In this document: positions 1 to 64,000 of the stretch, piece by piece
Layout: every line of letters starts with the position of its first letter
Numbering within the stretch: the stretch's first letter is position 1
Assembly (NCBI GenBank): GCA_038214535.1
Contig: JBBQRS010000001.1
Span: forward strand, 32,620 to 96,619
From: Anaerolineae bacterium
GTDB taxonomy: Bacteria; Chloroflexota; Anaerolineae; CG2-30-64-16
Direction of reading: 5' to 3'
DNA length: 64,000 bases
Notes under the pieces: generated by a model
Database searches by the model: none
What the model was told of the DNA's origin: nothing
Seen by the model: only the letters and a program-made list of their open reading frames with translations
Program-made: the position numbers and the translations under genes

Positions 1-3000
1 CCGTGCGTGACGACGTTGACCAGATCCGCCGTCATGCGTTGCAGGGGGTGGCTCGAAACGTATACGCCGACCAATTCTTTCTCCCATTCGAGGATTTCTT
101 TGGGGTTGACCTCTTTGCCCGTAGGCAAGGCCGCCAACAAATCGCCCGCGTCTACGGCGCCGCCGCCGAACAGCCCCATCTGCCCGACCTCTTCCGCCTC
201 GTGAACCTGTACGCTTGCGCCCAGGATGCGATCCATGGCGGCGAGCAACTGACTACGCTCGCCGAACGCATCGAGCGCGCCGACTTTGATGAGACATTCC
301 AGCCCGCGCCGGTTGACCTGGCGCAGGTCCACGCGCTCCGCGAAATCGGCCAACGACGCGAAGCGCCGGTCGCCGCGCCCGCGCAACACCGTCTCAACGG
401 GGCCTTCACCGACGTTCTTGATCGCGTCCAACCCCATGCGGATGGCCGCGCCTTCTTCCACCGGGAAGGCAAACGTCGTGAGTTGCGCCGGCGCTTTGCG
501 CCCGGCGGGCAGGCGCTCGATGGTGAAACTGTTGGCGCTGACGTTCACATCGGGCGGCAACACTTCCATCCCCATGCGCCGGCACTCCGCAATCAGCAGG
601 CCCACCTTTTCCGTGTCGTGCCGCTCAACCGTGAGCAGCGCCGCCATGTACTCGGCGGGATAATAGGCTTTGAGGTAGCCGGTCTGCGCGACGATCACGG
701 CGTAGTCGGCGGTGTGCGCCCGGTTGAAGCCATAACGCGCGAAGCCCATCAGCGCGTCCCAGATCTTGTCGGCTTCGGCGTGCGAAAGGTTCGATTTCTT
801 CTTCGCGCCCTTCGCGAAAATATCCCGGTGCTCGTCGAGGACCTTCTTGGCCTTCTTGCTGATGCCGCGCCGCACCAGGTCGGCCTCGCCCGTAGTGTAA
901 CCCGCGATGTCGGTGAGAATCTGGATGACTTGCTCCTGGTAGACGCAGACGCCCATCGTCTCGGCCAGGATCGGCTCCAGCAGCGGGTGATCGTATTGCG
1001 GCTTCTTTTCGCCGTGCAGGACGCTGATATATTCCGGGATGAACTCCATCGGGCCGGGGCGATAGAGCGCGATGGTGGCCCCGATGTGCTCGAACTCGCT
1101 GGGGCGTAGTTCCATCAGGACGCGGCGCATCCCCGCGCCTTCCACCTGGAACACCCCCATCACGTCGCCGCTGGTGAGGAGTTCGTAAGTCTTCGGGTCT
1201 TCCAGCGGGATATTGTCGAGCGTGTACTCGATGCCGTGGCGCTCGCGGATGAGCCGCGTGGCCTCGCGCATCAGGGTCAGCGTGGCAAGGCCCAGGAAGT
1301 CAATCTTGAGCAGCCCGATGGATTCGAGGATCGGGAACTCATACTGCGTCACCGTGTCCGTGATGGCCGATTTGGGCGGGCGCATCAGGGGCGTGTAGTT
1401 GATGAGCGGCTTATCGGCGACGATAACCGCCGCGGCGTGGATCGAGCTGTGGCGCGCTACGCCTTCCAGATGGCTGGCCGTATCGAGCAACTCCTTCACA
1501 TACTCCTGGTCATCATACGCCTGGCGCAACTCGGCGGAGTAGAATTCGTGGCCGTCCGTCAAGACGTCTTTGATGGTCACCGGTTTGCCGGGGATGGCCG
1601 GGATCATCTTCGCCAGCCGGTCTACGTCGGGAAGCGGGATATCCATGGCCCGGCCGATATCGCGCACCGCCGCGCGCGCCTTCATGCGCCCGAATGTGAC
1701 GACCTGCGCCACTTGCTCCTGTCCGTATTTCGCGATGGTGTAGCGGATCAATTCTTCGCGCTGATCGTCGGGGAAATCGAGGTCGAAGTCGGGCATGGTG
1801 ACGCGCCCGGGGTTGAGGAAGCGTTCGAAGATCAGCTTGTTGCGCAATGGGTCGAGCGTGGTGATGCCGGTCGCATAGGCCACGATCGAGCCGGCGCCGG
1901 AACCGCGCACGTTCCACCAAATACCGCGCTGCTTGGCGTACATGCACAGATCCCACACGATGAGGAAATAGACGTCGAACCCCATCTCGTGGATGATCTC
2001 AAGTTCATGCTCGGTGCGGGCCAGCACTTCGGGGTCATCCGCGCGGTCGTTGTAACGGCGCTTCAGCCCCTCCATCGTCAGGTGGCGCAGATAAGTCTGG
2101 TAGTCGTAGCCTTCGGGAATCGGATAATCCGGCAGGTGATATTGGCCTTCCTCCAGATTCACGTCGCACATCTCGGCGATCTTGAGCGTATTGGTGAAGG
2201 CGCTGTCGGGCAGGTCGGCCAGCGGCAGGAACGTCTGGCGCATTTGCGCCGCGTCCTTCAGGAAGTAGGTCGCGCCCGACATGCGCATCCGCTCCGCCTG
2301 GCTCACCAGCGAAGAGGTTTGCACGCAGAGCAGCACGTCGTGCGGGTTGGCGTCTTCCTCTTTGACGTAATGCACGTCGTTTGTGACGACCATCGGGATG
2401 TCGTATTGTTTGGCCCAGGCGAAGAGGTGTTTGTTGACCTGGGTCAACTCCGGGATGTCGTGCTCCTGGAACTCGACGTACCAACGGTCTTTGCCGAACA
2501 CCTGCTGATACCATTGGAGCCGTTCGAGCGCCTGGCGCTCGTTGCCCTTCTTCAATAGCGTCGGCAGTTCCGAGGCCAGACAACCCGACGTGCAAATCAG
2601 CCCCTCGCTGTTGGCGGCCAGATAGTCGGCGTCAATCCGCGGCCGGTAATAGTAGCCGTCCATCTGCGCGGTGCTGCAAATTTTCAGCAAGTTGCGATAG
2701 CCCGTCATGTTCTCGGCCAGCAACAGCAGGTGATAGCGACTGCGGTCCTGCTCCGGGTCGCGCCCGCCCATCGGCCGGCCAAACGTCGTCAGGTAGGCTT
2801 CGACGCCGATCAACGGCTTGACCCCGGCCTGCCGTGCATAGCGCGAAAACTCGACGGCCCCGTGCATTACCCCGTGATCGGTCAGCGCGAGCGCGGGCTG
2901 CCCCAGTTCTGCGGCGCGCTTCGCCAGCGCGCCGGTGCGCCCCAGGCCATCGAGGAGCGAATATTCGCTGTGTACGTGCAGGTGGACAAAATCATCGGTC

Positions 3001-3002
3001 AT
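1..3002 (-). CDS. dnaE: DNA polymerase III subunit alpha (DnaE1 type), runs off the left edge
   Basis: Not in the ORF track because it has no stop in the window. Manual minus-strand translation from ATG at 3002 gives [21 protein letters not shown] (PHP domain), then [32 protein letters not shown] and GVYVSSHPL; the first and last codons share a frame. Confidence 0.96.
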
Positions 3003-3068
3003 GGCGACTCGCGTAAAGAAGTATTTTTGAGACGATGTACGGGGTTGCTTACAGCGCCGCGCCCCTCG

Positions 3069-3077
3069 ATTATAGCA
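3069..3077 (-). promoter_or_regulatory. Extended -10 promoter (TGCTATAAT) proximal to dnaE
   Basis: Plus-strand attatagca reads TGcTATAAT on minus, about 65 nt upstream of the dnaE ATG. Confidence 0.55.
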
Positions 3078-3130
3078 CGGTGTCGGCTCTGATGCGAAGC
3101 CGGATTCGTTACTTTGTTGCCGACGACGAT

Positions 3131-3160
3131 ATTATACATCCGAACGCGTGTTCTTATCAA
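3131..3160 (-). promoter_or_regulatory. sigma70-type promoter of dnaE with a LexA (SOS) box GAAC-N4-GTTC in the spacer
   Basis: Minus strand TTGATA-18 bp-TATAAT with GAACGCGTGTTC at 3142-3153, the same architecture as the lexA promoter at 53063-53091. Confidence 0.75.
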
Positions 3161-3178
3161 TACCCAACTTCAGCGCGC

Positions 3179-3287
3179 GTAACTATCCAGCGTTGGGTTG
3201 AGCAAGCGTAGTTTACCCCTTGTGGGCGTCGCGCGACGCCCACAAGGGGTAAACTACAAGCGTCGTGGGGCAACACTGAACAGTTAC
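3179..3287. mobile_element. MITE-like element with imperfect terminal inverted repeats enclosing a REPIN
   Basis: Left end GTAACTATCCAGCGTTG matches the reverse complement of the right end (GTAACTGTTCAGTGTTG) at 14/17; it contains REP pair 3208-3257; the right end CTGAACAGTTAC recurs at 52981-52992. Confidence 0.45.
3208..3257. repeat. REP/REPIN family A (GTAG...CCCCTTGTGGGCG / CGCCCACAAGGGG...CTAC)
   Basis: Perfect long palindrome; related copies at 10557, 12038, 16026, 47825 and 52924. Confidence 0.85.
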
Positions 3288-3294
3288 CCGCGCG

Positions 3295-3323
3295 TTGACT
3301 TTCCGCACCGGGCAAGGTAGAAT
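3295..3323 (+). promoter_or_regulatory. sigma70-type promoter for the small ORF-polA-argS unit
   Basis: TTGACT-17 bp-TAGAAT, 40 nt upstream of the ATG at 3363. Confidence 0.65.
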
Positions 3324-3362
3324 GCGACGTAATTGAGGGAATTGACGCGGTTGGAGATTAGC

Positions 3363-3602
3363 ATGGCAAGTTATCGCCCCTATATGTGGAAGCCCACGGA
3401 AGTCCTTGAAGTCACCAACGTCAGTGATGAGAACATCTTGCTGGAGTTGGATAGCGGCCTGCTGCGCCTCGATAAGGGCCGTATGCTGCGTATGACGGCT
3501 TCCGTGATGGAAAACCTTGAAATCGTCCGGCTGGCGAATATTGGCAAACTGAAAGTGGATACCTACCGGAAGAAGAGCCGGTTTCCGAAACTGAACCTCT
3601 GA
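3363..3602 (+). CDS. Small hypothetical protein (79 aa) translationally coupled to polA
   Basis: GGAG SD before ATG 3363; its TGA stop overlaps the polA ATG (TGATG); promoter directly upstream. Confidence 0.7.
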   Translation: MASYRPYMWKPTEVLEVTNVSDENILLELDSGLLRLDKGRMLRMTASVMENLEIVRLANIGKLKVDTYRKKSRFPKLNL

Positions 3603-6457
3603 TGGCTGATCCCAAGCTGGTCCTGATTGACGGCCATAGTCTCGCCTTTCGGGCTTTCCACGCGCTGCCCCCCACACTGACCGCCCCAGGCGGTGAACTG
3701 ACGAACGCCGTCTTTGGCTTCACCTCGATGCTGCTGAACGTGCTGCGCGAGCAGCAGCCGGAATACGTCGCGGTGGCCTTCGATGTCGGCAGGACTTTCC
3801 GCGACGACATTTACGCCGACTACAAAGGGCACCGCGAACGGATGCCCGATGAGTTGCGTACGCAAATCGAGCGGATCAAGCAGGTTGTCGAGGCCCTCAA
3901 CATCCCCATCTTCACAGCCGACGGCTATGAGGCCGACGATGTGTTGGCGACCCTGGCGCGCCAGGCGGCCGCGCAGGACGTGGACACGATGATCGTCACC
4001 GGTGACCGGGATATATTGCAGGTGGTGGACGAGGATATCAGCGTCCTCACGTCGGGCCGCGTGTTTTCCGATACGATCATCTACACGCCGGAATCGGTGG
4101 CCGAGAAATATGGCCTACGTCCCGACCAACTGGTAGACCTCAAGGCGCTGGTCGGTGACAAGTCGGACAACATCCCCGGCGTGTACGGCATCGGTGAGAA
4201 GGGCGCGACCAACCTGCTCCAGAAATACGAGACGCTGGATAGTGTCTATGAGCATCTGGCGGAAGTAAAACCCGACCGGACGCGGACGGCGCTCGAACAG
4301 GGCTGGGATTCCGCCGAGATGAGCCGCAAGCTGGGGCGCATCATCACCGATGTGCCGATCCAGCTTGACCTGCCGGCCTGCCGCACGCGTGACTATGATC
4401 GGGCGCAGGTGGTGGACCTGTTCCAGGAACTGGCGTTCCGTTCGTTATTGGCCCGGCTGCCCCAGCCCGTGGACGATACTCCTGTGGAAGAAGCCGCTGC
4501 GCCGGAACCTGTCTCCGACGATCCGCAAATGACGCTGTTTCCGGGTGAGGTCACTGTCGTCACGACGCAGGTCAAGCTTGTTGTGCCTGTGGTGGGCGAC
4601 GCCGATGGTGAATCGCGCCTCGTGACGGACACAGAGGCGCTGACTGAGGTTGTGGCCAACCTGATGCACGCGCCGATGTTGGCGTTCGACACGGAGACGA
4701 CGAGTACTGATCCGCATTCCGCGGAACTGGTTGGCCTGGCGGTGGCGTGGGGGCCGACCCGCGCGCAGGCCGCGTATATCGCTCTCAAGCATCCCGATGT
4801 GGAGGGCTTGAACTGGGAGACCGTCCGTGCGACCCTGCAACCGGCCTTTGCGCGCGCCGATATTGACATGGCGGCCCACAACGCCGGATACGACCTCGCC
4901 ATGCTCAACCGCTATGGGCTGCATATCGGCGGGCGGCTGGTAGACACCATGGTGGCCGCGTTCCTGCTGGAGCCGGGCAGCCGCGAGTTGGGGCTGAAGG
5001 ATCAGGTCTTCACCCGCCTGAAAACTGAGATGACACCGATTACGGCGCTGATCGGGACCGGCCGCGACCAGATCACGATGGATCAGGTGCCCGCGGCCCA
5101 GGCCGGGCCATATGCCGCCGCCGACGCCGCGATGACGCTGGGGTTGGCGCAGGTACTGCTGCCCGAACTGGAGGAGAAAGGGCTGACCTTGCTCTTCCGC
5201 GATGTCGAGATGCCGCTGACTCCGGTGCTGGTCACGATGGAGGCCACGGGAATCAAGCTCGACGTGCCGTATCTCACCGATATGTCGAAAGTGATGCGGG
5301 CGCGTCTGGGGGATATCGAGCGGGAGATCCAGGAGATCGCGGGATACGGCTTCAACGTTAATTCCACGCAGCAACTTTCGGAGGTACTTTTCGGCAAGCT
5401 GGGCCTGCCCACCGAAGGACTGCGGAAGACCAAAGCCGGTTCATACAGCACGTCGGCGGACGTCCTGGAAGGTTTGCGCGGCCGCCACGAGATCGTGAAC
5501 CTGATCCTCGAGCAGCGCCAATTCAGCAAGCTGGTCAGTACCTATGTAGACGCGCTGCCCGCGATGGTCAACCCGCGCACGGGCCGCCTGCACACCTCCT
5601 TCAACCAGGGCGGTTCAGAGACGGGGCGGATCAGTTCCAGCGCGCCCAACTTGCAGAACATCCCCATTCGCACGGAGGCGGGCCGCGAGATTCGGCGGGC
5701 GTTCGTGGCCGAGGACGGCTGGTTGCTGCTCTCCGCCGATTACTCGCAGGTAGAGCTGCGCATCCTGGCGCACATCTCCCAGGACGAGTATCTGTTGGCG
5801 GCGTTCGCGCGCGGCGAGGATATTCACGCCAGCGCGGCCTCGAAGGTCTACGGCATCCCGCTGAGCCAGGTCAACAAGGAACAGCGCGATGTCGCCAAGA
5901 TGATGAACTTCGCCACGTCATACGGCGTCAGCGCGTTCGGTCTGGCGCAGCGCACCGGGCTTTCGCAAAGCGACGCCGGGCAGTTCATGGAGCGCTATTT
6001 TGCCACGTATCCTGGCGTCAAGCGTTATCTCGATCAGACGCGCGTCGAGGCGCGCGAACGGGGCTATGTGGAGACGCTGCTGGGCCGGCGACGCTACTTC
6101 CCGATCCTCCAGACCAATCTCACCGGCCAGAATGTCTATAATCTGCGCCAGGCCGCCGAACGCGCCGCTATCAACCACCCGATCCAGGGCACGGCGGCGG
6201 ATATCATCAAGATCGCCATGATCAACTTGCAGCGCGCCCTGATCGAGGGCGGCTTTCGCGCGCGCATGGTGTTACAGGTGCATGATGAGTTGGTGCTCGA
6301 AACGCCGGCCGAGGAGTTGGACGCCGTTTCCCGGCTGGTCGAAGAGATCATGGAGAACGCCTTCCAACTGGACGCGCGCCTGAAGGTGGACATGGAAGCC
6401 GGTCCCAACTGGTACGAACAATTTCCCATCGCGCATTCCCCGGACGGGGATCTTTGA
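3602..6457 (+). CDS. polA: DNA polymerase I
   Basis: 5'-3' exonuclease LIDGHSLAFRAFHA, 3'-5' exonuclease AFDTET, polymerase motifs ADYSQVELRILAH and LQVHDEL. Confidence 0.98.
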   Translation: MADPKLVLIDGHSLAFRAFHALPPTLTAPGGELTNAVFGFTSMLLNVLREQQPEYVAVAFDVGRTFRDDIYADYKGHRERMPDELRTQIERIKQVVEALNIPIFTADGYEADDVLATLARQAAAQDVDTMIVTGDRDILQVVDEDISVLTSGRVFSDTIIYTPESVAEKYGLRPDQLVDLKALVGDKSDNIPGVYGIGEKGATNLLQKYETLDSVYEHLAEVKPDRTRTALEQGWDSAEMSRKLGRIITDVPIQLDLPACRTRDYDRAQVVDLFQELAFRSLLARLPQPVDDTPVEEAAAPEPVSDDPQMTLFPGEVTVVTTQVKLVVPVVGDADGESRLVTDTEALTEVVANLMHAPMLAFDTETTSTDPHSAELVGLAVAWGPTRAQAAYIALKHPDVEGLNWETVRATLQPAFARADIDMAAHNAGYDLAMLNRYGLHIGGRLVDTMVAAFLLEPGSRELGLKDQVFTRLKTEMTPITALIGTGRDQITMDQVPAAQAGPYAAADAAMTLGLAQVLLPELEEKGLTLLFRDVEMPLTPVLVTMEATGIKLDVPYLTDMSKVMRARLGDIEREIQEIAGYGFNVNSTQQLSEVLFGKLGLPTEGLRKTKAGSYSTSADVLEGLRGRHEIVNLILEQRQFSKLVSTYVDALPAMVNPRTGRLHTSFNQGGSETGRISSSAPNLQNIPIRTEAGREIRRAFVAEDGWLLLSADYSQVELRILAHISQDEYLLAAFARGEDIHASAASKVYGIPLSQVNKEQRDVAKMMNFATSYGVSAFGLAQRTGLSQSDAGQFMERYFATYPGVKRYLDQTRVEARERGYVETLLGRRRYFPILQTNLTGQNVYNLRQAAERAAINHPIQGTAADIIKIAMINLQRALIEGGFRARMVLQVHDELVLETPAEELDAVSRLVEEIMENAFQLDARLKVDMEAGPNWYEQFPIAHSPDGDL

Positions 6458-6473
6458 AGAAGGATAAGCCATC

Positions 6474-8153
6474 GTGATCCGTGATGATATTGCCGCGCTG
6501 ATTGCCTGCGCCGTCGCCGATGCCCAACAGGCTGGCGAGTTGCCCGCGTACGACGTGCCCCCCATCGAGATCGGGCGGCCCCGAGATCCGGCGCACGGCG
6601 ACTACACCTCGTCGGTCGCCATGCAGTCGGCGCGCGGCGCGCGTATGGCTCCGCTCGCCATCGCGAAGATCATCGCCGATCACATCGGGCAGGCCGATTA
6701 TCTGGCGGGGGTCGAGGTTGCGCCGCCCGGCTTCATCAACCTGCGCCTGGATGAGGGCTGGCTGGCGCATCAGGTGGCGCGCATCGAGGCGGAAGGTGCG
6801 CAGTTCGGCGCGATCCAACTGGTAGACGATGAGACGTGTCAGGTCGAGTTCATCAGCGCGAACCCCACCGGCCCGATGCACGTGGGGTCGGCGCGCAACG
6901 CCGTGCTGGGCGATGCGCTCGCCAACGTGTTGGAGGCGGCAGGCTACCGCATCCAGCGCGAGTATTACGTCAATGATGGTGGCACGCAGATGCAGGTCTT
7001 CGCGGAGACGCTGTACCGGCGCTATTTGCAAGCCTTCGGGCAGGACGCGCCCCTGGAAGACAGGCACTATCGCGGAACCTATGTGGTCGAAATGGCGGAA
7101 AGCATCCGCGCCGAATATGGCGACCGCTTCCTGAACGTACCCGAAACTGAGGCCGTCGAGGCGCTGGGCGCGCTCGGCCTTAAAATGGTGATGGATGGCG
7201 TCAAGGCGTCGGTCGAGCGGCTACGGATTTATTTCGATAATTGGTACTCGGAGCGGGGTCTGTACGATCAGGGCGGCGTCTTCGAGGGCGTCATCAGGGA
7301 TTTGCGCGCCCGCGGCCTCACCGAGGTGCGCGACGGCGCGGAATGGCTGCGCACCAGTGAGCTGGGGTCAGACCGCGACGAGGTGTTGATCCGCTCTGAC
7401 GGCCGGCCGGGCTATTTCGCCTCTGATACGGCTTATCATTATGACAAGTTTGTGCTGCGCGGCTTCGACCGCGTGGTCAACGTCTGGGCGGTGGATCACC
7501 AGAACCAGGCGCGCCGGATGCCCTATCTGATGAAGGCTTTTGGGCTAGACCCTGAACGCCTCACCATCGTGCTTTACGATCTCGTGCGGCTCTACCGGGG
7601 TGGGCAGGAAGTGAAGTTGTCTAAGCGCAGCGGCGACATCATCACCGTGGATGAGGTGATAGATGAGGTTGGCGTGGACGCGGTGCGCTTCCTGCTGCTG
7701 ACGCGGGCCAACAACTCGGTGATGGATTTCGACCTCACGCTGGCCGTGCAACAGAACGACGAGAACCCGGTCTACTACGTGCAATACGCGCACGCGCGCA
7801 TGGCGAGCATCCTGCGCACCGCCGCCGAGCGCGGCTTCCCGCCGGAATGCTGGGCCGCGGGGGATCTGGACCTGATCCGGCACCCGTCCGAGCTGGCGCT
7901 GCTGCGAAAGATCCTCGAACTGCCCGATGTCATTGAAAAGAGCGCGCAACAACTCGCGCCGCATCATCTGGCGTTCTACGCGAGCGAGTTGGCGAGCGCG
8001 TTCCATGCCTTTTATCGAGACTGCCGCGTCATTTCGTCCGACCCGGCAGACGCCGAACTGACCTGTGCGCGGTTACGCCTGGTGGCGGCGACGAAGTCCG
8101 TCTTCGCGCGCGTCCTGGGCCTTCTCGGCGTGAATGCCCCCGAGAGCATGTAA
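6474..8153 (+). CDS. argS: Arginine--tRNA ligase
   Basis: VEFISANPTGPMHVGS (HIGH-like), KLSKRSG, YVQYAHAR and C-terminal APESM. Confidence 0.96.
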   Translation: MIRDDIAALIACAVADAQQAGELPAYDVPPIEIGRPRDPAHGDYTSSVAMQSARGARMAPLAIAKIIADHIGQADYLAGVEVAPPGFINLRLDEGWLAHQVARIEAEGAQFGAIQLVDDETCQVEFISANPTGPMHVGSARNAVLGDALANVLEAAGYRIQREYYVNDGGTQMQVFAETLYRRYLQAFGQDAPLEDRHYRGTYVVEMAESIRAEYGDRFLNVPETEAVEALGALGLKMVMDGVKASVERLRIYFDNWYSERGLYDQGGVFEGVIRDLRARGLTEVRDGAEWLRTSELGSDRDEVLIRSDGRPGYFASDTAYHYDKFVLRGFDRVVNVWAVDHQNQARRMPYLMKAFGLDPERLTIVLYDLVRLYRGGQEVKLSKRSGDIITVDEVIDEVGVDAVRFLLLTRANNSVMDFDLTLAVQQNDENPVYYVQYAHARMASILRTAAERGFPPECWAAGDLDLIRHPSELALLRKILELPDVIEKSAQQLAPHHLAFYASELASAFHAFYRDCRVISSDPADAELTCARLRLVAATKSVFARVLGLLGVNAPESM

Positions 8154-8201
8154 TTCCGGCAAACCGGGGCAACCACGAAGAACACATCAACGGAGAGACA
8201 G

Positions 8202-8990
8202 ATGCGCAATACAGAACCGCACGACCGGCCACTTAAAAGCTGGCGGTTGATTCTGCCGCTCACGCTGCTCTTGCTGGCGTCACTGGCGTGCGGCGGCTTT
8301 CAAGTCCGCGTCACGCCCACGGTGACGCCGCCATCCACTGAAACACCCGAAGCGGAACCGACGGCGACGATAGAGCTGCCAACTGCGACTGTGATACAGC
8401 CCGCTGAGACCGTCACGCCGACCGTCGAGGTCGCGCCGACCGCGCCGCCTGTGGCCGGGCTGGCCGTGGGCGGCACGGCGAAAATCAGCGCCGGCGGGGG
8501 GCTGAACGTGCGCGCAAAGGCCGCGAAGAACGCGAAACAGGTGGGGAAGCTCAATTCCGGCGCGGTGGTCACCCTGACCGCCGGACCCACAGAAGCTGAT
8601 GGGTTCACATGGTGGGAAGTAGACAACGGTAAGGACGTCAAGGGCTGGGTCGCCACCGGGCCGGCGTCCGATCCGTGGCTGAAGCCGGAAGCCCCGCCGC
8701 CGCCCTCAAGCGGTGAGACCGCTAGCACCGGCAAACTGGTCAACCGGCCCATCGTCCTGGGCGACCGCGTGCGCGTCACGACGCAGGGCAATCAGGTGCT
8801 GACCGTGCGTGAAGAGGCGGGCCTGGGCGCGGCCGCGTCTGCCCGCGTGGTCAAAGGAACCGAGTTTATGGTTCGCGGCGGCCCCGTCCGCGAAAACGAG
8901 ATGCTCTGGTGGCAACTCGAAAATGATAAGGTGAACGGGTGGGCCGCCGAGGGTCAGGGCGAAGATCGCTGGCTGACCCCGGTGGAGTAA
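8202..8990 (+). CDS. Lipoprotein with Pro/Thr linker and two bacterial SH3 domains
   Basis: Lipobox SLAC, PT-rich linker, LNVR...WW..GWV and LTVR...WW..GWA repeats. Confidence 0.75.
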   Translation: MRNTEPHDRPLKSWRLILPLTLLLLASLACGGFQVRVTPTVTPPSTETPEAEPTATIELPTATVIQPAETVTPTVEVAPTAPPVAGLAVGGTAKISAGGGLNVRAKAAKNAKQVGKLNSGAVVTLTAGPTEADGFTWWEVDNGKDVKGWVATGPASDPWLKPEAPPPPSSGETASTGKLVNRPIVLGDRVRVTTQGNQVLTVREEAGLGAAASARVVKGTEFMVRGGPVRENEMLWWQLENDKVNGWAAEGQGEDRWLTPVE

Positions 8991-9021
8991 GGATTCCCTT
9001 CGTAGCCTGACCGGCCACTTT

Positions 9022-9076
9022 GTAGTGACGGCTTCAGCCGTTCCAGCGTCAACACAACGGCTAAAGCCGTCACTAC
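9022..9076. repeat. REP/REPIN family B (GTAGTGACGGCTT[T/C]AGCCGTT inverted pair)
   Basis: Inverted pair between convergent genes; copies at 44123, 45940 and 54515, and a GGAG variant at 54401. Confidence 0.85.
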
Positions 9077-9090
9077 GAAGGCCGATCTTC

Positions 9091-10500
9091 CTAGAATTCG
9101 ACGCTATTGCCCCGTTCGGGCACGGTGACTGCGCGTACTCCCTCGCCCCGCAGCTTCTCCGCCAACACCAACGCGGCGCTCGGCTCGCCGTGCACCAGGA
9201 ACATATGTTGGAGCTTTCCGCGGTCGAAGTGGCGCGCCCACTCCAGCAACTCCGCCTGATCCGCGTGTGCGCTCAACCCTTCGATCGCGGCCACCCGCGC
9301 CTTCACGTCGTACATCTTGCCCATGATGCGCACGGGGCTTTCGCCGTCTTTGATGCGCCGGCCCAGCGTGTTTTGCGCCTGGAAGCCGACAAACAGGATG
9401 GTATTATCTTCGTCCTCGATGCTATGCTTCAAGTGGTGAAGGATCCGCCCGCCTTCAGCCATCCCGCTCGCGCTGATGATGATGGATGGGTCGGTGAGAT
9501 AATTAAGCTGCTTACTGCGGCGCGCATCGCGCACGTATTCGATCTGATCCGTCTCGAACGGATTGGCGCGTTTCTCTTCCGCCAGGAACTCCTGTACGTC
9601 GTCATCCCATTCTTCGGGGTGCAGGCGAAATACCTCCGTTGCATTGACGGCCAGCGGGCTGTCCACATAGACCGGTAACGAGGGAATGTCTCCCTCCGCT
9701 TCCATCGTGTTGATCGTGTAGACGACTTCTTGCGTGCGGCCTACGGCAAACGCCGGGATGACCAACTTGCCGCGGCGGCGCGCCGTGCTGCGGATGACGT
9801 CACGCGTCTCGCGACGTGCGTTTTCCATCGTGCCGTGCAGCCGGTCGCCGTAGGTGCTCTCCATGATTACGATGTCGGCGTCGGCGGGCGGATCGGCCAG
9901 CGGCTTGAGGATGGCGACCTCATCGCGGCCCACGTCGCCGCTGAAGACCACGCGCCACTGTTTGCCGGTGTCGAACTCGCGAATATCCAGCACCACAAAC
10001 GCCGCGCCCAGAATATGCGCCGCGTTGCGATAGGTGATCTCCACGCCGTCCATCACATGCACGGGCCGGTCGAACCCGATGCTGACAAACTGCTCCAGCG
10101 CGACCTGCGCGTCGGCTTTGGTGTAGATGGGCACAAGCGGGGGCTGGCCTTGCTTGACCAGTTTGCGGTTCAGGTAGGAGATGTCGCTCTCCTGGATGTG
10201 CCCGCTGTCTTGAAGCATGTAAGTGGAGAGGTTGCGCGTGGCGCTGGTACACCAGATGTTGCCCTTGAAGCCCTGTTTCACCAGGTTGGGCAGGTTTCCG
10301 GCGTGGTCAATGTGCGCGTGGCTCAATACCACTGCATCAATTTCGACCGGGTTGAACGGGAAATTGAGGTTGCGCTCATACGTCTCGTCGCGATGCCCCT
10401 GATATAGCCCGCATTCGAGCAGTAGCTTCTTTCCATTGACTTCGATGAGATGCATCGAACCGGTGACTTCCTGGGCGGCTCCAAGAAACGAGATACGCAT
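9091..10500 (-). CDS. MBL-fold beta-CASP RNA-metabolising metallohydrolase
   Basis: [37 protein letters not shown] and SAHADQ; start set at ATG 10500. Confidence 0.9.
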
Positions 10501-10556
10501 GACCTTTTCTTCCCTTCTTGCCGTGTCGGCGGCTGTGAGTGTTTGTAGAGAGTATC

Positions 10557-10612
10557 GTAGTGTAGCCCCTTGTGGGCGTCGTGCTTCATGCGCCCACAAG
10601 GGGCTACACTAC
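10557..10612. repeat. REPIN family A copy
   Basis: GTAGTGTAGCCCCTTGTGGGCG...CGCCCACAAGGGGCTACACTAC. Confidence 0.85.
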
Positions 10613-10626
10613 GGGCTAAAATAGTT

Positions 10627-12006
10627 TTAGCGATTGACGAGCAGCCGGTTGACGGCATCGGTCAACTCGGCCACGGTGCTCACCTGCAGGATGTTGGTGC
10701 AGAGCGGGGCGTATTTGAGCATATCGCTATCGCCGCTGCCCCATAACATCGGCGGCTCCGGGTTGAGCCAGATGGTGCGGTGGCTGCGGCGCGCGATCTG
10801 GCTGAACAGATCCAGCCGCGGGTCGTTGTAGTTGTTGCGCGCATCGCCCACCACAATGAACGTGGTACGATGATCTACGGTGTCCATGTAATCATGCTGG
10901 AACAACTCGAGGCTGTAGCCCAGGTCGGTGTTGTAATAGCCCGACGGCATTCGCAGCAGGACTTCGCCCACGGCGGTTTTGGCGTCGTTGCCCTCGAAAT
11001 CCGGCGAGATATATTCCAGCCGATCAATGAAGGCGAACGCGTGCGTCTTGCTGATCTGATCCTTCATGGCGTAGATCAGGCTTAGCATCAACTCGGAGCA
11101 GGGGCGCATCGAGGTGCTGATATCGCAGATCACGACCAGCTTCGGCTTGAGGCGGCGGTCGCGATGCTTGATCTCGATGGGCACGCTGCCGTGTTTCAGG
11201 TTCGCGCGGATGGTGGCCTTGGCGTCGAGCTGGCCCGTCTTGGCCCGCTTCTGGCGCAACGCCACGCGGCTGCGCAGCAGTGCGGCCAGCCGTTGCACCT
11301 CTTTGCGTAAGCGATCCATGTCACGGTCGGAGAGGGCATTGAATGGCCGGTTGAGCAACCCGTCAATGTCATCCTCACGCCGTTGTTCGCTCATGTTCTC
11401 GGCAATTTGCCGGCCCGCGTGTTGGCGCAGTTGCTCCATCAGGCTCTGCTGGTTCGCCTGCAAGATTTCGCGCATCTGATCGAGGCGCTGTTTGTTCATG
11501 CCCAGCTTTTCCAGCATCTCCTGCAACTGCTTCAATGCTTCCTGAACCTCGCGGAAACGCAACGCCTGCGCCATGCGCCGCGCCAACCAATCGCGTTGAC
11601 GCATGTCGTCGGCGCGATTCAGCCCCGTCATCTCGCCCAACCGGTCTAATTCTTCCTGGGTGAGTTGCTCGCCGCGCAGCAGGCGCTCCAGCATCTTTTG
11701 CAGTTGTTTGTTGAAGTTGCGCAGCGCCTCGGCCAGCATCGCGGCTTCTTCCAGCGTCATATCTTCGGCCAGGTTCATCATTGGCGGGGCATCGGCGTTA
11801 TCGAAGAAAAGCGGGAACAGCTCCTCGAAGGTTGCCAGGTCGCCCGCGTCCTTGACCAGCGTCGCGCGCAGGCTCAACCGAAACAGCTCGCGATCCATGA
11901 TCCCGAGCTGCTCCACCGCGCGGAACGCGTCGGCGCTCTCGGCCAGGCTGATGCGCACGCCGCCATTCCGCAGCGCCGTAATAAACTTGATAATGCGCTC
12001 TTCCAT
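10627..12006 (-). CDS. VWA domain protein, CoxE-like
   Basis: MIDAS motif DISTSM, GDARNN, WLNPE; lies downstream of a MoxR ATPase. Confidence 0.88.
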   Translation of the reverse strand: MEERIIKFITALRNGGVRISLAESADAFRAVEQLGIMDRELFRLSLRATLVKDAGDLATFEELFPLFFDNADAPPMMNLAEDMTLEEAAMLAEALRNFNKQLQKMLERLLRGEQLTQEELDRLGEMTGLNRADDMRQRDWLARRMAQALRFREVQEALKQLQEMLEKLGMNKQRLDQMREILQANQQSLMEQLRQHAGRQIAENMSEQRREDDIDGLLNRPFNALSDRDMDRLRKEVQRLAALLRSRVALRQKRAKTGQLDAKATIRANLKHGSVPIEIKHRDRRLKPKLVVICDISTSMRPCSELMLSLIYAMKDQISKTHAFAFIDRLEYISPDFEGNDAKTAVGEVLLRMPSGYYNTDLGYSLELFQHDYMDTVDHRTTFIVVGDARNNYNDPRLDLFSQIARRSHRTIWLNPEPPMLWGSGDSDMLKYAPLCTNILQVSTVAELTDAVNRLLVNR

Positions 12007-12037
12007 TGCTTGCTCCTCGACTTTAGCTCTTGACTCT

Positions 12038-12131
12038 GTAGTCTAGCCCTTTGTGGGCGTTCGGCCCGCAGACGCCCACGAGGGGCGAAACTACAGGGCA
12101 CGAGAGCAGACGCCACAAGGGGCTAGACTAC
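12038..12131. repeat. REPIN family A copy with an extra half unit
   Basis: GTAGTCTAGCCCTTTGTGGGCG...CTAC followed by a second GCCACAAGGGGCTAGACTAC. Confidence 0.8.
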
Positions 12132-12152
12132 GAGGGTGCGAGAGATTTTAAG

Positions 12153-13118
12153 TCAATTCAGCCGCCGGTAGGTGTCCTCATCATCCCAGCGCCGGCGCTC
12201 CGACGTGCCGCGATCCAGTTCTGCGCGCACGCGTTGCAGGTCGCTCTCGTGTTTCAGCAGCACGCTCAACGTCGTTTCAAGGGTGTCACGATCCAGGTTG
12301 CGCGCGTTCAGGGTGACCAGCGCCTTGGCCCAATCCAGCGTCTCGGAGATGCTGGGCGATTTGCGCAGGTCCATGTTCCGCAGGCGATGCACCAACTCGA
12401 CCGCCTGGCGCGCCAGTTTCGGCGCCAGCTCGGGGACTTTGAGTTGGACGACGTTCAACTCTTGCTCGACGTTGGGGTAATCAATGAAGAGGTAGAGACA
12501 ACGCCGTTTGAGGGCCTCGCTCAATTCGCGCGTGTTGTTGCTGGTGAGCACGACGAGGGGGCGATGCACCGCGACCAGCGTGCCCAACTCGGGGACGCTG
12601 ACTTGAAAGTCGCTCAGGACTTCGAGCAGGAAGGCCTCGAACTCGGCGTCCGCGCGGTCAATCTCGTCAATCAGCAACACCGCGGGCTTCTCGCTGAGGA
12701 TCGCCTTGAGCAGCGGGCGCTGCAACAAGAAGCGCATCGAGAAGAAGACGTCTTCCTCGGCGGCCAGCCGGTCGGCGGCAGCGGCCAGGCCCGTCGCGTC
12801 GGCCAGCGTCTCCTGGAGTTTGTCGCGCAGCAACTGCGTGTAGAGTAGTTGTTTCGCGTATTCCCATTCGTAGAGGGCCTTGGTCTCGTCCAACCCTTCA
12901 TAGCACTGAAGGCGGATCAGTTCGCGCCCCGTCGCGCCGGCGATGGCCTTTGCGAGCTCGGTCTTGCCGACGCCCGCGGGGCCTTCCGTCAGCAAGGGCT
13001 TGCCGAGTTGCTGGGCCAGATACATGATCGTCGCGATTTCGTCGTTGGCGATGTACTGTTGTTCACCCAGGGCGTTCTTCAACTGCTCAGGCGATTTGAA
13101 TTGTCGGGTAGTGTCCAT
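12153..13118 (-). CDS. MoxR-family AAA+ ATPase, CoxD-like
   Basis: GPAGVGKTE, LQCYEGLD, LLIDEIDRAD and ALKRRCLY. Confidence 0.9.
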   Translation of the reverse strand: MDTTRQFKSPEQLKNALGEQQYIANDEIATIMYLAQQLGKPLLTEGPAGVGKTELAKAIAGATGRELIRLQCYEGLDETKALYEWEYAKQLLYTQLLRDKLQETLADATGLAAAADRLAAEEDVFFSMRFLLQRPLLKAILSEKPAVLLIDEIDRADAEFEAFLLEVLSDFQVSVPELGTLVAVHRPLVVLTSNNTRELSEALKRRCLYLFIDYPNVEQELNVVQLKVPELAPKLARQAVELVHRLRNMDLRKSPSISETLDWAKALVTLNARNLDRDTLETTLSVLLKHESDLQRVRAELDRGTSERRRWDDEDTYRRLN

Positions 13119-13210
13119 GCCACGCACCTTTCCATCGAGTCTATAGGGCGATCATACGGCATTTATCGCCCGTGTTCTGCAAGCTGGCTTCTGGTATGGG
13201 GAAATGGCGC

Positions 13211-13240
13211 AAAAAAACACCCCCACGAATCGTGGAGGTG
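13211..13240 (-). terminator. Rho-independent terminator downstream of the tRNA
   Basis: Minus-strand CACCTCCAC/GTGGGGGTG hairpin followed by T7. Confidence 0.75.
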
Positions 13241-13260
13241 CGCCCCGGTGTTTATATCAG

Positions 13261-13332
13261 TACCCCCAGCAGGACTCGAACCTGCGCTTTCGGCTCCGGA
13301 GGCCGACGCTCTATCCACTGAGCTATGGGGGC
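13261..13332 (-). tRNA. tRNA-Arg (anticodon CCG), CCA not encoded
   Basis: GCCCCCATAGCTCAGTGGATAGAGCG-TCGGC-CT-CCG-GA-GCCGA...GGTTCGAGTCC...TGGGGGTA folds as a cloverleaf. Confidence 0.95.
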
Positions 13333-13489
13333 TACAGAGTCCAGTATATCATAGCCGGGGAAGCGTGCAAAACAGATCGGATAAAAAGTACGGGCCGAAG
13401 TTAGGCACTGCCAGCCCTGCCTAACCCCGACCACGTTAAGCTAAGTGTATGCGATTTACCCGTTCACCTAAGTGATGCGTCATACCATG

Positions 13490-14263
13490 TTAAAAGACGC
13501 GCAAGATCGTTGCCAGAATCACGATAAGTGCCAGAAAACCGGCGGCCAACCAGTCGGGGCGGCGCATGTGGAGTGGCTTGAAAACGGTCCGGTGGTCGGA
13601 TGCGCCCAGGCCCCGCGCCTCCAGCGCCCAGCCGAGCGCCTCACCGTGACGCAGCGCCGACACCACCAGCGCGATCAGGATCGGCTGGTACGCCTGCACC
13701 CGCTCGCGCAGGCTGCCCGCGTCCAGGTCGAGGCCGCGCGCCTGCTGGGCGTCTTTGATGCGCGCGTAGAGGCTGCCGAAGGTGGGCAGATAGCGGAACG
13801 CCAGGGCCAGCGTCAGGCCCCACTCATAGGGCATGTGGAGCGCGACGAACCCGCGCACCATGTCGGTCTGATCGGTGGTGTAAAGCCAGACGGCGAACAC
13901 CATCGCCAGGGCCAGCAATCTGAGCGCCAGCAGCGCGCCCTGCTCGATGCCGGCGACGCGGACGTTGAGCGGGCCGAGCGAGAAGAGGATGGGGCTGTCC
14001 CCGCCCGCAAACAACGCAGAGAGGACGAAGATCAACAGCATCACGATGCTCATGTTGCGCCAAAGCCGCAAGATGCGTTGCGCCGGGACGCGCGCCGTCA
14101 GCAACAGCAGGGAGCACGTCGCGATCAGGCCGAGCTGCATCCAGGCAAAGGGATACATAAACGCCAGCAGCGTCGCCGTCACCACGAAGGCCAGCTTGAC
14201 GCGGGGATCGAGGCGGTGCAGCCAACTGTCGCCACGGAGGTAAAGCTGAAAATCGGTACGCAT
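13490..14263 (-). CDS. ecfT: ECF transporter transmembrane T component
   Basis: LHRLDPRVKL and two ARG motifs (QQARG, LEARG); hydrophobic. Confidence 0.9.
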   Translation of the reverse strand: MRTDFQLYLRGDSWLHRLDPRVKLAFVVTATLLAFMYPFAWMQLGLIATCSLLLLTARVPAQRILRLWRNMSIVMLLIFVLSALFAGGDSPILFSLGPLNVRVAGIEQGALLALRLLALAMVFAVWLYTTDQTDMVRGFVALHMPYEWGLTLALAFRYLPTFGSLYARIKDAQQARGLDLDAGSLRERVQAYQPILIALVVSALRHGEALGWALEARGLGASDHRTVFKPLHMRRPDWLAAGFLALIVILATILRVF

Positions 14264-14264
14264 G

Positions 14265-15989
14265 TTATGGCCGCCCGACCCAGGCGGCGACAAACTGCTC
14301 CGGCGTGAGGATGTCGGTGGGCATCCCCGACCATGCGAGTCTTTCGGCCAGCCGCCGGACGCGCGGCGCCATCAACCCCGCTTCGGCCAGAACGCGCTTT
14401 TCGCCAAACAACGCAGCGGGCGCACCGTCGAAGATCACTTGGCCCGATGACAATGCAACGACCCGGCGGGCGTAATTCGCAACCAGCCGCAGATCGTGGG
14501 TGATCAGCAACACGGTTCCGCCGCCCGCGTTGAACTGCTGCACGACGCGCATGATCTCGCGCTGACTACGCGCGTCCAGGCTATCGGTCGGCTCATCGAG
14601 GATCAGGGTGTCGGGCTGCGTGACGAGAACCGATGCCAATGCTACGAGCCGACGCTGCCCGTAGCCCAGCGAAGCGGGCGGCTGATCGGCATGTGCGGCC
14701 AGCCCGAACAGGTCGAGTGCCTTCGCGACCTGCTGCCCGACCACGGCCGCGGGCGCGCCCTGGACGCGCAACCCGAAGGCCAGCTCATCACGCACGGTCG
14801 CGGCGAAGATCTGGTGATCCGGGTTCTGGAAGACGTAGCCCACCCGCCGCGCCAGCGCGGACGTGCGCTGTGTGCGGGTATCCAACCCATCCACCGAAAC
14901 CGAACCCGCCGCGGGTTGCAACAATCCGTTTAGATGGCGCGCGAGGGTCGTTTTTCCTGATCCGTTGCGTCCCACCAGCGCGACGAACTCGCCGCGCCAC
15001 AGGTTCAGGTTGACGTCGCGCAGCGCCGCCCGTTCCGCGTCGTAGCTGTAAAAAAGATGCTCGATGCGGATTTGTGGCGGGTCCGCGGACGGGATAGGGA
15101 CGACTGTCGGGGCAGGGATGATGTCACCATGCGGCGTTTCTCGCCGCAGACGCCGGTATGCGGCGCTTACCGTGTTGAACTGGTAGGCGCGCCCCGTTGC
15201 TGCGCTCAAGCGCCGGCTCAACTCGGTCATTTCGGGCGTCGCCAGCCCCAGCGCGTGCAACGTGTCTGCCTCGCGGAGAATCTCTTCAGGCGCGCCGTCC
15301 AGCGCGAGCACGCCCTCATCGAGCACGAGGATCCGATCCGCATAGCGCAGGGCGCGCTCGGTTTCCTGCGTCGCCATCAGGACGGTCATACCGTGTTGCC
15401 GGGTGAGGTCGGCCAGCACGCCGAAGATCGCGGCCTTGCCCGCTGGGTCGAGGCTGGCGGTCGGCTCATCCAGCACGAGCGTCTGCGGGCGCATCGCCAG
15501 GACGGCGGCAATCGCCACCCGTTGCTTCTCACCGCCCGAAAGGAGCAGGGGCGAGCGGTCGCGGAAATCGGTCAGCCCGGTGACGCGCAGCGCCCACGCC
15601 AGGCGCTCGGCGATTTCGTCGGGCGGGACGCCCAAGTTCTCGGGGCCGAAGGCGATCTCGTCGTCCACGCGGGTATGGATCAGTTGGACTTCGGGGTCTT
15701 GAAAGACCATGCCGCTGAGGGGCGCCAGCGCCGCCACGGGGTGCTCTTTCGTGTTCCGGCCCTGCACCCACACGTCACCCCGGAAGACGCCGCCCGTCGC
15801 GTTGGGGATCAACCCGTTCAGCGTCAGGCAGAGTGTGGTTTTGCCTGCGCCCACCCGCCCTAACAGCGCCACGAATTGGCCGCGCGGAATCTCCACATTG
15901 ACACCCCGCAGCACAGGCTGCGGGGGTAAATCTGGCCGGGCCGCCGGATATGCGTAATAGAGATCTCGGACGAGGATATCCGCTGTCAA
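14265..15989 (-). CDS. ECF transporter fused double ATPase (A-A')
   Basis: Two Walker A motifs (GRVGAGKT, GRNGSGKT), VFQDPE/VFQNPD Q-helices and LDEPT twice; adjacent to ecfT. Confidence 0.9.
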   Translation of the reverse strand: MTADILVRDLYYAYPAARPDLPPQPVLRGVNVEIPRGQFVALLGRVGAGKTTLCLTLNGLIPNATGGVFRGDVWVQGRNTKEHPVAALAPLSGMVFQDPEVQLIHTRVDDEIAFGPENLGVPPDEIAERLAWALRVTGLTDFRDRSPLLLSGGEKQRVAIAAVLAMRPQTLVLDEPTASLDPAGKAAIFGVLADLTRQHGMTVLMATQETERALRYADRILVLDEGVLALDGAPEEILREADTLHALGLATPEMTELSRRLSAATGRAYQFNTVSAAYRRLRRETPHGDIIPAPTVVPIPSADPPQIRIEHLFYSYDAERAALRDVNLNLWRGEFVALVGRNGSGKTTLARHLNGLLQPAAGSVSVDGLDTRTQRTSALARRVGYVFQNPDHQIFAATVRDELAFGLRVQGAPAAVVGQQVAKALDLFGLAAHADQPPASLGYGQRRLVALASVLVTQPDTLILDEPTDSLDARSQREIMRVVQQFNAGGGTVLLITHDLRLVANYARRVVALSSGQVIFDGAPAALFGEKRVLAEAGLMAPRVRRLAERLAWSGMPTDILTPEQFVAAWVGRP

Positions 15990-16025
15990 ACTTAACTCAA
16001 CAATTCTTCAGGGACTTTACCATCT

Positions 16026-16083
16026 GTAGTCTAGCCCCTTGTGGGCGCCCGGCGCGACGAACGCCCACAAGGGGCTAGACAAC
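16026..16083. repeat. REPIN family A copy
   Basis: GTAGTCTAGCCCCTTGTGGGCG...CGCCCACAAGGGGCTAGAC. Confidence 0.85.
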
Positions 16084-16089
16084 CAGTTT

Positions 16090-17076
16090 TTATTTGGGTA
16101 AAAACGAAGGATCCACCATCTCCTGATAGGTCACGCTGCGGTCGAGCAGGCCCTTATCCTGCATCCACGCGATGACGTCGGCCACTTCGGCCTCTGTCGG
16201 GACGCCGGCCTCCGGGAAGGGCGGCATCTGATAGCTGTCTTGCACCGATTCCGGCACGCGTCCTTGCTCGATCAGCAAGCCGCGGTATTTCTCCGGGTTC
16301 GCGTTGAGCTCTACCACGGCCTTGTTCCACGCCGCCAGGAACTTGCGCACCGTCCCCGGCTTCGCAGTCAGGGCGTCGCTGCTGAACGTCAGCACCGACT
16401 GTGCGACTTCGGGATGCTGCGAGTCATCGGCGATCAGCTTTGCCCCTGCCGCGATCGCGCCCGACGCGAGCGGATCAGGCAGCGTGGCCGCCTTGAGGTT
16501 GCCGTTCATCAACTGCTCGAAGCGCACGGGAATCGCGCTCACTTCCACGATGGCAATGTTTTCGGCGGGCACACCTTCGGCGGTAAGAATGCGGTCGGTG
16601 AGATATTCGATGACGGTATTCTGGCTGATCCCGATGGGTACGTCTTTGAGGTCGGTGGGCGCGGTCAAGCCTGTGTCCGGCCCGGCGAGAATGCGAAACA
16701 TCGGCGCGTTCGGGTAGGGCCGGCGCGACGTGTAAACAGCTTTAACGCGCGGCTCCTGCTTGTTGAGCAATGCCGTCGAAGGCAGGTCGGTCAGCACGCC
16801 GTCCGCCTGGCCCGTCTGGATCAACACATCACGTTCTTGCGCGCTCTTCACCGGGATCGCTTCGACCTCGATGCCCGCGTCTGCGAAATAGCCGTTTTGC
16901 TGGGCCACGTACAGCGGTAGGACATCCAGCACCGGCAATAGTCCTATCTTGAGTTTTGCATCTTCCGCCGCGGGGCTCGCGGTTTCTGTTTGGAGTGGAA
17001 CACACCCGGCCAGAAGCCCAACCAGGGCAATGACGGCCAGTAAGGTCCACCTGCGGCCGACATAAATCTGTTTCAT
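16090..17076 (-). CDS. ABC substrate-binding lipoprotein, NMT1/SsuA/NlpA-like
   Basis: Lipobox LLAGC; LPLYVAQQNGYFADAGIEVE pattern; AGGAGA SD. Confidence 0.8.
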   Translation of the reverse strand: MKQIYVGRRWTLLAVIALVGLLAGCVPLQTETASPAAEDAKLKIGLLPVLDVLPLYVAQQNGYFADAGIEVEAIPVKSAQERDVLIQTGQADGVLTDLPSTALLNKQEPRVKAVYTSRRPYPNAPMFRILAGPDTGLTAPTDLKDVPIGISQNTVIEYLTDRILTAEGVPAENIAIVEVSAIPVRFEQLMNGNLKAATLPDPLASGAIAAGAKLIADDSQHPEVAQSVLTFSSDALTAKPGTVRKFLAAWNKAVVELNANPEKYRGLLIEQGRVPESVQDSYQMPPFPEAGVPTEAEVADVIAWMQDKGLLDRSVTYQEMVDPSFLPK

Positions 17077-17132
17077 CCTAAACACATCTCCTATCAACAC
17101 GATACAAGCATCATACAGGCTGACGCTTGAAA

Positions 17133-17705
17133 TTATAGCACAGGCGCACCAAAGAGATGTGTCATAACCACGCGCAGCCCGATGCCGATCAGGATCAGTC
17201 CGCCGACGATTTCCATGCTCTTGCCGAACCGTTTGCCCAGTTTATGCCCCGCCAGCAACCCGATGAGCGAGAGTGCGGCGGTGATGATGCCGATGACCAC
17301 TGCCGGATAGATGATGTTGACGCGCAGCATTGCCAGGCTAAGGCCTACGGCGAAGGCGTCAATGCTGACGGCTATGCTCAGCATAATCAGCGTCATCCCG
17401 CGCGACGGGTCTGTGTCATGACATTCGCCGTTCGGATCCAGCCCCGAACGGATCATGCGAATTCCGACGAAAGAGAGCAAGCCCAGCGCGATCCAGTGGT
17501 CAACCGGGGCGATCAGTCCCGCGACGCGCGACCCGATGAGCCAGCCCAGGATGGGCATGAACGCCTGGAAGAGCCCGAAGTGAAACGAGAGTCGAAACAG
17601 CGGTCTTGGCCCATAAGCATAATGCGTGGTTCCAATGCAGAGCGAGACGGCGAAGGCATCCATCGCCAGCCCGATCGCAATCAGCACAACATCGGCAAAA
17701 TCCAT
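17133..17705 (-). CDS. mntP: Manganese efflux pump MntP
   Basis: Duplicated LAMDAFAVS / SIDAFAVG motifs and FGLFQAFMP. Confidence 0.9.
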   Translation of the reverse strand: MDFADVVLIAIGLAMDAFAVSLCIGTTHYAYGPRPLFRLSFHFGLFQAFMPILGWLIGSRVAGLIAPVDHWIALGLLSFVGIRMIRSGLDPNGECHDTDPSRGMTLIMLSIAVSIDAFAVGLSLAMLRVNIIYPAVVIGIITAALSLIGLLAGHKLGKRFGKSMEIVGGLILIGIGLRVVMTHLFGAPVL

Positions 17706-17724
17706 TTGTCCTCTGTAGACATGC

Positions 17725-17762
17725 AAAACCGGCCGAACCCCGCTGAGCGCAGGTCGGCCGGC
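17725..17762 (-). terminator. Putative terminator between the ABC permease and mntP
   Basis: Minus-strand CCGGCCGA...TCGGCCGG hairpin followed by TTTT. Confidence 0.55.
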
Positions 17763-17800
17763 GCATCTTGATCGTGTGATGATAAAGTGACGCTACTGAG

Positions 17801-18895
17801 TTACTTTTCGTACGGCTGTCCATCGGCTGCCGGGGGCGTCGCCCGGCCCATCACACCCGCCAGAACTGCCATCGTGAGGATGTACGGCAGCATTTGCGGG
17901 ATTTGCGACGGGATATCCGGCCGGAAAATGCTGATTGTGGTCGTGACGCTGCTGCCCAGGCCAAAGATCAACGCGCCCAGCAACGCGCCAAAGGGCATCC
18001 ATTTACCGAAGATCATCGCGGCCAACCCGATGAAGCCGAGGCCGTTGGTCATGCCGGGGTTGAACACATCTACGGCTTCCAGGGTGAACCACGCGCCGCC
18101 CAACCCGGCGATCAGGCTACCGATCCACACGGCGGTATAGCGGGTGCGATAGACGTTGACGCCAAGCGTATCCGCGGCCCGCGGATGCTCGCCGACGGCG
18201 CGGGTGCGCAGCCCCCAGCGGGTGTAGAACAGGGAAAATTGTGCAACGATCACCACGATCAGCATGATGTACACCAGCGGCTTTTGCTGAAACAGGACGG
18301 AGCCGATGATCGGAATTTGCGACAGCCCCGGAATCGGCATCGTCGGAAATGTGCCCGGCCCCGCCGGAATGTTTTCGGCCAAAAACTGCCGGTACATGTA
18401 GCCCGTAATGCCCAGCGACAGCATATTGACGACCGTACCGCTGATAATCTGGTCGGTCTTGAACTTGATGGACACCACAGAATGTAACATCCCCAGCGCC
18501 AGCGCGCCGAGCATCCCCGCGCCCATCGCCAGCCAGCGGCTCACCTGGCCCGCAGTTTCCGGACCCAGCGGCCCCTGCATCGCCTGGAAGCTGAAGAGGT
18601 TGACGCCGTAGCAAACCATCGCCGCCATGAGCATCTGGCCTTCGATACCGATATTCACGATGCCTGATCGCTCACAGATCAGGCCGCACAACGCCGCGAA
18701 CGCGATCGGCGTTGCCACGCGCAGGGTTTGCGACAGCGTGCCTTCGACGCATTTCGCGTCACACTGGCCGCCGATGATGACGTTGAGGAGGAACCATCCG
18801 AACACCAGGGCGAAGAGGCCGAACAGGGCGTTCACCCACCAGCGTCCGCGCCAGCGTGATGTCTGATTTGATAGCGTGCGCGTTGCAGTCGTCAT
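17801..18895 (-). CDS. BMP/nucleoside-type ABC transporter permease 2
   Basis: ERSGIVNIGIEG and RAVGEHPRAADTLGVNV. Confidence 0.9.
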   Translation of the reverse strand: MTTATRTLSNQTSRWRGRWWVNALFGLFALVFGWFLLNVIIGGQCDAKCVEGTLSQTLRVATPIAFAALCGLICERSGIVNIGIEGQMLMAAMVCYGVNLFSFQAMQGPLGPETAGQVSRWLAMGAGMLGALALGMLHSVVSIKFKTDQIISGTVVNMLSLGITGYMYRQFLAENIPAGPGTFPTMPIPGLSQIPIIGSVLFQQKPLVYIMLIVVIVAQFSLFYTRWGLRTRAVGEHPRAADTLGVNVYRTRYTAVWIGSLIAGLGGAWFTLEAVDVFNPGMTNGLGFIGLAAMIFGKWMPFGALLGALIFGLGSSVTTTISIFRPDIPSQIPQMLPYILTMAVLAGVMGRATPPAADGQPYEK

Positions 18896-18898
18896 GGC

Positions 18899-20278
18899 TC
18901 AACCTCCCCAGCCGCGCGTCAGCGGCGCTTCGGCGGCGGCGTCTTCGGGCGGCTTAATGCGATACATCCAGCGGATGATGGGCGGCGCGGCCACGAAGAG
19001 CAGCACCAATGCCTGGATGATCGTGATCACATATTTAGATACCCCGGAATAAAGCTCCATTGTGTCGGCGCCGTTGCGCATCGCGCCGAAGAGGAACGCC
19101 GAGATCAGGATGCCGAACGGGTTGTTCTTGCCCAGCAGCGCGATGGCAATGCTATCGAAGCCGTAGCCGCTGGAGAAGAAGAGCGGCAGGCACCGGCAGA
19201 TAGACACCCCCAGCACTTCGATGGTGCCGGCCAGCCCCGCCAATGCGCCTGAAATTGCCATCGCCGTCACAATGTTGCGCGAGATATTGATGCCGGCATA
19301 TTTCGCTGCGCTGGGGTTGGCCCCCACCGTGCGCAGGCTGAACCCGAGGGTCGTTTGTTGCAACAACCACCAGACGCCGATGGCCGTCATTACCGCCATA
19401 AACAGGCCGATGTGCAACCGGTCATAGGGGTCCTGGAACGGCCACCATGCCTGAGTCAAGGGCGGCAGCAGGAAAAACGTAAGCAGCGCAACCACGCCGC
19501 CGATGATCCAGGGCAAAGTCTGCGGCGAGCGCAGGCCGCGCCTGGTCGTGTCTGTCCCGCCCGGCCGGCTCCTGACGATCAAATGCGTGATGAACCAGGC
19601 CGAAACGCCCAGCGCCACCGCGGCCAGCAGCGCATTGAGGGGATTTTGCAGCCGCTCCGGGATCGCATAAAGCGTCCAGAGTTCGGCGTTGGGCGAGACA
19701 CGGGATGTTTGCACGGCGCTGGCATTGGGGTCGCGTAATGGCCCGCTGATGAGCAGTTCGGTCAGGCGGAACGCGATATAATTCATCATGATCGTATTAA
19801 TGACTTCGTGCGCGCCCGTCTTCGCCTTGAGATAACCCGGAATGGCCGCCCAGACCGCGCCGCCCAGCGCCCCTGCCGCTAACGCCAGCGGCAGGTGGAT
19901 GAATGCCGGCAGGCTATTCGTGAGTTGGCCCACCCAGGCCGCCGACACCGCGCCGATGTAGAATTGCCCTTCGACGCCGATGTTGAATAGCCCTGACTTG
20001 AAGCCCACCGCGACACCCAATGCCAGGAACACGTAGGGAATCGTCGCCACCAGGGTTTCCGAGAGGCCACGCTCCTTGAAAAAGGCCCCGCGAATCAGCC
20101 CGCGGTAGGCTTCGAACACCGTATTCAGGCTGCCGCTGGTGATCCAGATAAGCAGGGCGCCGAATAGAAAGGCGGTGAACAGCGCCAGCAACGGCAGGCC
20201 AAACATCTGCCCCAGGCCTTGTAAACGCGACTTCTGTGGCGAATCTTCCGAGCCCGATGTTGTAACTGCATTAGCCAT
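18899..20278 (-). CDS. BMP/nucleoside-type ABC transporter permease 1
   Basis: GLFNIGVEGQ, HEVINTIMMNYIA and GANPSAAKYAGI. Confidence 0.9.
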   Translation of the reverse strand: MANAVTTSGSEDSPQKSRLQGLGQMFGLPLLALFTAFLFGALLIWITSGSLNTVFEAYRGLIRGAFFKERGLSETLVATIPYVFLALGVAVGFKSGLFNIGVEGQFYIGAVSAAWVGQLTNSLPAFIHLPLALAAGALGGAVWAAIPGYLKAKTGAHEVINTIMMNYIAFRLTELLISGPLRDPNASAVQTSRVSPNAELWTLYAIPERLQNPLNALLAAVALGVSAWFITHLIVRSRPGGTDTTRRGLRSPQTLPWIIGGVVALLTFFLLPPLTQAWWPFQDPYDRLHIGLFMAVMTAIGVWWLLQQTTLGFSLRTVGANPSAAKYAGINISRNIVTAMAISGALAGLAGTIEVLGVSICRCLPLFFSSGYGFDSIAIALLGKNNPFGILISAFLFGAMRNGADTMELYSGVSKYVITIIQALVLLFVAAPPIIRWMYRIKPPEDAAAEAPLTRGWGG

Positions 20279-21863
20279 CGGCGTCCTCCTGGTCCGGCGT
20301 GACGCCGGCCATCAGCAAACCGAGTTGTTCGCGTGTCGCCGTTTTCGCATCCAGTGTCTCCAGGATCGTGCCTTTATACATGACGGCGATACGATCCGAT
20401 AATGCCATGATTTCGTCCAATTCAGCGCTGAAGAGTAGCACGGCTGCGCCCATGTCGCGCGCTTCCACGATCCGCCGGTGGATGAATTCGATGCTGCCGA
20501 CATCGAGTCCGCGCGTGGGCTGGCTGGCGACGAGGAACGGTGGATTAGGCGAGGCTCTGAGGTCGGGTTGATCCGGGCCGGTGATGCGCGAAAGCTCGCG
20601 CGCGACGATCACTTTCTGCTGGTTGCCGCCGGAAAGTGAGCCGGCGCTGGTCATGATGCCGGGCGTGCGCACGTCGTACATCTTCACCAGCGTCTCGGCT
20701 TCCTCGGTAATGACGGGGTAATCCAGCTCTACACCGTCGGCGAACGGGGCGCGATAATAGGTGCATAGCACGATGTTGTCGCGGACAGGGTAAGCCAGCA
20801 CTAGCCCATGCTTGTGGCGATCTTCGGGAATATGCGCCATGCCGCCTTCCACCAGGCGCCGCGGCGTGAAGCGTGTGGTCTCCTGCCCGTTGATGAGTAT
20901 CTGCCCGTCGCTGGCGGTGCGCAGCCCGGTCAGGGCCTCTGCCAGCTCCGTTTGCCCGTTGCCTTGCACGCCGGCGATACCGAGGATCTCACCGCCGCGC
21001 GCCTCGAACGAAATCCCATCCACGACCATGTGCCGGCGGTCATCTGCCACGCGCAAGTTTTCGACGCGCACCACTGTGGATGTAGGCACGGCCGGATCCT
21101 TTTCGATCTGTAGAAGCACCTCGCGGCCAACCATCATTTCCGCCAGCGTCGCGCGCGTCGCATTTTTCGGGCTGACGCTGCCCACCATTTGCCCGGCGCG
21201 CATCACGCTGATCGTGTCGGCCACGGCCAGCACTTCGCGCAGTTTGTGGGTGATGAAGATGATGGACTTGCCCTGTGAAACCATCTCGCGCATGATGACG
21301 AACAGGTCATCGGCTTCCTGCGGCGTCAGCACGGCTGTCGGTTCGTCGAGGATCAGGATTTCCGCGTTACGATAGAGCGCCTTCAGGATTTCGACGCGCT
21401 GTTGCGCGCCGACGGTCAGGTCCTGGATATACGCGTCGGGATCCACGGCCAGCCCATATTGCGTGCTCAACTGGCGGATGCGTGCGGCCGCGGTGTCCTG
21501 ATCCAGCACGGCCAGGCCGCCCATGAATTTCGTGCGTGGCAGCAACGACTCCTGACCCAGCATGATGTTTTCTGTGACGGTGAGCGGGGGGACGAGCATG
21601 AAGTGCTGATGCACCATGCCGATCCCTTTGGCAATCGCATCGTGGGGGCCGGAGAATTGCACCGGTTGGCCGTTCACCTTGATCTCGCCCTCATCGGGTG
21701 CGTAGAGGCCATAGAGGACGTTCATCAACGTGGATTTACCGGCGCCGTTTTCACCCAACAGCGCATGGATTTCCCCCTGCTCCAGGGTCAGATCCACGTG
21801 ATCGTTGGCGAGCACGCCCGGAAAGCGCTTGGTAATGCCGATAGCTTCGAGGGCCGGCGTCAT
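20271..21863 (-). CDS. CUT2/nucleoside ABC transporter ATP-binding protein
   Basis: GENGAGKST, MVHQHFML, LSGGNQQK and PTRGLD; AGGAG SD before ATG 21863. Confidence 0.92.
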   Translation of the reverse strand: MTPALEAIGITKRFPGVLANDHVDLTLEQGEIHALLGENGAGKSTLMNVLYGLYAPDEGEIKVNGQPVQFSGPHDAIAKGIGMVHQHFMLVPPLTVTENIMLGQESLLPRTKFMGGLAVLDQDTAAARIRQLSTQYGLAVDPDAYIQDLTVGAQQRVEILKALYRNAEILILDEPTAVLTPQEADDLFVIMREMVSQGKSIIFITHKLREVLAVADTISVMRAGQMVGSVSPKNATRATLAEMMVGREVLLQIEKDPAVPTSTVVRVENLRVADDRRHMVVDGISFEARGGEILGIAGVQGNGQTELAEALTGLRTASDGQILINGQETTRFTPRRLVEGGMAHIPEDRHKHGLVLAYPVRDNIVLCTYYRAPFADGVELDYPVITEEAETLVKMYDVRTPGIMTSAGSLSGGNQQKVIVARELSRITGPDQPDLRASPNPPFLVASQPTRGLDVGSIEFIHRRIVEARDMGAAVLLFSAELDEIMALSDRIAVMYKGTILETLDAKTATREQLGLLMAGVTPDQEDADG

Positions 21864-21955
21864 GGCTTGCTCCTGTTTTACGCCGCCGACCGGTTCCGGC
21901 ATTGATCCGGCGGGCTCCCGGCGGCGCAATTCAAGCGATAAACTGCACAGGTAAC

Positions 21956-22002
21956 AAAAGGGTGCTGCCCTCCCGATGGAGCGGGATACTACAGCACCCT
22001 TT
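21956..22002 (-). terminator. Hairpin/terminator between the BMP and ATPase genes
   Basis: AAGGGTGCTG...CAGCACCCTT stem followed by T residues on minus. Confidence 0.6.
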
Positions 22003-22084
22003 CAAGGACGAGGGTTTAATCAACCGCCGGCTGTCGCCCTGAATGCGGCAGGTGATGCTCGCTGATTCAGGGTTGCCTGCGCTC

Positions 22085-23158
22085 TTACGGCTGGTAGCCC
22101 GTCTTGAGCGTGCCGGCGATGATGCCGTCGGTCGCTTCCTTGATTTTGTCTTTCACGGTTTGCGGGACCTTGTCTTCCCAGCTGTGGAAGGGGGCCAGGC
22201 CCACGCCGCCGTTCTTCAGGTTGGCGGTCTGGATGCCGCCGGCCGCCGTACCGTCTTGCAGGGTCTCCAGATAGTTGAACACGGCCGTGTCAACGTTCTT
22301 TGCCGCACTGCTTAACAGGGCGTTCTGGACTTCGGGGTAGGTGAAGAACTGATCCACATCCACGCCGATCGCCATCAGGCCATTTTCGCTGGCCGCCAAC
22401 AGACCGCCGTTGCCGGTGTTGCCGCCGACGCCGAACACCACGTCGCAGCCTTGGTCAATCATGCTCTGGCCGGTTTCCTTGCCCTTGGCCGGATCGGTGA
22501 AAGAGGGGATGTAGACATTCAGGGACTTGGCGTCCGACTTCATCCACGTCGCGCCGTTCTGGTAACCGACGACGAAGCGCACCACGGGCGGGATTTCCAT
22601 ACCGGCGACGGAGCAAACCGTGCCGGTCTGGGTCATGCCCGCGGCCAGCACGCCCGCCAGGAAGCCAACTTCATCTTCCTGGAACATCAGGCTGGTGACG
22701 TTCTTCAGGCCGCCGTCGTCATAGCAGTCCTTGACGTCCGCGCCGCAGGCCGCCGAGCCTTCGGTCGGGAAGTAAGCGTTGTCCACAATCGCGAACTTGA
22801 TGTCGGGGTATTGCCGCGCCTTGACGGCGGTGGCGTCGCCCATCAGGAACCCGACCGTGATGATCGCGTCGTAGCCTTCGGTTGCGAACTGATCAATGTT
22901 CTTTTCGTAGTCGGTGGGCTGCTTCGATTCGATGAACTTCGCATCAATGCCCAGATCTGCCATGCTCTTCTGGACGCCGGCCCATGCCGACTGGTTGAAC
23001 GATTTGTCATTCACGCCGCCAACGTCGGTGACCATGCCGACTTTGAGCTTCTTGGCGGTGTCTGCTGCGCCCGGCGCGGTTGCCGGCGCGGCGCATGCCG
23101 AGATCAAGATGCTCGCCAGTACCAGCACCGTGATGAAAACGACCGATCGCTTCTGCAT
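22085..23158 (-). CDS. BMP-family (PnrA/TmpC-like) substrate-binding lipoprotein
   Basis: Lipobox LISAC; TDVGGVNDKSFNQ and IGVDVDQ; GGAGGAG SD before ATG 23158. Confidence 0.92.
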   Translation of the reverse strand: MQKRSVVFITVLVLASILISACAAPATAPGAADTAKKLKVGMVTDVGGVNDKSFNQSAWAGVQKSMADLGIDAKFIESKQPTDYEKNIDQFATEGYDAIITVGFLMGDATAVKARQYPDIKFAIVDNAYFPTEGSAACGADVKDCYDDGGLKNVTSLMFQEDEVGFLAGVLAAGMTQTGTVCSVAGMEIPPVVRFVVGYQNGATWMKSDAKSLNVYIPSFTDPAKGKETGQSMIDQGCDVVFGVGGNTGNGGLLAASENGLMAIGVDVDQFFTYPEVQNALLSSAAKNVDTAVFNYLETLQDGTAAGGIQTANLKNGGVGLAPFHSWEDKVPQTVKDKIKEATDGIIAGTLKTGYQP

Positions 23159-23516
23159 TGTAACTCTCCTCCGTGAGAATATGGGGTAAACTGAGGACAT
23201 GGAACGCACTCGTTCCTGTTCATTCGGTAAGGACATCTTCGCATTCGCCCAGATTTCGTCCATGACGGAACGCCATAGTCGAACGCCGGCTCGATCATCA
23301 CCTCCTCTCCATAGTTCGGAGGTTTCAGGGAAGCAAGCAGAGCGATGCGCCAGGGTGACGAGGCCACGGCGGGCTGCTTCTTCCCACATTTTACCCTAGT
23401 TTGTAATGACGCTTTCATTATACGCCAACCACAATCCGGTCGCAAATCCGGTGGGGATTCCAAAACGCATTCACTTATAGCGTGTATAGCGTGTTTGCCC
23501 TGAAAAAAGTCTGCGT

Positions 23517-23545
23517 TTGACAGATGGCGCAACCAAAGATAGACT
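23517..23545 (+). promoter_or_regulatory. sigma70-type promoter for the subtilase gene
   Basis: TTGACA-17 bp-TAGACT, preceded by a tandem TATAGCGTG x2 at 23476-23493. Confidence 0.6.
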
Positions 23546-23785
23546 ATACGCGTAATGCTCATTACTTTGCGGTGAGCATCGGTTCAAGCGGAGTTTTGCA
23601 ATGCAGTTTTATTCCTTTTGTCATGCTCCGTGTCGTTCACCTCACTAACCGTTGGCCGGATGTTCTACATCCGCGCCCCTGCCAGTAGTTTTGCGAAAGA
23701 AAGGAGGGTGGCCTACCGCAGAATAGCCTTCGGTGGCCTCGGTTGCGTTTAAACCCCAACAATCTCACAGTGGAGGATTGCCAGG

Positions 23786-26764
23786 ATGAAGAAGGCCTTC
23801 GTAGTATTCACCGTATTTTTGATCTTGTCCATGGCTTTGCCTGTGGCGGCGCAGGAAGCCGGCCCCGGTGCAGCGGCTGATCAGGGCAAGATGAGCGGCA
23901 AATCGGTCTATGCTGTTTTGATGGCGATGGACCCGGTCGTCGCATATCAGGGCGATGTGGCCGGTCTTGCGGCGACTTCCGCCGCTAAGGGCGATACGAT
24001 TAACTTCCAGAGTGCAGCCGTCGAAGCTTACACCAGCTTCCTGGCTCAGTCGCACGCCACCACGATGGCGCAGGCCGGCGTGGACGCTTCGGCCCTGGTG
24101 TACAATTACTTCTTCGCGTTGAACGGCTTTGCGGCCGTGATGACCCCCGCGCAGGCCGCGCAAGTTGCGAAGCAACCCGGCGTGGTCTCGGTGCATGAGG
24201 CCCAATTGCGCCAGAAGACCACGGACGCCTCCCCGACCTTCCTGGGGTTGAACGTTTACCGTGGGCCCTGGTACAAGGGCATTACGGGCAAGGGCGTGGT
24301 CGTCGGCGTCATTGACACCGGCATCTGGCCCGAGCACCCCAGCTTCGCCGATGACGGCAAGTATAAGGCGCCCCCTGCTGACTCTGCCGGCATTCCCTGC
24401 GAATTCGGCAACACGGCGCATAATCCCAACGACGCACCCTTCACCTGCAATAACAAGCTGATCGGTGCGCGCGAAGTGCTCGACACCTACAAGCTGTTGA
24501 CCGGCCTGGACCCGGAAGAGTTCGATTCGGCCCGTGACGATGACGGGCACGGCACGCACACCGCCTCGACGGCGGCAGGCAACGCCGGCGTCGCAGCCCA
24601 GATGCTGGGCATCCCGCGCGGGACCATCTCCGGCATTGCGCCGCGTGCGCATGTTGTAGCCTACAAGGCCCTGGGCGCGCTGGGCGGCTATACCTCCGAC
24701 CTGGCGGCGGCGATTGACCAGGCCGTGGCCGACGGTGTGGATGTGATCAACTATTCCATCGGCGGTGGGGCCAGCCTGCCCGCCGAAGATGAGATCGCCT
24801 TCCTGTTCGCGGCTGACGCCGGTGTGTTCGTCGCCACCTCGGCGGGGAACTCCGGCCCGAACCCGGCGACGTTGGGCAACCCGGGCACGATGCCCTGGAT
24901 GACCACGGTGGGCGCGAGCACGCAGTCGCGCTTTTTCGAGGCTACGATCACGCTGGGTAACGGCGCGGTCTACAGCGGCGCTTCGATCACCAATGGCACG
25001 GGCGTATTGCCGCTGGTTGATGCGGCGGCGGCCGGCAGCGAACTGTGCTTGCCCGGTGGCCTGAATCCTGCGGTGGTCTCCGGTAAGATCGTGCTTTGCA
25101 AGCGCGGCGTCAATGCGCGCGCCGAGAAGAGCTACGCCGTTTTCATTGCGGGCGGCGCCGGCATGATCCTGTACAACACGAACGATGTGGATAACCTCTA
25201 TAGCGACCCGCACTGGGTGCCCTCGGTCCACATTGATAACACGCCGGGCCTGGCGATCAAGAGCTACATTGCCGGCGACGCCAATCCGACGGCGCAACTG
25301 AGCGCGGGCGTGGTGGGCAACTGGCCCTATGCGCCTTCGATGACGGTCTTCTCTTCGCGCGGCCCCAACCCGGTTGCGCCGGATCTCATCAAGCCCGACG
25401 TGACGGCCCCCGGTCTGCAGATCCTGGCCGGCAACTCGCCGATGCCTTCGGATCCCACCGTCCTTTCGGGCGAGCTGTTCCAGGCTATCGCCGGTACCTC
25501 CATGTCGAGCCCGCACGTGGCCGGTGTGTTCGCGCTGCTGAAGCAGGCGCACCCCGAGTGGAGCGCTGCGGCGGCCAAGTCGGCCCTGATGACGACGGCG
25601 TATCAGGATGTGCTGGATAACAACCGCACCTCCCCCGCCGATCCGTTCGACATGGGCGCCGGTCACATCCGGCCCGGCGGCGAATGGACCGCGAAGAACA
25701 ACATCAGCGACCCCGGCCTGGTCTATGATGCCGGCCTGTTCGAATATGCCGCATTCACCTGTGGCATGGACTGGGGTGTCTTCACCGCGGGGAGTTGTGC
25801 TTTCCTGGAATCCATCGGCGTTCCGACCGAACCCTACAACCTGAATGTGCCCTCGATCGGCATCTCGGATGTGCCCGGCACGATCACCGTGATGCGCACA
25901 GTGCGCGCCGATGGCAAGAGCCCGAAGCGCACCTACACGGCTGAAGTGGCGGCGCCTCCCGGTTACGAGGTCACGGTAAGCCCTTCGACCTTCGTGATCG
26001 GCGCGGGCGGCACGCAGACCTTCGAGGTGACGATCACCAACGTCAGCGCGCCGGCGGGCGAGTGGCGCTTCGGCTCGCTGACCTGGAAGGATAAGAGCGG
26101 GTTCTACAAGGTCTACAGCCCGATCGCGGCGAAGGGCTCGCTCTTCTCTGCGCCCGCGTCTGTCTCGGGTTCCGGTACTGAAGGCTCCATCGAGTTCAAC
26201 GTGACCTTCGGTTATACCGGCGTGTACACTGCTGCGCCGCATGGCCTGGTTCCGGCGACGGTGACCAGCGACAACGTGGTGCAGGACCCGGATTCGACCT
26301 TCGATCCGAACGACGGCTACTCAAACCTGCACGAGTTCAACTTGTCCGGCGCGGCGTTCTTCCGTGTCCGGATCCCGCCGTGGGCGACGGAACCGGACGC
26401 CGATCTGGATGTGTTCGTTTACAATCCGCTCGGCGTTCAGGTGGCCAGTAGCACGGCCGGCGGCACCGATGAGCTGGTTGACATCACCCTGCCGATGGAC
26501 GGCACGTGGAAGGTATACGTACACGGTTGGGCGGCCCCGGGCGGCGACTCGGACTACGACATGTTCACATGGGCAGTCCCGTTGGCCACCGGCGGCAGCC
26601 TGGTGCTGGATTCGGCGCCGACCTCTGCGGTCAGCGGCACGGTTGCCTCCATCCAGGTAAGCTGGAGCGGGCTGGCCGACGAGTGGTACCTGGGTGCAGT
26701 CTCGCACACCGGGCCTTCCGGTCTGATGGGTCTGACCCTGGTCGAAGTTGATAATCTCCCTTAA
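23786..26764 (+). CDS. Secreted S8 subtilisin-like serine protease (I9 propeptide, PA domain, Fn3-like and C-terminal domains)
   Basis: Signal peptide; catalytic triad motifs IDTG, HGTHTAST and GTSMSSPHVAG; PA domain GKIVLCKRG. Confidence 0.95.
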   Translation: MKKAFVVFTVFLILSMALPVAAQEAGPGAAADQGKMSGKSVYAVLMAMDPVVAYQGDVAGLAATSAAKGDTINFQSAAVEAYTSFLAQSHATTMAQAGVDASALVYNYFFALNGFAAVMTPAQAAQVAKQPGVVSVHEAQLRQKTTDASPTFLGLNVYRGPWYKGITGKGVVVGVIDTGIWPEHPSFADDGKYKAPPADSAGIPCEFGNTAHNPNDAPFTCNNKLIGAREVLDTYKLLTGLDPEEFDSARDDDGHGTHTASTAAGNAGVAAQMLGIPRGTISGIAPRAHVVAYKALGALGGYTSDLAAAIDQAVADGVDVINYSIGGGASLPAEDEIAFLFAADAGVFVATSAGNSGPNPATLGNPGTMPWMTTVGASTQSRFFEATITLGNGAVYSGASITNGTGVLPLVDAAAAGSELCLPGGLNPAVVSGKIVLCKRGVNARAEKSYAVFIAGGAGMILYNTNDVDNLYSDPHWVPSVHIDNTPGLAIKSYIAGDANPTAQLSAGVVGNWPYAPSMTVFSSRGPNPVAPDLIKPDVTAPGLQILAGNSPMPSDPTVLSGELFQAIAGTSMSSPHVAGVFALLKQAHPEWSAAAAKSALMTTAYQDVLDNNRTSPADPFDMGAGHIRPGGEWTAKNNISDPGLVYDAGLFEYAAFTCGMDWGVFTAGSCAFLESIGVPTEPYNLNVPSIGISDVPGTITVMRTVRADGKSPKRTYTAEVAAPPGYEVTVSPSTFVIGAGGTQTFEVTITNVSAPAGEWRFGSLTWKDKSGFYKVYSPIAAKGSLFSAPASVSGSGTEGSIEFNVTFGYTGVYTAAPHGLVPATVTSDNVVQDPDSTFDPNDGYSNLHEFNLSGAAFFRVRIPPWATEPDADLDVFVYNPLGVQVASSTAGGTDELVDITLPMDGTWKVYVHGWAAPGGDSDYDMFTWAVPLATGGSLVLDSAPTSAVSGTVASIQVSWSGLADEWYLGAVSHTGPSGLMGLTLVEVDNLP

Positions 26765-26804
26765 CCGAACGCCCTGCAAGGGGCTGAGCGGTCCGTAAAT
26801 ACCG

Positions 26805-26850
26805 ACCGCCCGTCTCTGTGGAGTAATCCACAGGGACGGGCGGTATTTTT
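26805..26850 (+). terminator. Rho-independent terminator of the subtilase gene
   Basis: ACCGCCCGTCTCTGTGGA-GTAA-TCCACAGGGACGGGCGGT followed by ATTTTT. Confidence 0.8.
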
Positions 26851-26880
26851 GTATTAGAACCTGGAGTCTTCACGCGACGT

Positions 26881-26906
26881 TGCGCATCTGAGGATGCGCA
26901 CTCCGC
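26881..26906. repeat. REP family C half copy (GCGCATCTGAGGATGCGCACTCC)
   Basis: Identical to the right arm of the pair at 56804-56870. Confidence 0.7.
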
Positions 26907-26919
26907 GAGGTCGTGATTG

Positions 26920-27522
26920 CTACATATCTTCCCCACCCCCGCCGGGAAGCTGCAACTCATCGAAAGACGGCGGCGCGCCCGATTCGTTTGTCAACTCGCA
27001 CAGGAAGAGGCCGCGGCGTCCGCCATTGTGGTAGTTATAGAGTTGATCCCCGGCGCGCAGTTGGATAAACGCGCCGTCCTGCGGTACCTGGATGTACATC
27101 ATATCGGGCTGCGGGCAACCGATGCTCGCGTCGGGCCAGACCACCGCCTGCGCCTCCACCACGGTAATCTCCTCCGGTGCGATGCTCAATTTCTGCGCCA
27201 GGTCGTTCACGGCGCGTTGCACCAAAGGCTCCATGGCCGGGTCGTAAACCGGCGCGGCGAATGGCGTTTCGTTCATCGGGGTTTCCTCTACAGACGGCGT
27301 CGCCGTGGATGTTACCACGGCTGTGGGTGGTGGCATCATGGGGGTCGCAGTTTCAACCGCGACAGTATCCGTGCTCGTGGTCGTTGCCTCGAGCACAGGA
27401 GTTTGGGTCAGCAGGGGGACATCGGCGGCGGGCGGCAGCGGTTGGCAGCCCGCGACCAGCAGCACAAGCCCTGTAATCAACACGGCCCCGAATGGCGGCC
27501 GATGCATTAAGTTTGTCTTCAT
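26920..27522 (-). CDS. Hypothetical lipoprotein
   Basis: Lipobox LVAGC, Thr/Pro linker, and a C-terminal domain with WPDASIGCPQP...YNYH. Confidence 0.7.
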   Translation of the reverse strand: MKTNLMHRPPFGAVLITGLVLLVAGCQPLPPAADVPLLTQTPVLEATTTSTDTVAVETATPMMPPPTAVVTSTATPSVEETPMNETPFAAPVYDPAMEPLVQRAVNDLAQKLSIAPEEITVVEAQAVVWPDASIGCPQPDMMYIQVPQDGAFIQLRAGDQLYNYHNGGRRGLFLCELTNESGAPPSFDELQLPGGGGEDM

Positions 27523-27590
27523 GGCATCTTCTCCCTGGCGCAGTCACTGTTTCTTCTTGTAAGACGCATGACGTTATGCCCCGGTTCCCG

Positions 27591-28862
27591 TCAGTTGCCC
27601 GCGCCGTTGGTGGGAATCGCCTGCTTGCGTTCCAACTCGCGCAACTCCATGCGGGCGCGCCGTCCGTTATCCGGCAGGATGTAATCGCTTTGCAGGGCCA
27701 GGTTCAACCACTGCACGGCTTCGTCATATTTGCCCTGCTTTATCAACACACCCCCGAGGTTCGCCGCCGCCTGTGCGTCTTCAGGGTCCAGGTCGAGCAT
27801 CGCCCGAAGCCGTTCCGCCTGGATGGTCAGCTTTTTGTCCTCGGAAAAGACGACGCCGACGTCGAAAATCATGTCGTACATGATTTCTTTCATCGACTCT
27901 TCTTTGAAGCGTTCGGCGCGGTGGCGAATCATGGCGCGGCTGCGCGGCACCAACATGTCCACCTCATGCACCGTGCGCACGGTAAGATGGGCGTCTTCAA
28001 GGTTGACTTTGGGGTAGATGGTGGCGTTTTCCTGGCCGCCGATTACGGCATTGATGAGTTGCTCGTCTTGCCCTTCCGTCAGTGAATAGAGCAGGATGGG
28101 ATACTCACAGGTGTTCTTTACCATCAGTGTGCCGTCTTTTTCTTCCACCGCAACTCTGCCCTTCAGGGCTGCATTCACGTCTTTGATCTTGAAGATCTCC
28201 TTCTTCGGATATCTCACGTCGAGCAAGAGGATGAATTGCAGGGAATAATCCTGAAAGATGCCGACATGCTCGTGCAGCACGCCGTCTTCAAGCAACTCCA
28301 TCACCACACGTTGGCCGATGAACTTCTCCAGGATGGCATCGAACTCGATGCCGACCAGTCCGAGCATGTCACTGCTGAGGCGCGTGATGGCGTCCTGTCC
28401 ACCTGTAGCGACTTTGGCCCGCCCGACCACCACGTTCATCATGTCGTTGAGGGAGGATGTGGCCGTCAACATAAAATTGCGGAACTTGCGATACAACCGG
28501 CACAGGGGGCGGGGGTGGAAGGAGCGCTCGATGTTTTGCTCGCGTCGGGCGTGCATTTCTTCATCCAACTGATGCGCGTAGCGATACATCGCCTGGATGG
28601 ATTGATATTCCGATCCGTAGAGCACATAGCTGGATTCGATGTGCTCGTCATCCTGCACCGTGTCGGGATATTGCAGCTCGACGCCGCTGGCGGCGACGTG
28701 CAAGATGCCCCAGATGGTCTTCCCGTTCGCCATTTCGAGCGTGACCTGGAAATCTTGCAGCGCTTTCAGGCAGCGGTCTTTGACGGTCGAGCGCATGTAC
28801 GCGGCGACCAGGGTCATTACGAAAATCAGGCCCAGGGTGATAAGGAGCGATGTATCTAGCAC
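27591..28862 (-). CDS. Membrane-anchored hypothetical protein with a C-terminal TPR
   Basis: N-terminal TM helix; LDPEDAQAAANLGGVLIKQGKYDEA is TPR-like. Confidence 0.7.
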   Translation of the reverse strand: MLDTSLLITLGLIFVMTLVAAYMRSTVKDRCLKALQDFQVTLEMANGKTIWGILHVAASGVELQYPDTVQDDEHIESSYVLYGSEYQSIQAMYRYAHQLDEEMHARREQNIERSFHPRPLCRLYRKFRNFMLTATSSLNDMMNVVVGRAKVATGGQDAITRLSSDMLGLVGIEFDAILEKFIGQRVVMELLEDGVLHEHVGIFQDYSLQFILLLDVRYPKKEIFKIKDVNAALKGRVAVEEKDGTLMVKNTCEYPILLYSLTEGQDEQLINAVIGGQENATIYPKVNLEDAHLTVRTVHEVDMLVPRSRAMIRHRAERFKEESMKEIMYDMIFDVGVVFSEDKKLTIQAERLRAMLDLDPEDAQAAANLGGVLIKQGKYDEAVQWLNLALQSDYILPDNGRRARMELRELERKQAIPTNGAGN

Positions 28863-29003
28863 AATCTTCTTACTTTAGCTCGCTACAGGTTGTCTACGCA
28901 AGGCGTTTGCGAACTTGCTCGACGATATATTCGTTGGTGGTGTGTAATTTCAGGAGACGCAAAATTCGATGGTGATACGCATATTTCCTCTGCGCGGCCC
29001 AAC

Positions 29004-29567
29004 TCAGCAGGGTGTGAGCCGCAACTCGTCAGTCGCCGACGCGCGAGTCTCCGCGGTGGCCAGGGCGATGATGCTCTGGATAAATTCGGTCTTACTCTTG
29101 GTATAGCGCGGCCGATCCAGGGCGAAGCGCTCGGCCAGGTCGCGTTTGAGCGCCTCATAAGCAACGGCCGTCTCGGGGTGTCGAAGCAAGTGATCGCGAA
29201 AGAGCAACAACCGGCGGCACTCGTCGGAACGGTCTTCCACGATGTGAAGGTGATGGGTGCGCGGTGCGCCCTTGCGGAAGAAGATGCGCACCGGCTCGAG
29301 GGGTTGATAACTGTGCGTGTACCCGAGCGGCTCCAGGCGCTGCGCATATTCGAGGATGGGGCTGAAGCGCGAAACCATGACCAGCAGGTCAATGACCGGC
29401 TTTGCGCGCAGGCCCGGAATGGCGGTGCTGCCGATATGTTGGATATCGGTGAGCATCCCTTTCAATGCCGCACAGACGGCGGTCTTTTCTTCCGCGAAGG
29501 CGGCCGGCCAGCGTGGGTCGTACTCCACGATGACGACCTGGTCGTTGTCGTGGTGAGCGTCGAGCAT
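29004..29567 (-). CDS. GrpB family protein
   Basis: HIGSTAIPGLRAKPVID, FRDHL and YTKSKTEFI. Confidence 0.88.
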   Translation of the reverse strand: MLDAHHDNDQVVIVEYDPRWPAAFAEEKTAVCAALKGMLTDIQHIGSTAIPGLRAKPVIDLLVMVSRFSPILEYAQRLEPLGYTHSYQPLEPVRIFFRKGAPRTHHLHIVEDRSDECRRLLLFRDHLLRHPETAVAYEALKRDLAERFALDRPRYTKSKTEFIQSIIALATAETRASATDELRLTPC

Positions 29568-29661
29568 CGGAGCGCGTCTCCTGAAGATGAGTTATCCCTT
29601 GCCTTTGGGACTACCTGCGCGGGCAGCTCCAAAGGCAAGGGATCAATCCTGGCATAGACTC

Positions 29662-29883
29662 TTAGTAGTCTCTTGGCATCCGGCGGGCTTCAGCGAACTG
29701 GGCCTCCATCTCGGCGCGTCGCTCCGCGGCGGCGCGTTTGCCTTCTTCAATCACCAGATCAATCCGACCGCGGATTTCTTCCTGCGTCTGCTTGCCTGAG
29801 CGCGGCGTCAGGAACAGCGTGGCACCGCCGCTGACCAGCCCACCGGCCAAGAAGCCGGCAATGAAATTCAATGTCCTGCCCAT
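29662..29883 (-). CDS. YtxH-domain small protein
   Basis: GFLAGGLVSGGATLFLTPRSGKQT; GGGAGG SD. Confidence 0.8.
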   Translation of the reverse strand: MGRTLNFIAGFLAGGLVSGGATLFLTPRSGKQTQEEIRGRIDLVIEEGKRAAAERRAEMEAQFAEARRMPRDY

Positions 29884-30008
29884 GTTCGCCTCCCATATTG
29901 TTACAAGATAGTATAGCACTAAGACGCTGGATTCGGCAATGTATCATCCCGTTGGGGCGTGTATTTTGCCGACTGAATCTAAGATCGAGTTTGTGATATC
30001 GCCTAGTC

Positions 30009-31034
30009 CTACCACCCGCGCGCATATTGGAACGGGACGGGCGCTTGCTGACCCAATTCACGCGCGGCGCGCAACGGCCAGTAGGCATCGCGTAATGACT
30101 CGCGGGCGATCAGGACGGCGTCGGCGCGGCCCTCTCGCACAATGTCATCCGCTTGCCCCGGCTCGGTGATCAGGCCAACAGCTGCGGTGGCGATGCCCGC
30201 CTCACGCCGGATGCGCTCTGCAAAGGGGACCTGGTATCCAGGCCCGATGCGCACCTGTTGTTCGGGCGCTACGCCGCCCGATGAGCAGTCTATCAGGTCT
30301 ACGCCGGCCAGCCGCAACAGGCCGGCCAGCGCGACGCTTTGTTCGAGGTCCCATCCGCCGGGGATCCAATCGGTCGCGCTGATGCGCACGAAGAGCGGGA
30401 GATGTTCGGGCCATACGTTGCGTACTGCGTTCGTCACCTCGAGCAGCAGGCGCACCCGGTTACGGAAATCGCCGCCATAGGCGTCGGCGCGCTGGTTGCT
30501 GATAGGCGAGAGGAACTCGTGTAGCAGATAGCCGTGCGCGGCGTGAATTTCCAACGCCTGAAAACCGGCTTCGGTGGCCCGGCCGGCGGCGTCACGAAAT
30601 GCCCGCACGACCTCAGCGATGTCGTGTTGAGACATCTCTTCGGGCGCAGCCATCTGGGGCGAGAACGGGCTGGGGCTGGGGCCGATTGCGCCGGGCACAC
30701 TCGCCTTGCGCCCGGCGTGGGCAATCTGAATGGCCGGGACCGCGCCATGTTCCACGAGAAAGCGGACGATAGGCATAAAAGCTTCCGCCTGAACGTCGTT
30801 CCACAGGCCCAGGTCTTCGGCGCTGATCCGGCCGCGCGGTTCGACCGCCGTCGCTTCAACGATGATGAGCCCCGCGCCGCCCACCGCGCGGCTGCCAAGA
30901 TGTACCAAGTGCCAATCCGTGGGCGCGCCATCTTGCCGGAAGATCGAATACTGGCACATGGGTGAGATCCAGATCCGGTTGCGCGCCTCGATCTCTTTCA
31001 GGCGATAGGGGGTGAAAAGATGAGTTTCTGTCAT
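30009..31034 (-). CDS. NADH:flavin oxidoreductase / Old Yellow Enzyme (YqjM/NamA class)
   Basis: SPMCQYS, AHAGRKAS, HAAHGYLLHEFLSP and PFQYARGW. Confidence 0.92.
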   Translation of the reverse strand: MTETHLFTPYRLKEIEARNRIWISPMCQYSIFRQDGAPTDWHLVHLGSRAVGGAGLIIVEATAVEPRGRISAEDLGLWNDVQAEAFMPIVRFLVEHGAVPAIQIAHAGRKASVPGAIGPSPSPFSPQMAAPEEMSQHDIAEVVRAFRDAAGRATEAGFQALEIHAAHGYLLHEFLSPISNQRADAYGGDFRNRVRLLLEVTNAVRNVWPEHLPLFVRISATDWIPGGWDLEQSVALAGLLRLAGVDLIDCSSGGVAPEQQVRIGPGYQVPFAERIRREAGIATAAVGLITEPGQADDIVREGRADAVLIARESLRDAYWPLRAARELGQQAPVPFQYARGW

Positions 31035-31035
31035 G

Positions 31036-32766
31036 TTATAAGGTCGCGATCATGTAGTGGTCGCCGCGGCGAAAACCGAGGCGTTCGTAGTAACGTCGTG
31101 TGCCGATGGCCGAGATGACGGCGAGGCGGTCGAAGCCGGCGGCACGGGCTACGCGCCCCGCCTCGTCTGTCAGCCGCCGCCCCAGGCCGAGATGCTGGGC
31201 CTCGCCGCTGCTGGCCCCGCCGATGCCGAGCGCCGGGCCGTAGACGTGAACCTCGCGGATCATGGCCGCGCCCGCGATTTCGGGCAGCACCGTCCACACT
31301 TCGTTCGTTTCGCGGGCCGCGGCGACGTTCGGTAACGACAGGCGCAGGAAACCGGCCAGCCCGCCGTCCTCGGTGTCGAAGCTCAAGAAGTGTTCGGTCG
31401 TCGTGTCCGTGTCATAGACGTAATCGTTCAGATGCAACCCCTCTGTCGCAACCTCGGTCGCGCGCACCTCGCGGCAGCGGATGCAGCCGCACGCCCGGCC
31501 CGTCGCAGTCAGGTGCTCGACCACGAGTTGACGCAGGTTAGAGCGGGTGCTGCCTGCCACGATGTCGTCGGCGGGGATGTCGCGGAACACGCGGTTGACG
31601 CGGCAATAGGGCGGGATGATCGTCTTGCAGTCGGCCACCAACGCCACCAGTTCGTCGTCGGTGTAAGGCCGAAAGCCGCCGCTGCGCCAGATGTCATACA
31701 GCCCCGTGCCCCCGATGATGGAGCAGGGATAAATCTTTAGCTCATCAGGTCGGATCGCAGGGTCGGACCACAGGCGGGCGAAGTCTTCCCGGTCGGATGC
31801 GGGCGTCGCGCCCAGCAGGTTGGGCATCCAGTGCAGGTGGAGCTTGAAGCCCGCGGCGCGCAACAGGCGCACGGCCCGGCGCACCTGCTCCACGTCGTGG
31901 CCGCGTTGGTTCAGCGCAAGAATGTCGTCATCGAGGCTCTGTACGCCAAGCTGCACTTTAGTGACGCCCAGGCTGCGCAGATGGCGAATTTCATCCGGCG
32001 TCACCCAGTCCGGGCGCGTCTCGATGACCAGCCCCACGTTGCGGTGGGCGGCCGTTTCGTTAAGCGTCTGGGCTTCCTGCAAACTCGCCGCGGGTGTGTG
32101 ATCTTCTGTGCTGCCCTGGGCGTTCATCGCATCCAGACAGCGCCGGACGAACTCCTCGCGATACCGGCGCGAGTAGGCGCTCCACGTGCCGCCGAGGATC
32201 AGCAGTTCGACCTTCTCTGCGGTATGGCCCATTGTTTCGAAGGCGCTCAGGCGGGTGCGGACCTGAAGGTAGGGGTCGAAGCCACATTGCGCGGCGCGGC
32301 GCGCGCCCGGTTCGTTGGGCAGATAGCTCTTGGGCATCTCTTCGGCGTCGGGGCAGAAAATGCAATGTCCCGGACAACCCGCGGGTTCGGTCAACACGGT
32401 GACCGGCGCAACCCCCGAAGAGGTGCGGACGGGCTTGAGTTGCAACCGGCGCAGCATCCAGGGTTCAAACGGGATGGTCCCCTCCTCGGTGAGCTGATGA
32501 TAACCCTTGACCAACTCGATCTTCGAAAAGTAGCCGTTGCCGCCGCGCGGGTGCTGTGCTATGATCGCCATCAGGGCGTCCTGGTTCCACGCGTCGTCGG
32601 CCCGCACGGCCTCGAAGATCGCCATTAGTGATTCCCGATGATCCTGGGCGTCGAAGCCGACGCCGCGCGGCCGCCACGGCTTGCCCGGCGCGGATTCGAT
32701 CTTCACGGCATCGTTTGTGTCGGGATTCGTATATTCGTTGTTCCCGGTTACAGGGTTAACTTCCAT
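31036..32766 (-). CDS. elp3: Elp3-family tRNA uridine(34) carboxymethyltransferase (radical SAM plus acetyl-CoA-binding KAT domain)
   Basis: KPVRTSSGVAPV, CPGHCIFC (CxxxCxxC), PKSYLPNEPG, ETRPD, KIYP, CIRCRE, REVHVYG and QHLGLG. Confidence 0.93.
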   Translation of the reverse strand: MEVNPVTGNNEYTNPDTNDAVKIESAPGKPWRPRGVGFDAQDHRESLMAIFEAVRADDAWNQDALMAIIAQHPRGGNGYFSKIELVKGYHQLTEEGTIPFEPWMLRRLQLKPVRTSSGVAPVTVLTEPAGCPGHCIFCPDAEEMPKSYLPNEPGARRAAQCGFDPYLQVRTRLSAFETMGHTAEKVELLILGGTWSAYSRRYREEFVRRCLDAMNAQGSTEDHTPAASLQEAQTLNETAAHRNVGLVIETRPDWVTPDEIRHLRSLGVTKVQLGVQSLDDDILALNQRGHDVEQVRRAVRLLRAAGFKLHLHWMPNLLGATPASDREDFARLWSDPAIRPDELKIYPCSIIGGTGLYDIWRSGGFRPYTDDELVALVADCKTIIPPYCRVNRVFRDIPADDIVAGSTRSNLRQLVVEHLTATGRACGCIRCREVRATEVATEGLHLNDYVYDTDTTTEHFLSFDTEDGGLAGFLRLSLPNVAAARETNEVWTVLPEIAGAAMIREVHVYGPALGIGGASSGEAQHLGLGRRLTDEAGRVARAAGFDRLAVISAIGTRRYYERLGFRRGDHYMIATL

Positions 32767-33496
32767 GGATCAAACCACCTGCACGGCGCTCGCACAGCTC
32801 AACCGTGCGTTTTATGAAGACTTCGCGGAAGATTTCGCCGATACCCGGCGCGGCTGGCTTCCCGGCTTCAATCTCATTTTACCGCACATTGAAGCGGCGG
32901 CCAACGTCCTCGACCTGGGTTGCGGCAACGGTCGTTTTCTGAGCTTCCTGGCGGAGCGTGGCTGGCGGGGCGTCTATACCGGCGTGGATCAGGGCGAAAG
33001 GCTGCTGCATATCGCCGCTTCCGCCGCCGCAGCGCTGCCTTCCGGCATCGAAGCCCGGTTCGTGCGGGCCGATCTGTTGCGCCCGGACTGGTTGGCTGCG
33101 TCCGGGCTGTCAACCGCCGATGCCGTGGTCTCTCTGGCCGTGTTGCACCACATCCCCGGCCGTGAGAATCGCGCGCGCTTCCTGGCGCAGTGTCGTGCTC
33201 TCACGACGCCTGATGGCGTCGTCATCCTTTCGACGTGGCAATTCCTCGAATCACCCCGTTTGAGGGCGCATATCCTGCCGTGGCGCGCTGCGGGCTTCAC
33301 GGATGCGCAGGTCGAGCCGGACGATTATCTGCTGGGATGGGGACAGGGCAACGCCGGCCGGCGCTATTGCGCCTGGATCGGGCGTGAGGCGTTGGATGAA
33401 CTGGCCGCAGAGGCCGGCTTGCGTCCCGTGGCGCACCACACGGGCGATGGTCGCGAAGGAAATCTCAACCTGTACGGGGTGTATGCTCCGGTGTGA
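32765..33496 (+). CDS. Class I SAM-dependent methyltransferase, Trm9/ALKBH8-MTase-like
   Basis: FY..FA..F..TR, LDLGCGNG, SLAVLHH, STW, DYLLGW, RRY and a C-terminal N; start set at ATG 32765. Confidence 0.8.
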   Translation: MDQTTCTALAQLNRAFYEDFAEDFADTRRGWLPGFNLILPHIEAAANVLDLGCGNGRFLSFLAERGWRGVYTGVDQGERLLHIAASAAAALPSGIEARFVRADLLRPDWLAASGLSTADAVVSLAVLHHIPGRENRARFLAQCRALTTPDGVVILSTWQFLESPRLRAHILPWRAAGFTDAQVEPDDYLLGWGQGNAGRRYCAWIGREALDELAAEAGLRPVAHHTGDGREGNLNLYGVYAPV

Positions 33497-33507
33497 GGAA
33501 TCTGCCG

Positions 33508-34632
33508 TCAACGCCACGCGAAATGATGCTGCGCGCTGACCGGGCTGGACGCATCGCCGGGATTATCTTCGCCGCCCTGGCGCACCTGCACCTGCCACGT
33601 GAACTCGGTGGGCGCCTGGCTCTCCACGCGGTACTCCGCCGGCAACCGCCATGAAGTCGTTTTGGTCCAATAGGGCGGGATGGTCTGGTCCACTTCCACG
33701 GCTTTGACCGTCACCACGTACCATTCGTCTGCCGCCAACGAGCCGGTTGCGGCCCACGTGAGCAACACCGCGTTGTTGCCGATGAGGATGGCCCCGTCAG
33801 CGGGCGCAAGCAGGGTTGGCGCGGGCAGTCGCGGCCCGACTGTCGGTTCGGGCGTCGGCGTGTTTTCCGGCGTGGGGATGGGCGCCGGCGTGCTGGCGCT
33901 GAGCGGGACCAGCAGGGGACGCCCGATGTGCAACACCTCGCCCGGCTTGATGTTGTTGGCTTCCATGATCCAGTTCATCTGCGAACTGTAGCGCACAGCG
34001 ATGGACGAGATGGTGTCGCCGGACTGCACCACGTACATCAGCGCGCCCCCCTCCGCAGTGGCTGTAGGGCCGGGGCCGCCGCTGGGGCCGGCGATGGGAA
34101 TCAACAACTCTTGTCCGATGCGCAGGAGGCCGTTGGCCTTCATACTGTTGGCGTCTGCAATATCTTTGACGCTCGTGTTGTAGGCCGCGGCAATGGCGAT
34201 CAGGGTGTCGCCCGGTTTGACGGTGTGCTTGACCGGCTCGGAAGGCGCGGTGGGGGTGGGCGTCTCGGCGGCCGGCCGGGTGGCCGATGGGCGTGGCGTG
34301 GTCGTCGGTGTCGCAGTATAGACGGTTGTTTCGTTTACCGGCTCACCGGTGGCCGTGGCCGCCACGCGTGTGGCGCTCTGGCTGACCAGAGAGATGCGCT
34401 GCCCATTCGGCGCTTCGGGGGCGCGTGTCCACCAGAGCGCGATCAAGCCGCCAATCACCGAGAAGAGGATAATATCGGCCCAGGGTATCGCGAAGCGGCG
34501 GCGCTTCGGCGTGATTTGCAGCGAAGCCCCGCAATTGAAGCAGGTAGATGCTCGTTGAGCGACCCGCGTGCCGCAGTGCTGACAGAGGCGCTCACGACCA
34601 TATGCCGATCGAGGTGCATCGGGAGAATTCAT
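33508..34632 (-). CDS. Membrane-anchored protein: zinc ribbon, TM helix, two LysM domains and a C-terminal beta domain
   Basis: CQHC...CFNC; TM helix; HTVKPGDTLIAIA and YVVQSGDTISSIA LysM repeats. Confidence 0.85.
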   Translation of the reverse strand: MNSPDAPRSAYGRERLCQHCGTRVAQRASTCFNCGASLQITPKRRRFAIPWADIILFSVIGGLIALWWTRAPEAPNGQRISLVSQSATRVAATATGEPVNETTVYTATPTTTPRPSATRPAAETPTPTAPSEPVKHTVKPGDTLIAIAAAYNTSVKDIADANSMKANGLLRIGQELLIPIAGPSGGPGPTATAEGGALMYVVQSGDTISSIAVRYSSQMNWIMEANNIKPGEVLHIGRPLLVPLSASTPAPIPTPENTPTPEPTVGPRLPAPTLLAPADGAILIGNNAVLLTWAATGSLAADEWYVVTVKAVEVDQTIPPYWTKTTSWRLPAEYRVESQAPTEFTWQVQVRQGGEDNPGDASSPVSAQHHFAWR

Positions 34633-34700
34633 AGGTTCCGGTCATTATAGCGTTTGTGGCGGGCATCCGCAAATCTCGCAAGGGTAGGAACGTCTTGCCC

Positions 34701-36449
34701 CTACTTGTGCGCGGCGAGGCGCGGGCCGGCAAACCACAGCGCGCCGATGAGCGCCAACGTTGCCAGCGAGATGATCTGGCCGACCCTGCGCAGCGGGGTT
34801 GACCCGAAGCGCACGGCGACCTCATGTTCGCCCGGCGGCAGCGCGAGTGAGATCAGCCCGTTGGGCGGTTCGGGCGTGATCTCCGCGGGCTGCCCGCCTA
34901 CCGTGGCGCGCCAGCCGGGGAAGAAGTAGGTGTAGAACCGCAGGGTCAGGTCGGAATCGGCGCGCACCCGCGCGGTCGCGGAAAGCGCGGTGGCGCTTTG
35001 TGCCAGGATTTCGCCTTCTCCCGCGGCGATGGCGGCGCGTTGCAACGGTTGCCCCGCCTCGTATTGCGCGAGCAGCGGCGAGTCCGCATTCTCCGGTGGG
35101 CGCGCCGACCAGCGGGTCATCCCGCGCATATCGGGGTATTTTGCCTCGAAGTCGAGGACGGCGAGCGGCGACGCGTCGCGCGGCTGCACGGGCAGCAGTT
35201 CGGGCTGCGTGAAGGCGAAGCTGCCCAGCACGATGGCGAACGCAAAGACGTAGGCGAACGCGTCGGGTGATCCCGCCGCGCCGCCGCGCCGATCGAGCCA
35301 GGACGCCCCCGCGCCGGCAAGGAGCGCCAGCGTCACGGCCACCGGCGCGAGCAGCCGCCAGGGAAATTGCACGAGGCTGACGAGCGGCAGGATATCCCAG
35401 AGCGGCTTGGCAGCCGGGGTCATGGCGAAGAGGGCGACCGCGGCGGCGAGCGCCAGGAAGAGCGCCTCGGCGCGGTGCGCGGTCAGGCCGTCTGGCCTGC
35501 GCAGCACCGCCAGGATGCCGATCATCGCCCCCAGGAAGCCCAGCAGGCCAAGCTGGAAGCTCATGGCATCGTTCACGCCCGCGACGGAATAGCCGTAGCC
35601 CCAGGCCGGATCGAAAAACTGCGCCGGATAGACGAAGTGCTGACGATAGTCGTAGGTTGCATTGACCCATTGCGACTGGACGATCTCGTTCCGTTCGGCC
35701 AGCATGGGCAGCAGGAAGACCGCGGCCAGCATCCCGCCCAGGATCAGCGCAACCGCGGACCACCCCACGGCGGCGCGCAATAACGATGAACCGTCTACAC
35801 GGTCGCGCCGCCACGTCTGGATCGTCTTGAGCAACAGGTAGCCGCCAATCAGCGGGGCGAACGTCAGCATGGAAACCGTGTGGCTGAGGAGCAGCAGGCC
35901 GAGCGCTACCGCGGCGGCGGCCGCTCGGCGCGCGTTGGGCGCATCCCACAGGGCGACGAAGGCCAGGATGACCCAGGGCAGCCAGGCGAGCGCGGCGAAC
36001 TCGGCCAGCGCGCCGCGCACGTAAATCTGGACGAGGTGATAGGGTGCATAGGTGAAGGCGACCGACGCGACCAGCGCCGCCGTCACGCCCCACCAGCGCC
36101 GCGCCAGCCGATACATGCCCAGCGCCCCGATGATGAAACCCAGCGCCCACGTCGCCTTGATCGCCGCGGCGTAGTCCAAGCCGATCAGGTGGAAGCCCTC
36201 GGCGACGAAATAGGCCAGCGGGGCGTAGATCAGCCAGAGCGGATAGCCGAAACCGAGGGCGTGATCCGCGCCCCAGACGGGCCAAAACGCGCCGTCGCGC
36301 AGGGTCTGATCGAACTCGACGAGGAAGAAGATGCTGTGGCGTGCATCATGTGCTTGCAGGAAATAGCCGGGCGCGGCTAACGGTAGGAGCGCGGGGATCA
36401 CCAGCAGGAGCGCCAGCCACATCGTCCGGTTGCGGATCTTTTCGCTCAT
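34701..36449 (-). CDS. Polytopic membrane protein, PTPS-related/GT-C glycosyltransferase-like (paralogue 1)
   Basis: HDARH...WPVW...GFGYP, APYHL..IYVRGALAE, QFPWR and YFPGW. Confidence 0.75.
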   Translation of the reverse strand: MSEKIRNRTMWLALLLVIPALLPLAAPGYFLQAHDARHSIFFLVEFDQTLRDGAFWPVWGADHALGFGYPLWLIYAPLAYFVAEGFHLIGLDYAAAIKATWALGFIIGALGMYRLARRWWGVTAALVASVAFTYAPYHLVQIYVRGALAEFAALAWLPWVILAFVALWDAPNARRAAAAAVALGLLLLSHTVSMLTFAPLIGGYLLLKTIQTWRRDRVDGSSLLRAAVGWSAVALILGGMLAAVFLLPMLAERNEIVQSQWVNATYDYRQHFVYPAQFFDPAWGYGYSVAGVNDAMSFQLGLLGFLGAMIGILAVLRRPDGLTAHRAEALFLALAAAVALFAMTPAAKPLWDILPLVSLVQFPWRLLAPVAVTLALLAGAGASWLDRRGGAAGSPDAFAYVFAFAIVLGSFAFTQPELLPVQPRDASPLAVLDFEAKYPDMRGMTRWSARPPENADSPLLAQYEAGQPLQRAAIAAGEGEILAQSATALSATARVRADSDLTLRFYTYFFPGWRATVGGQPAEITPEPPNGLISLALPPGEHEVAVRFGSTPLRRVGQIISLATLALIGALWFAGPRLAAHK

Positions 36450-36476
36450 AGGTGGGATGAAGGACGATTCAGGCGC

Positions 36477-37037
36477 TTACTCTTTGCCGATGAGCTGTGC
36501 GCCCGCGGGTTCATCTTTGCCCGGGGCAAGGATCACGCCGCCGCCGGCCGCGCCGGTGGAGATTTCCGGGAGGTCCGCGGGTAATGCCTGTTTGAGCCTC
36601 CCGAGATAGTCGCTCAGGGTCTGCGCTTCGAGCAGGGTCAGGCCGTAGCGTTCGGCGTGTTGCATCAGGAAGCGGCTGACATCGAGCAGGAAAGCGCGCC
36701 GCAACTGTTGCAGATCGAGGACGCGTGTCCAGTCCAGCATCGCGTTCTCCTGGAGAAACGCGTGCGCGGCGGGGGTGCGCATCGCGGCCATGCGATACGC
36801 CAGCACCGGCTTCTCGGTGCGCATGGCCCACCACAACTCCAGCCCCACGGGCGCCCAGATATCCGGCCCAAGCAGCACGGCGAAAAGGTGCGCTTCGGCG
36901 ACCGAGGCCACGTCGGGGGTGCGCTTGATGAGCCAGCCGATGTTGACCGGCAGCTCGGCCAACGCCCGACCCAGTAGCTCGCGCGCCGGCTCCTGATCGG
37001 GGCCTGCGCTGATGAAGAGGCGCACACGTGTCGCCAT
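36477..37037 (-). CDS. DUF4062-like (TIR/NDT-like fold) small protein
   Basis: RLFISA..D....R and VGLE...A....KP pattern. Confidence 0.55.
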   Translation of the reverse strand: MATRVRLFISAGPDQEPARELLGRALAELPVNIGWLIKRTPDVASVAEAHLFAVLLGPDIWAPVGLELWWAMRTEKPVLAYRMAAMRTPAAHAFLQENAMLDWTRVLDLQQLRRAFLLDVSRFLMQHAERYGLTLLEAQTLSDYLGRLKQALPADLPEISTGAAGGGVILAPGKDEPAGAQLIGKE

Positions 37038-37140
37038 GACGGGTGTTTCCTTTCCTATCGTGTCGGTGAATCCACAATACTACCGGTGATTCTACCACAA
37101 GCCATCGCGTCTGGCCCATGTCATTCCGAATGCCGGATCG

Positions 37141-37209
37141 TGTCATGCTGAATGGAGTGAAGCATCTCGGTATCATGTCGCGAGATGCTTCACTGCGTTC
37201 AGCATGACA
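37141..37209. repeat. REP-like family D (TGTCATnCTGA...TCAGnnTGACA)
   Basis: Long imperfect palindrome; related copy at 62167-62279. Confidence 0.7.
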
Positions 37210-37289
37210 TCAGGCTTGCTCAGGCTGCGTGAAGGGAGTAAGATGAAGCGCATTGTAACCCGCCAACCCGCTCATCAGGAGCCTACTTC

Positions 37290-38588
37290 GTGACTTCTAA
37301 AGATCTCTCGGCCCTTCGTTTGCAATTTCCTGCCCTGACCACCACCGTAGACGCGGGGCGGCCTGCCGTCTATCTTGACGGCCCCGGCGGCACGCAGGTT
37401 CCGCAACGGGTGATTGACGCCATCGGCCATTACCTGGCGACGTGCAACGCCAACACGCACGGCGCGTTTCGTACCAGCCACGAGAGCGACCGGATCATCG
37501 CCGCGGCGCACGAGGCGATGGCGGATTTCTTCAACGCCCCCTCGGCGCAGGAGATCGTCTTCGGCCCGAACATGACCTCGTTGACGTTCCAGTTCAGCCG
37601 GGCCATCGGGCGACAGTTGGAAGCGGGCGACGAGGTGCTCATCACGCGCCTCGATCATGACGCGAACCGCGCGCCGTGGCTGGCGCTGAGGGAGCGCGGC
37701 GTGATTGTCAAGGAGGTGGATTTCGACCTCGCCGATTGCACGCTGCGGGTTGAGGCGGGCAGCAGCCCGACGGGCGAGGCGCTGGCCGATCTGTTGTCGG
37801 CGCGCACGCGGCTGGTGGCGGTGGGCTACGCCTCGAACGCCGTCGGCACGGTGAACCCGATCGCGCGCATCGTCGAGCTGGCGCACGCCGCGGGCGCGCT
37901 GGTGTGGGTGGACGCCGTGCATTACGCGCCGCACGGCCCCATTGACGTGCAGGCGCTCGGTTGCGACTATCTGGTCTGCTCGCCGTACAAGTTCTTCGGC
38001 CCGCACGCCGGCGTCGTCTGGGGTCGTTACGATCTGCTCGACGCGCTGCGCGCCTACAAGGTGCGCCCCGCGGGCGATCAACCGCCCGACAAGTTCGAGA
38101 CGGGCACGCAGAACCACGAGGCACAGGCGGGCGTTCTGGCGGCCATCGAGTATCTGGCGGAGCTCGGCCAAAAGTACGGCGATGAGGCGGTGTCCGGCGG
38201 CCTGACCGGGCGACGACTCGAACTGCGGCGCGCGATGTGCGCGATCCAGGCGTATGAGCGGCCCCTGTTCGAACATTTCGCGCGCGGGCTGGAGGCCATC
38301 CCCGGCGTGACCTTGTACGGGATCAAGCCGTCGCAACCGGTGGCGCAGCGCGCCCCCACCGCGGCATTCCGGCTAGAGGGGCATTCCCCCGATGCGGTGG
38401 CCGAGGCCCTCGCCGCGCACGGCATCTACGTCTGGTCGGGCAACTTTTACGCCGTGGCCGTGACGGAGCGGCTGGGGCTGGAGGAGATGGGCGGGGTGGT
38501 GCGGGCCGGGCTGGCCCACTACAACACACGCGAAGAGGTGGACTATTGCCTCTCTGTGTTGCGGGGTCTGACCGGGCAGGCAGGTTGA
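37290..38588 (+). CDS. Class V PLP enzyme, cysteine desulfurase-like (VC1184-type) lacking the canonical catalytic Cys
   Basis: YLDGPGGTQVP, DHDAN, DAVHYAPH and SPYKFFGPH; has SGNFYA where SufS has RxGHHCA. Confidence 0.85.
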   Translation: MTSKDLSALRLQFPALTTTVDAGRPAVYLDGPGGTQVPQRVIDAIGHYLATCNANTHGAFRTSHESDRIIAAAHEAMADFFNAPSAQEIVFGPNMTSLTFQFSRAIGRQLEAGDEVLITRLDHDANRAPWLALRERGVIVKEVDFDLADCTLRVEAGSSPTGEALADLLSARTRLVAVGYASNAVGTVNPIARIVELAHAAGALVWVDAVHYAPHGPIDVQALGCDYLVCSPYKFFGPHAGVVWGRYDLLDALRAYKVRPAGDQPPDKFETGTQNHEAQAGVLAAIEYLAELGQKYGDEAVSGGLTGRRLELRRAMCAIQAYERPLFEHFARGLEAIPGVTLYGIKPSQPVAQRAPTAAFRLEGHSPDAVAEALAAHGIYVWSGNFYAVAVTERLGLEEMGGVVRAGLAHYNTREEVDYCLSVLRGLTGQAG

Positions 38589-38601
38589 GTTCATCCACAG
38601 C

Positions 38602-40278
38602 ATGACGGATCGAGTTCCCGCGCAGGCGCAGGTTCGATGGACGCTCGCACAGGCAGCGACCTGGCTGGCCGTCCTGCTGCCTGTGTTTGCGTGGGCCCCG
38701 CTGACCTATCCCGGCTACCTCGCGCTGCACAGCGGGTTCCTGTCGATCTTCAACCTCAATGACCTGATGGGGCATCTGAGTGACTTCGCCTGGGCGCCGC
38801 TGGTCGGCCAGCCGCATGACCTGTGGCGCGCGGAGCGCGCGCTGCCCTATCTGCTGGCCGCCGGGCCGCGCCTGCTCGGCTTCGACTCGCTGACCGCGGT
38901 CAAGTTCGTCTTCGGGACGAGCATCATCGCCGGCGCGCTGGGCATCTACGCCTGGGGGCGCGGGCAGATCGGCGCGGGGGCGGCGCTGCTGGCGTCGTTC
39001 CTCTACGTCTTGCTGCCCATCAATCTGGCGACGATCTACGTGCGCGGCGCGTACGCCGAAGCGGTCATCCTGGGGTTGATGCCGTGGATCTTGTTCGCGG
39101 TGCGGCGCGCGACGACCTCTCGGCGCGCAGGCGCAGCGGTCTTTCTAGCGCTTCTGATGGCGGCGGCGTTCTGGACGCAGGCGGGGCTTGCCGTGGGGCT
39201 GAGCCTGATCTGTCTGGTCTATATCCTCATCCTGCTGCGCTCCATCCCCACCGAAATCGCGTTCAGCATTGGGCGTACGCGTGCGGCGCGCAACGTGTGG
39301 CCGCTGCTGGGTTGGCTTGGCGGATGCGTCCTGGGCATGATCGGGCTGATCCCGGTGATCGCGCGCAATGGTTGGGGTGGCCCGGCGCGCGTCGCCTTCG
39401 CGGAGCATTTCGTGTATCCGCACCAATTCCTGAGCGCGGGTTGGGGGTTCGGCCCCAGCATCGCCGGGCCTTACGACACGTTGCCGCTCCAGATAGGCAT
39501 CGTCGCGTTTGGGCTGGCGCTTTTCGCGCTGGTGGACCCTGCCAGTTTACGCCGTCCGGCGAGTGACAGGACGCTAAATCAAGAACGCCGCGTAATGCTC
39601 TTCACGGCTGCCGGTCTGGCGCTGGCGTTGCTGTTCCTGAGTTCCACCCTCTCCGCGCCGCTTTGGCGTATCCTGCCGTTTGCGTCGCGCACGCTCACCT
39701 ATCCGTGGCAACTCACCTTACTGGCCGGGCCGTGGCTGGCGTTGCTGGGCGGGATGGGCAGCCTGGCGCTGTCGCTGCGCGCATGTGAACTTTCCGCCGC
39801 CGCGCCCGTTCCCTTGTATGCCGGGCTGCTGGCGCTGGTCTTGATCGGCTCTTACGCCTACTTAGCCCCGCAGACTACCGATATCCTCCCGCCGGAGCAA
39901 CCGGCCGCGATCTTCGGGGATGACGACTTGGCGCTGTTGCGCGCGGAGGTCGAGGGCACGCCGGGGCCGAACGCGGCGCTCACGCTGAACGCCGCGTGGC
40001 AGGCGCTCAGGCCGCTGACTGAGGATTACACGGTCTTCTTCCACGCGGTTGGCCCCGACGGCGCGATGTGGGGGCAGCACGACAGTATGCCGCGCGACGG
40101 TGCCGCGCCCACCAGCGGCTGGCTGCCGGGCGCGGTGATCACCGATACCCTGCAACTGACCCTCAACCCTGATGCGCCGCCCGGCGCGGGCTATAGTTAT
40201 CCCGTGGGCCTCTATCTCTGGCAGACCGGTGAACGCCTGATGACCGGCGACGCGGACAGCTTCGTGGTGCAGCCATGA
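38602..40278 (+). CDS. PTPS-related/GT-C-like membrane protein (paralogue 2, divergent)
   Basis: IYVRGAYAE, HFVYPHQF, WGFGPS and YPWQ; C-terminal soluble domain DYTVFFH...QHD..P. Confidence 0.7.
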   Translation: MTDRVPAQAQVRWTLAQAATWLAVLLPVFAWAPLTYPGYLALHSGFLSIFNLNDLMGHLSDFAWAPLVGQPHDLWRAERALPYLLAAGPRLLGFDSLTAVKFVFGTSIIAGALGIYAWGRGQIGAGAALLASFLYVLLPINLATIYVRGAYAEAVILGLMPWILFAVRRATTSRRAGAAVFLALLMAAAFWTQAGLAVGLSLICLVYILILLRSIPTEIAFSIGRTRAARNVWPLLGWLGGCVLGMIGLIPVIARNGWGGPARVAFAEHFVYPHQFLSAGWGFGPSIAGPYDTLPLQIGIVAFGLALFALVDPASLRRPASDRTLNQERRVMLFTAAGLALALLFLSSTLSAPLWRILPFASRTLTYPWQLTLLAGPWLALLGGMGSLALSLRACELSAAAPVPLYAGLLALVLIGSYAYLAPQTTDILPPEQPAAIFGDDDLALLRAEVEGTPGPNAALTLNAAWQALRPLTEDYTVFFHAVGPDGAMWGQHDSMPRDGAAPTSGWLPGAVITDTLQLTLNPDAPPGAGYSYPVGLYLWQTGERLMTGDADSFVVQP

Positions 40279-42164
40279 GCGAAACGACCATCCCGCAGAC
40301 CGCGAAGCTCCGGGCGCGCCTGCCGTCCATGCAGTTCTGGTTGGTGTTGATCGTCGGCGTGATCGCGGCGATGCCCCTGCTGCTGCCCGGCTATTTCTGG
40401 GGCGCGCATGACGCGCGCCACGACGTCTACTTCATCTTCCAGTACGATATGTCCGTGCAGGACGGCATCTGGCTGCCGCGCTGGTCGCCCGATTGGACCT
40501 TCGGTTACGGGTATCCTTTCTTCATCGTCTACGGGCCGCTGGCGACCTTCGTCGGCGAGCTGTTCCATCACTTCCTGGGGTTCGGCTTCGAAGAAAGCGT
40601 CAAGGCGGTGCTGGCGCTCTCCATCGTGCTGTCCGGGCTGGCAATGTATGGCTTCGTCCGGTCGTGGCTGGGGCGCAACGCCGGGCTGGTCGCGGCCGTA
40701 GCCTACATGGTCGTGCCCTATCACCTCGTAGACGTGTTCGTCCGCGCGGCGATGGCAGAGTCGGTGGCGCTGGTGTTCGTGCCGCTCGCGCTGTGGGGCT
40801 TTCGCGAGTGCGTGGTGCGCCCGCGCTGGTCGGCGCTGATCGGGGCTGCGCTGGCCTATGCCGGGCTGATGTGGACGAGCAACCTCGTGGCGATCGTCTT
40901 CACCCCGGCGCTGGCGATCTACGTGGCTGCGCTGATCTTCTGGCGGGCGCGCGATGCCGCGGGATCTGACTGGCGCGGCGTCCTGGGACAGTTTGTCAAA
41001 GGCGCGTGGGTTCCCGGCTTTGCGTTTGTGTGCGGCCTGAGCCTCAGCGCGGCCTTCTTCATCCCTGCGCTGGTCGAGCAGCAGTACATCAACCGGACGC
41101 AGTGGTTCGGCGAATATTACGATCCCACGCAGCATTTCGTCTACTTCAATCAATTGTTCAATCCGGCGTGGGGGTTCGGCATCAGCCAGCCCGGCCCGGA
41201 TGATATCGCGCAGGGGGCGATGAGCTACCAGTTGGGGGCCGTCGCGGTGCTGCTGGCGATGGTCGCTGCGGTCGCCGCGGTCGTCTTGCCGCGGCGCGTG
41301 CGGCGCGAGCTGTGGTTCTGGGCCCTATGGGGCGTCGTCAGCGTCGGGCTGACGCTCGGCGTCTCGGCATGGCTGTGGCAGCACGTCCCGATCATCCCTT
41401 ACGCGCAGTTCCCGTGGCGCTACCTGATGCTGGCGATCCTGCCGCTCAGCGTGTTGCCCGCCGCGCTGGCCGCGCCGTTACCATGGACTGGCGGCTTCGA
41501 GGAGGGAGTCGTTGTTGGCTACGATGATCGCGCGCCATCCTGGGCCGCGGTTGCGCTGGCCGGGTTGTTGCTGTTGGGCAGCTATCCCTATCTCCGCGTC
41601 GAGGTGCGCGAGCCGACCATCGAGCAGGGGCCGGTGTCGCACGCCGCACTGATGCGTTTCCAGCGCACCAGCGACGAAATGACAGGGGTCACGGTGTGGG
41701 TAGACCCGGCGCAGCGTCCCAACTGGTCGCCGATGGCCGAGATCTGGGTGCGCGACGGGGAAGTGACCACCCGCGTGGACTACGGCCAGGTGCCGCAGAC
41801 GGAAACGTTGGCGGTCAACTCGGAGGATATGGGCAGCGCCCACGAGCAGATCTATTTCTACGCCAAAGATCCCGGCCAGACCATCACCTTCAACTGGTTC
41901 TGGTATCCCGGTTGGACGGCCTATCTGCTGGACGGCAAGGACGGCGCGCCGGTGCGTGAGATGCCGATCCTGCGCGAGGAGGGGCCGCTGGCGCGTATTG
42001 TGTTGCCCGTCCCCGCGGGCGAGGGCTACATCCTGTTGCGCATGGAGGAGACGCCGCTACGCCGCGCGGCCCGATGGATTACGCTGATCACGATTGCTTT
42101 GTTGATTCTGACTCCGGTTATCTTCATGTTGACTCGCAACCGACGACGAAAGGTGACGCTCTGA
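40275..42164 (+). CDS. PTPS-related/GT-C-like membrane protein (paralogue 3)
   Basis: HDARH...LPRW...GYGYP, PYHL...FVRAAMAE, QFPWR and WYPGW; ATGA overlap with the upstream gene. Confidence 0.75.
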   Translation: MSETTIPQTAKLRARLPSMQFWLVLIVGVIAAMPLLLPGYFWGAHDARHDVYFIFQYDMSVQDGIWLPRWSPDWTFGYGYPFFIVYGPLATFVGELFHHFLGFGFEESVKAVLALSIVLSGLAMYGFVRSWLGRNAGLVAAVAYMVVPYHLVDVFVRAAMAESVALVFVPLALWGFRECVVRPRWSALIGAALAYAGLMWTSNLVAIVFTPALAIYVAALIFWRARDAAGSDWRGVLGQFVKGAWVPGFAFVCGLSLSAAFFIPALVEQQYINRTQWFGEYYDPTQHFVYFNQLFNPAWGFGISQPGPDDIAQGAMSYQLGAVAVLLAMVAAVAAVVLPRRVRRELWFWALWGVVSVGLTLGVSAWLWQHVPIIPYAQFPWRYLMLAILPLSVLPAALAAPLPWTGGFEEGVVVGYDDRAPSWAAVALAGLLLLGSYPYLRVEVREPTIEQGPVSHAALMRFQRTSDEMTGVTVWVDPAQRPNWSPMAEIWVRDGEVTTRVDYGQVPQTETLAVNSEDMGSAHEQIYFYAKDPGQTITFNWFWYPGWTAYLLDGKDGAPVREMPILREEGPLARIVLPVPAGEGYILLRMEETPLRRAARWITLITIALLILTPVIFMLTRNRRRKVTL

Positions 42165-42736
42165 TGATTTCCGACAACCTCTGGCGCGGCGAGCGCGTGC
42201 GGCTCACCGGTTTGACGAAGGAAGACGCGGCGCAGGTCGCAATCTGGTTTGGCGACGCCGGCCTGCTGCGCCTGTGGAATGCGGAGGCAGCGCGGCCACA
42301 AACTGAGGCGGCCACGACCAAATACCTGGAGGATATGGAGAAAAAGCCAAACGCCTTCATTTTTGCGATTCGCCCGCTGGAGAGCGATGCGCTCCTCGGC
42401 TATCTGGAACTGGATGACATCATCTGGTCAAACGGGGTGGGCTGGTTTGCCATCGGCATTGGCGACCGCGCCAACTGGGGCAAGGGTTACGGGCGCGAGG
42501 CGATGACGCTGGCGCTGGATTACGCGTTTCGCGAGCTGAACCTGCATCGCGTGCAACTTACGGTTTTCGCATACAACGAGCGCGCGATCGCGCTCTACGA
42601 GAAGCTGGGCTTCCGGCGCGAAGGCGTCTTCCGCGAGTTCCTGCACCGCGACGGAAAGTGCTACGATATGTATCTCTACGGGATACTGCGCGCCGAACGG
42701 GAATCTCGCTTTGATTTGAAACCAGGAGCAGGTTGA
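42164..42736 (+). CDS. GNAT acetyltransferase, RimJ/RimL family
   Basis: WGKGYGREA and NERAIALYEKLGF; TGATG coupling. Confidence 0.88.
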   Translation: MISDNLWRGERVRLTGLTKEDAAQVAIWFGDAGLLRLWNAEAARPQTEAATTKYLEDMEKKPNAFIFAIRPLESDALLGYLELDDIIWSNGVGWFAIGIGDRANWGKGYGREAMTLALDYAFRELNLHRVQLTVFAYNERAIALYEKLGFRREGVFREFLHRDGKCYDMYLYGILRAERESRFDLKPGAG

Positions 42737-42737
42737 T

Positions 42738-43265
42738 ATGCGTTTTGTCGAAGTGCGTCGCCATACGATGCGCACGAAGCCGGGCCAGCACCTTTCGCAG
42801 CCCGGCGTGACCCTCGCGCGCCGGGTCGGCAATTCAATGGGGCCGTTTGACCGCGTGATTACCAGCACCTTGCCCCGCGCGTACGAGACGACCATCGCCA
42901 TGGGCTACGCGGTTGACGAGGATACCGACGCCCTGTCGCAGATGGGTTACACTGTCAGTGAAGGCGTGGCGTGGCCCACACCATTTGGCCGCATTGCGCG
43001 CGCCATGCACAGCAATGACGCGGTCTCGGTCTATGCGCGCGACCAGGCCGATCTCTGGCGCTCCTACGCCGCCGCGCTCCCCGACGGGGGCGCGGCGCTG
43101 ATCATCAGTCACGGCGGCATTGTAGAGTTGGGCGCGGTGGCCGCCCTGCCCGCAGCCGAGCATGAGATGTGGGGCGCACACATTGATTATTGTGAAGGGA
43201 TACGCCTTGTGTTTGAAGACGGAGTTTTTGTGTCGGGCGAGATACTGAGGGTGGGTGCATCATGA
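42738..43265 (+). CDS. Histidine phosphatase family protein
   Basis: N-terminal RH motif, STLPRA.ET and ISHGG. Confidence 0.7.
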   Translation: MRFVEVRRHTMRTKPGQHLSQPGVTLARRVGNSMGPFDRVITSTLPRAYETTIAMGYAVDEDTDALSQMGYTVSEGVAWPTPFGRIARAMHSNDAVSVYARDQADLWRSYAAALPDGGAALIISHGGIVELGAVAALPAAEHEMWGAHIDYCEGIRLVFEDGVFVSGEILRVGAS

Positions 43266-44089
43266 GTTCCCCGGCGCGCCCCCTGATCCTCTTGACCAAC
43301 GACGATGGGCTGCGCTCGCCGGGGCTGCTGGCCGCGGTGGAGGCGGTGGCTGACCTGGGCGACTTGATGATCGTCGCGCCCGCCGAGCAGCAGACGGGCG
43401 TGGGGCGCGGGATGCCCCCGCCGAGCAGCGCCGAGATTCTGGTGGAGCAGATCACCGTGGCCGGGCGCGACGTGCCCGCTTACGGCCTCTTCGCGTCGCC
43501 TGCGATTTGCACGCTTTACGGCGTCCTTGCGCTGGCTCCCCGCCGGCCCGCACTGGTGATCTCCGGCATCAACTACGGCGAGAACCTGGGCACGGCCGTC
43601 ACCGCCTCCGGCACGGTGGGCGCAGCGTTGCAAGCCGCCGAGTTGGGCATCCCGGCGCTGGCCGTGTCGCTGGAGACCGACCAGGCGTATCATTTCCATC
43701 ACGGCGAGGATGTCACCTGGGACGCGGCGGCGCATTTCACGCGCTTCTTCGCGGAGGCGATGCTGAACTCGTCCGGCGCGCAACTTCCGGCGGACGTGGA
43801 CGTAATGAAATTAGATGTTCCCGCGGATGCGACGCCGGAGACGCCGTGGCGGGTGACACGACAATCGCGCCAGGCGTATTATGAGACGCGCCCGCCCGTG
43901 CCCCTGCCGCCGCCCGGCAAGATGGTGCGGCTCGACTACGGGGTGAACATCAACTGGGCGACGCTGGAACCGGATTCCGATATCTGGGCGTTCGCCCACG
44001 ACCGCGTGGTCTCGATCACGCCGTTGAGCCATGACCTGACGGCGCGGACGAACCTGACAGACCTGGAGCGGCAGTTTCGATCCGGGTAG
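43262..44089 (+). CDS. surE: 5'/3'-nucleotidase SurE
   Basis: LLTNDDG, SGINYGENLG, SGTVGAA and SITPL. Confidence 0.93.
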   Translation: MSSPARPLILLTNDDGLRSPGLLAAVEAVADLGDLMIVAPAEQQTGVGRGMPPPSSAEILVEQITVAGRDVPAYGLFASPAICTLYGVLALAPRRPALVISGINYGENLGTAVTASGTVGAALQAAELGIPALAVSLETDQAYHFHHGEDVTWDAAAHFTRFFAEAMLNSSGAQLPADVDVMKLDVPADATPETPWRVTRQSRQAYYETRPPVPLPPPGKMVRLDYGVNINWATLEPDSDIWAFAHDRVVSITPLSHDLTARTNLTDLERQFRSG

Positions 44090-44122
44090 TCTGTACGATT
44101 GGTTTTTAGGCTCTTTCCCTTC

Positions 44123-44174
44123 GTAGTGACGGCTTTAGCCGTTGTAGTGCCCCAACGGCTAAAGCCGTCACTAC
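44123..44174. repeat. REPIN family B copy
   Basis: GTAGTGACGGCTTTAGCCGTT...AACGGCTAAAGCCGTCACTAC. Confidence 0.85.
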
Positions 44175-44289
44175 GAAGGCGAGTACGGAGATTTTTCGCT
44201 GGAATCTCGCCGCAACGAGAGTTTGTCGGTCAACCCGCTCACGGTACCGTGACAGAGTGGTTGAAGTGCTTTAGGAAGGTAATGCAACG

Positions 44290-45930
44290 ATGGTTGGTAA
44301 ACGACGGCTAACGCCGATAGTTCTGATCCTCTTTACCCTGTGGTTGAGCGCGTGCGCGTCGGCCCCCGTGCAACCGCTCGCGTTCAACGCGCCGCCGTGG
44401 GCCGACGGCGAGGTCAGCCTCTATGGCGTGCAGGATCGCAACGGCTCGACGTTGGGGACGGCGTACTGGCGCATGGCGCAGACGCCGGAAGGGTGGTCGC
44501 AGTCTTACGCGCTGAACCTCTCGGGGCGGCCCGATGAGGGCGACGTGTTGCTGGGTGGCGACCTGCGCCCCCTCCGGTCGTGGCGCGAGAACGCAGCGGG
44601 GCGCGTCGAAACCGAATACGGTTCCGATAATGTGACGATCAAGACGACCCCGATCACCGGCGGCGACCCCCAGGTTAAAACACTCCCCTTGCAGCCCGAC
44701 ACGCTGGACAACGATCAGGTGTTGCAGGCGCAGCGCGCTCTGCCGCTGGCTGACGGCTACGGTACGAGTTATGTCAACCTTGTTCCGGCCACGGGGATCG
44801 CCATCAACTCGACGTTGCGCGTGGTTGGGAAGGAGACGCTGACCGTACCCGCCGGAACCTTCCCCACGTGGCACGCCGAAATGACGGCGGGGGGCAGCAC
44901 GCACGATGTGTGGTATGGGCAGGCCGCGCCCTACCCGATGGTGCAATATCGCAACCGCTCGTCGGGGGCAGTCTTCCAATTGCGCGAGACCGGGACGGAT
45001 GTGAACGTGGACGCGCTTCCAACGTCTGCCGCTGCCAGTTCTGAGTTTCCCGCGATCAGCACGCCGCTGCTACTTTCGACGGCGCTCATCCAGTTGCCGC
45101 TGATGCTGATCTTCCCGCTGGCGCTGGGCTGGTGGATCCGACGGCGCTACGGCCCCGGCTGGGGCATCTTCGCGGCGGGCGCGCTGACCTTCGTCCTGTC
45201 GCAGGTGGTGCATCTGCCGCTGAATTACGCGCTGGGGCTGCTGGGGGGCGGGCGCGGCGTGGCCCTCTGGCCGCTGATCCCGATGGCGCTGGTTGCGGGG
45301 TTGAGCGCCGGCATCTGCGAAGAAGGCGCGCGCTGGGTCGTGCTGACCTTCTTCCTGAAGCGCGTGCGGTCGTGGGCGCCGGGGCTGCAATATGGTGCGG
45401 GTCACGGCGGCGGCGAGGCGATCATTTTTGGCTCGCTCGTGCTCATCAATCTTGTCACGATGCTCGTGCTGCCTTCGATGGGGCAACTTTCCGCGATGAT
45501 CCCACCGGAGACGATGGATCAGATTCGTATGGGCGCGTCGGCTTATTGGGCGACGCCCTGGTATATGGCGATCATCGGCGGGTTGGAGCGCGTCTTTGCG
45601 ATCACGCTGCAAATCGCGATGGCGTTACTGGTGGTGCGCTCCGTCGCCGAGCGGAAAGCCATCTATCTGCTGGCGGCTATCGGCATCCACACCGCGGTAG
45701 ACGCCTTCTCGGTGTGGAGCATCCAGACCCTGGGCGTCTTCCCCACGGAGATCGGGATTGCGGTCATGGCGCTGGGCGCGCTGTGGCTGATCCTCCGCCT
45801 GCGCGCGCCGATGACCCCGCCCGACGCCCCGGCTCCCGTCGCGCCGGATCGCCCGGATGGGCCCATCACGGCGCGCCCGCTTTCTAAGGAAGAACTGATG
45901 CGCCGCATCGAAGAATCGAAGTATGAGTGA
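44290..45930 (+). CDS. YhfC-family intramembrane glutamic protease fused to an N-terminal lipoprotein beta domain
   Basis: Lipobox LSAC; TVPAGTF (DUF3108-like); GICEEGAR, GAGHGGGEA, GLER and IHTAVD. Confidence 0.8.
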   Translation: MVGKRRLTPIVLILFTLWLSACASAPVQPLAFNAPPWADGEVSLYGVQDRNGSTLGTAYWRMAQTPEGWSQSYALNLSGRPDEGDVLLGGDLRPLRSWRENAAGRVETEYGSDNVTIKTTPITGGDPQVKTLPLQPDTLDNDQVLQAQRALPLADGYGTSYVNLVPATGIAINSTLRVVGKETLTVPAGTFPTWHAEMTAGGSTHDVWYGQAAPYPMVQYRNRSSGAVFQLRETGTDVNVDALPTSAAASSEFPAISTPLLLSTALIQLPLMLIFPLALGWWIRRRYGPGWGIFAAGALTFVLSQVVHLPLNYALGLLGGGRGVALWPLIPMALVAGLSAGICEEGARWVVLTFFLKRVRSWAPGLQYGAGHGGGEAIIFGSLVLINLVTMLVLPSMGQLSAMIPPETMDQIRMGASAYWATPWYMAIIGGLERVFAITLQIAMALLVVRSVAERKAIYLLAAIGIHTAVDAFSVWSIQTLGVFPTEIGIAVMALGALWLILRLRAPMTPPDAPAPVAPDRPDGPITARPLSKEELMRRIEESKYE

Positions 45931-45939
45931 TTTTCCTTT

Positions 45940-46035
45940 GTAGTAACGGCTTCAGCCGTTTGCGTCACCCCAACGGCTGAAGCCGTTACTACGAAAGGGG
46001 TAGAGCGTCACCCCAACGGCTGAAGCCGTCACTAC
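45940..46035. repeat. REPIN family B with a duplicated right arm
   Basis: Inverted pair 45940-45992 followed by a direct repeat of GCGTCACCCCAACGGCTGAAGCCGTyACTACGAA. Confidence 0.85.
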
Positions 46036-46067
46036 GAAGGGTGCATAAGACACTTTCGAGGTTTGTT

Positions 46068-47027
46068 GTGATTCGCACTGAGGGATTGAGCAAGGTTTTC
46101 GATACCAGAAGCGGCCCGTTTACTGCGGTAGAGAGTTTGAGCTTGCAGGTGAACGAGGGCGAGGTGTTCGGCTTCCTGGGGCCGAACGGCGCGGGCAAGA
46201 CGACGACGGTGCGGATGCTGGCGTGCCTCATCGCGCCCACCGCCGGGCGCGCCTGGGTCAACAACCTGGAAGTGGGGCAGGATGACACCCGGATTCGCGG
46301 CGGGTTGGGCATCTTGACCGAGTCGCCGGGCCTCTATGACCGGTTGAGCGCAGAGCGCAATCTGGAAATCTTCGCCGAACTGTATGACGCGCCGGATCCG
46401 CAGGGCCAGGCGGAGAAGTATCTGCGGTTGCTCGGATTGTGGGATCGGCGCGAGAGCGATGCGGGCACATTGAGCAAGGGGATGCGCCAGAAGCTGGCGA
46501 TTGCACGGGCGTTGTTGCACGAGCCGCCGGTGCTCTTCCTGGATGAGCCGACCAGCGGGCTGGACCCCGAAGCCGCCAAGACCGTGCGCGACTTCATCGA
46601 AACGCTGCGCGGCCAGGGGCGGACGATCTTCCTCTGCACCCACAACCTGGATGAGGCGGAGCGTCTGTGCGACCGCATCGGCGTCTTTCGGCAGCGCCTC
46701 ATCGCGGTGGATACGCCGGATGCCCTGCGGCGTCAACTGTTCGGGCGGCAAACGGTCGTGCATCTGGCCCGGATGGACGGCGCATTTGCTCAAGCTGTGC
46801 GTTCGCTGCCCTTCGTGCAGGGCGTTGACGTGCTGGACGGCGCGGACGGCGGAGGTAAGCTGGTGATCGGCGTGCAGGACCCGGCGGCGCAAAACCCCGA
46901 GATCGTCCGCGTGCTGGCGGCGCAGGGGGCGCAAATCCAGTTCGTCAACGAGTTACGCCATTCGTTGGAATCGGTCTATCTGAGCCTATTGGAAAACGAC
47001 GCCAACGGCAAGGAGCGGGGCGCGTGA
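46068..47027 (+). CDS. ABC-2 type exporter ATP-binding protein
   Basis: GPNGAGKTT, LSKGMRQ and LDEPTSGLDP; GTG start after GAGG. Confidence 0.9.
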   Translation: MIRTEGLSKVFDTRSGPFTAVESLSLQVNEGEVFGFLGPNGAGKTTTVRMLACLIAPTAGRAWVNNLEVGQDDTRIRGGLGILTESPGLYDRLSAERNLEIFAELYDAPDPQGQAEKYLRLLGLWDRRESDAGTLSKGMRQKLAIARALLHEPPVLFLDEPTSGLDPEAAKTVRDFIETLRGQGRTIFLCTHNLDEAERLCDRIGVFRQRLIAVDTPDALRRQLFGRQTVVHLARMDGAFAQAVRSLPFVQGVDVLDGADGGGKLVIGVQDPAAQNPEIVRVLAAQGAQIQFVNELRHSLESVYLSLLENDANGKERGA

Positions 47028-47815
47028 AACATATTCGCACGATCTTCGTCAAAGAGTGGCAAGACGCCCTGCGCAACAAGACGGTGTTCTACGTGGTGGT
47101 GCTGGTGCCGCTCTTCATGGTCATCCTCCCCATCGTGCTGCTCTTCCTGATGGCGCGCCTACCGGTGAGCGAGAGCGACATGGCGGAGTTGGGCCGGGCG
47201 CTGAACAACCCCATGTTTGCGGGGATGCTGCCGGCGGAGGCGATGCAATCGGTGCTGACCAGCAATATGCTGGTGCTTTTCCTGATGATGCCCGTCATGG
47301 TGCCCGTGACCATCGCGTCCTATAGCATCGTGGGCGAGAAGGCGCAACGCTCGCTCGAGCCGCTGCTGGCGACACCGATCACCACCCCTGAATTGTTGTT
47401 GGGCAAGGGGCTGGCCGCCGCCATACCGGGGATCCTGACCACCTGGATCGCCTATGGCATCTTCCTGGTCTTTGCCTACTTCCTCTCGGCGTCGCCGCGC
47501 GTGTTCAGCGTCTTCATCAACCCGATGTGGCTGGTGGCGCTCTTCGTGCTCGCGCCCCTGTTGGCGATCATGGCCGTCAACTTCGGGCTGATCATCAGCA
47601 GCCGGGTGTCAGACCCGCGTTCGGCGGAGCAGTTGGGCGCGCTGGTGGTGTTGCCGCTCATGTTATTGTTCATTGGCGGTCTTTCCGGTATCATTGCGCT
47701 GAACAGCATGACCTTCTGGGTGGTTGCGGTGCTAACGATGGTTGCCGACGTGGCGCTGGTGGTTCTTGCAGTGAAGCTGTTTCAGCGCGAAACGATCCTG
47801 ACCCGTTGGAAATAG
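47024..47815 (+). CDS. ABC-2 type exporter permease
   Basis: SIVGEK..RSLEPLLATP; about six hydrophobic segments. Confidence 0.88.
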   Translation: MKHIRTIFVKEWQDALRNKTVFYVVVLVPLFMVILPIVLLFLMARLPVSESDMAELGRALNNPMFAGMLPAEAMQSVLTSNMLVLFLMMPVMVPVTIASYSIVGEKAQRSLEPLLATPITTPELLLGKGLAAAIPGILTTWIAYGIFLVFAYFLSASPRVFSVFINPMWLVALFVLAPLLAIMAVNFGLIISSRVSDPRSAEQLGALVVLPLMLLFIGGLSGIIALNSMTFWVVAVLTMVADVALVVLAVKLFQRETILTRWK

Positions 47816-47824
47816 CCTGCCGCC

Positions 47825-47848
47825 GACGCCCACAAGGGGCTAGACCAC
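47825..47848. repeat. REP family A half copy
   Basis: GACGCCCACAAGGGGCTAGAC. Confidence 0.7.
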
Positions 47849-47891
47849 CGGGTTTTCGGCCAGAAATTTTAATCTCCGGGGGAACTGCGAC

Positions 47892-49961
47892 ATGAGTAAG
47901 GGCCAACGCACCTACGTCTATCTCGCAGCGCTCGTCAGCGGCCTGGCGCTGCTGTTCAGCGCGGTCGTGCTGAGCAACTGGGCGTCCGGCCAATGGGCTG
48001 CGGGCGCGCTGTATCCCCTGCCCGCGGGTGTGTTGGCGCAACCCCCACTCACACCCTGGCTCTGGATCGGCGTTGTGGCCCTCGTGCTGTGGCTGATCCA
48101 TGCGACCTTTGCCGCGCGATCCGCCCGGCAAGAGACGGCCGAGGGCCTGGCGAACCGTTATTCCTCACAGCGCAAGGCCTATTTGTATCTCATGCAACTG
48201 GGTGCATTGGGCGTGTGCCTTGTCGAAGGCCAGCGGCTGGTGAGCGACCTTCTGGCGCGCTTCATGCGTCAGCCGAATTCTGATGCCGCCGCCGGGTCGG
48301 GGACGATCCTCGGGGCAGGCATCGGGCTGGTGATCGGTTTCGCCGCGTGGGCCTTCTTCCGTCGTAGGACGTTGCGCGACGGCGATTACGGCCACGAAGA
48401 GGGTCGCGCCGCGATCTGGCGCCGCCTTTACTTCTACCTCGCCCTGGGCTTGGGGCTCGCGCTGACGGTCTACGGGGCCGCGCAGTTGTTGCGGGTGATG
48501 CTGGGGCTGGGCGGCGAACTGGTGTTGGGCCGGCTGCCCACGCCGGCGGCCTCGCGCGCGACGGTGGTCAGCGCGTTGACCGCGATGGCGCTGGGGTTGC
48601 CGCTGATGGTGCTGGCCTGGCATGGCATCAACCAGACGATTGACATGGTCCCGCAGGCGGAAATCAACGCGCCTAGTCGCATCCTCTTCCTGCGCGCGAT
48701 CGCGTTTTTCGCCACGGCCACGACGCTGCTGAGCCTGACCTACGTGTTGTGGCAGCTCTTCATGGTGACGTTCGGGCAACGTGTGGGCGTTGATTACATC
48801 TTGCCGGGCGACGCGCTCACCACAGCCCTGGCGATCACGCCGGTTGCGGTCGCGCTGTGGTTGGCTGCGGCGGGCGCGCTCCAGAACGACGCTGCGCTGG
48901 GAGACGAGAGCCGCGGGGCGGCGATCTTCCGGCGCGCGCACTTCTATGTGATTGTTGCGGCCTGTCTGGCCGGGTTCTGGTACGGCGCGACCCAACTCCT
49001 GCGGGCCATCTTCCCGCTGGCGTTGGACGCGTTTTCTTCGGCGGATGTCGTTGCGCCGGTTTCGGTCGTGCAGTTGGGCCTGACGGCGGCGCTGTTGCTG
49101 GTGGCCGCGCCCGCGTGGTGGGGCCACTGGTGGCCCTTACAGGTGCGGGCGAACCGGTTCACGGCGGATGGTTTCGAGGAGCGCGCGTCGGTACTGCGTC
49201 GAGGGTATCTAGCGGTCGTGATTATCGTCGCGTCGGCGCTGATCCTCGTGGCACTGGGGATGATTGTCTTTACGCTGGTGGGCGGGCGCCCGGCCAACGC
49301 GACCGATGGCTCGACCCTGTTGATGAGCAGCGCGCTGGCCGTTGGGCTGGTCGCGGTTGGCTGGTGGGCGCTGCACGTGCTGACTTTGCGCTCTGATCGG
49401 CTGGCGCAGGCCACCTGGCTGCGCGTGCAGGCGTCGCTGCCGGGGCCGGTCGAATTCGTGATCCCCGCGGATGGATCACGCAGCTTCGCGCGCGAGGAAC
49501 TCACACCGCTCGCGCCGGCGTCGCCCGAAATGGACGCGACAGCCGCTGTGCCCGCTGCGCCGGTCATCGTCGTGGTAGACGGCGCGGATGGCGCGCTGGG
49601 CGTCAGCATCATGGAGGCCCTGCGCGCGGCGCTGCCCGGCGTCATCGTCGCGCCGCACGGGTTGACGGTGCCGGCGCGCCAGGCGATGCAGGACGATGCT
49701 GCGAACGCGTCCGCGTTGCCCGATGCGCTGAAGTGGGCCGCGGTGATTATCATGGCGAGCGACGATCTGCCGGCGCGGGGTGAGGGCGTTTCCCCCGACT
49801 ACGAATTGCAGAGCGCGCTGGAGAGCGGACGCGCGCAGGTTCTTCTGCTGCCGCCCCGGCGGGCGCACTATCGCTGGGTGGGCGCGCCCGACTGGCCGAT
49901 GGAGCGCTGGATTCAATATGTTGTCAGTGAAGCGGCGCGTGCGTTGCAAACCGGCGCATAG
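47892..49961 (+). CDS. Repetitive polytopic membrane protein (DUF5671-like repeats) with a soluble C-terminal domain
   Basis: Repeated R..Y.Y motifs followed by TM pairs (RKAYLY, RRLYFY, RRAHFY, RRGYL). Confidence 0.65.
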   Translation: MSKGQRTYVYLAALVSGLALLFSAVVLSNWASGQWAAGALYPLPAGVLAQPPLTPWLWIGVVALVLWLIHATFAARSARQETAEGLANRYSSQRKAYLYLMQLGALGVCLVEGQRLVSDLLARFMRQPNSDAAAGSGTILGAGIGLVIGFAAWAFFRRRTLRDGDYGHEEGRAAIWRRLYFYLALGLGLALTVYGAAQLLRVMLGLGGELVLGRLPTPAASRATVVSALTAMALGLPLMVLAWHGINQTIDMVPQAEINAPSRILFLRAIAFFATATTLLSLTYVLWQLFMVTFGQRVGVDYILPGDALTTALAITPVAVALWLAAAGALQNDAALGDESRGAAIFRRAHFYVIVAACLAGFWYGATQLLRAIFPLALDAFSSADVVAPVSVVQLGLTAALLLVAAPAWWGHWWPLQVRANRFTADGFEERASVLRRGYLAVVIIVASALILVALGMIVFTLVGGRPANATDGSTLLMSSALAVGLVAVGWWALHVLTLRSDRLAQATWLRVQASLPGPVEFVIPADGSRSFAREELTPLAPASPEMDATAAVPAAPVIVVVDGADGALGVSIMEALRAALPGVIVAPHGLTVPARQAMQDDAANASALPDALKWAAVIIMASDDLPARGEGVSPDYELQSALESGRAQVLLLPPRRAHYRWVGAPDWPMERWIQYVVSEAARALQTGA

Positions 49962-49992
49962 ACCGTAATTCTCCGGCGGCGATGGACGGTGG

Positions 49993-51045
49993 ATGCACAC
50001 ACTTCTGGTTCCGAGCGGCAAACAACCGGTGACCCCCGAGGCTCTCCCGGATCAACTGGGCAAGCTGTTGACCGGCCCCGACGCGCTCGTCTGGCTCGAC
50101 ATCGAGGCCCCGACCGACGAGGACGCCGCGCTGCTGACCGATGTATTCGGGTTTCACCCGCTCGCCATCGAGGACGCCGTCCGCGCACGCGAGCGGCCCA
50201 AGGTGGACATCTATCATACCTACCCCGCTCTCGCGACAGATGGTGAGCCGCCTTCGCATTCCTCAAAGGCTGCGATTGGCCGCGATGTCGTCCTTCCCGG
50301 CCCCTATTACCTGGTTGTGTTCTACAGCGTTCACCTGAACGGGCTCGATCATACCCCCCAGATGGATCCGTTGAGCATCTTCATCGGGACGCATTATCTG
50401 GTCACGGTGCATCCGCGCCCGATTTCGCAGATCACCGAGACGTGGACCCGTTTTCAAGCCCCTAAGAGCCCGATGGAGCATCGTTCGGCGGTGCTGGTCT
50501 ACACATTGCTCGATGCGATTGTAGATGATTATTTTCCGTTGGTGGATCAGATTGCGGAGGATGCCGAAGAGCTGGAGGATGCGATTTTTGCCGAGCCGGA
50601 CGAAGGCACCATCCAGGCGATCTTCGTGCTCAAGAAGCAGTTGCTCAGGTTGCGCCAGATCTTCGCGCCGGAGCGTGATGTCGTCAATGTGCTACTGCGC
50701 CGTGAGTTGCCGGTGTTCAAGTCGCGCGATGTGGCCTATTTGCAGGATATCTACGATCATCTCGTGCGGCTGACCGATGGCCTGGATACCTATCGCGATC
50801 TGATTTCCACGGCGCTGGATAGCTATCTGTCCATCCAGTCGAACAACCTGAATCAGATCATGAAGACGCTCACCATTGGTTCCATTCTGCTGATGGCGGC
50901 GGCGCTGATCGCGAGCATCTACGGTATGAATTTCAAGTACATGCCGGAACTGGCGCAACGGTGGGGCTACCCGTTCTCGTTGGCGCTCATGGCGGTGGTG
51001 TCGGGCGGGCTGGCGCTCTATTTCAAACGCAAGGATTGGTTCTGA
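49993..51045 (+). CDS. corA: Magnesium/cobalt transporter CorA
   Basis: FHPLAIED, RPKVD, YGMNF and MPEL..RWGY. Confidence 0.93.
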   Translation: MHTLLVPSGKQPVTPEALPDQLGKLLTGPDALVWLDIEAPTDEDAALLTDVFGFHPLAIEDAVRARERPKVDIYHTYPALATDGEPPSHSSKAAIGRDVVLPGPYYLVVFYSVHLNGLDHTPQMDPLSIFIGTHYLVTVHPRPISQITETWTRFQAPKSPMEHRSAVLVYTLLDAIVDDYFPLVDQIAEDAEELEDAIFAEPDEGTIQAIFVLKKQLLRLRQIFAPERDVVNVLLRRELPVFKSRDVAYLQDIYDHLVRLTDGLDTYRDLISTALDSYLSIQSNNLNQIMKTLTIGSILLMAAALIASIYGMNFKYMPELAQRWGYPFSLALMAVVSGGLALYFKRKDWF

Positions 51046-52865
51046 CGCCAGCGCCCTTCGTAGAAGCGCCGCCAGTCGGGCCAGATGGCACGCGGGTCGA
51101 AGTTGAAGCGGACGAACAGCGGGTCGTGATCCGAGCTGCGCCGGCTGGTGCGGTCGGGGACCAGCAGGTCGGGGAAATCCGCGTTGATGTGTACCGGCCC
51201 GGCGGCCTTGATGTAGCGCAGCAGGTCTGTGCTGACGATCACGTAGTCGGGCGTTTCGGCCAACCCGTTGTAGATATAGGTATAGGCGTCGGCGCGCAGC
51301 ACGTGCGTCTCGTAAAGGTCGGCGAAGGCGGCCAGCCGTTGCAGCGTGGCCGAATCGGGCGTGTCGTTGAGGTCGCCCAGGGCGATGCGGTGCGGCCCAT
51401 CGAGGAGCTGCGCCACGTGGTCGGCTTGCGCCAGCCGTTGCGGGATGTTCTCCGTTTCATCGCCCCGGCGCGACTTGAAGTGATTGACGATGACCCGCAG
51501 GTCGAAGGCCGCGTCGCCGGATTCTGAACGAATCGTCAGATCGGCCACGTAGGGCGGGCGGTCGAACACCGGATAGCCTGTCTTGCAGGGGTTCGTCTCG
51601 GCGCGTTGGCCGCGCGCAGATTGGTAATCCACGCCGAAATCGCGCGCTCCGCAAACCTGCGCCGCCCTGCTCTGCTTGACCGTCACGCGCCGCGGGTCAT
51701 ACAGGATGCCGACCGTGATGTCGCGCGCGTCCGCGCTTTCGATATAGTCGTAGCGATAGTCGCCTGCCGCTGCGGCGAGGCGTTCCCATACCAAGTCTTT
51801 GCCTTCGACTTCCTGCAAGCCCACCACCGCACAGCCGCCCAACTCTTCCCGGATCGCCCGCGCTCGCTTCTCAAGGCGCGCCGTATAATCAGCTTCGTTT
51901 GCGGGCGACCAGTCCCCGATGTCGCCGTCGCCGTCATCCACGGCGTCAAACAGGTTCTCCACGTTGAAGCTACAGACGCCGAACTCGTCGGGCGCGAGCG
52001 GGTCGCGAGATTGGAGTGGTTCCGGCGCGGCTTGCACCGTGACAGGCGACGACTCCTGATCTACCAGCAGGACATAGCGGCCGAACTGGTAGGCGAGGAT
52101 GCCGGTGAGCCGTGACGCGGTCAGGCGGTCGCCCACGCGCGCGGCGGGCAGGTCGCGGCCCAACCCGCCGGAGAGATAGATCATGCCCCGGCCGGGCGCG
52201 ATCTCACCGGCGAAGATACGTCGCCCCGCCAGCCCGCTGGCGGCGGGAACCAGTGCAACCTCCGGGTCGCCCGCGGGGAAACGCGAGATATATCGGGTGG
52301 TCGGACCGCTCACGTAGCCGTCCACATCGAGCGCGACGCGCATCCCCTCATACCGTTCGAGAACCGGTTCGGGGTCGGCATCGGGGTCTATGGGAGGGTC
52401 AATCGGCACAGGGTCGGGGAGAACACATTGCCCCAGCCGGGAATAGGCCGCCTCGCGATCCGACTTGAGCTTGACGATCTCGGTCGAGCCGTAGAACTCC
52501 TGGACGCCGAAATCGCGGATTTCGAGCAGGTCACCCGGTTTGAGCTTGCGGGGGTTCGTCCAGCCGCTCCAGCGGTAGACGAAGATGCCTTCGGAGGTGG
52601 TAAGGTCGGAGTCAGGCTTGTCTGATTGAATGTAGAAGCCATCGGCGGCGACGCCGGTCACACAGCCCCTGACACAGCCCAGCCCCTTGCGGCCATCCAG
52701 CGCGGAGCTGCCGCCCGGCCCCTGAATTCCCGCAATCGTCAGGCAACCTGTTTGCGCGGGCGGCGTGTCGGCTGCGTTGGCCGCGGCGTGTGTCGCGAGA
52801 AGCAACACACCCGCCAGCAGCAGCGCTGTGACCTTACCCCGGCTGAAGACGTGAGACGCACACAT
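51018..52865 (-). CDS. Secreted endonuclease/exonuclease/phosphatase (ExeM-like, with OB fold)
   Basis: Signal-like N-terminus; GFYIQ, SEGIFV, FNVENLFD, GLQEVE, VNHFKS, LGDLND and SSDHDP; start uncertain. Confidence 0.85.
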   Translation of the reverse strand: MCASHVFSRGKVTALLLAGVLLLATHAAANAADTPPAQTGCLTIAGIQGPGGSSALDGRKGLGCVRGCVTGVAADGFYIQSDKPDSDLTTSEGIFVYRWSGWTNPRKLKPGDLLEIRDFGVQEFYGSTEIVKLKSDREAAYSRLGQCVLPDPVPIDPPIDPDADPEPVLERYEGMRVALDVDGYVSGPTTRYISRFPAGDPEVALVPAASGLAGRRIFAGEIAPGRGMIYLSGGLGRDLPAARVGDRLTASRLTGILAYQFGRYVLLVDQESSPVTVQAAPEPLQSRDPLAPDEFGVCSFNVENLFDAVDDGDGDIGDWSPANEADYTARLEKRARAIREELGGCAVVGLQEVEGKDLVWERLAAAAGDYRYDYIESADARDITVGILYDPRRVTVKQSRAAQVCGARDFGVDYQSARGQRAETNPCKTGYPVFDRPPYVADLTIRSESGDAAFDLRVIVNHFKSRRGDETENIPQRLAQADHVAQLLDGPHRIALGDLNDTPDSATLQRLAAFADLYETHVLRADAYTYIYNGLAETPDYVIVSTDLLRYIKAAGPVHINADFPDLLVPDRTSRRSSDHDPLFVRFNFDPRAIWPDWRRFYEGRWRQNQSLRLK

Positions 52866-52923
52866 ATGTGAATCTAAGCACAACATCGCGTGGGTGTCAA
52901 ACAGGCGTTGGGGGAAAGCAATC

Positions 52924-52960
52924 GTAGTCTACGCGCGACGCCCACAAGGGGCTAGACTAC
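52924..52960. repeat. REPIN family A, internally deleted copy
   Basis: GTAGTCTA-CGCGCGACGCCCACAAGGGGCTAGACTAC. Confidence 0.75.
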
Positions 52961-53062
52961 AGCCTTCGCAGGGTTCGACTCTGAACAGTTACGTTGGGAG
53001 CGGTGAATCTGCCCCAGGTTGGGATAAATCCAACGAATTTTGGGAAAAGTTGCGATATCCTC

Positions 53063-53110
53063 TTGACAAACGAACAGGTGTTCGCTATAATACGCTTAGA
53101 ACAAACTTTC
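53063..53110 (+). promoter_or_regulatory. lexA promoter with SOS box(es)
   Basis: TTGACA-17 bp-TATAAT (53063-53091) with CGAACAGGTGTTCG at 53071-53084 in the spacer; a degenerate second box GAACAAACTTTC at 53099-53110. Confidence 0.9.
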
Positions 53111-53137
53111 GGCCCGCATGTTCGAGGAGACAAACAC

Positions 53138-53800
53138 GTGGCAACATCTGAACTGTCGGAACGACAACAACGCATCATGGCTTTTATCGAAGAGTATCTG
53201 ACGGAGCATAACTATCCGCCCACGATCCGGGAGATCGGTAAAGCGGCGGATATCAGCTCAACCTCAGTGGTGAAGTACAACCTGGAGCGGTTGCAAGACA
53301 AGGGGCTCATCGAGCGCAGCGACGAAGTGTCGCGCGGGTTGCGGTTGACGCAGGGCGCATCCATGATTCCGGGTCGGGGCGCACCGCAAATGGGGCTGGT
53401 GTCCATCCCCAAGCTCGGCGTGATCGCCGCCGGCGTCCCGATTGCCGCCTTCGGCCAACAAGAGGACCCCTTCTCAGGAGAAGTGCTCACCTTGACACAA
53501 GACCTTGTCCCCGGTTCCGGCGATCTTTATGCATTGCAGGTCAAGGGCGATTCGATGATTGACGCCCTGGTTTGCGACGGCGATTGGGTGATCATCAAGC
53601 ATCAGAACACCGCCCAGCCGCGCGACATGATCGCCGCCTGGCGCAAGGATGAAGAAGTAACAACCCTGAAGTATTACTACCCGGAAGGCAAGGAAGTCCG
53701 CCTGCAACCGGCGAACCCGAACTATCCACCGATCAACGTCCCTGCCGATCAGCTCGAGATTCAGGGCAAGGTGGTCGCCGTCTATCGCCAGCTTGCTTAA
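53138..53800 (+). CDS. lexA: SOS repressor LexA
   Basis: YPPTIREI, Ala-Gly cleavage site GVIAAG, GDSM and TLK; GAGGAG SD before GTG 53138. Confidence 0.96.
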   Translation: MATSELSERQQRIMAFIEEYLTEHNYPPTIREIGKAADISSTSVVKYNLERLQDKGLIERSDEVSRGLRLTQGASMIPGRGAPQMGLVSIPKLGVIAAGVPIAAFGQQEDPFSGEVLTLTQDLVPGSGDLYALQVKGDSMIDALVCDGDWVIIKHQNTAQPRDMIAAWRKDEEVTTLKYYYPEGKEVRLQPANPNYPPINVPADQLEIQGKVVAVYRQLA

Positions 53801-53807
53801 TCGCAAG

Positions 53808-54395
53808 ATGGATGGACGGTTGCCGGTCGCTTTCTACGTCCGAGATACGCAGACGGTGGCCAGGGGGTTGTTGGGCCAACGACTGGTGCGCGTGATCGAG
53901 GGCCGGCGGTTGAGCGGGCTGATTTGTGAGACGGAAGCCTATCGTGGGGCCGATGATGAGGCATCGCACGCCTATCGCCGCACCGCGCGCAGCGAGATCA
54001 TGTATGGCCCCGCAGGGCGCGCCTATGTTTATTTCATTTACGGGATGTACGATTGTCTGAACGTCGTGACCGAGGGCGACGCGCAACCGGGGGCGGTGCT
54101 GCTGCGGGCGATCCTTCCCGACGAGGGCCTTGAATTCATGCGCGCGCACCGGGGTGATGTCCCCGACAGCCGCCTGACGGACGGGCCGGGCAAGCTCTGC
54201 CGGGCGCTGACGATTGACAGGGCGCAAAACGGCGTTGATCTGACCACCGATGCGGCGTTGTTCATCGAAGCGGGCGCGCCGGTGGCCGATTCGGCGGTAC
54301 TGGTCACGGCGCGCATTGGCGTCCGCGGGGGCGACGAGGCGCGCCGTCGCCCGTGGCGCTTCCTCTGGCAGCCCGGGCCGGTATCGTCCGTGTGA
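53808..54395 (+). CDS. 3-methyladenine DNA glycosylase (MPG/AAG type)
   Basis: ETEAY, YVYFIYGM, AVLLRA, GPGKLC and RIG. Confidence 0.92.
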   Translation: MDGRLPVAFYVRDTQTVARGLLGQRLVRVIEGRRLSGLICETEAYRGADDEASHAYRRTARSEIMYGPAGRAYVYFIYGMYDCLNVVTEGDAQPGAVLLRAILPDEGLEFMRAHRGDVPDSRLTDGPGKLCRALTIDRAQNGVDLTTDAALFIEAGAPVADSAVLVTARIGVRGGDEARRRPWRFLWQPGPVSSV

Positions 54396-54400
54396 TTGCT

Positions 54401-54568
54401 CCTGGAGTAGAGGCTTCAGCCGGTTTTTGTGGCAACAGGGAATCATGCTGTGAACCGGCTGAAGCCTCTACTCCAGGTATTGCTTAGTGTCTTCCGAACT
54501 GGCGCCGCCCCTTTGTAGTGACGGCTTTAGCCGTTGGGGAGCGCAAAAACGGCTAAAGCCGTCACTAC
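54401..54568. repeat. Two adjacent REPINs: a GGAG variant (54401-54477) and family B (54515-54568)
   Basis: CCTGGAGTAGAGGCTTCAGCCGGTT...AACCGGCTGAAGCCTCTACTCCAGG, then GTAGTGACGGCTTTAGCCGTT...CACTAC. Confidence 0.85.
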
Positions 54569-54624
54569 AAAGGGAAAGATACGATGATTTGGGAGTATTC
54601 GGATAGATTCTTACTCAGTTGCCT

Positions 54625-56178
54625 TCAAGCGCCGCGCCTGACTAGACGGCGTAGCACGGCCACTTCCGGCATCCGTAATATGACCGTCACGATCAGATAG
54701 GTCAGGCCGCCTACGACCAGCCCCGCCAGGCCGAGGGGAATCACCGGCGCATCGGCCCAGCGGCGCGCCATGAAGATCAAGGGCGCGGCCATCGCCGCCG
54801 AAGCCAGCCCCGCCTTCAGCGATACTGCGCCCAGCGCCCCCCAGTCCAGCCCGTTCAGCCGCCGGCTCAAGAACCAGCATAACAACGCGGTTTCGATCAA
54901 TGTGGCCGTCGTGTTTGCCAGCGCTAACCCGGCGTGCGCCATGGGCATGATCAGCAGCAAGCTCAAGATCACGTTGAGGCCCATAGACCCCACGCCGATC
55001 ACCACGGGCGTGCGCGTGTCGTGCAGCGCATAGAACGCACGCGTGACGATCTCCACCACGGAATGCCCGATCAGGCCGAACGCATAGAATGCCAGCGCGA
55101 TGGCCGTCAGTTTGGTGGAGGTGGCCGTGAACGCCCCGCGCTCCAACAGCATCCGGATCAGCGGCACGCGCCACACCAGCAGCCCGACAGCCGCCGGGAT
55201 TGCCAGAAACAGGACGCCGCGCAGCGTGCTGGTAATCAGGCGGCGTAGTTCATCCATGCGCCCGCCGGCCTCCAACGCGGCGAAGGTGGGGAAAGCTGCG
55301 GTCGCCACGGCCTGCGCCACGATGCCTTGCGGCAAGAGCATGATTAGCCACGCGTAGTTCAGCGCCGACAGGCTCCCCGCCATCAACCCGGATGCCAGCA
55401 TAGTGTTAATCCAGAAATGAAGCTGGACCGCGGCGAGGCCGAGCACCCTGGGGGCCATCAGCCGCCCCACCTCTCTGACGTTCGCATCGCCCAGCCCCAG
55501 AACCGGATAGTATCGCGCGCCCACCAGCCACAGGCCGATCAGTTGGGCCTGCAAGTGCAACGCCGCGCCGACCACCACGCCGACCACCAGGCCATAGACG
55601 CCAAACTTTGGGGCCAAAAACCATGCGCCCGCAATGATGCTCAGGTTGTATAATAGAGGGGCCAGCGCGGGGAGCAGAAAATGCTGGAAACTGTTGAGCA
55701 CCCCCATCATGATGCCGCTAACGCCAAAGATGATGGTGCTGATGAGCATCCAGCGCATCAGCGAAACCGTGAGCGCCTGTTGGTCGGGGGTGAAACCGGG
55801 GGCCAGGACGTTGCTCACCAGCCAGGGCGCGGTGACCGCCGCTGCGACCGCAATGCCGGTCATCGCGATGATGACGAGGTTGGTGACGGCGCTGAAGAGC
55901 CGCCAGCCGCCGGTCAGGTCGCGCCGGGTCAGGCAGCCGGTGAAGACGGGGATGAACGCCGAGCCGAGCGCGCCGCCCGCCATGAGTTGGAACAAGAGAT
56001 CGGGGACCCGAAATGCGGCGAGATAGGCATCCAGTTCAGCGCTGGTGCCGAAGCGCGCCCCGATGATCATCTCGCGCGCCAGCCCGGCCATGCGGCTCAT
56101 GAAGAAGAGCGCCATGACCAGTGTGGCTGCACGGAGGACTTGACGACCGGCGGTAAGGGGCGCTGCGCGGGGAACCAT
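54625..56178 (-). CDS. murJ: Lipid II flippase MurJ (MviN)
   Basis: SRMAGLARE, DAYLAAFRVPD, GSAFIPVF, RAFYALHDTRTP and GLALAN. Confidence 0.92.
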   Translation of the reverse strand: MVPRAAPLTAGRQVLRAATLVMALFFMSRMAGLAREMIIGARFGTSAELDAYLAAFRVPDLLFQLMAGGALGSAFIPVFTGCLTRRDLTGGWRLFSAVTNLVIIAMTGIAVAAAVTAPWLVSNVLAPGFTPDQQALTVSLMRWMLISTIIFGVSGIMMGVLNSFQHFLLPALAPLLYNLSIIAGAWFLAPKFGVYGLVVGVVVGAALHLQAQLIGLWLVGARYYPVLGLGDANVREVGRLMAPRVLGLAAVQLHFWINTMLASGLMAGSLSALNYAWLIMLLPQGIVAQAVATAAFPTFAALEAGGRMDELRRLITSTLRGVLFLAIPAAVGLLVWRVPLIRMLLERGAFTATSTKLTAIALAFYAFGLIGHSVVEIVTRAFYALHDTRTPVVIGVGSMGLNVILSLLLIMPMAHAGLALANTTATLIETALLCWFLSRRLNGLDWGALGAVSLKAGLASAAMAAPLIFMARRWADAPVIPLGLAGLVVGGLTYLIVTVILRMPEVAVLRRLVRRGA

Positions 56179-56269
56179 GCCGGCAATTATAGCACGCGCA
56201 GGCCGCGTGACCAACGGAATATCATGAAGCAATTTTAAGAAGATCGAACCAGGAAGAGAGGGGAGAGCG

Positions 56270-56788
56270 ATGGGGGAGAGCGATCAAGGCGTCGAGCGTA
56301 GCCGTGGGCGTTACCTCGCCATTCCGCGCGTATTGGGTTTCATCACGCACGGCGATGAGGTCTTGCTGCTCAAGGGCGGGCCGCACAAGCGCCTGTGGGC
56401 CGGGCTTTATAATGGGGTCGGCGGCCATCTCGAGCCGGGCGAGGACATGCAGGCCGCGTTGGTGCGCGAGATTCGCGAGGAAACGGGGCTGGTTGTCCAC
56501 ACCATCCGGTTGCGCTACGTCGTGCATGTGGACGTGGGCGACCCGTTGCAGGGCGTGATCTTTCTCGTTTTCACGGCCATTTCGGACACGCGAGAGACGA
56601 CGCCATCCGTGGAAGGCGAGCTGCACTGGTTCCCGCGCGACGCGTTGCCCACCGCGGAGTTGGTTGAGGACCTGCCGGAACTCTTGCCCAGGGTGCTGGC
56701 AATGGGCCTGAACGATCCGCCGGGCTATGCGTTGTATACCTATGATGCGTTCGACCGGCTTGCGATGTCGTTCGCGGACGCGGTGTGA
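56270..56788 (+). CDS. NUDIX hydrolase
   Basis: Nudix box GGHLEPGEDMQAALVREIREETG. Confidence 0.9.
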   Translation: MGESDQGVERSRGRYLAIPRVLGFITHGDEVLLLKGGPHKRLWAGLYNGVGGHLEPGEDMQAALVREIREETGLVVHTIRLRYVVHVDVGDPLQGVIFLVFTAISDTRETTPSVEGELHWFPRDALPTAELVEDLPELLPRVLAMGLNDPPGYALYTYDAFDRLAMSFADAV

Positions 56789-56803
56789 ACGCCGTTTTAC
56801 CCT

Positions 56804-56870
56804 GCGGAGTGCGCATCCTCAGATGCGCCTGTGCTTACCGGAGATGCGCATCTGAGGATGCGCACTCCGC
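56804..56870. repeat. REPIN family C (GGAGTGCGCATCCTCAGATGCGC inverted pair)
   Basis: Inverted pair between convergent genes. Confidence 0.8.
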
Positions 56871-56877
56871 GAGAATT

Positions 56878-57672
56878 TCATGATGAGAGGGTAAAGCCGC
56901 GCAGCAGGGGATTGACGCGGCGCGGGTTCTCCAGCGGGCTGAGATGCCCCGCCTGTGGAATGATCTCGACGCGCGCGTTCGGGATGCCCGCGGCCAGCGC
57001 CTCCGCGTCGGCGGGCGGGGTGAGCGTGTCCTGCGCGCCCACGATGACCAGCGTCGGAACCGTGATCGTCGGCAGGGTGGGGCGGCTGTCGGGCCGATCC
57101 CGCATCGCGCCCAGCGCGGCGACGATGCCGCCGGTCGGCTGCGCGGCCATCATCTCCCTGACGCGATCGTGGATGCGCGGGTCGGCCAGGTTGTCGGGAG
57201 TCAACAGCTTCGGCGCCATCTCATCCGCATAGGCCGCTGCGCTCCCCTGCTGCACGCTTGCGATGGCCTTGTTGCGGGCCTCGCGCCCCTGCGCGCTGTC
57301 CGGCTCGGCGCGCGTATCCAGCAGCGCCAGGGCGCGCACGCGCTCCGGGTGACGCCGCCACAGGGCGAACGCGATATATCCCCCCATGCTCAACCCCGCA
57401 ATGACAGCCTGCGCCACGTCAAGATGATCGAGCAGGGCCACGAGGTCATCAGCGTATTGGTCCATGCTGTACGGCCCCGGTGGAACCTCCGATGCACCCG
57501 CGCCGCGCAGATCGGGCGCGATCACGCGCACGTCATTGGATAACCCCGCGAGTTGCGCCTGCCACATGCGATGATCGAACGGAAAACCGTGGATCACCAG
57601 CAGGGTTTGCGGATGCCTTTGTCCCAGGTCGCGATAGGCCAACTTGACCCCATTTGCGATTGCGTTTTTCAT
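56878..57672 (-). CDS. Alpha/beta fold hydrolase
   Basis: HGFP, nucleophile elbow GLSMGG, GAQD and AGH. Confidence 0.9.
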   Translation of the reverse strand: MKNAIANGVKLAYRDLGQRHPQTLLVIHGFPFDHRMWQAQLAGLSNDVRVIAPDLRGAGASEVPPGPYSMDQYADDLVALLDHLDVAQAVIAGLSMGGYIAFALWRRHPERVRALALLDTRAEPDSAQGREARNKAIASVQQGSAAAYADEMAPKLLTPDNLADPRIHDRVREMMAAQPTGGIVAALGAMRDRPDSRPTLPTITVPTLVIVGAQDTLTPPADAEALAAGIPNARVEIIPQAGHLSPLENPRRVNPLLRGFTLSS

Positions 57673-57823
57673 TGACGCGCCTCCTGTTGATTGGTTTCTG
57701 CTTCGTGTGGGGAGTATAGCATATTACCGCCATGCTGCGTTCTGTGCGGCGCGACACAAGTTGGCTCGCCCCGTATTTCAGGATATAATATGCGTTGAAC
57801 CTCATTCAGGAGGATGAGAAAAG

Positions 57824-59164
57824 ATGAAGAAATTTGCAACTCACAATCATTCAGTGGCTAAGGTCGGGGTGCTACTGCTTCTGGTCGCGTTGATGATCGG
57901 CATGGCGCCGGCCGCGACCTTTGCCCAGAGCAGCGACGGGCCGCAAGTAACGTCGCTGGTGCGCGCACTCAACGTGCGTTCCGGCCCCGGTCTAAACTAC
58001 TCTGTCATCGGGTCGCTCAAGGAGGGTCAGTCGCTGCCCATCACCGGACGCAATGCCGCCGGCAGTTGGTGGCAGGTTCAGTTGACCAATAATCGCCAGG
58101 GTTGGGTGACCGGGCAAACCACGCTGGTGAGCGTTGCAGGCGACACGACTAAGGTACCCCAGGTGGCGGCCCCGGCTGCGCCCGCAGCCCGGCCCGCGGC
58201 GGCAGGCCGGGGCGGGCAAATGGTTTTCCAGACCTCCAGCGGCGGAAACATCTATATCGCGAACGCGGACGGCTCCGGTTTACGGAAGCTCACGACCGGT
58301 ATTGACCCGGCCTTCTCGCCCGACGGCAAGCAAGTCGCCTTTACGCGGTGGGACAGCAGCACGCCCGGCACAAAGGGCAGCGTCTGGGTCATTAACAGCG
58401 ACGGCTCCGGCGAGAAAATGGTACACAGTGACGTCAGGCAGCCCAAGTCGCCGGCGTGGTCACCCGACGGCAAGTCCTTGGTCATCAACCTGCAACAGGG
58501 TGGTACGCTGGAACCCTCGTGCTTCTGCACCACCTGGTTCTCGTGGCGACCCGGCCCCTGCCCGCGCGATCCGCCGCTCGATTCCAATGGCAACGAAGCG
58601 CGATGCTTCGAAGACCTGGGCCGGGCAGGCTGGGGGTTGCGGGTGATTAATCTGGCAACCGACGAGTGGCAAGATCAGAAACGCGATTTCGTCACGTTTA
58701 CGCCCACCTGGGATCCGATCAACGCTTGGCGCATCGTCTTCAACGGCGACGTGGGCCTCGCGCAACTCGACGTGAACCGGCAAGTCAGTTGGCCGTTGAC
58801 CACAGACGTCAATGACCGCTCGCCCAATTTCTCGCCCGATGGGCAGAAGATCGTGGTAACCTATCACCAGCACGATCACTGGGACATCCATACGCTGAAC
58901 TCCGGCGGCGATGGCCGCGTCCGCATCACGGAGACCCCCTGGAGCGTGACGGCCGGCGGTAAGCCGGTGTGGAACAACGTGGCAGCGGCCTACTCGCCCG
59001 ACAGCAAGAAGATCGCGTTCCTCACCGACCGCACCGGCCAGTGGGAACTGTGGACGATGAACGCCGACGGGAGCAACCCGCAACCGATCTTCGCATCCAA
59101 CGTGCAGACGTCGTTGGGCTTCCAATATAATTACGCCGACGAACGCGTGGTTTCCTGGCGTTAG
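57824..59164 (+). CDS. Secreted protein: SH3 domain plus TolB-like (PD40) beta-propeller
   Basis: Signal peptide; LNVRSGPG...WWQV..GWV; repeats PAFSPDG, PAWSPDG and PNFSPDG. Confidence 0.85.
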   Translation: MKKFATHNHSVAKVGVLLLLVALMIGMAPAATFAQSSDGPQVTSLVRALNVRSGPGLNYSVIGSLKEGQSLPITGRNAAGSWWQVQLTNNRQGWVTGQTTLVSVAGDTTKVPQVAAPAAPAARPAAAGRGGQMVFQTSSGGNIYIANADGSGLRKLTTGIDPAFSPDGKQVAFTRWDSSTPGTKGSVWVINSDGSGEKMVHSDVRQPKSPAWSPDGKSLVINLQQGGTLEPSCFCTTWFSWRPGPCPRDPPLDSNGNEARCFEDLGRAGWGLRVINLATDEWQDQKRDFVTFTPTWDPINAWRIVFNGDVGLAQLDVNRQVSWPLTTDVNDRSPNFSPDGQKIVVTYHQHDHWDIHTLNSGGDGRVRITETPWSVTAGGKPVWNNVAAAYSPDSKKIAFLTDRTGQWELWTMNADGSNPQPIFASNVQTSLGFQYNYADERVVSWR

Positions 59165-59250
59165 CATTCTGCCACGTAAGAACGGGAACCAATCTCGCTC
59201 GCAAAGCGTCTCCTGGTCGTTGTACGATAACAACGATCAGGAGACACACC

Positions 59251-59394
59251 ATGGATTTGCCGCTGCTCATCGCAGTGATTGCGTTGCTGGTCTGGACGCT
59301 TCTACCGCAACTCGACAGCTACATCGAATCGGACCCCGAGCCGGAAAGGTCGCGTTCCTATCTGGAGCGCCTGGCCCGCTGGGTCAACGAATAG
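59251..59394 (+). CDS. Small 47-aa single-TM peptide (below the ORF-track cutoff)
   Basis: AGGAG SD 7 nt before the ATG; MDLPLLIAVIALLVWTLLPQLDSYIESDPEPERSRSYLERLARWVNE. Confidence 0.55.
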   Translation: MDLPLLIAVIALLVWTLLPQLDSYIESDPEPERSRSYLERLARWVNE

Positions 59395-59585
59395 GTTCGG
59401 TGCGACTCACCTTTGAATGAAGTATGTCGGGCAGGTTCACACCTTGCCCCCGGGCGTTGCGTTTGGCGCAGCGCCTTTTTGTTGCCCTCAGACTGCCCCC
59501 GTGGATGCTGACCGAAGTCATATTCGATCATGCGGGGGCGGCGCGATAGTGATCCTTGAGATGTTTTGCCAATGGAGCCACACAC

Positions 59586-60764
59586 ATGCGCGAATTGATT
59601 GACGGCGCGACGGCCATTGCCCGCGCCGCGCTGGATGCAGGGTGTACCTTCTTCGCCGGTTATCCGATTTCCCCCGCCACACCGCTGTTGTTACATATGA
59701 TCCGCGAGCTGCCCGCCGCAGGCGGCATCGCCGTGCAGGCGGAAGACGAGATTGCCGCGATCAGCATGTGCATCGGCGCGGCCATGACCGGCGCGCGTGC
59801 CCTCACGGCAACTTCCGGGCCAGGCATGAGCCTCTTCAGCGAAAGCATCGGGCTGGCGATCATGGGCGAGACGCCGCTGGTGATCGTGGACGCGCAGCGA
59901 ATGGGGCCGGCCACCGGCGGCGCGACCACCCCCGCGCAGGGCGATGTCCAGTTCGTGCGCCGCGGGAGTTCCGGCGGCTACCCGATCATTGCCCTCGCCC
60001 CCGACAGCGTCGCCGAATGCTATACCCTCACGCTGCGCGCCTTCGATTTGGCCGAACGGTTTCGCTGCCCCGTCTTCCTGATGACTGACAAAGAGATGTT
60101 CCAATCGCTCAGCACGGTGGCGTTGGAGGACTACGCGCATCCGCCTGTCCGCGACCGCGCCGTCGCAGCGGCTTTGCCCCCGGGCGCGCCGGGGCTGCGC
60201 TCGGAAGAAAGCTATCTCCCCTGGCGCTTCGATCCCATTGATTGCCCGCCGCCGTTCAGCGCCTATGGCGGCCCGCACATCGTCCGCTTCACCGGCTCCA
60301 GCCACGACGAGCACGGCTTTCTGACGAAAGAGCCGGAAAAGGTGGGCCGGCTCAACGAGCACCTGTGGCGCAAGATCGAAGACCATGTTGGGGAGATTGA
60401 GCTGGCGCGGGCTGACCTGCAGGACGGCAGCCGAACCCTGTTCATTTCATACGGCGTCACGGCGCGCGCCATGTCGAAAGCTGTAACCGAGCATCGAGCG
60501 CGCGGCGGCGTAGTTTCTGCGCTGACCGTGCAAAGCCTATGGCCCCTGCCCGAACGTCTGATCCTGCAAACGGTCGCCGCGCTGTCCGCGCTGGAGCGCA
60601 TTGTGGTTGCGGAACTCAACCTGGGCGACTACTGTGCCGAGATCGAGCGGATCGTCTACCGCTGGGCGGCCCGCAACCGCCTGCCCGCGCCGGAGATCGT
60701 CGGGCTACACCGGCTGGACGGCGAACTGATTACCCCGGCGCAGTTTGTTGAGCTGATCTTATGA
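59586..60764 (+). CDS. 2-oxoacid:ferredoxin oxidoreductase alpha subunit
   Basis: AGYPISP, QAEDEIAA, ATSGPG and QRMGPATG; GGAG SD before ATG 59586. Confidence 0.9.
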   Translation: MRELIDGATAIARAALDAGCTFFAGYPISPATPLLLHMIRELPAAGGIAVQAEDEIAAISMCIGAAMTGARALTATSGPGMSLFSESIGLAIMGETPLVIVDAQRMGPATGGATTPAQGDVQFVRRGSSGGYPIIALAPDSVAECYTLTLRAFDLAERFRCPVFLMTDKEMFQSLSTVALEDYAHPPVRDRAVAAALPPGAPGLRSEESYLPWRFDPIDCPPPFSAYGGPHIVRFTGSSHDEHGFLTKEPEKVGRLNEHLWRKIEDHVGEIELARADLQDGSRTLFISYGVTARAMSKAVTEHRARGGVVSALTVQSLWPLPERLILQTVAALSALERIVVAELNLGDYCAEIERIVYRWAARNRLPAPEIVGLHRLDGELITPAQFVELIL

Positions 60765-62116
60765 TCTCGCAAGGATGCGATGCACCGATGAGAGAAACCT
60801 ATCGCAACGAGCGTAAATACCCGTTCTGTCCGGGGTGCGGCCACGGCTTGATCCTCGACGCGCTGAATCGAGCGTTGGCCCGCCTCCAGTTGGACCCGAC
60901 GCAGGTCGTGCTGGTGTCCGATATCGGGTGTCAGGGCTTGGGCGACCAGTACTTTGCGGTCAACGCGTTTCACGGTCTCCACGGGCGCAGCATTGCCTAT
61001 GCCACGGGGATCAAGCTGGCGAACCCCGACCTGAAGGTGATCGTCCTGATGGGCGATGGTGGCGCGGGGATCGGCGGCGCGCACCTGCTCAGCGCAGCAC
61101 GCCGCAACATCGGGCTGACCGTGCTGGTGTTTAATAACTTTAACTTCGGGATGACCGGCGGCGAGCACAGCGCCACGACGCCGGAGGGCGGCGTCACCGC
61201 GACCACGCGCGGCGGTAATCTGGAACGGCCTCTCGATCTGTGCGCCACGGTCGCCGTCAACGGCGCGGGGCTGGCCTGGCGCGGAACCGCCTTCGACCGC
61301 GACCTGCCCGACGTGATCGCCGATGCGATATGCAGCGAATCGTTTGCGCTGCTCGACATCTGGGAGCTTTGTACCGCGTACTACGTCGCAAACAACGCAT
61401 GGTCTCGCAAATCGCTGATCGAGTCCAGGGCGGCGCTGGGGTTAGCCGAGGGCTATGTGCATCGCGAGTCGCGGCCCGAGTTCGCCCATACGTTGCACGC
61501 AGCCGCCGCGGAGACGACCCGTGCGCCGGGTTTGCGCCCCGCGCCATTGGCGCCGCAGTATACGTCGGCGCTTGATCGCAAGTACACCATTGTGCTGGCC
61601 GGGTCGGCGGGCGGCAAGGTGCGGTCGGCGGCGCGCCTGGCCGCGGAGGCAGGTGTGCTTTCCGGGCTGTGGGCCGCTCAGCAAGACGACTACCCGGTGA
61701 CCGTGCAGACGGGGCACAGCATCAGCGAGGTGATCTTAAGCCCCGACGAGGTGCTGTTCACCGGTGTCGAGCGACCCGACGCGCTGATCGTGGCGACGGG
61801 AGAGGGCCGCCGCGCGGCGGCGCGCTATCTGAGCGCGCTCACAGACGCAAGCGTCTTCTTCGTCACGCCGGAGCATCGCGACCTGGAGACCCCTGCGCGC
61901 AAGGTGGTGCTTGATGTCGGGGCATCCGGTCGTGGGGGCAAAAAGCAACACGCGCTCGTCATGCTGCTGGCCGCCATCCGCTTGCTGAACATCATGCCGG
62001 TGGAAGCGTTGGAGGCGGCGATCCGCCGCGGCCGGCGCGCCGATGTGATCGAGGAGAACCTGGCCGCGCTGGCGCACAGCAAAGACCTTATAAAATCGTG
62101 CTTGCAAAACGGTTAG
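60761..62116 (+). CDS. 2-oxoacid:ferredoxin oxidoreductase beta subunit fused to a C-terminal gamma domain
   Basis: FCPGCG, SDIGC, HGR, GDGG and NNFNFGMTGG, then LAGSAGGKV...GHSISE; alternative start at 60788. Confidence 0.85.
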   Translation: MISQGCDAPMRETYRNERKYPFCPGCGHGLILDALNRALARLQLDPTQVVLVSDIGCQGLGDQYFAVNAFHGLHGRSIAYATGIKLANPDLKVIVLMGDGGAGIGGAHLLSAARRNIGLTVLVFNNFNFGMTGGEHSATTPEGGVTATTRGGNLERPLDLCATVAVNGAGLAWRGTAFDRDLPDVIADAICSESFALLDIWELCTAYYVANNAWSRKSLIESRAALGLAEGYVHRESRPEFAHTLHAAAAETTRAPGLRPAPLAPQYTSALDRKYTIVLAGSAGGKVRSAARLAAEAGVLSGLWAAQQDDYPVTVQTGHSISEVILSPDEVLFTGVERPDALIVATGEGRRAAARYLSALTDASVFFVTPEHRDLETPARKVVLDVGASGRGGKKQHALVMLLAAIRLLNIMPVEALEAAIRRGRRADVIEENLAALAHSKDLIKSCLQNG

Positions 62117-62166
62117 CGCTGCCCAATGCTGGGGGTGTATTTCATTTTCGGGGTGACCCATCACAA

Positions 62167-62279
62167 TGTCATACTGAGGCCCGCCGTTTTGGGCCGAAGC
62201 GTCTCGATTTGCGACGCGAGACCCTTGGCTGGAGGCCAACCGTTGCGTACTCTGAGCGGTTAACCCGCTCAGGGTGACA
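62167..62279. repeat. REP-like family D copy
   Basis: TGTCATACTGAG...GAAGCGTCTC...GAGACCCTT...CTCAGGGTGACA. Confidence 0.6.
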
Positions 62280-62443
62280 GCACAAAAACTAACTTTACCG
62301 ACTGCGCAGGATGACAATCTCGCCCCAACCTTGAAATGCGCCCGATGCACGGGCGGCTATTGACGTCTGGCGCGCACAGTAGTTTAATAGAGGCGCACAT
62401 AGAATATCCTGTAGCTACTTCGCCACAGATTCAAGGTGACGCC

Positions 62444-64000
62444 ATGGGCGAGGAAAAACCGCCGGTTCGCAATTTCTTCGATGCCATTTCCGGGTGGGCT
62501 ACCGACGCGGGGCGATCCGGCCCGCGCCGCTGGGTCGCTCAATTCTTCGCCCTGCTCGGCACCATCTTCGCGCTCCTCCAACTCTTCTTCGGTACGCTCG
62601 ATCTAGCCAACCGCACCGTGGGCACGGCCATGTCGTGGCTGCCCTATCTCATTCCCGGCACGTTCGTCCTGGGCGCGCTCATCGCGCTCTTCTTTCTGGC
62701 GACCGCGATATCGCCGTCGCAGAGGCGCTGGTCCGCGGGGGCGCTGGGCGTCATCGCGATCGCCGGCAGCCTGTGGGGCAGTTGGACGTACTATCAGGCC
62801 ACGCGTCCGCCGAAATCGGTGATCGTCATGGTGGCTGATTTCAATGGAGATCAGGCCAACCGCGGCGTGGATTGGGGCCGTCGCATCTATGAACGCGTCA
62901 AGGGCGAGGTTGACACGCTCAATCTGGGGGATCAGGTCGAGGTGCAGCGGGTGTTCGAGTCATTCGACGACTCCGCTGCGGCCAGGGCGGCCGGTGATAA
63001 GCGCAAAGCCACTATCGTCCTGTGGGGCTGGTACGACGACGAGGGTGTGTCGCCGCACTTCGAGCTTCTCCGCAACGCGGCGCGCTTCCGGGAAAACCTG
63101 GCCGCCCCACCACAAGACCTCGCGGACTTTGACCTCTATGTGAAGTCAGGCCCTCAGGAGATGACCTACATTGTGGCCGTGATTCTGGGGCTGATCCGGC
63201 AGGCCGAAGGCGATTATGCCCGCGCCGAAGCGTTGTTCACGGACGCTCTGAACCTTGCGCCCGATTCCGCCAGCCTGCTGGGGCTTGAGACGGCCCACTT
63301 CTATCGGGCGACGGCGCGCCTGTTGGGGCCGCAGGGAATCGGGCATCCCAATGAGGCCATCGTCGCAGACTTGCAGGATGCCATCGCCCGCCGGCCCGAC
63401 TTCTGGCAAGCGCACTGGAACCTGGCGGTCGTCTACACCGATTATTGCACGCCAACGTTGACGCTGGACGCCGCCCTGACCTCGGCGGAGAAAGTGGTTG
63501 CGCTCCGCCCCGCGGAAGCCGGTTCGTACTGGCTGCTGGGGCGTATCCGCGCGCGACGCAATGAGTGGCCGCAAGCCCTGGAGGCGTATCGGCAGGCGTT
63601 GACGCTCGATCCAGAAGAGGTCTCCGCGCAGGAGGGGCTGGCGGCGGCGCTGGACAAACTGGGTCAAACAGAAGCCGCGGCCGCAGCCTACCAGCGCGGC
63701 GTCGAGCTACGCTCTGCGCCGGTGAAATCGGCTGGCCGCGCGGATACCGAGGATCCGGCCGAGACGGCCAGCCGGCTGGGCGCGACCTATCTGGCGGCGA
63801 GCCGGTACGATGAGGCGTTGACGGCGTTCCAGGCGGCGCTCAAGTTGCACCCCGATAACCCCGATTATTTGCGGCAACTGGGTAACGTTTATTACTGGCA
63901 GGGCAAAACGGACGCGCAACAGCCCAGCGCGCAACTCGATCAGGCGATTGCAGAATATGAGAAAGCGCGCGCCATTGCGCCCACCGATAACCTGTTGCTC
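62444..64000 (+). CDS. Membrane protein with multiple TPR repeats, runs off the right edge
   Basis: Manual translation MGEEKPPVRNFF..., about 3 TM helices, VADF...IVLWG domain, then TPR-like repeats (GDYARAEALF, ALEAYRQALTLDP). Confidence 0.8.
   Translation, partial: MGEEKPPVRNFFDAISGWATDAGRSGPRRWVAQFFALLGTIFALLQLFFGTLDLANRTVGTAMSWLPYLIPGTFVLGALIALFFLATAISPSQRRWSAGALGVIAIAGSLWGSWTYYQATRPPKSVIVMVADFNGDQANRGVDWGRRIYERVKGEVDTLNLGDQVEVQRVFESFDDSAAARAAGDKRKATIVLWGWYDDEGVSPHFELLRNAARFRENLAAPPQDLADFDLYVKSGPQEMTYIVAVILGLIRQAEGDYARAEALFTDALNLAPDSASLLGLETAHFYRATARLLGPQGIGHPNEAIVADLQDAIARRPDFWQAHWNLAVVYTDYCTPTLTLDAALTSAEKVVALRPAEAGSYWLLGRIRARRNEWPQALEAYRQALTLDPEEVSAQEGLAAALDKLGQTEAAAAAYQRGVELRSAPVKSAGRADTEDPAETASRLGATYLAASRYDEALTAFQAALKLHPDNPDYLRQLGNVYYWQGKTDAQQPSAQLDQAIAEYEKARAIAPTDNLLL

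Follow-up and report, generated by a model that had tools for sequence, protein, structure and literature searches.

Within the window, by which we mean the whole 64,000-nucleotide stretch of DNA analyzed here, a gene for Elp3 and a gene for a methyltransferase diverge from overlapping start codons. The features of the locus are as follows:

31036..32766, minus strand: elp3, encoding a long-form Elp3 (radical SAM plus KAT/GNAT) of 576 aa (TIGR01211, 5l7j, AF2 model, VIA)
32765..33496, plus strand: gene for a Trm9-like class I SAM methyltransferase; translation from its ATG gives 243 aa (Pfam, family profile against the PDB, AF2 model)
32764..32767, no strand assigned: overlapping divergent start codons, CATG, 2 nt shared (both ATGs read from the sequence)
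32876..32904, minus strand: weak sigma-70-like site, a consensus match only (9/12), within the methyltransferase ORF and upstream of elp3
32537..32565, plus strand: weak sigma-70-like site, a consensus match only (9/12, TG before the -10), within the elp3 ORF and upstream of the methyltransferase gene

Both ORFs were recovered head-to-head where a sequence-only reading of this DNA had placed them. An alternative, longer methyltransferase frame starts from a TTG at 32681. The 2-nt overlap of the ATGs recurs in four related loci (L025, L027, L028, and L030), and the minus strand has a Shine-Dalgarno-like AGGTGG 8 nt upstream of the ATG of elp3. Consensus matching returned three sigma-70-like sites in the region, against 0.6 expected.

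Elp3 and its N-terminus

By sequence, the Elp3 is a genuine member of its family. It matches TIGR01211 at 488 bits (cut-off 350) over profile positions 53-519 of 522, which amounts to a whole-protein match. Its best PDB sequence match (E 1.2e-107) is a characterized bacterial Elp3 from the same phylum, that of Dehalococcoides mccartyi (DmcElp3, 5l7j), and the alignment extends to residue 572, covering the C-terminal KAT/GNAT domain; Pfam GNAT models stay below cut-off on this protein (19.2 vs. 20.7). Three features were placed on the protein with the help of 52 orthologues (alignment A3 for the two motifs):

32353..32376, minus strand: radical SAM [4Fe-4S] motif C131-x3-C135-x2-C138 (CxxxCxxC), invariant in the 52 orthologues
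31180..31197, minus strand: KAT acetyl-CoA motif Q524 H525 x G527 x G529, invariant in the 52 orthologues and aligned with "aqhrglgr" of DmcElp3
32437..32664, minus strand: N-terminal helical module, residues ~35-110, from predicted fold and conservation in the 52 orthologues

With TIGR01211 above cut-off and both motifs invariant, the protein is a complete Elp3 with radical SAM and KAT parts, as had been proposed. Its AF2 model (pLDDT 88.9) was aligned by VIA with yeast Elp3 8asw_C (Z 49.6, rmsd 3.4, 497 residues, model residues 39-576) and with human Elp3 8ptx_C (Z 44.8, 498 residues).

The sequence-only reading had also described an N-terminal extension of roughly 110 aa. The length was about right: HMM and PDB matches start at residues 97-112, and there are therefore about 105 residues ahead of KPVRT. 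The word extension was not, as this segment is the normal N-terminus of archaeal and eukaryotic Elp3. Residues 1-28 are predicted to be disordered, and the module consists of four predicted helices (40-56, 62-71, 82-94, and 102-109; pLDDT about 88-96) that superpose, from model residue 39-41, on the N-termini of tRNA-bound Elp3, starting at chain residue 18 in yeast and 13 in human. Judged from the model, the N-terminus is the canonical archaeal/eukaryotic one and the short Dehalococcoides enzyme is the truncated outlier. The available sections of one study describe DmcElp3 as lacking the N-terminus and binding tRNA weakly (PMC6367351). Whether the N-terminus serves specifically to dock the methyltransferase was considered, and the idea was rejected: the segment overlays the canonical N-terminus of eukaryotic Elp3, and in two relatives (G033 and G039) a long Elp3 ORF occurs although the methyltransferase is missing.

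The methyltransferase and Trm9

Most searches with the methyltransferase returned generic answers. Pfam gave Methyltransf_23, 25, 12, and 11; NCBIfam gave generic names (e.g., UbiG, 36.6 bits where the cut-off is 103); and matches in the ESM Atlas were limited to generically named methyltransferase clusters of Chloroflexota and Actinomycetota. The AF2 model (pLDDT 92.5) has its class I SAM fold in common with the tRNA cm5U34 carboxyl methyltransferases, namely Trm9 (yeast and Yarrowia Trm9-Trm112, PDB 5CM2) and the MTase domain of ALKBH8. However, Foldseek and VIA-align do not discriminate among class I methyltransferases, and their top matches are natural-product methyltransferases: Foldseek ranked CcbJ, CypM, and TylM1 highest, and a wide VIA search placed Trm9 (5cm2_Z) at rank 50 (Z 17.1, rmsd 3.2, 172 of the chain's 184 residues aligned; top Z 20.3).

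Similarity to Trm9 lies below single-sequence detection, where 5cm2_Z appears far down the list of PDB matches (E 0.042), and it emerges with profiles. A profile of the close family (34 sequences) put 5cm2_Z at rank 10 (E 1.2e-6), and a profile of 70 diverse orthologues (alignment A2), run against 177,635 PDB sequences, put this chain, Yarrowia lipolytica Trm9, at the top (E 1e-13, 54.2 bits), with a lead of only 3 bits over the second match. The alignment pairs profile positions 25-223 with chain residues 2-181 of 205 and, alone among the five printed, spans the substrate-binding half; the other four end near profile position 156. When the C-terminal half alone was searched against the PDB, there was no significant match, and none to Trm9. 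Thus the proposed likeness to Trm9 is upheld by the diverse profile, whereas single-sequence, Pfam, NCBIfam, and fold searches are not specific for Trm9, and the putative assignment is drawn solely from that profile and from gene context. Among the 120 homologues listed, JGI names 20 "TRM9" and six benzoquinol methylase, and the Trm9 link has therefore not gone wholly unseen. No paper on a bacterial Trm9 was found in the literature searched, subscription journals and supplementary files being outside its reach.

The alignment with Trm9 locates the following features in the methyltransferase:

32813..32848, plus strand: N-terminal helix motif Y17...T27-R28 (FYEDFAEDFADTR), Y17 and R28 invariant in 70 sequences
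32912..32932, plus strand: SAM-binding motif I, D50-L-G-C-G-N-G56, with D50, G52, C53, G54, and N55 invariant; aligned with VDIGCGNG of Trm9
33146..33151, plus strand: H128-H129, equivalent to H115-H116 of Trm9 (Sc), H129 invariant and H128 variable (Q-H variants)
33236..33370, plus strand: substrate-side residues W158, D187, W192, R200, Y201, and C202, from the A2-profile alignment with Trm9

Residues were mapped through the HMMER alignment of A2 with 5cm2_Z, counted with the Sc and Yl numbering of PMC4678810, and conservation was scored over 70 diverse sequences. Yl R40, D83, H127, W156, W179, and R192 correspond to R28, D75, H129, W158, W192, and R200, all invariant apart from the acidic SAM-binding residue D75 (Sc D72; at least 90%). 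T27-R28 aligns with TR of 5cm2_Z, which makes R28 the counterpart of R29 in Sc; D187, also invariant, aligns with an Asp of Yl Trm9, and Y201 (at least 90%) with Yl Y193 and Sc Y242. Counterparts of Sc R29, D72, H116, W145, W168, R241, and Y242 are thus conserved. Mutants of Sc R29, H116, W145, W168, and R241 are inactive or at least 10-fold down, with R29A losing about 95% of activity (PMC4678810), and the five counterparts (R28, H129, W158, W192, and R200) are all invariant. Altogether, of the eight Trm9 positions at which a mutation impaired the enzyme, six coincide with invariant or near-invariant columns, and among these six are the His and Arg suggested to hold the carboxylate (PMC4678810). 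The invariant H129 beside a variable H128 agrees with the behavior of Trm9, in which H116A is inactive and H115A is tolerated (PMC4678810).

Every motif string that the sequence-only reading had quoted for this methyltransferase is present in the protein, and in the HMMER alignment the Yarrowia strings are TR, GCGNG, IAVIHH, YVW, DVMVPW, and RYYH. The Y-x10-R spacing of the N-terminal helix equals that of Sc Y18/R29, as computed from the residue numbers of PMC4678810. The likeness is not complete: the position of Sc Y243 (Yl Y194) is not conserved, being C202 here, Cys in the majority, and "v" in the profile consensus. The alignment stops short of Sc N271; the last strand of the methyltransferase has an Asn (N235) that is the majority residue at its position. 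Longer or fused relatives (ALKBH8-type proteins, Elp3 fusions) were absent from the 7,996 candidates scored, which is weak evidence given the type of search.

A further difference from Trm9 is that the host is a bacterium whose genome, 99.9% complete and including the window, has no match to Trm112 (PF03966). The remark that the window contains no Trm112-like ORF therefore extends to the entire genome. Across 24 carriers of the same family, this genome included, eight have no PF03966 match at E ≤0.001, and most matches in the other same-family carriers sit inside ORFs of >400 aa. Family members with an N-terminal extension of ~70 aa have no Trm112 domain there that Pfam could find. An obligate Trm112 partner, a trait of Trm9, is thus not seen here, and available passages of two papers describe archaeal Trm9 too (Haloferax volcanii HVO_1032) as a Trm112 partner (PMC6144793, PMC5372719). 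As there is no Trm112 match in a genome that is 99.9% complete, the methyltransferase is probably active without this activator.

Linkage to elp3 and the distribution of MnmE and MnmG

The methyltransferase gene sits next to elp3 and diverges from it in all 26 related genomes that hold it and in 59 of 80 species loci from several phyla, including records of Myxococcales, Pseudomonadales, Acidobacteriota, and Pacebacteria, although the related genomes are kin and the counts are therefore not independent. Where the two genes are not adjacent, Elp3 was found elsewhere in the genome in 10/10 cases tested. Sampling of 151 Chloroflexota genomes gave 17 with the methyltransferase, every one of which has Elp3. 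Lineages with the pair include closed single-contig genomes (G083, G116, and G134). Co-occurrence and synteny with elp3, which the sequence-only reading had named as a check, therefore hold. Archaea offer a likeness by description: accessible portions of two sources report that elp3 clusters with trm9 in the genome of Sulfolobus solfataricus (PMC6144793, PMC5372719).

The dependence runs one way. The methyltransferase is missing from 13 of the 30 Elp3-positive Chloroflexota, these 13 having small genomes and short-form Elp3 (ORFs of 458-518 aa; no methyltransferase orthologue at E ≤1e-35), and from the relatives G033 and G039; Elp3 thus does not require the methyltransferase. Flanking genes of the pair are not conserved (OYE in 3/80 loci, LysM in 6/80). 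The downstream OYE flavin reductase was considered as a partner supplying Elp3 with reductant, but this was rejected because it adjoins the pair in only those three loci. Complex prediction for Elp3 and the methyltransferase, each with its own alignment, scored 0.00 in both runs and is uninformative either way.

The usual bacterial pathway to xm5U34 is MnmE/MnmG (with MnmC), which shares its target nucleotide and codon-reading role with the Elp3 route, according to the available part of PMC7663514, but uses enzymes and chemistry unrelated to Elp3 and the methyltransferase. In this genome neither MnmG (best 52.8 bits vs. 525) nor MnmE (best 129 vs. 253) reaches its cut-off, and MnmA is present (348 bits vs. 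237). Among 41 relatives, Elp3 occurs in 28, MnmG in seven, and both in none; in the 151 Chloroflexota genomes, the counts are 30, 73, and zero. The expected anti-correlation of Elp3 with MnmG is therefore found in both samples, and it fits a U34 role for Elp3. Genes for tRNA-Lys(UUU), Arg(UCU), Gly(UCC), and Leu(UAA) were identified in the genome; neither tRNA-Glu(UUC) nor tRNA-Gln(UUG) nor tRNA-Phe was found in the draft, and since tRNA-Phe is among those missing, its tRNA set is incomplete.

A candidate mcm5U34 pathway

We infer that the divergent pair probably encodes a two-gene pathway of archaeal/eukaryotic type from cm5U to mcm5(s2)U34, with a Trm9 that is independent of Trm112. The pair would stand in for MnmE/MnmG. 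Formation of cm5U34 is an established activity of archaeal Elp3, which works without other Elongator subunits. By family membership, the Elp3 here would likewise act alone, carboxymethylating C5 of U34 by means of the radical SAM and acetyl-CoA (KAT) domains. The methyltransferase, as a bacterial relative of Trm9, would then esterify the carboxylate of cm5U with SAM, yielding mcm5U; the conservation of R28, H129, W158, W192, and R200 and the strict linkage to elp3 point to this step. More speculatively, MnmA, whose gene lies elsewhere in the genome, could then introduce s2, so that some tRNAs would carry mcm5s2U. We see about an even chance that, in a large Chloroflexota clade and in scattered members of other phyla, MnmE/MnmG has been replaced by long-form Elp3, a Trm112-free Trm9, and MnmA.

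The alternative that deserves most attention keeps the tie to Elp3 and changes the reaction: the methyl group might go to a different atom of an xcm5U-type side chain, to some other nucleotide in the same tRNAs, or to Elp3 itself, so that the product would not be mcm5U. Gene linkage is silent on chemistry, fold and single-sequence searches are non-specific, and Sc Y243 has no conserved counterpart, all of which leave room for such a reaction. However, the six residues that Trm9 needs on cm5U-tRNA, the carboxylate-holding His and Arg included, fall on invariant or near-invariant columns, and we know of no other Elp3 product that accepts a methyl group. We therefore regard a different reaction as unlikely, even with no Trm112 match in a setting where the consulted text of PMC5372719 and PMC6144793 describes eukaryotic and archaeal Trm9 with Trm112.

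More improbable still is an unrelated enzyme that methylates small molecules or proteins and neighbors elp3 either fortuitously or solely because regulation is shared. The generic Pfam and NCBIfam matches, the natural-product methyltransferases heading the Foldseek and VIA lists, and the benzoquinol methylase name on a few of the listed homologues would suit this explanation. But adjacency to elp3 is kept across phyla while the flanks change, Elp3 is present in every carrier checked, and the diverse profile finds Trm9 first, with an alignment that alone reaches the substrate-binding half. Least probable, and in our view very remote, is that this Elp3 is not a tRNA U34 enzyme (for instance, that it is a protein acetyltransferase) and that the pair serves another process. 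The sub-threshold GNAT matches could be cited in its favor; opposed to them are the full-length TIGR01211 match with both motifs invariant, a predicted fold nearly identical to that of tRNA-bound Elp3 with the N-terminal tRNA-binding region included, and the mutual exclusion of Elp3 and MnmG in sampled genomes. Further, the sections available of PMC6367351 state that, in all three domains, Elp3 activity is triggered exclusively by tRNA.

The mcm5U34 pathway, as we propose it, would bear on several published views. To our knowledge, mcm5U and mcm5s2U have so far been reported only from eukaryotes and archaea; if the proposal is right, the carrier bacteria would contain both, and their methyltransferase would count as the first Trm9 to be active as one polypeptide chain. 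In the parts available, a 2017 review states that genes similar to the eukaryotic Trm112-partner methyltransferases are not detectable in bacteria (PMC5372719), and a 2020 review confines bacterial Elp3 to Dehalococcoides and notes that direct evidence of xcm5U in bacteria is lacking, the organisms being hard to grow (PMC7663514). What we describe is a widespread bacterial family with the putative active site of Trm9 that is locked to full-length Elp3 and, in the genomes sampled, mutually exclusive with MnmG. Whether bacteria contain mcm5(s2)U and whether Trm9 can function without Trm112 are now directly testable questions, and a single-chain Trm9 would be a simpler model enzyme. The split between short- and long-form Elp3 is a natural contrast for asking what the Elp3 N-terminus does.

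A divergent elp3-methyltransferase gene pair

The window encodes an intact Elp3 linked to a methyltransferase (MTase) with a Trm9-like active-site pattern, in a genome without matches to MnmE and MnmG, the usual bacterial wobble-uridine enzymes, or to Trm112, the partner of Trm9. Both open reading frames lie exactly where a sequence-only reading of this DNA had placed them, among the following features:

30009-31034, minus strand: Old-Yellow-Enzyme (OYE)-type NADH:flavin oxidoreductase (PF00724, E 2.7e-67)
31036-32766, minus strand: elp3, ORF of 576 aa
32537-32565, plus strand: sigma-70-like hexamers before the MTase gene, within the elp3 coding region (consensus match only)
32765-33496, plus strand: MTase gene, 243 aa counted from the ATG at 32765
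32904-32876, minus strand: sigma-70-like hexamers before elp3, within the MTase coding region (consensus match only)
33508-34632, minus strand: protein with a zinc ribbon and two LysM domains, convergent with the MTase gene (domain matches)

Because the junction reads CCATGG, the ATG of elp3 (32766-32764) and that of the MTase gene (32765-32767) overlap by 2 bases. The same overlap recurs in four other species-level loci (L025, L027, L028, and L030), which supports both start codons. On the minus strand, an AGGTGG precedes the elp3 ATG by 8 nt. The longer MTase frame opened by a TTG at 32681 would add 28 residues common to no homologue. Sigma-70-like sites number three in the region against 0.6 expected, as consensus matches only.

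The genes flanking the pair are not conserved. The OYE-type gene, probably cotranscribed with elp3 since its start lies 1 nt beyond the elp3 stop, is found in only 3/80 loci, and the LysM protein gene in six of the 80, all from close relatives. The pair itself recurs widely. Among 41 related genomes (own genome included; orthologues called at >150 bits), 26 carry the MTase: the own genome, 23 of the 24 others in its family, and two from other families; the one family member without it is 63% complete. Of 151 Chloroflexota genomes sampled evenly, with the own genome among them (MTase called at E 1e-35 or better), 17 encode the MTase and 30 encode Elp3. The co-occurrence and synteny with elp3 that the sequence-only reading had named as a check hold in both samples: All 17 Chloroflexota carriers have Elp3, in 14 cases on a common contig, and all 26 carriers among the relatives have the two genes on one contig, on opposite strands and diverging.

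At the species level, the 80 loci are those of the top 80 among 455 confirmed relatives. In 59 of them a divergent elp3 lies no more than about 2 kb upstream of the MTase gene, including in records labelled Myxococcales (L078, L098), Pseudomonadales (L083, L092), Acidobacteriota (L088), and Candidatus Pacebacteria (L079). Three of the 21 loci without an adjoining elp3 have <600 nt of upstream flank, and 10 of the remainder were checked, all of them from genomes with an Elp3 over the cut-off elsewhere (10/10).

Resemblance of the methyltransferase to Trm9

General searches place the protein among class I MTases. Pfam returned generic class I models only, no NCBIfam model came near its cut-off (best 37.5 bits vs. 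180), and a single-sequence search of the PDB gave UbiG-like chains as best matches, with Trm9 at E 0.042 only. A profile of 34 close homologues placed Trm9 tenth (E 1.2e-6), and the C-terminal half by itself found nothing significant in the PDB. Many class I MTases match the AlphaFold model (pLDDT 92.5) about equally: Foldseek placed CcbJ, CypM, and TylM1 at the top, and a wide VIA-align search ranked RdmB first (Z 20.3) and Yarrowia lipolytica Trm9 (5cm2_Z) 50th (Z 17.1, rmsd 3.2, 172 residues aligned of the 184-residue chain).

The family is large, with 1,213 representatives of clusters that reach E 1e-30 or better. When a broader set of 70 orthologues, drawn from genome records at the species level (33-60% identity to the window protein), was aligned and searched as a profile against the whole PDB sequence set, Y. 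lipolytica Trm9 was the best match (E 1e-13, 54.2 bits; runner-up 51.1 bits). Trm9 aligns over profile positions 25-223 (chain residues 2-181); the four further alignments printed stop near profile position 156, the end of the SAM-binding half. Residue equivalences were counted along the printed Trm9 alignment, with numbering from the Trm9 structure paper (PMC4678810).

Table. Equivalent residues in Y. lipolytica (Yl) Trm9, yeast (Sc) Trm9, and the window MTase
Yl R40; Sc R29; MTase R28
Yl D83; Sc D72; MTase D75
Yl H126/H127; Sc H115/H116; MTase H128/H129
Yl W156; Sc W145; MTase W158
Yl W179; Sc W168; MTase W192
Yl R192; Sc R241; MTase R200
Yl Y193; Sc Y242; MTase Y201

None of the 70 sequences departs from R28, H129, W158, W192, or R200, and at least 90% of them keep D75 and Y201. 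In PMC4678810, the Trm9 mutants R29A, D72A, H116A, W145A, W168A, and R241A are inactive or at least ten-fold impaired and H115A is tolerated, which fits the variability of its counterpart H128 (Q-H in Caldilineaceae sequences). One position is a misfit, with Cys202 standing at the place of Sc Y243. The alignment ends before Sc N271, and the MTase has a majority Asn (N235) in its last strand. The invariant Y17 sits 11 residues before R28, the Y18-R29 spacing of Sc Trm9, a comparison made by spacing alone because the crystallized construct does not include Y18.

Database names vary: JGI labels 20 of 120 listed homologues “tRNA (uracil-5-)-methyltransferase TRM9,” on a basis that is unstated, and six benzoquinol methylase, and the remainder have generic names or none. 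Some family members carry additional domains. A DUF559 (Vsr-like endonuclease) domain is inserted between the MTase halves in two proteins (P0141, P0145), and a 429-aa protein (P0157) is fused to a C-terminal GNAT acetyltransferase domain. A subgroup (P0128, P0140, P0148, P0175, P0186, P0210) conserves an N-terminal domain, about 65 aa long, with the pattern ...VEI...W..G.V..HD.PGVWV...DGR.WFVTN..IR, which is not Trm112-like by sequence, given that it matches no Pfam model and lacks Zn-knuckle cysteines.

Elp3 and its N-terminus

Elp3 scores 488 bits against TIGR01211 (curated cut-off 350), covering profile positions 53-519 of 522, and its closest solved relatives are Elp3 of Dehalococcoides mccartyi (E 1.2e-107) and M. 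infernus, followed by the mouse, human, and yeast proteins. All 52 aligned orthologues retain the cluster cysteines C131, C135, and C138 and the KAT motif Q524/H525/G527/G529 without change. AlphaFold models the protein with confidence (mean pLDDT 88.9), with residues 1-28 disordered and residues 40-109 forming four helices (pLDDT about 88-96). The model matches best the yeast Elp3 chain of the tRNA-bound Elp123 complex (8asw_C; Z 49.6, rmsd 3.4, 497 aligned residues, model 39-576 vs. chain 18-557), and the alignment with tRNA-bound human Elp3 (8ptx_C, Z 44.8) starts at model residue 41; for the apo archaeal, Dehalococcoides, and other eukaryotic entries, the aligned stretch begins only at residues 110-118. 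The sequence-only reading had described a 110-aa extension here. Since the tRNA-bound structures align from residues 39 and 41, those residues are the counterpart of the canonical Elp3 N-terminus. According to PMC6367351, that N-terminus binds tRNA, D. mccartyi Elp3 does not have it, and in archaeal Elp3 it is basic, whereas residues 29-110 of the window protein hold 10 basic and 11 acidic residues.

Chloroflexota Elp3 occurs in two forms, with frames of 458-518 aa in small genomes without the MTase (e.g., G061, G136) and of 550-671 aa in genomes with it (e.g., G083, G116). The 13 Elp3 genomes without the MTase in the 151-genome sample measure 1.4-2.4 Mb and have the short form, as does D. mccartyi. 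Two of the 41 relatives (G033, G039) have long frames and no MTase, and the genome of locus L056 (G195) has two full Elp3 copies on different contigs, each in a 564-aa frame.

Wobble-uridine enzymes and a candidate pathway

In the own genome, 99.9% complete by marker genes, no MnmG (best 52.8 bits vs. 525) or MnmE (best 129 vs. 253) passes its cut-off, and Trm112 (PF03966) has no match; MnmA is present (348 bits vs. 237). Elp3 and MnmG exclude each other in both samples, in keeping with the anti-correlation that the sequence-only reading had named as a check.

Table. Genomes with Elp3 and MnmG (the sampled genomes are kin, so these are descriptive counts and not a statistical test)
41 relatives: Elp3 28; MnmG 7; both 0; neither 6
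151 Chloroflexota genomes: Elp3 30; MnmG 73; both 0; neither 48

Two of the 73 MnmG genomes (G078, G184) are flagged unpublished, which affects that count only and not the exclusivity. Neither enzyme is found in 6/41 relatives and 48/151 Chloroflexota genomes.

Trm112-like matches are strong in two carriers of the pair (G031, G038) and just as strong in genomes that lack it. They are absent from eight of 24 same-family MTase carriers (own genome counted), and most of the other matches are short and inside ORFs of >400 aa. In five genomes (G006, G009, G014, G015, G024) small ORFs give matches near the cut-off. Given this patchiness, the MTase family cannot depend on Trm112 everywhere, and a Trm112-like partner may serve it in some species.

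We infer that the MTase is a bacterial Trm9-type variant, probably Trm112-independent and coupled to a full-length Elp3, and consider this reading likely. Elp3 by itself would produce cm5U34, as is established for archaeal Elp3 (cited in PMC7663514). The MTase would then esterify the cm5U carboxylate to give mcm5U34, with H129 and R28 positioning the carboxylate as proposed for their Trm9 counterparts (PMC4678810), and MnmA might conceivably add s2. The module suggested by the sequence-only reading is thus largely upheld: The gene pair is real, and its function is one that we, too, infer.

To our knowledge, neither mcm5U nor mcm5s2U has been reported from bacteria, and full-text literature searches, outside subscription journals and supplements, turned up no account of a bacterial Trm9. 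According to a 2017 review, no bacterial genes significantly similar to eukaryotic Trm112-partner MTases were detectable and archaeal Trm9 orthologues were limited to Sulfolobales and Halobacteriales (PMC5372719); the Elp3 and Trm9 genes of Sulfolobus are reported to be clustered (PMC6144793, PMC5372719). A 2020 review assigns bacterial Elp3 to Dehalococcoides only, with no direct xcm5U evidence there (PMC7663514), and a 2026 paper refers to “numerous bacteria” with Elp3, with Trm9, among the passages found, in its reference list only (PMC13315578).

The own draft genome has 46 tRNA genes, including Lys(UUU), two Arg(UCU), Gly(UCC), and Leu(UAA); we count the set as incomplete because its 227 contigs yielded no gene for Glu(UUC), Gln(UUG), or Phe. 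A tRNA-SeC(UCA) gene is present in the same genome.
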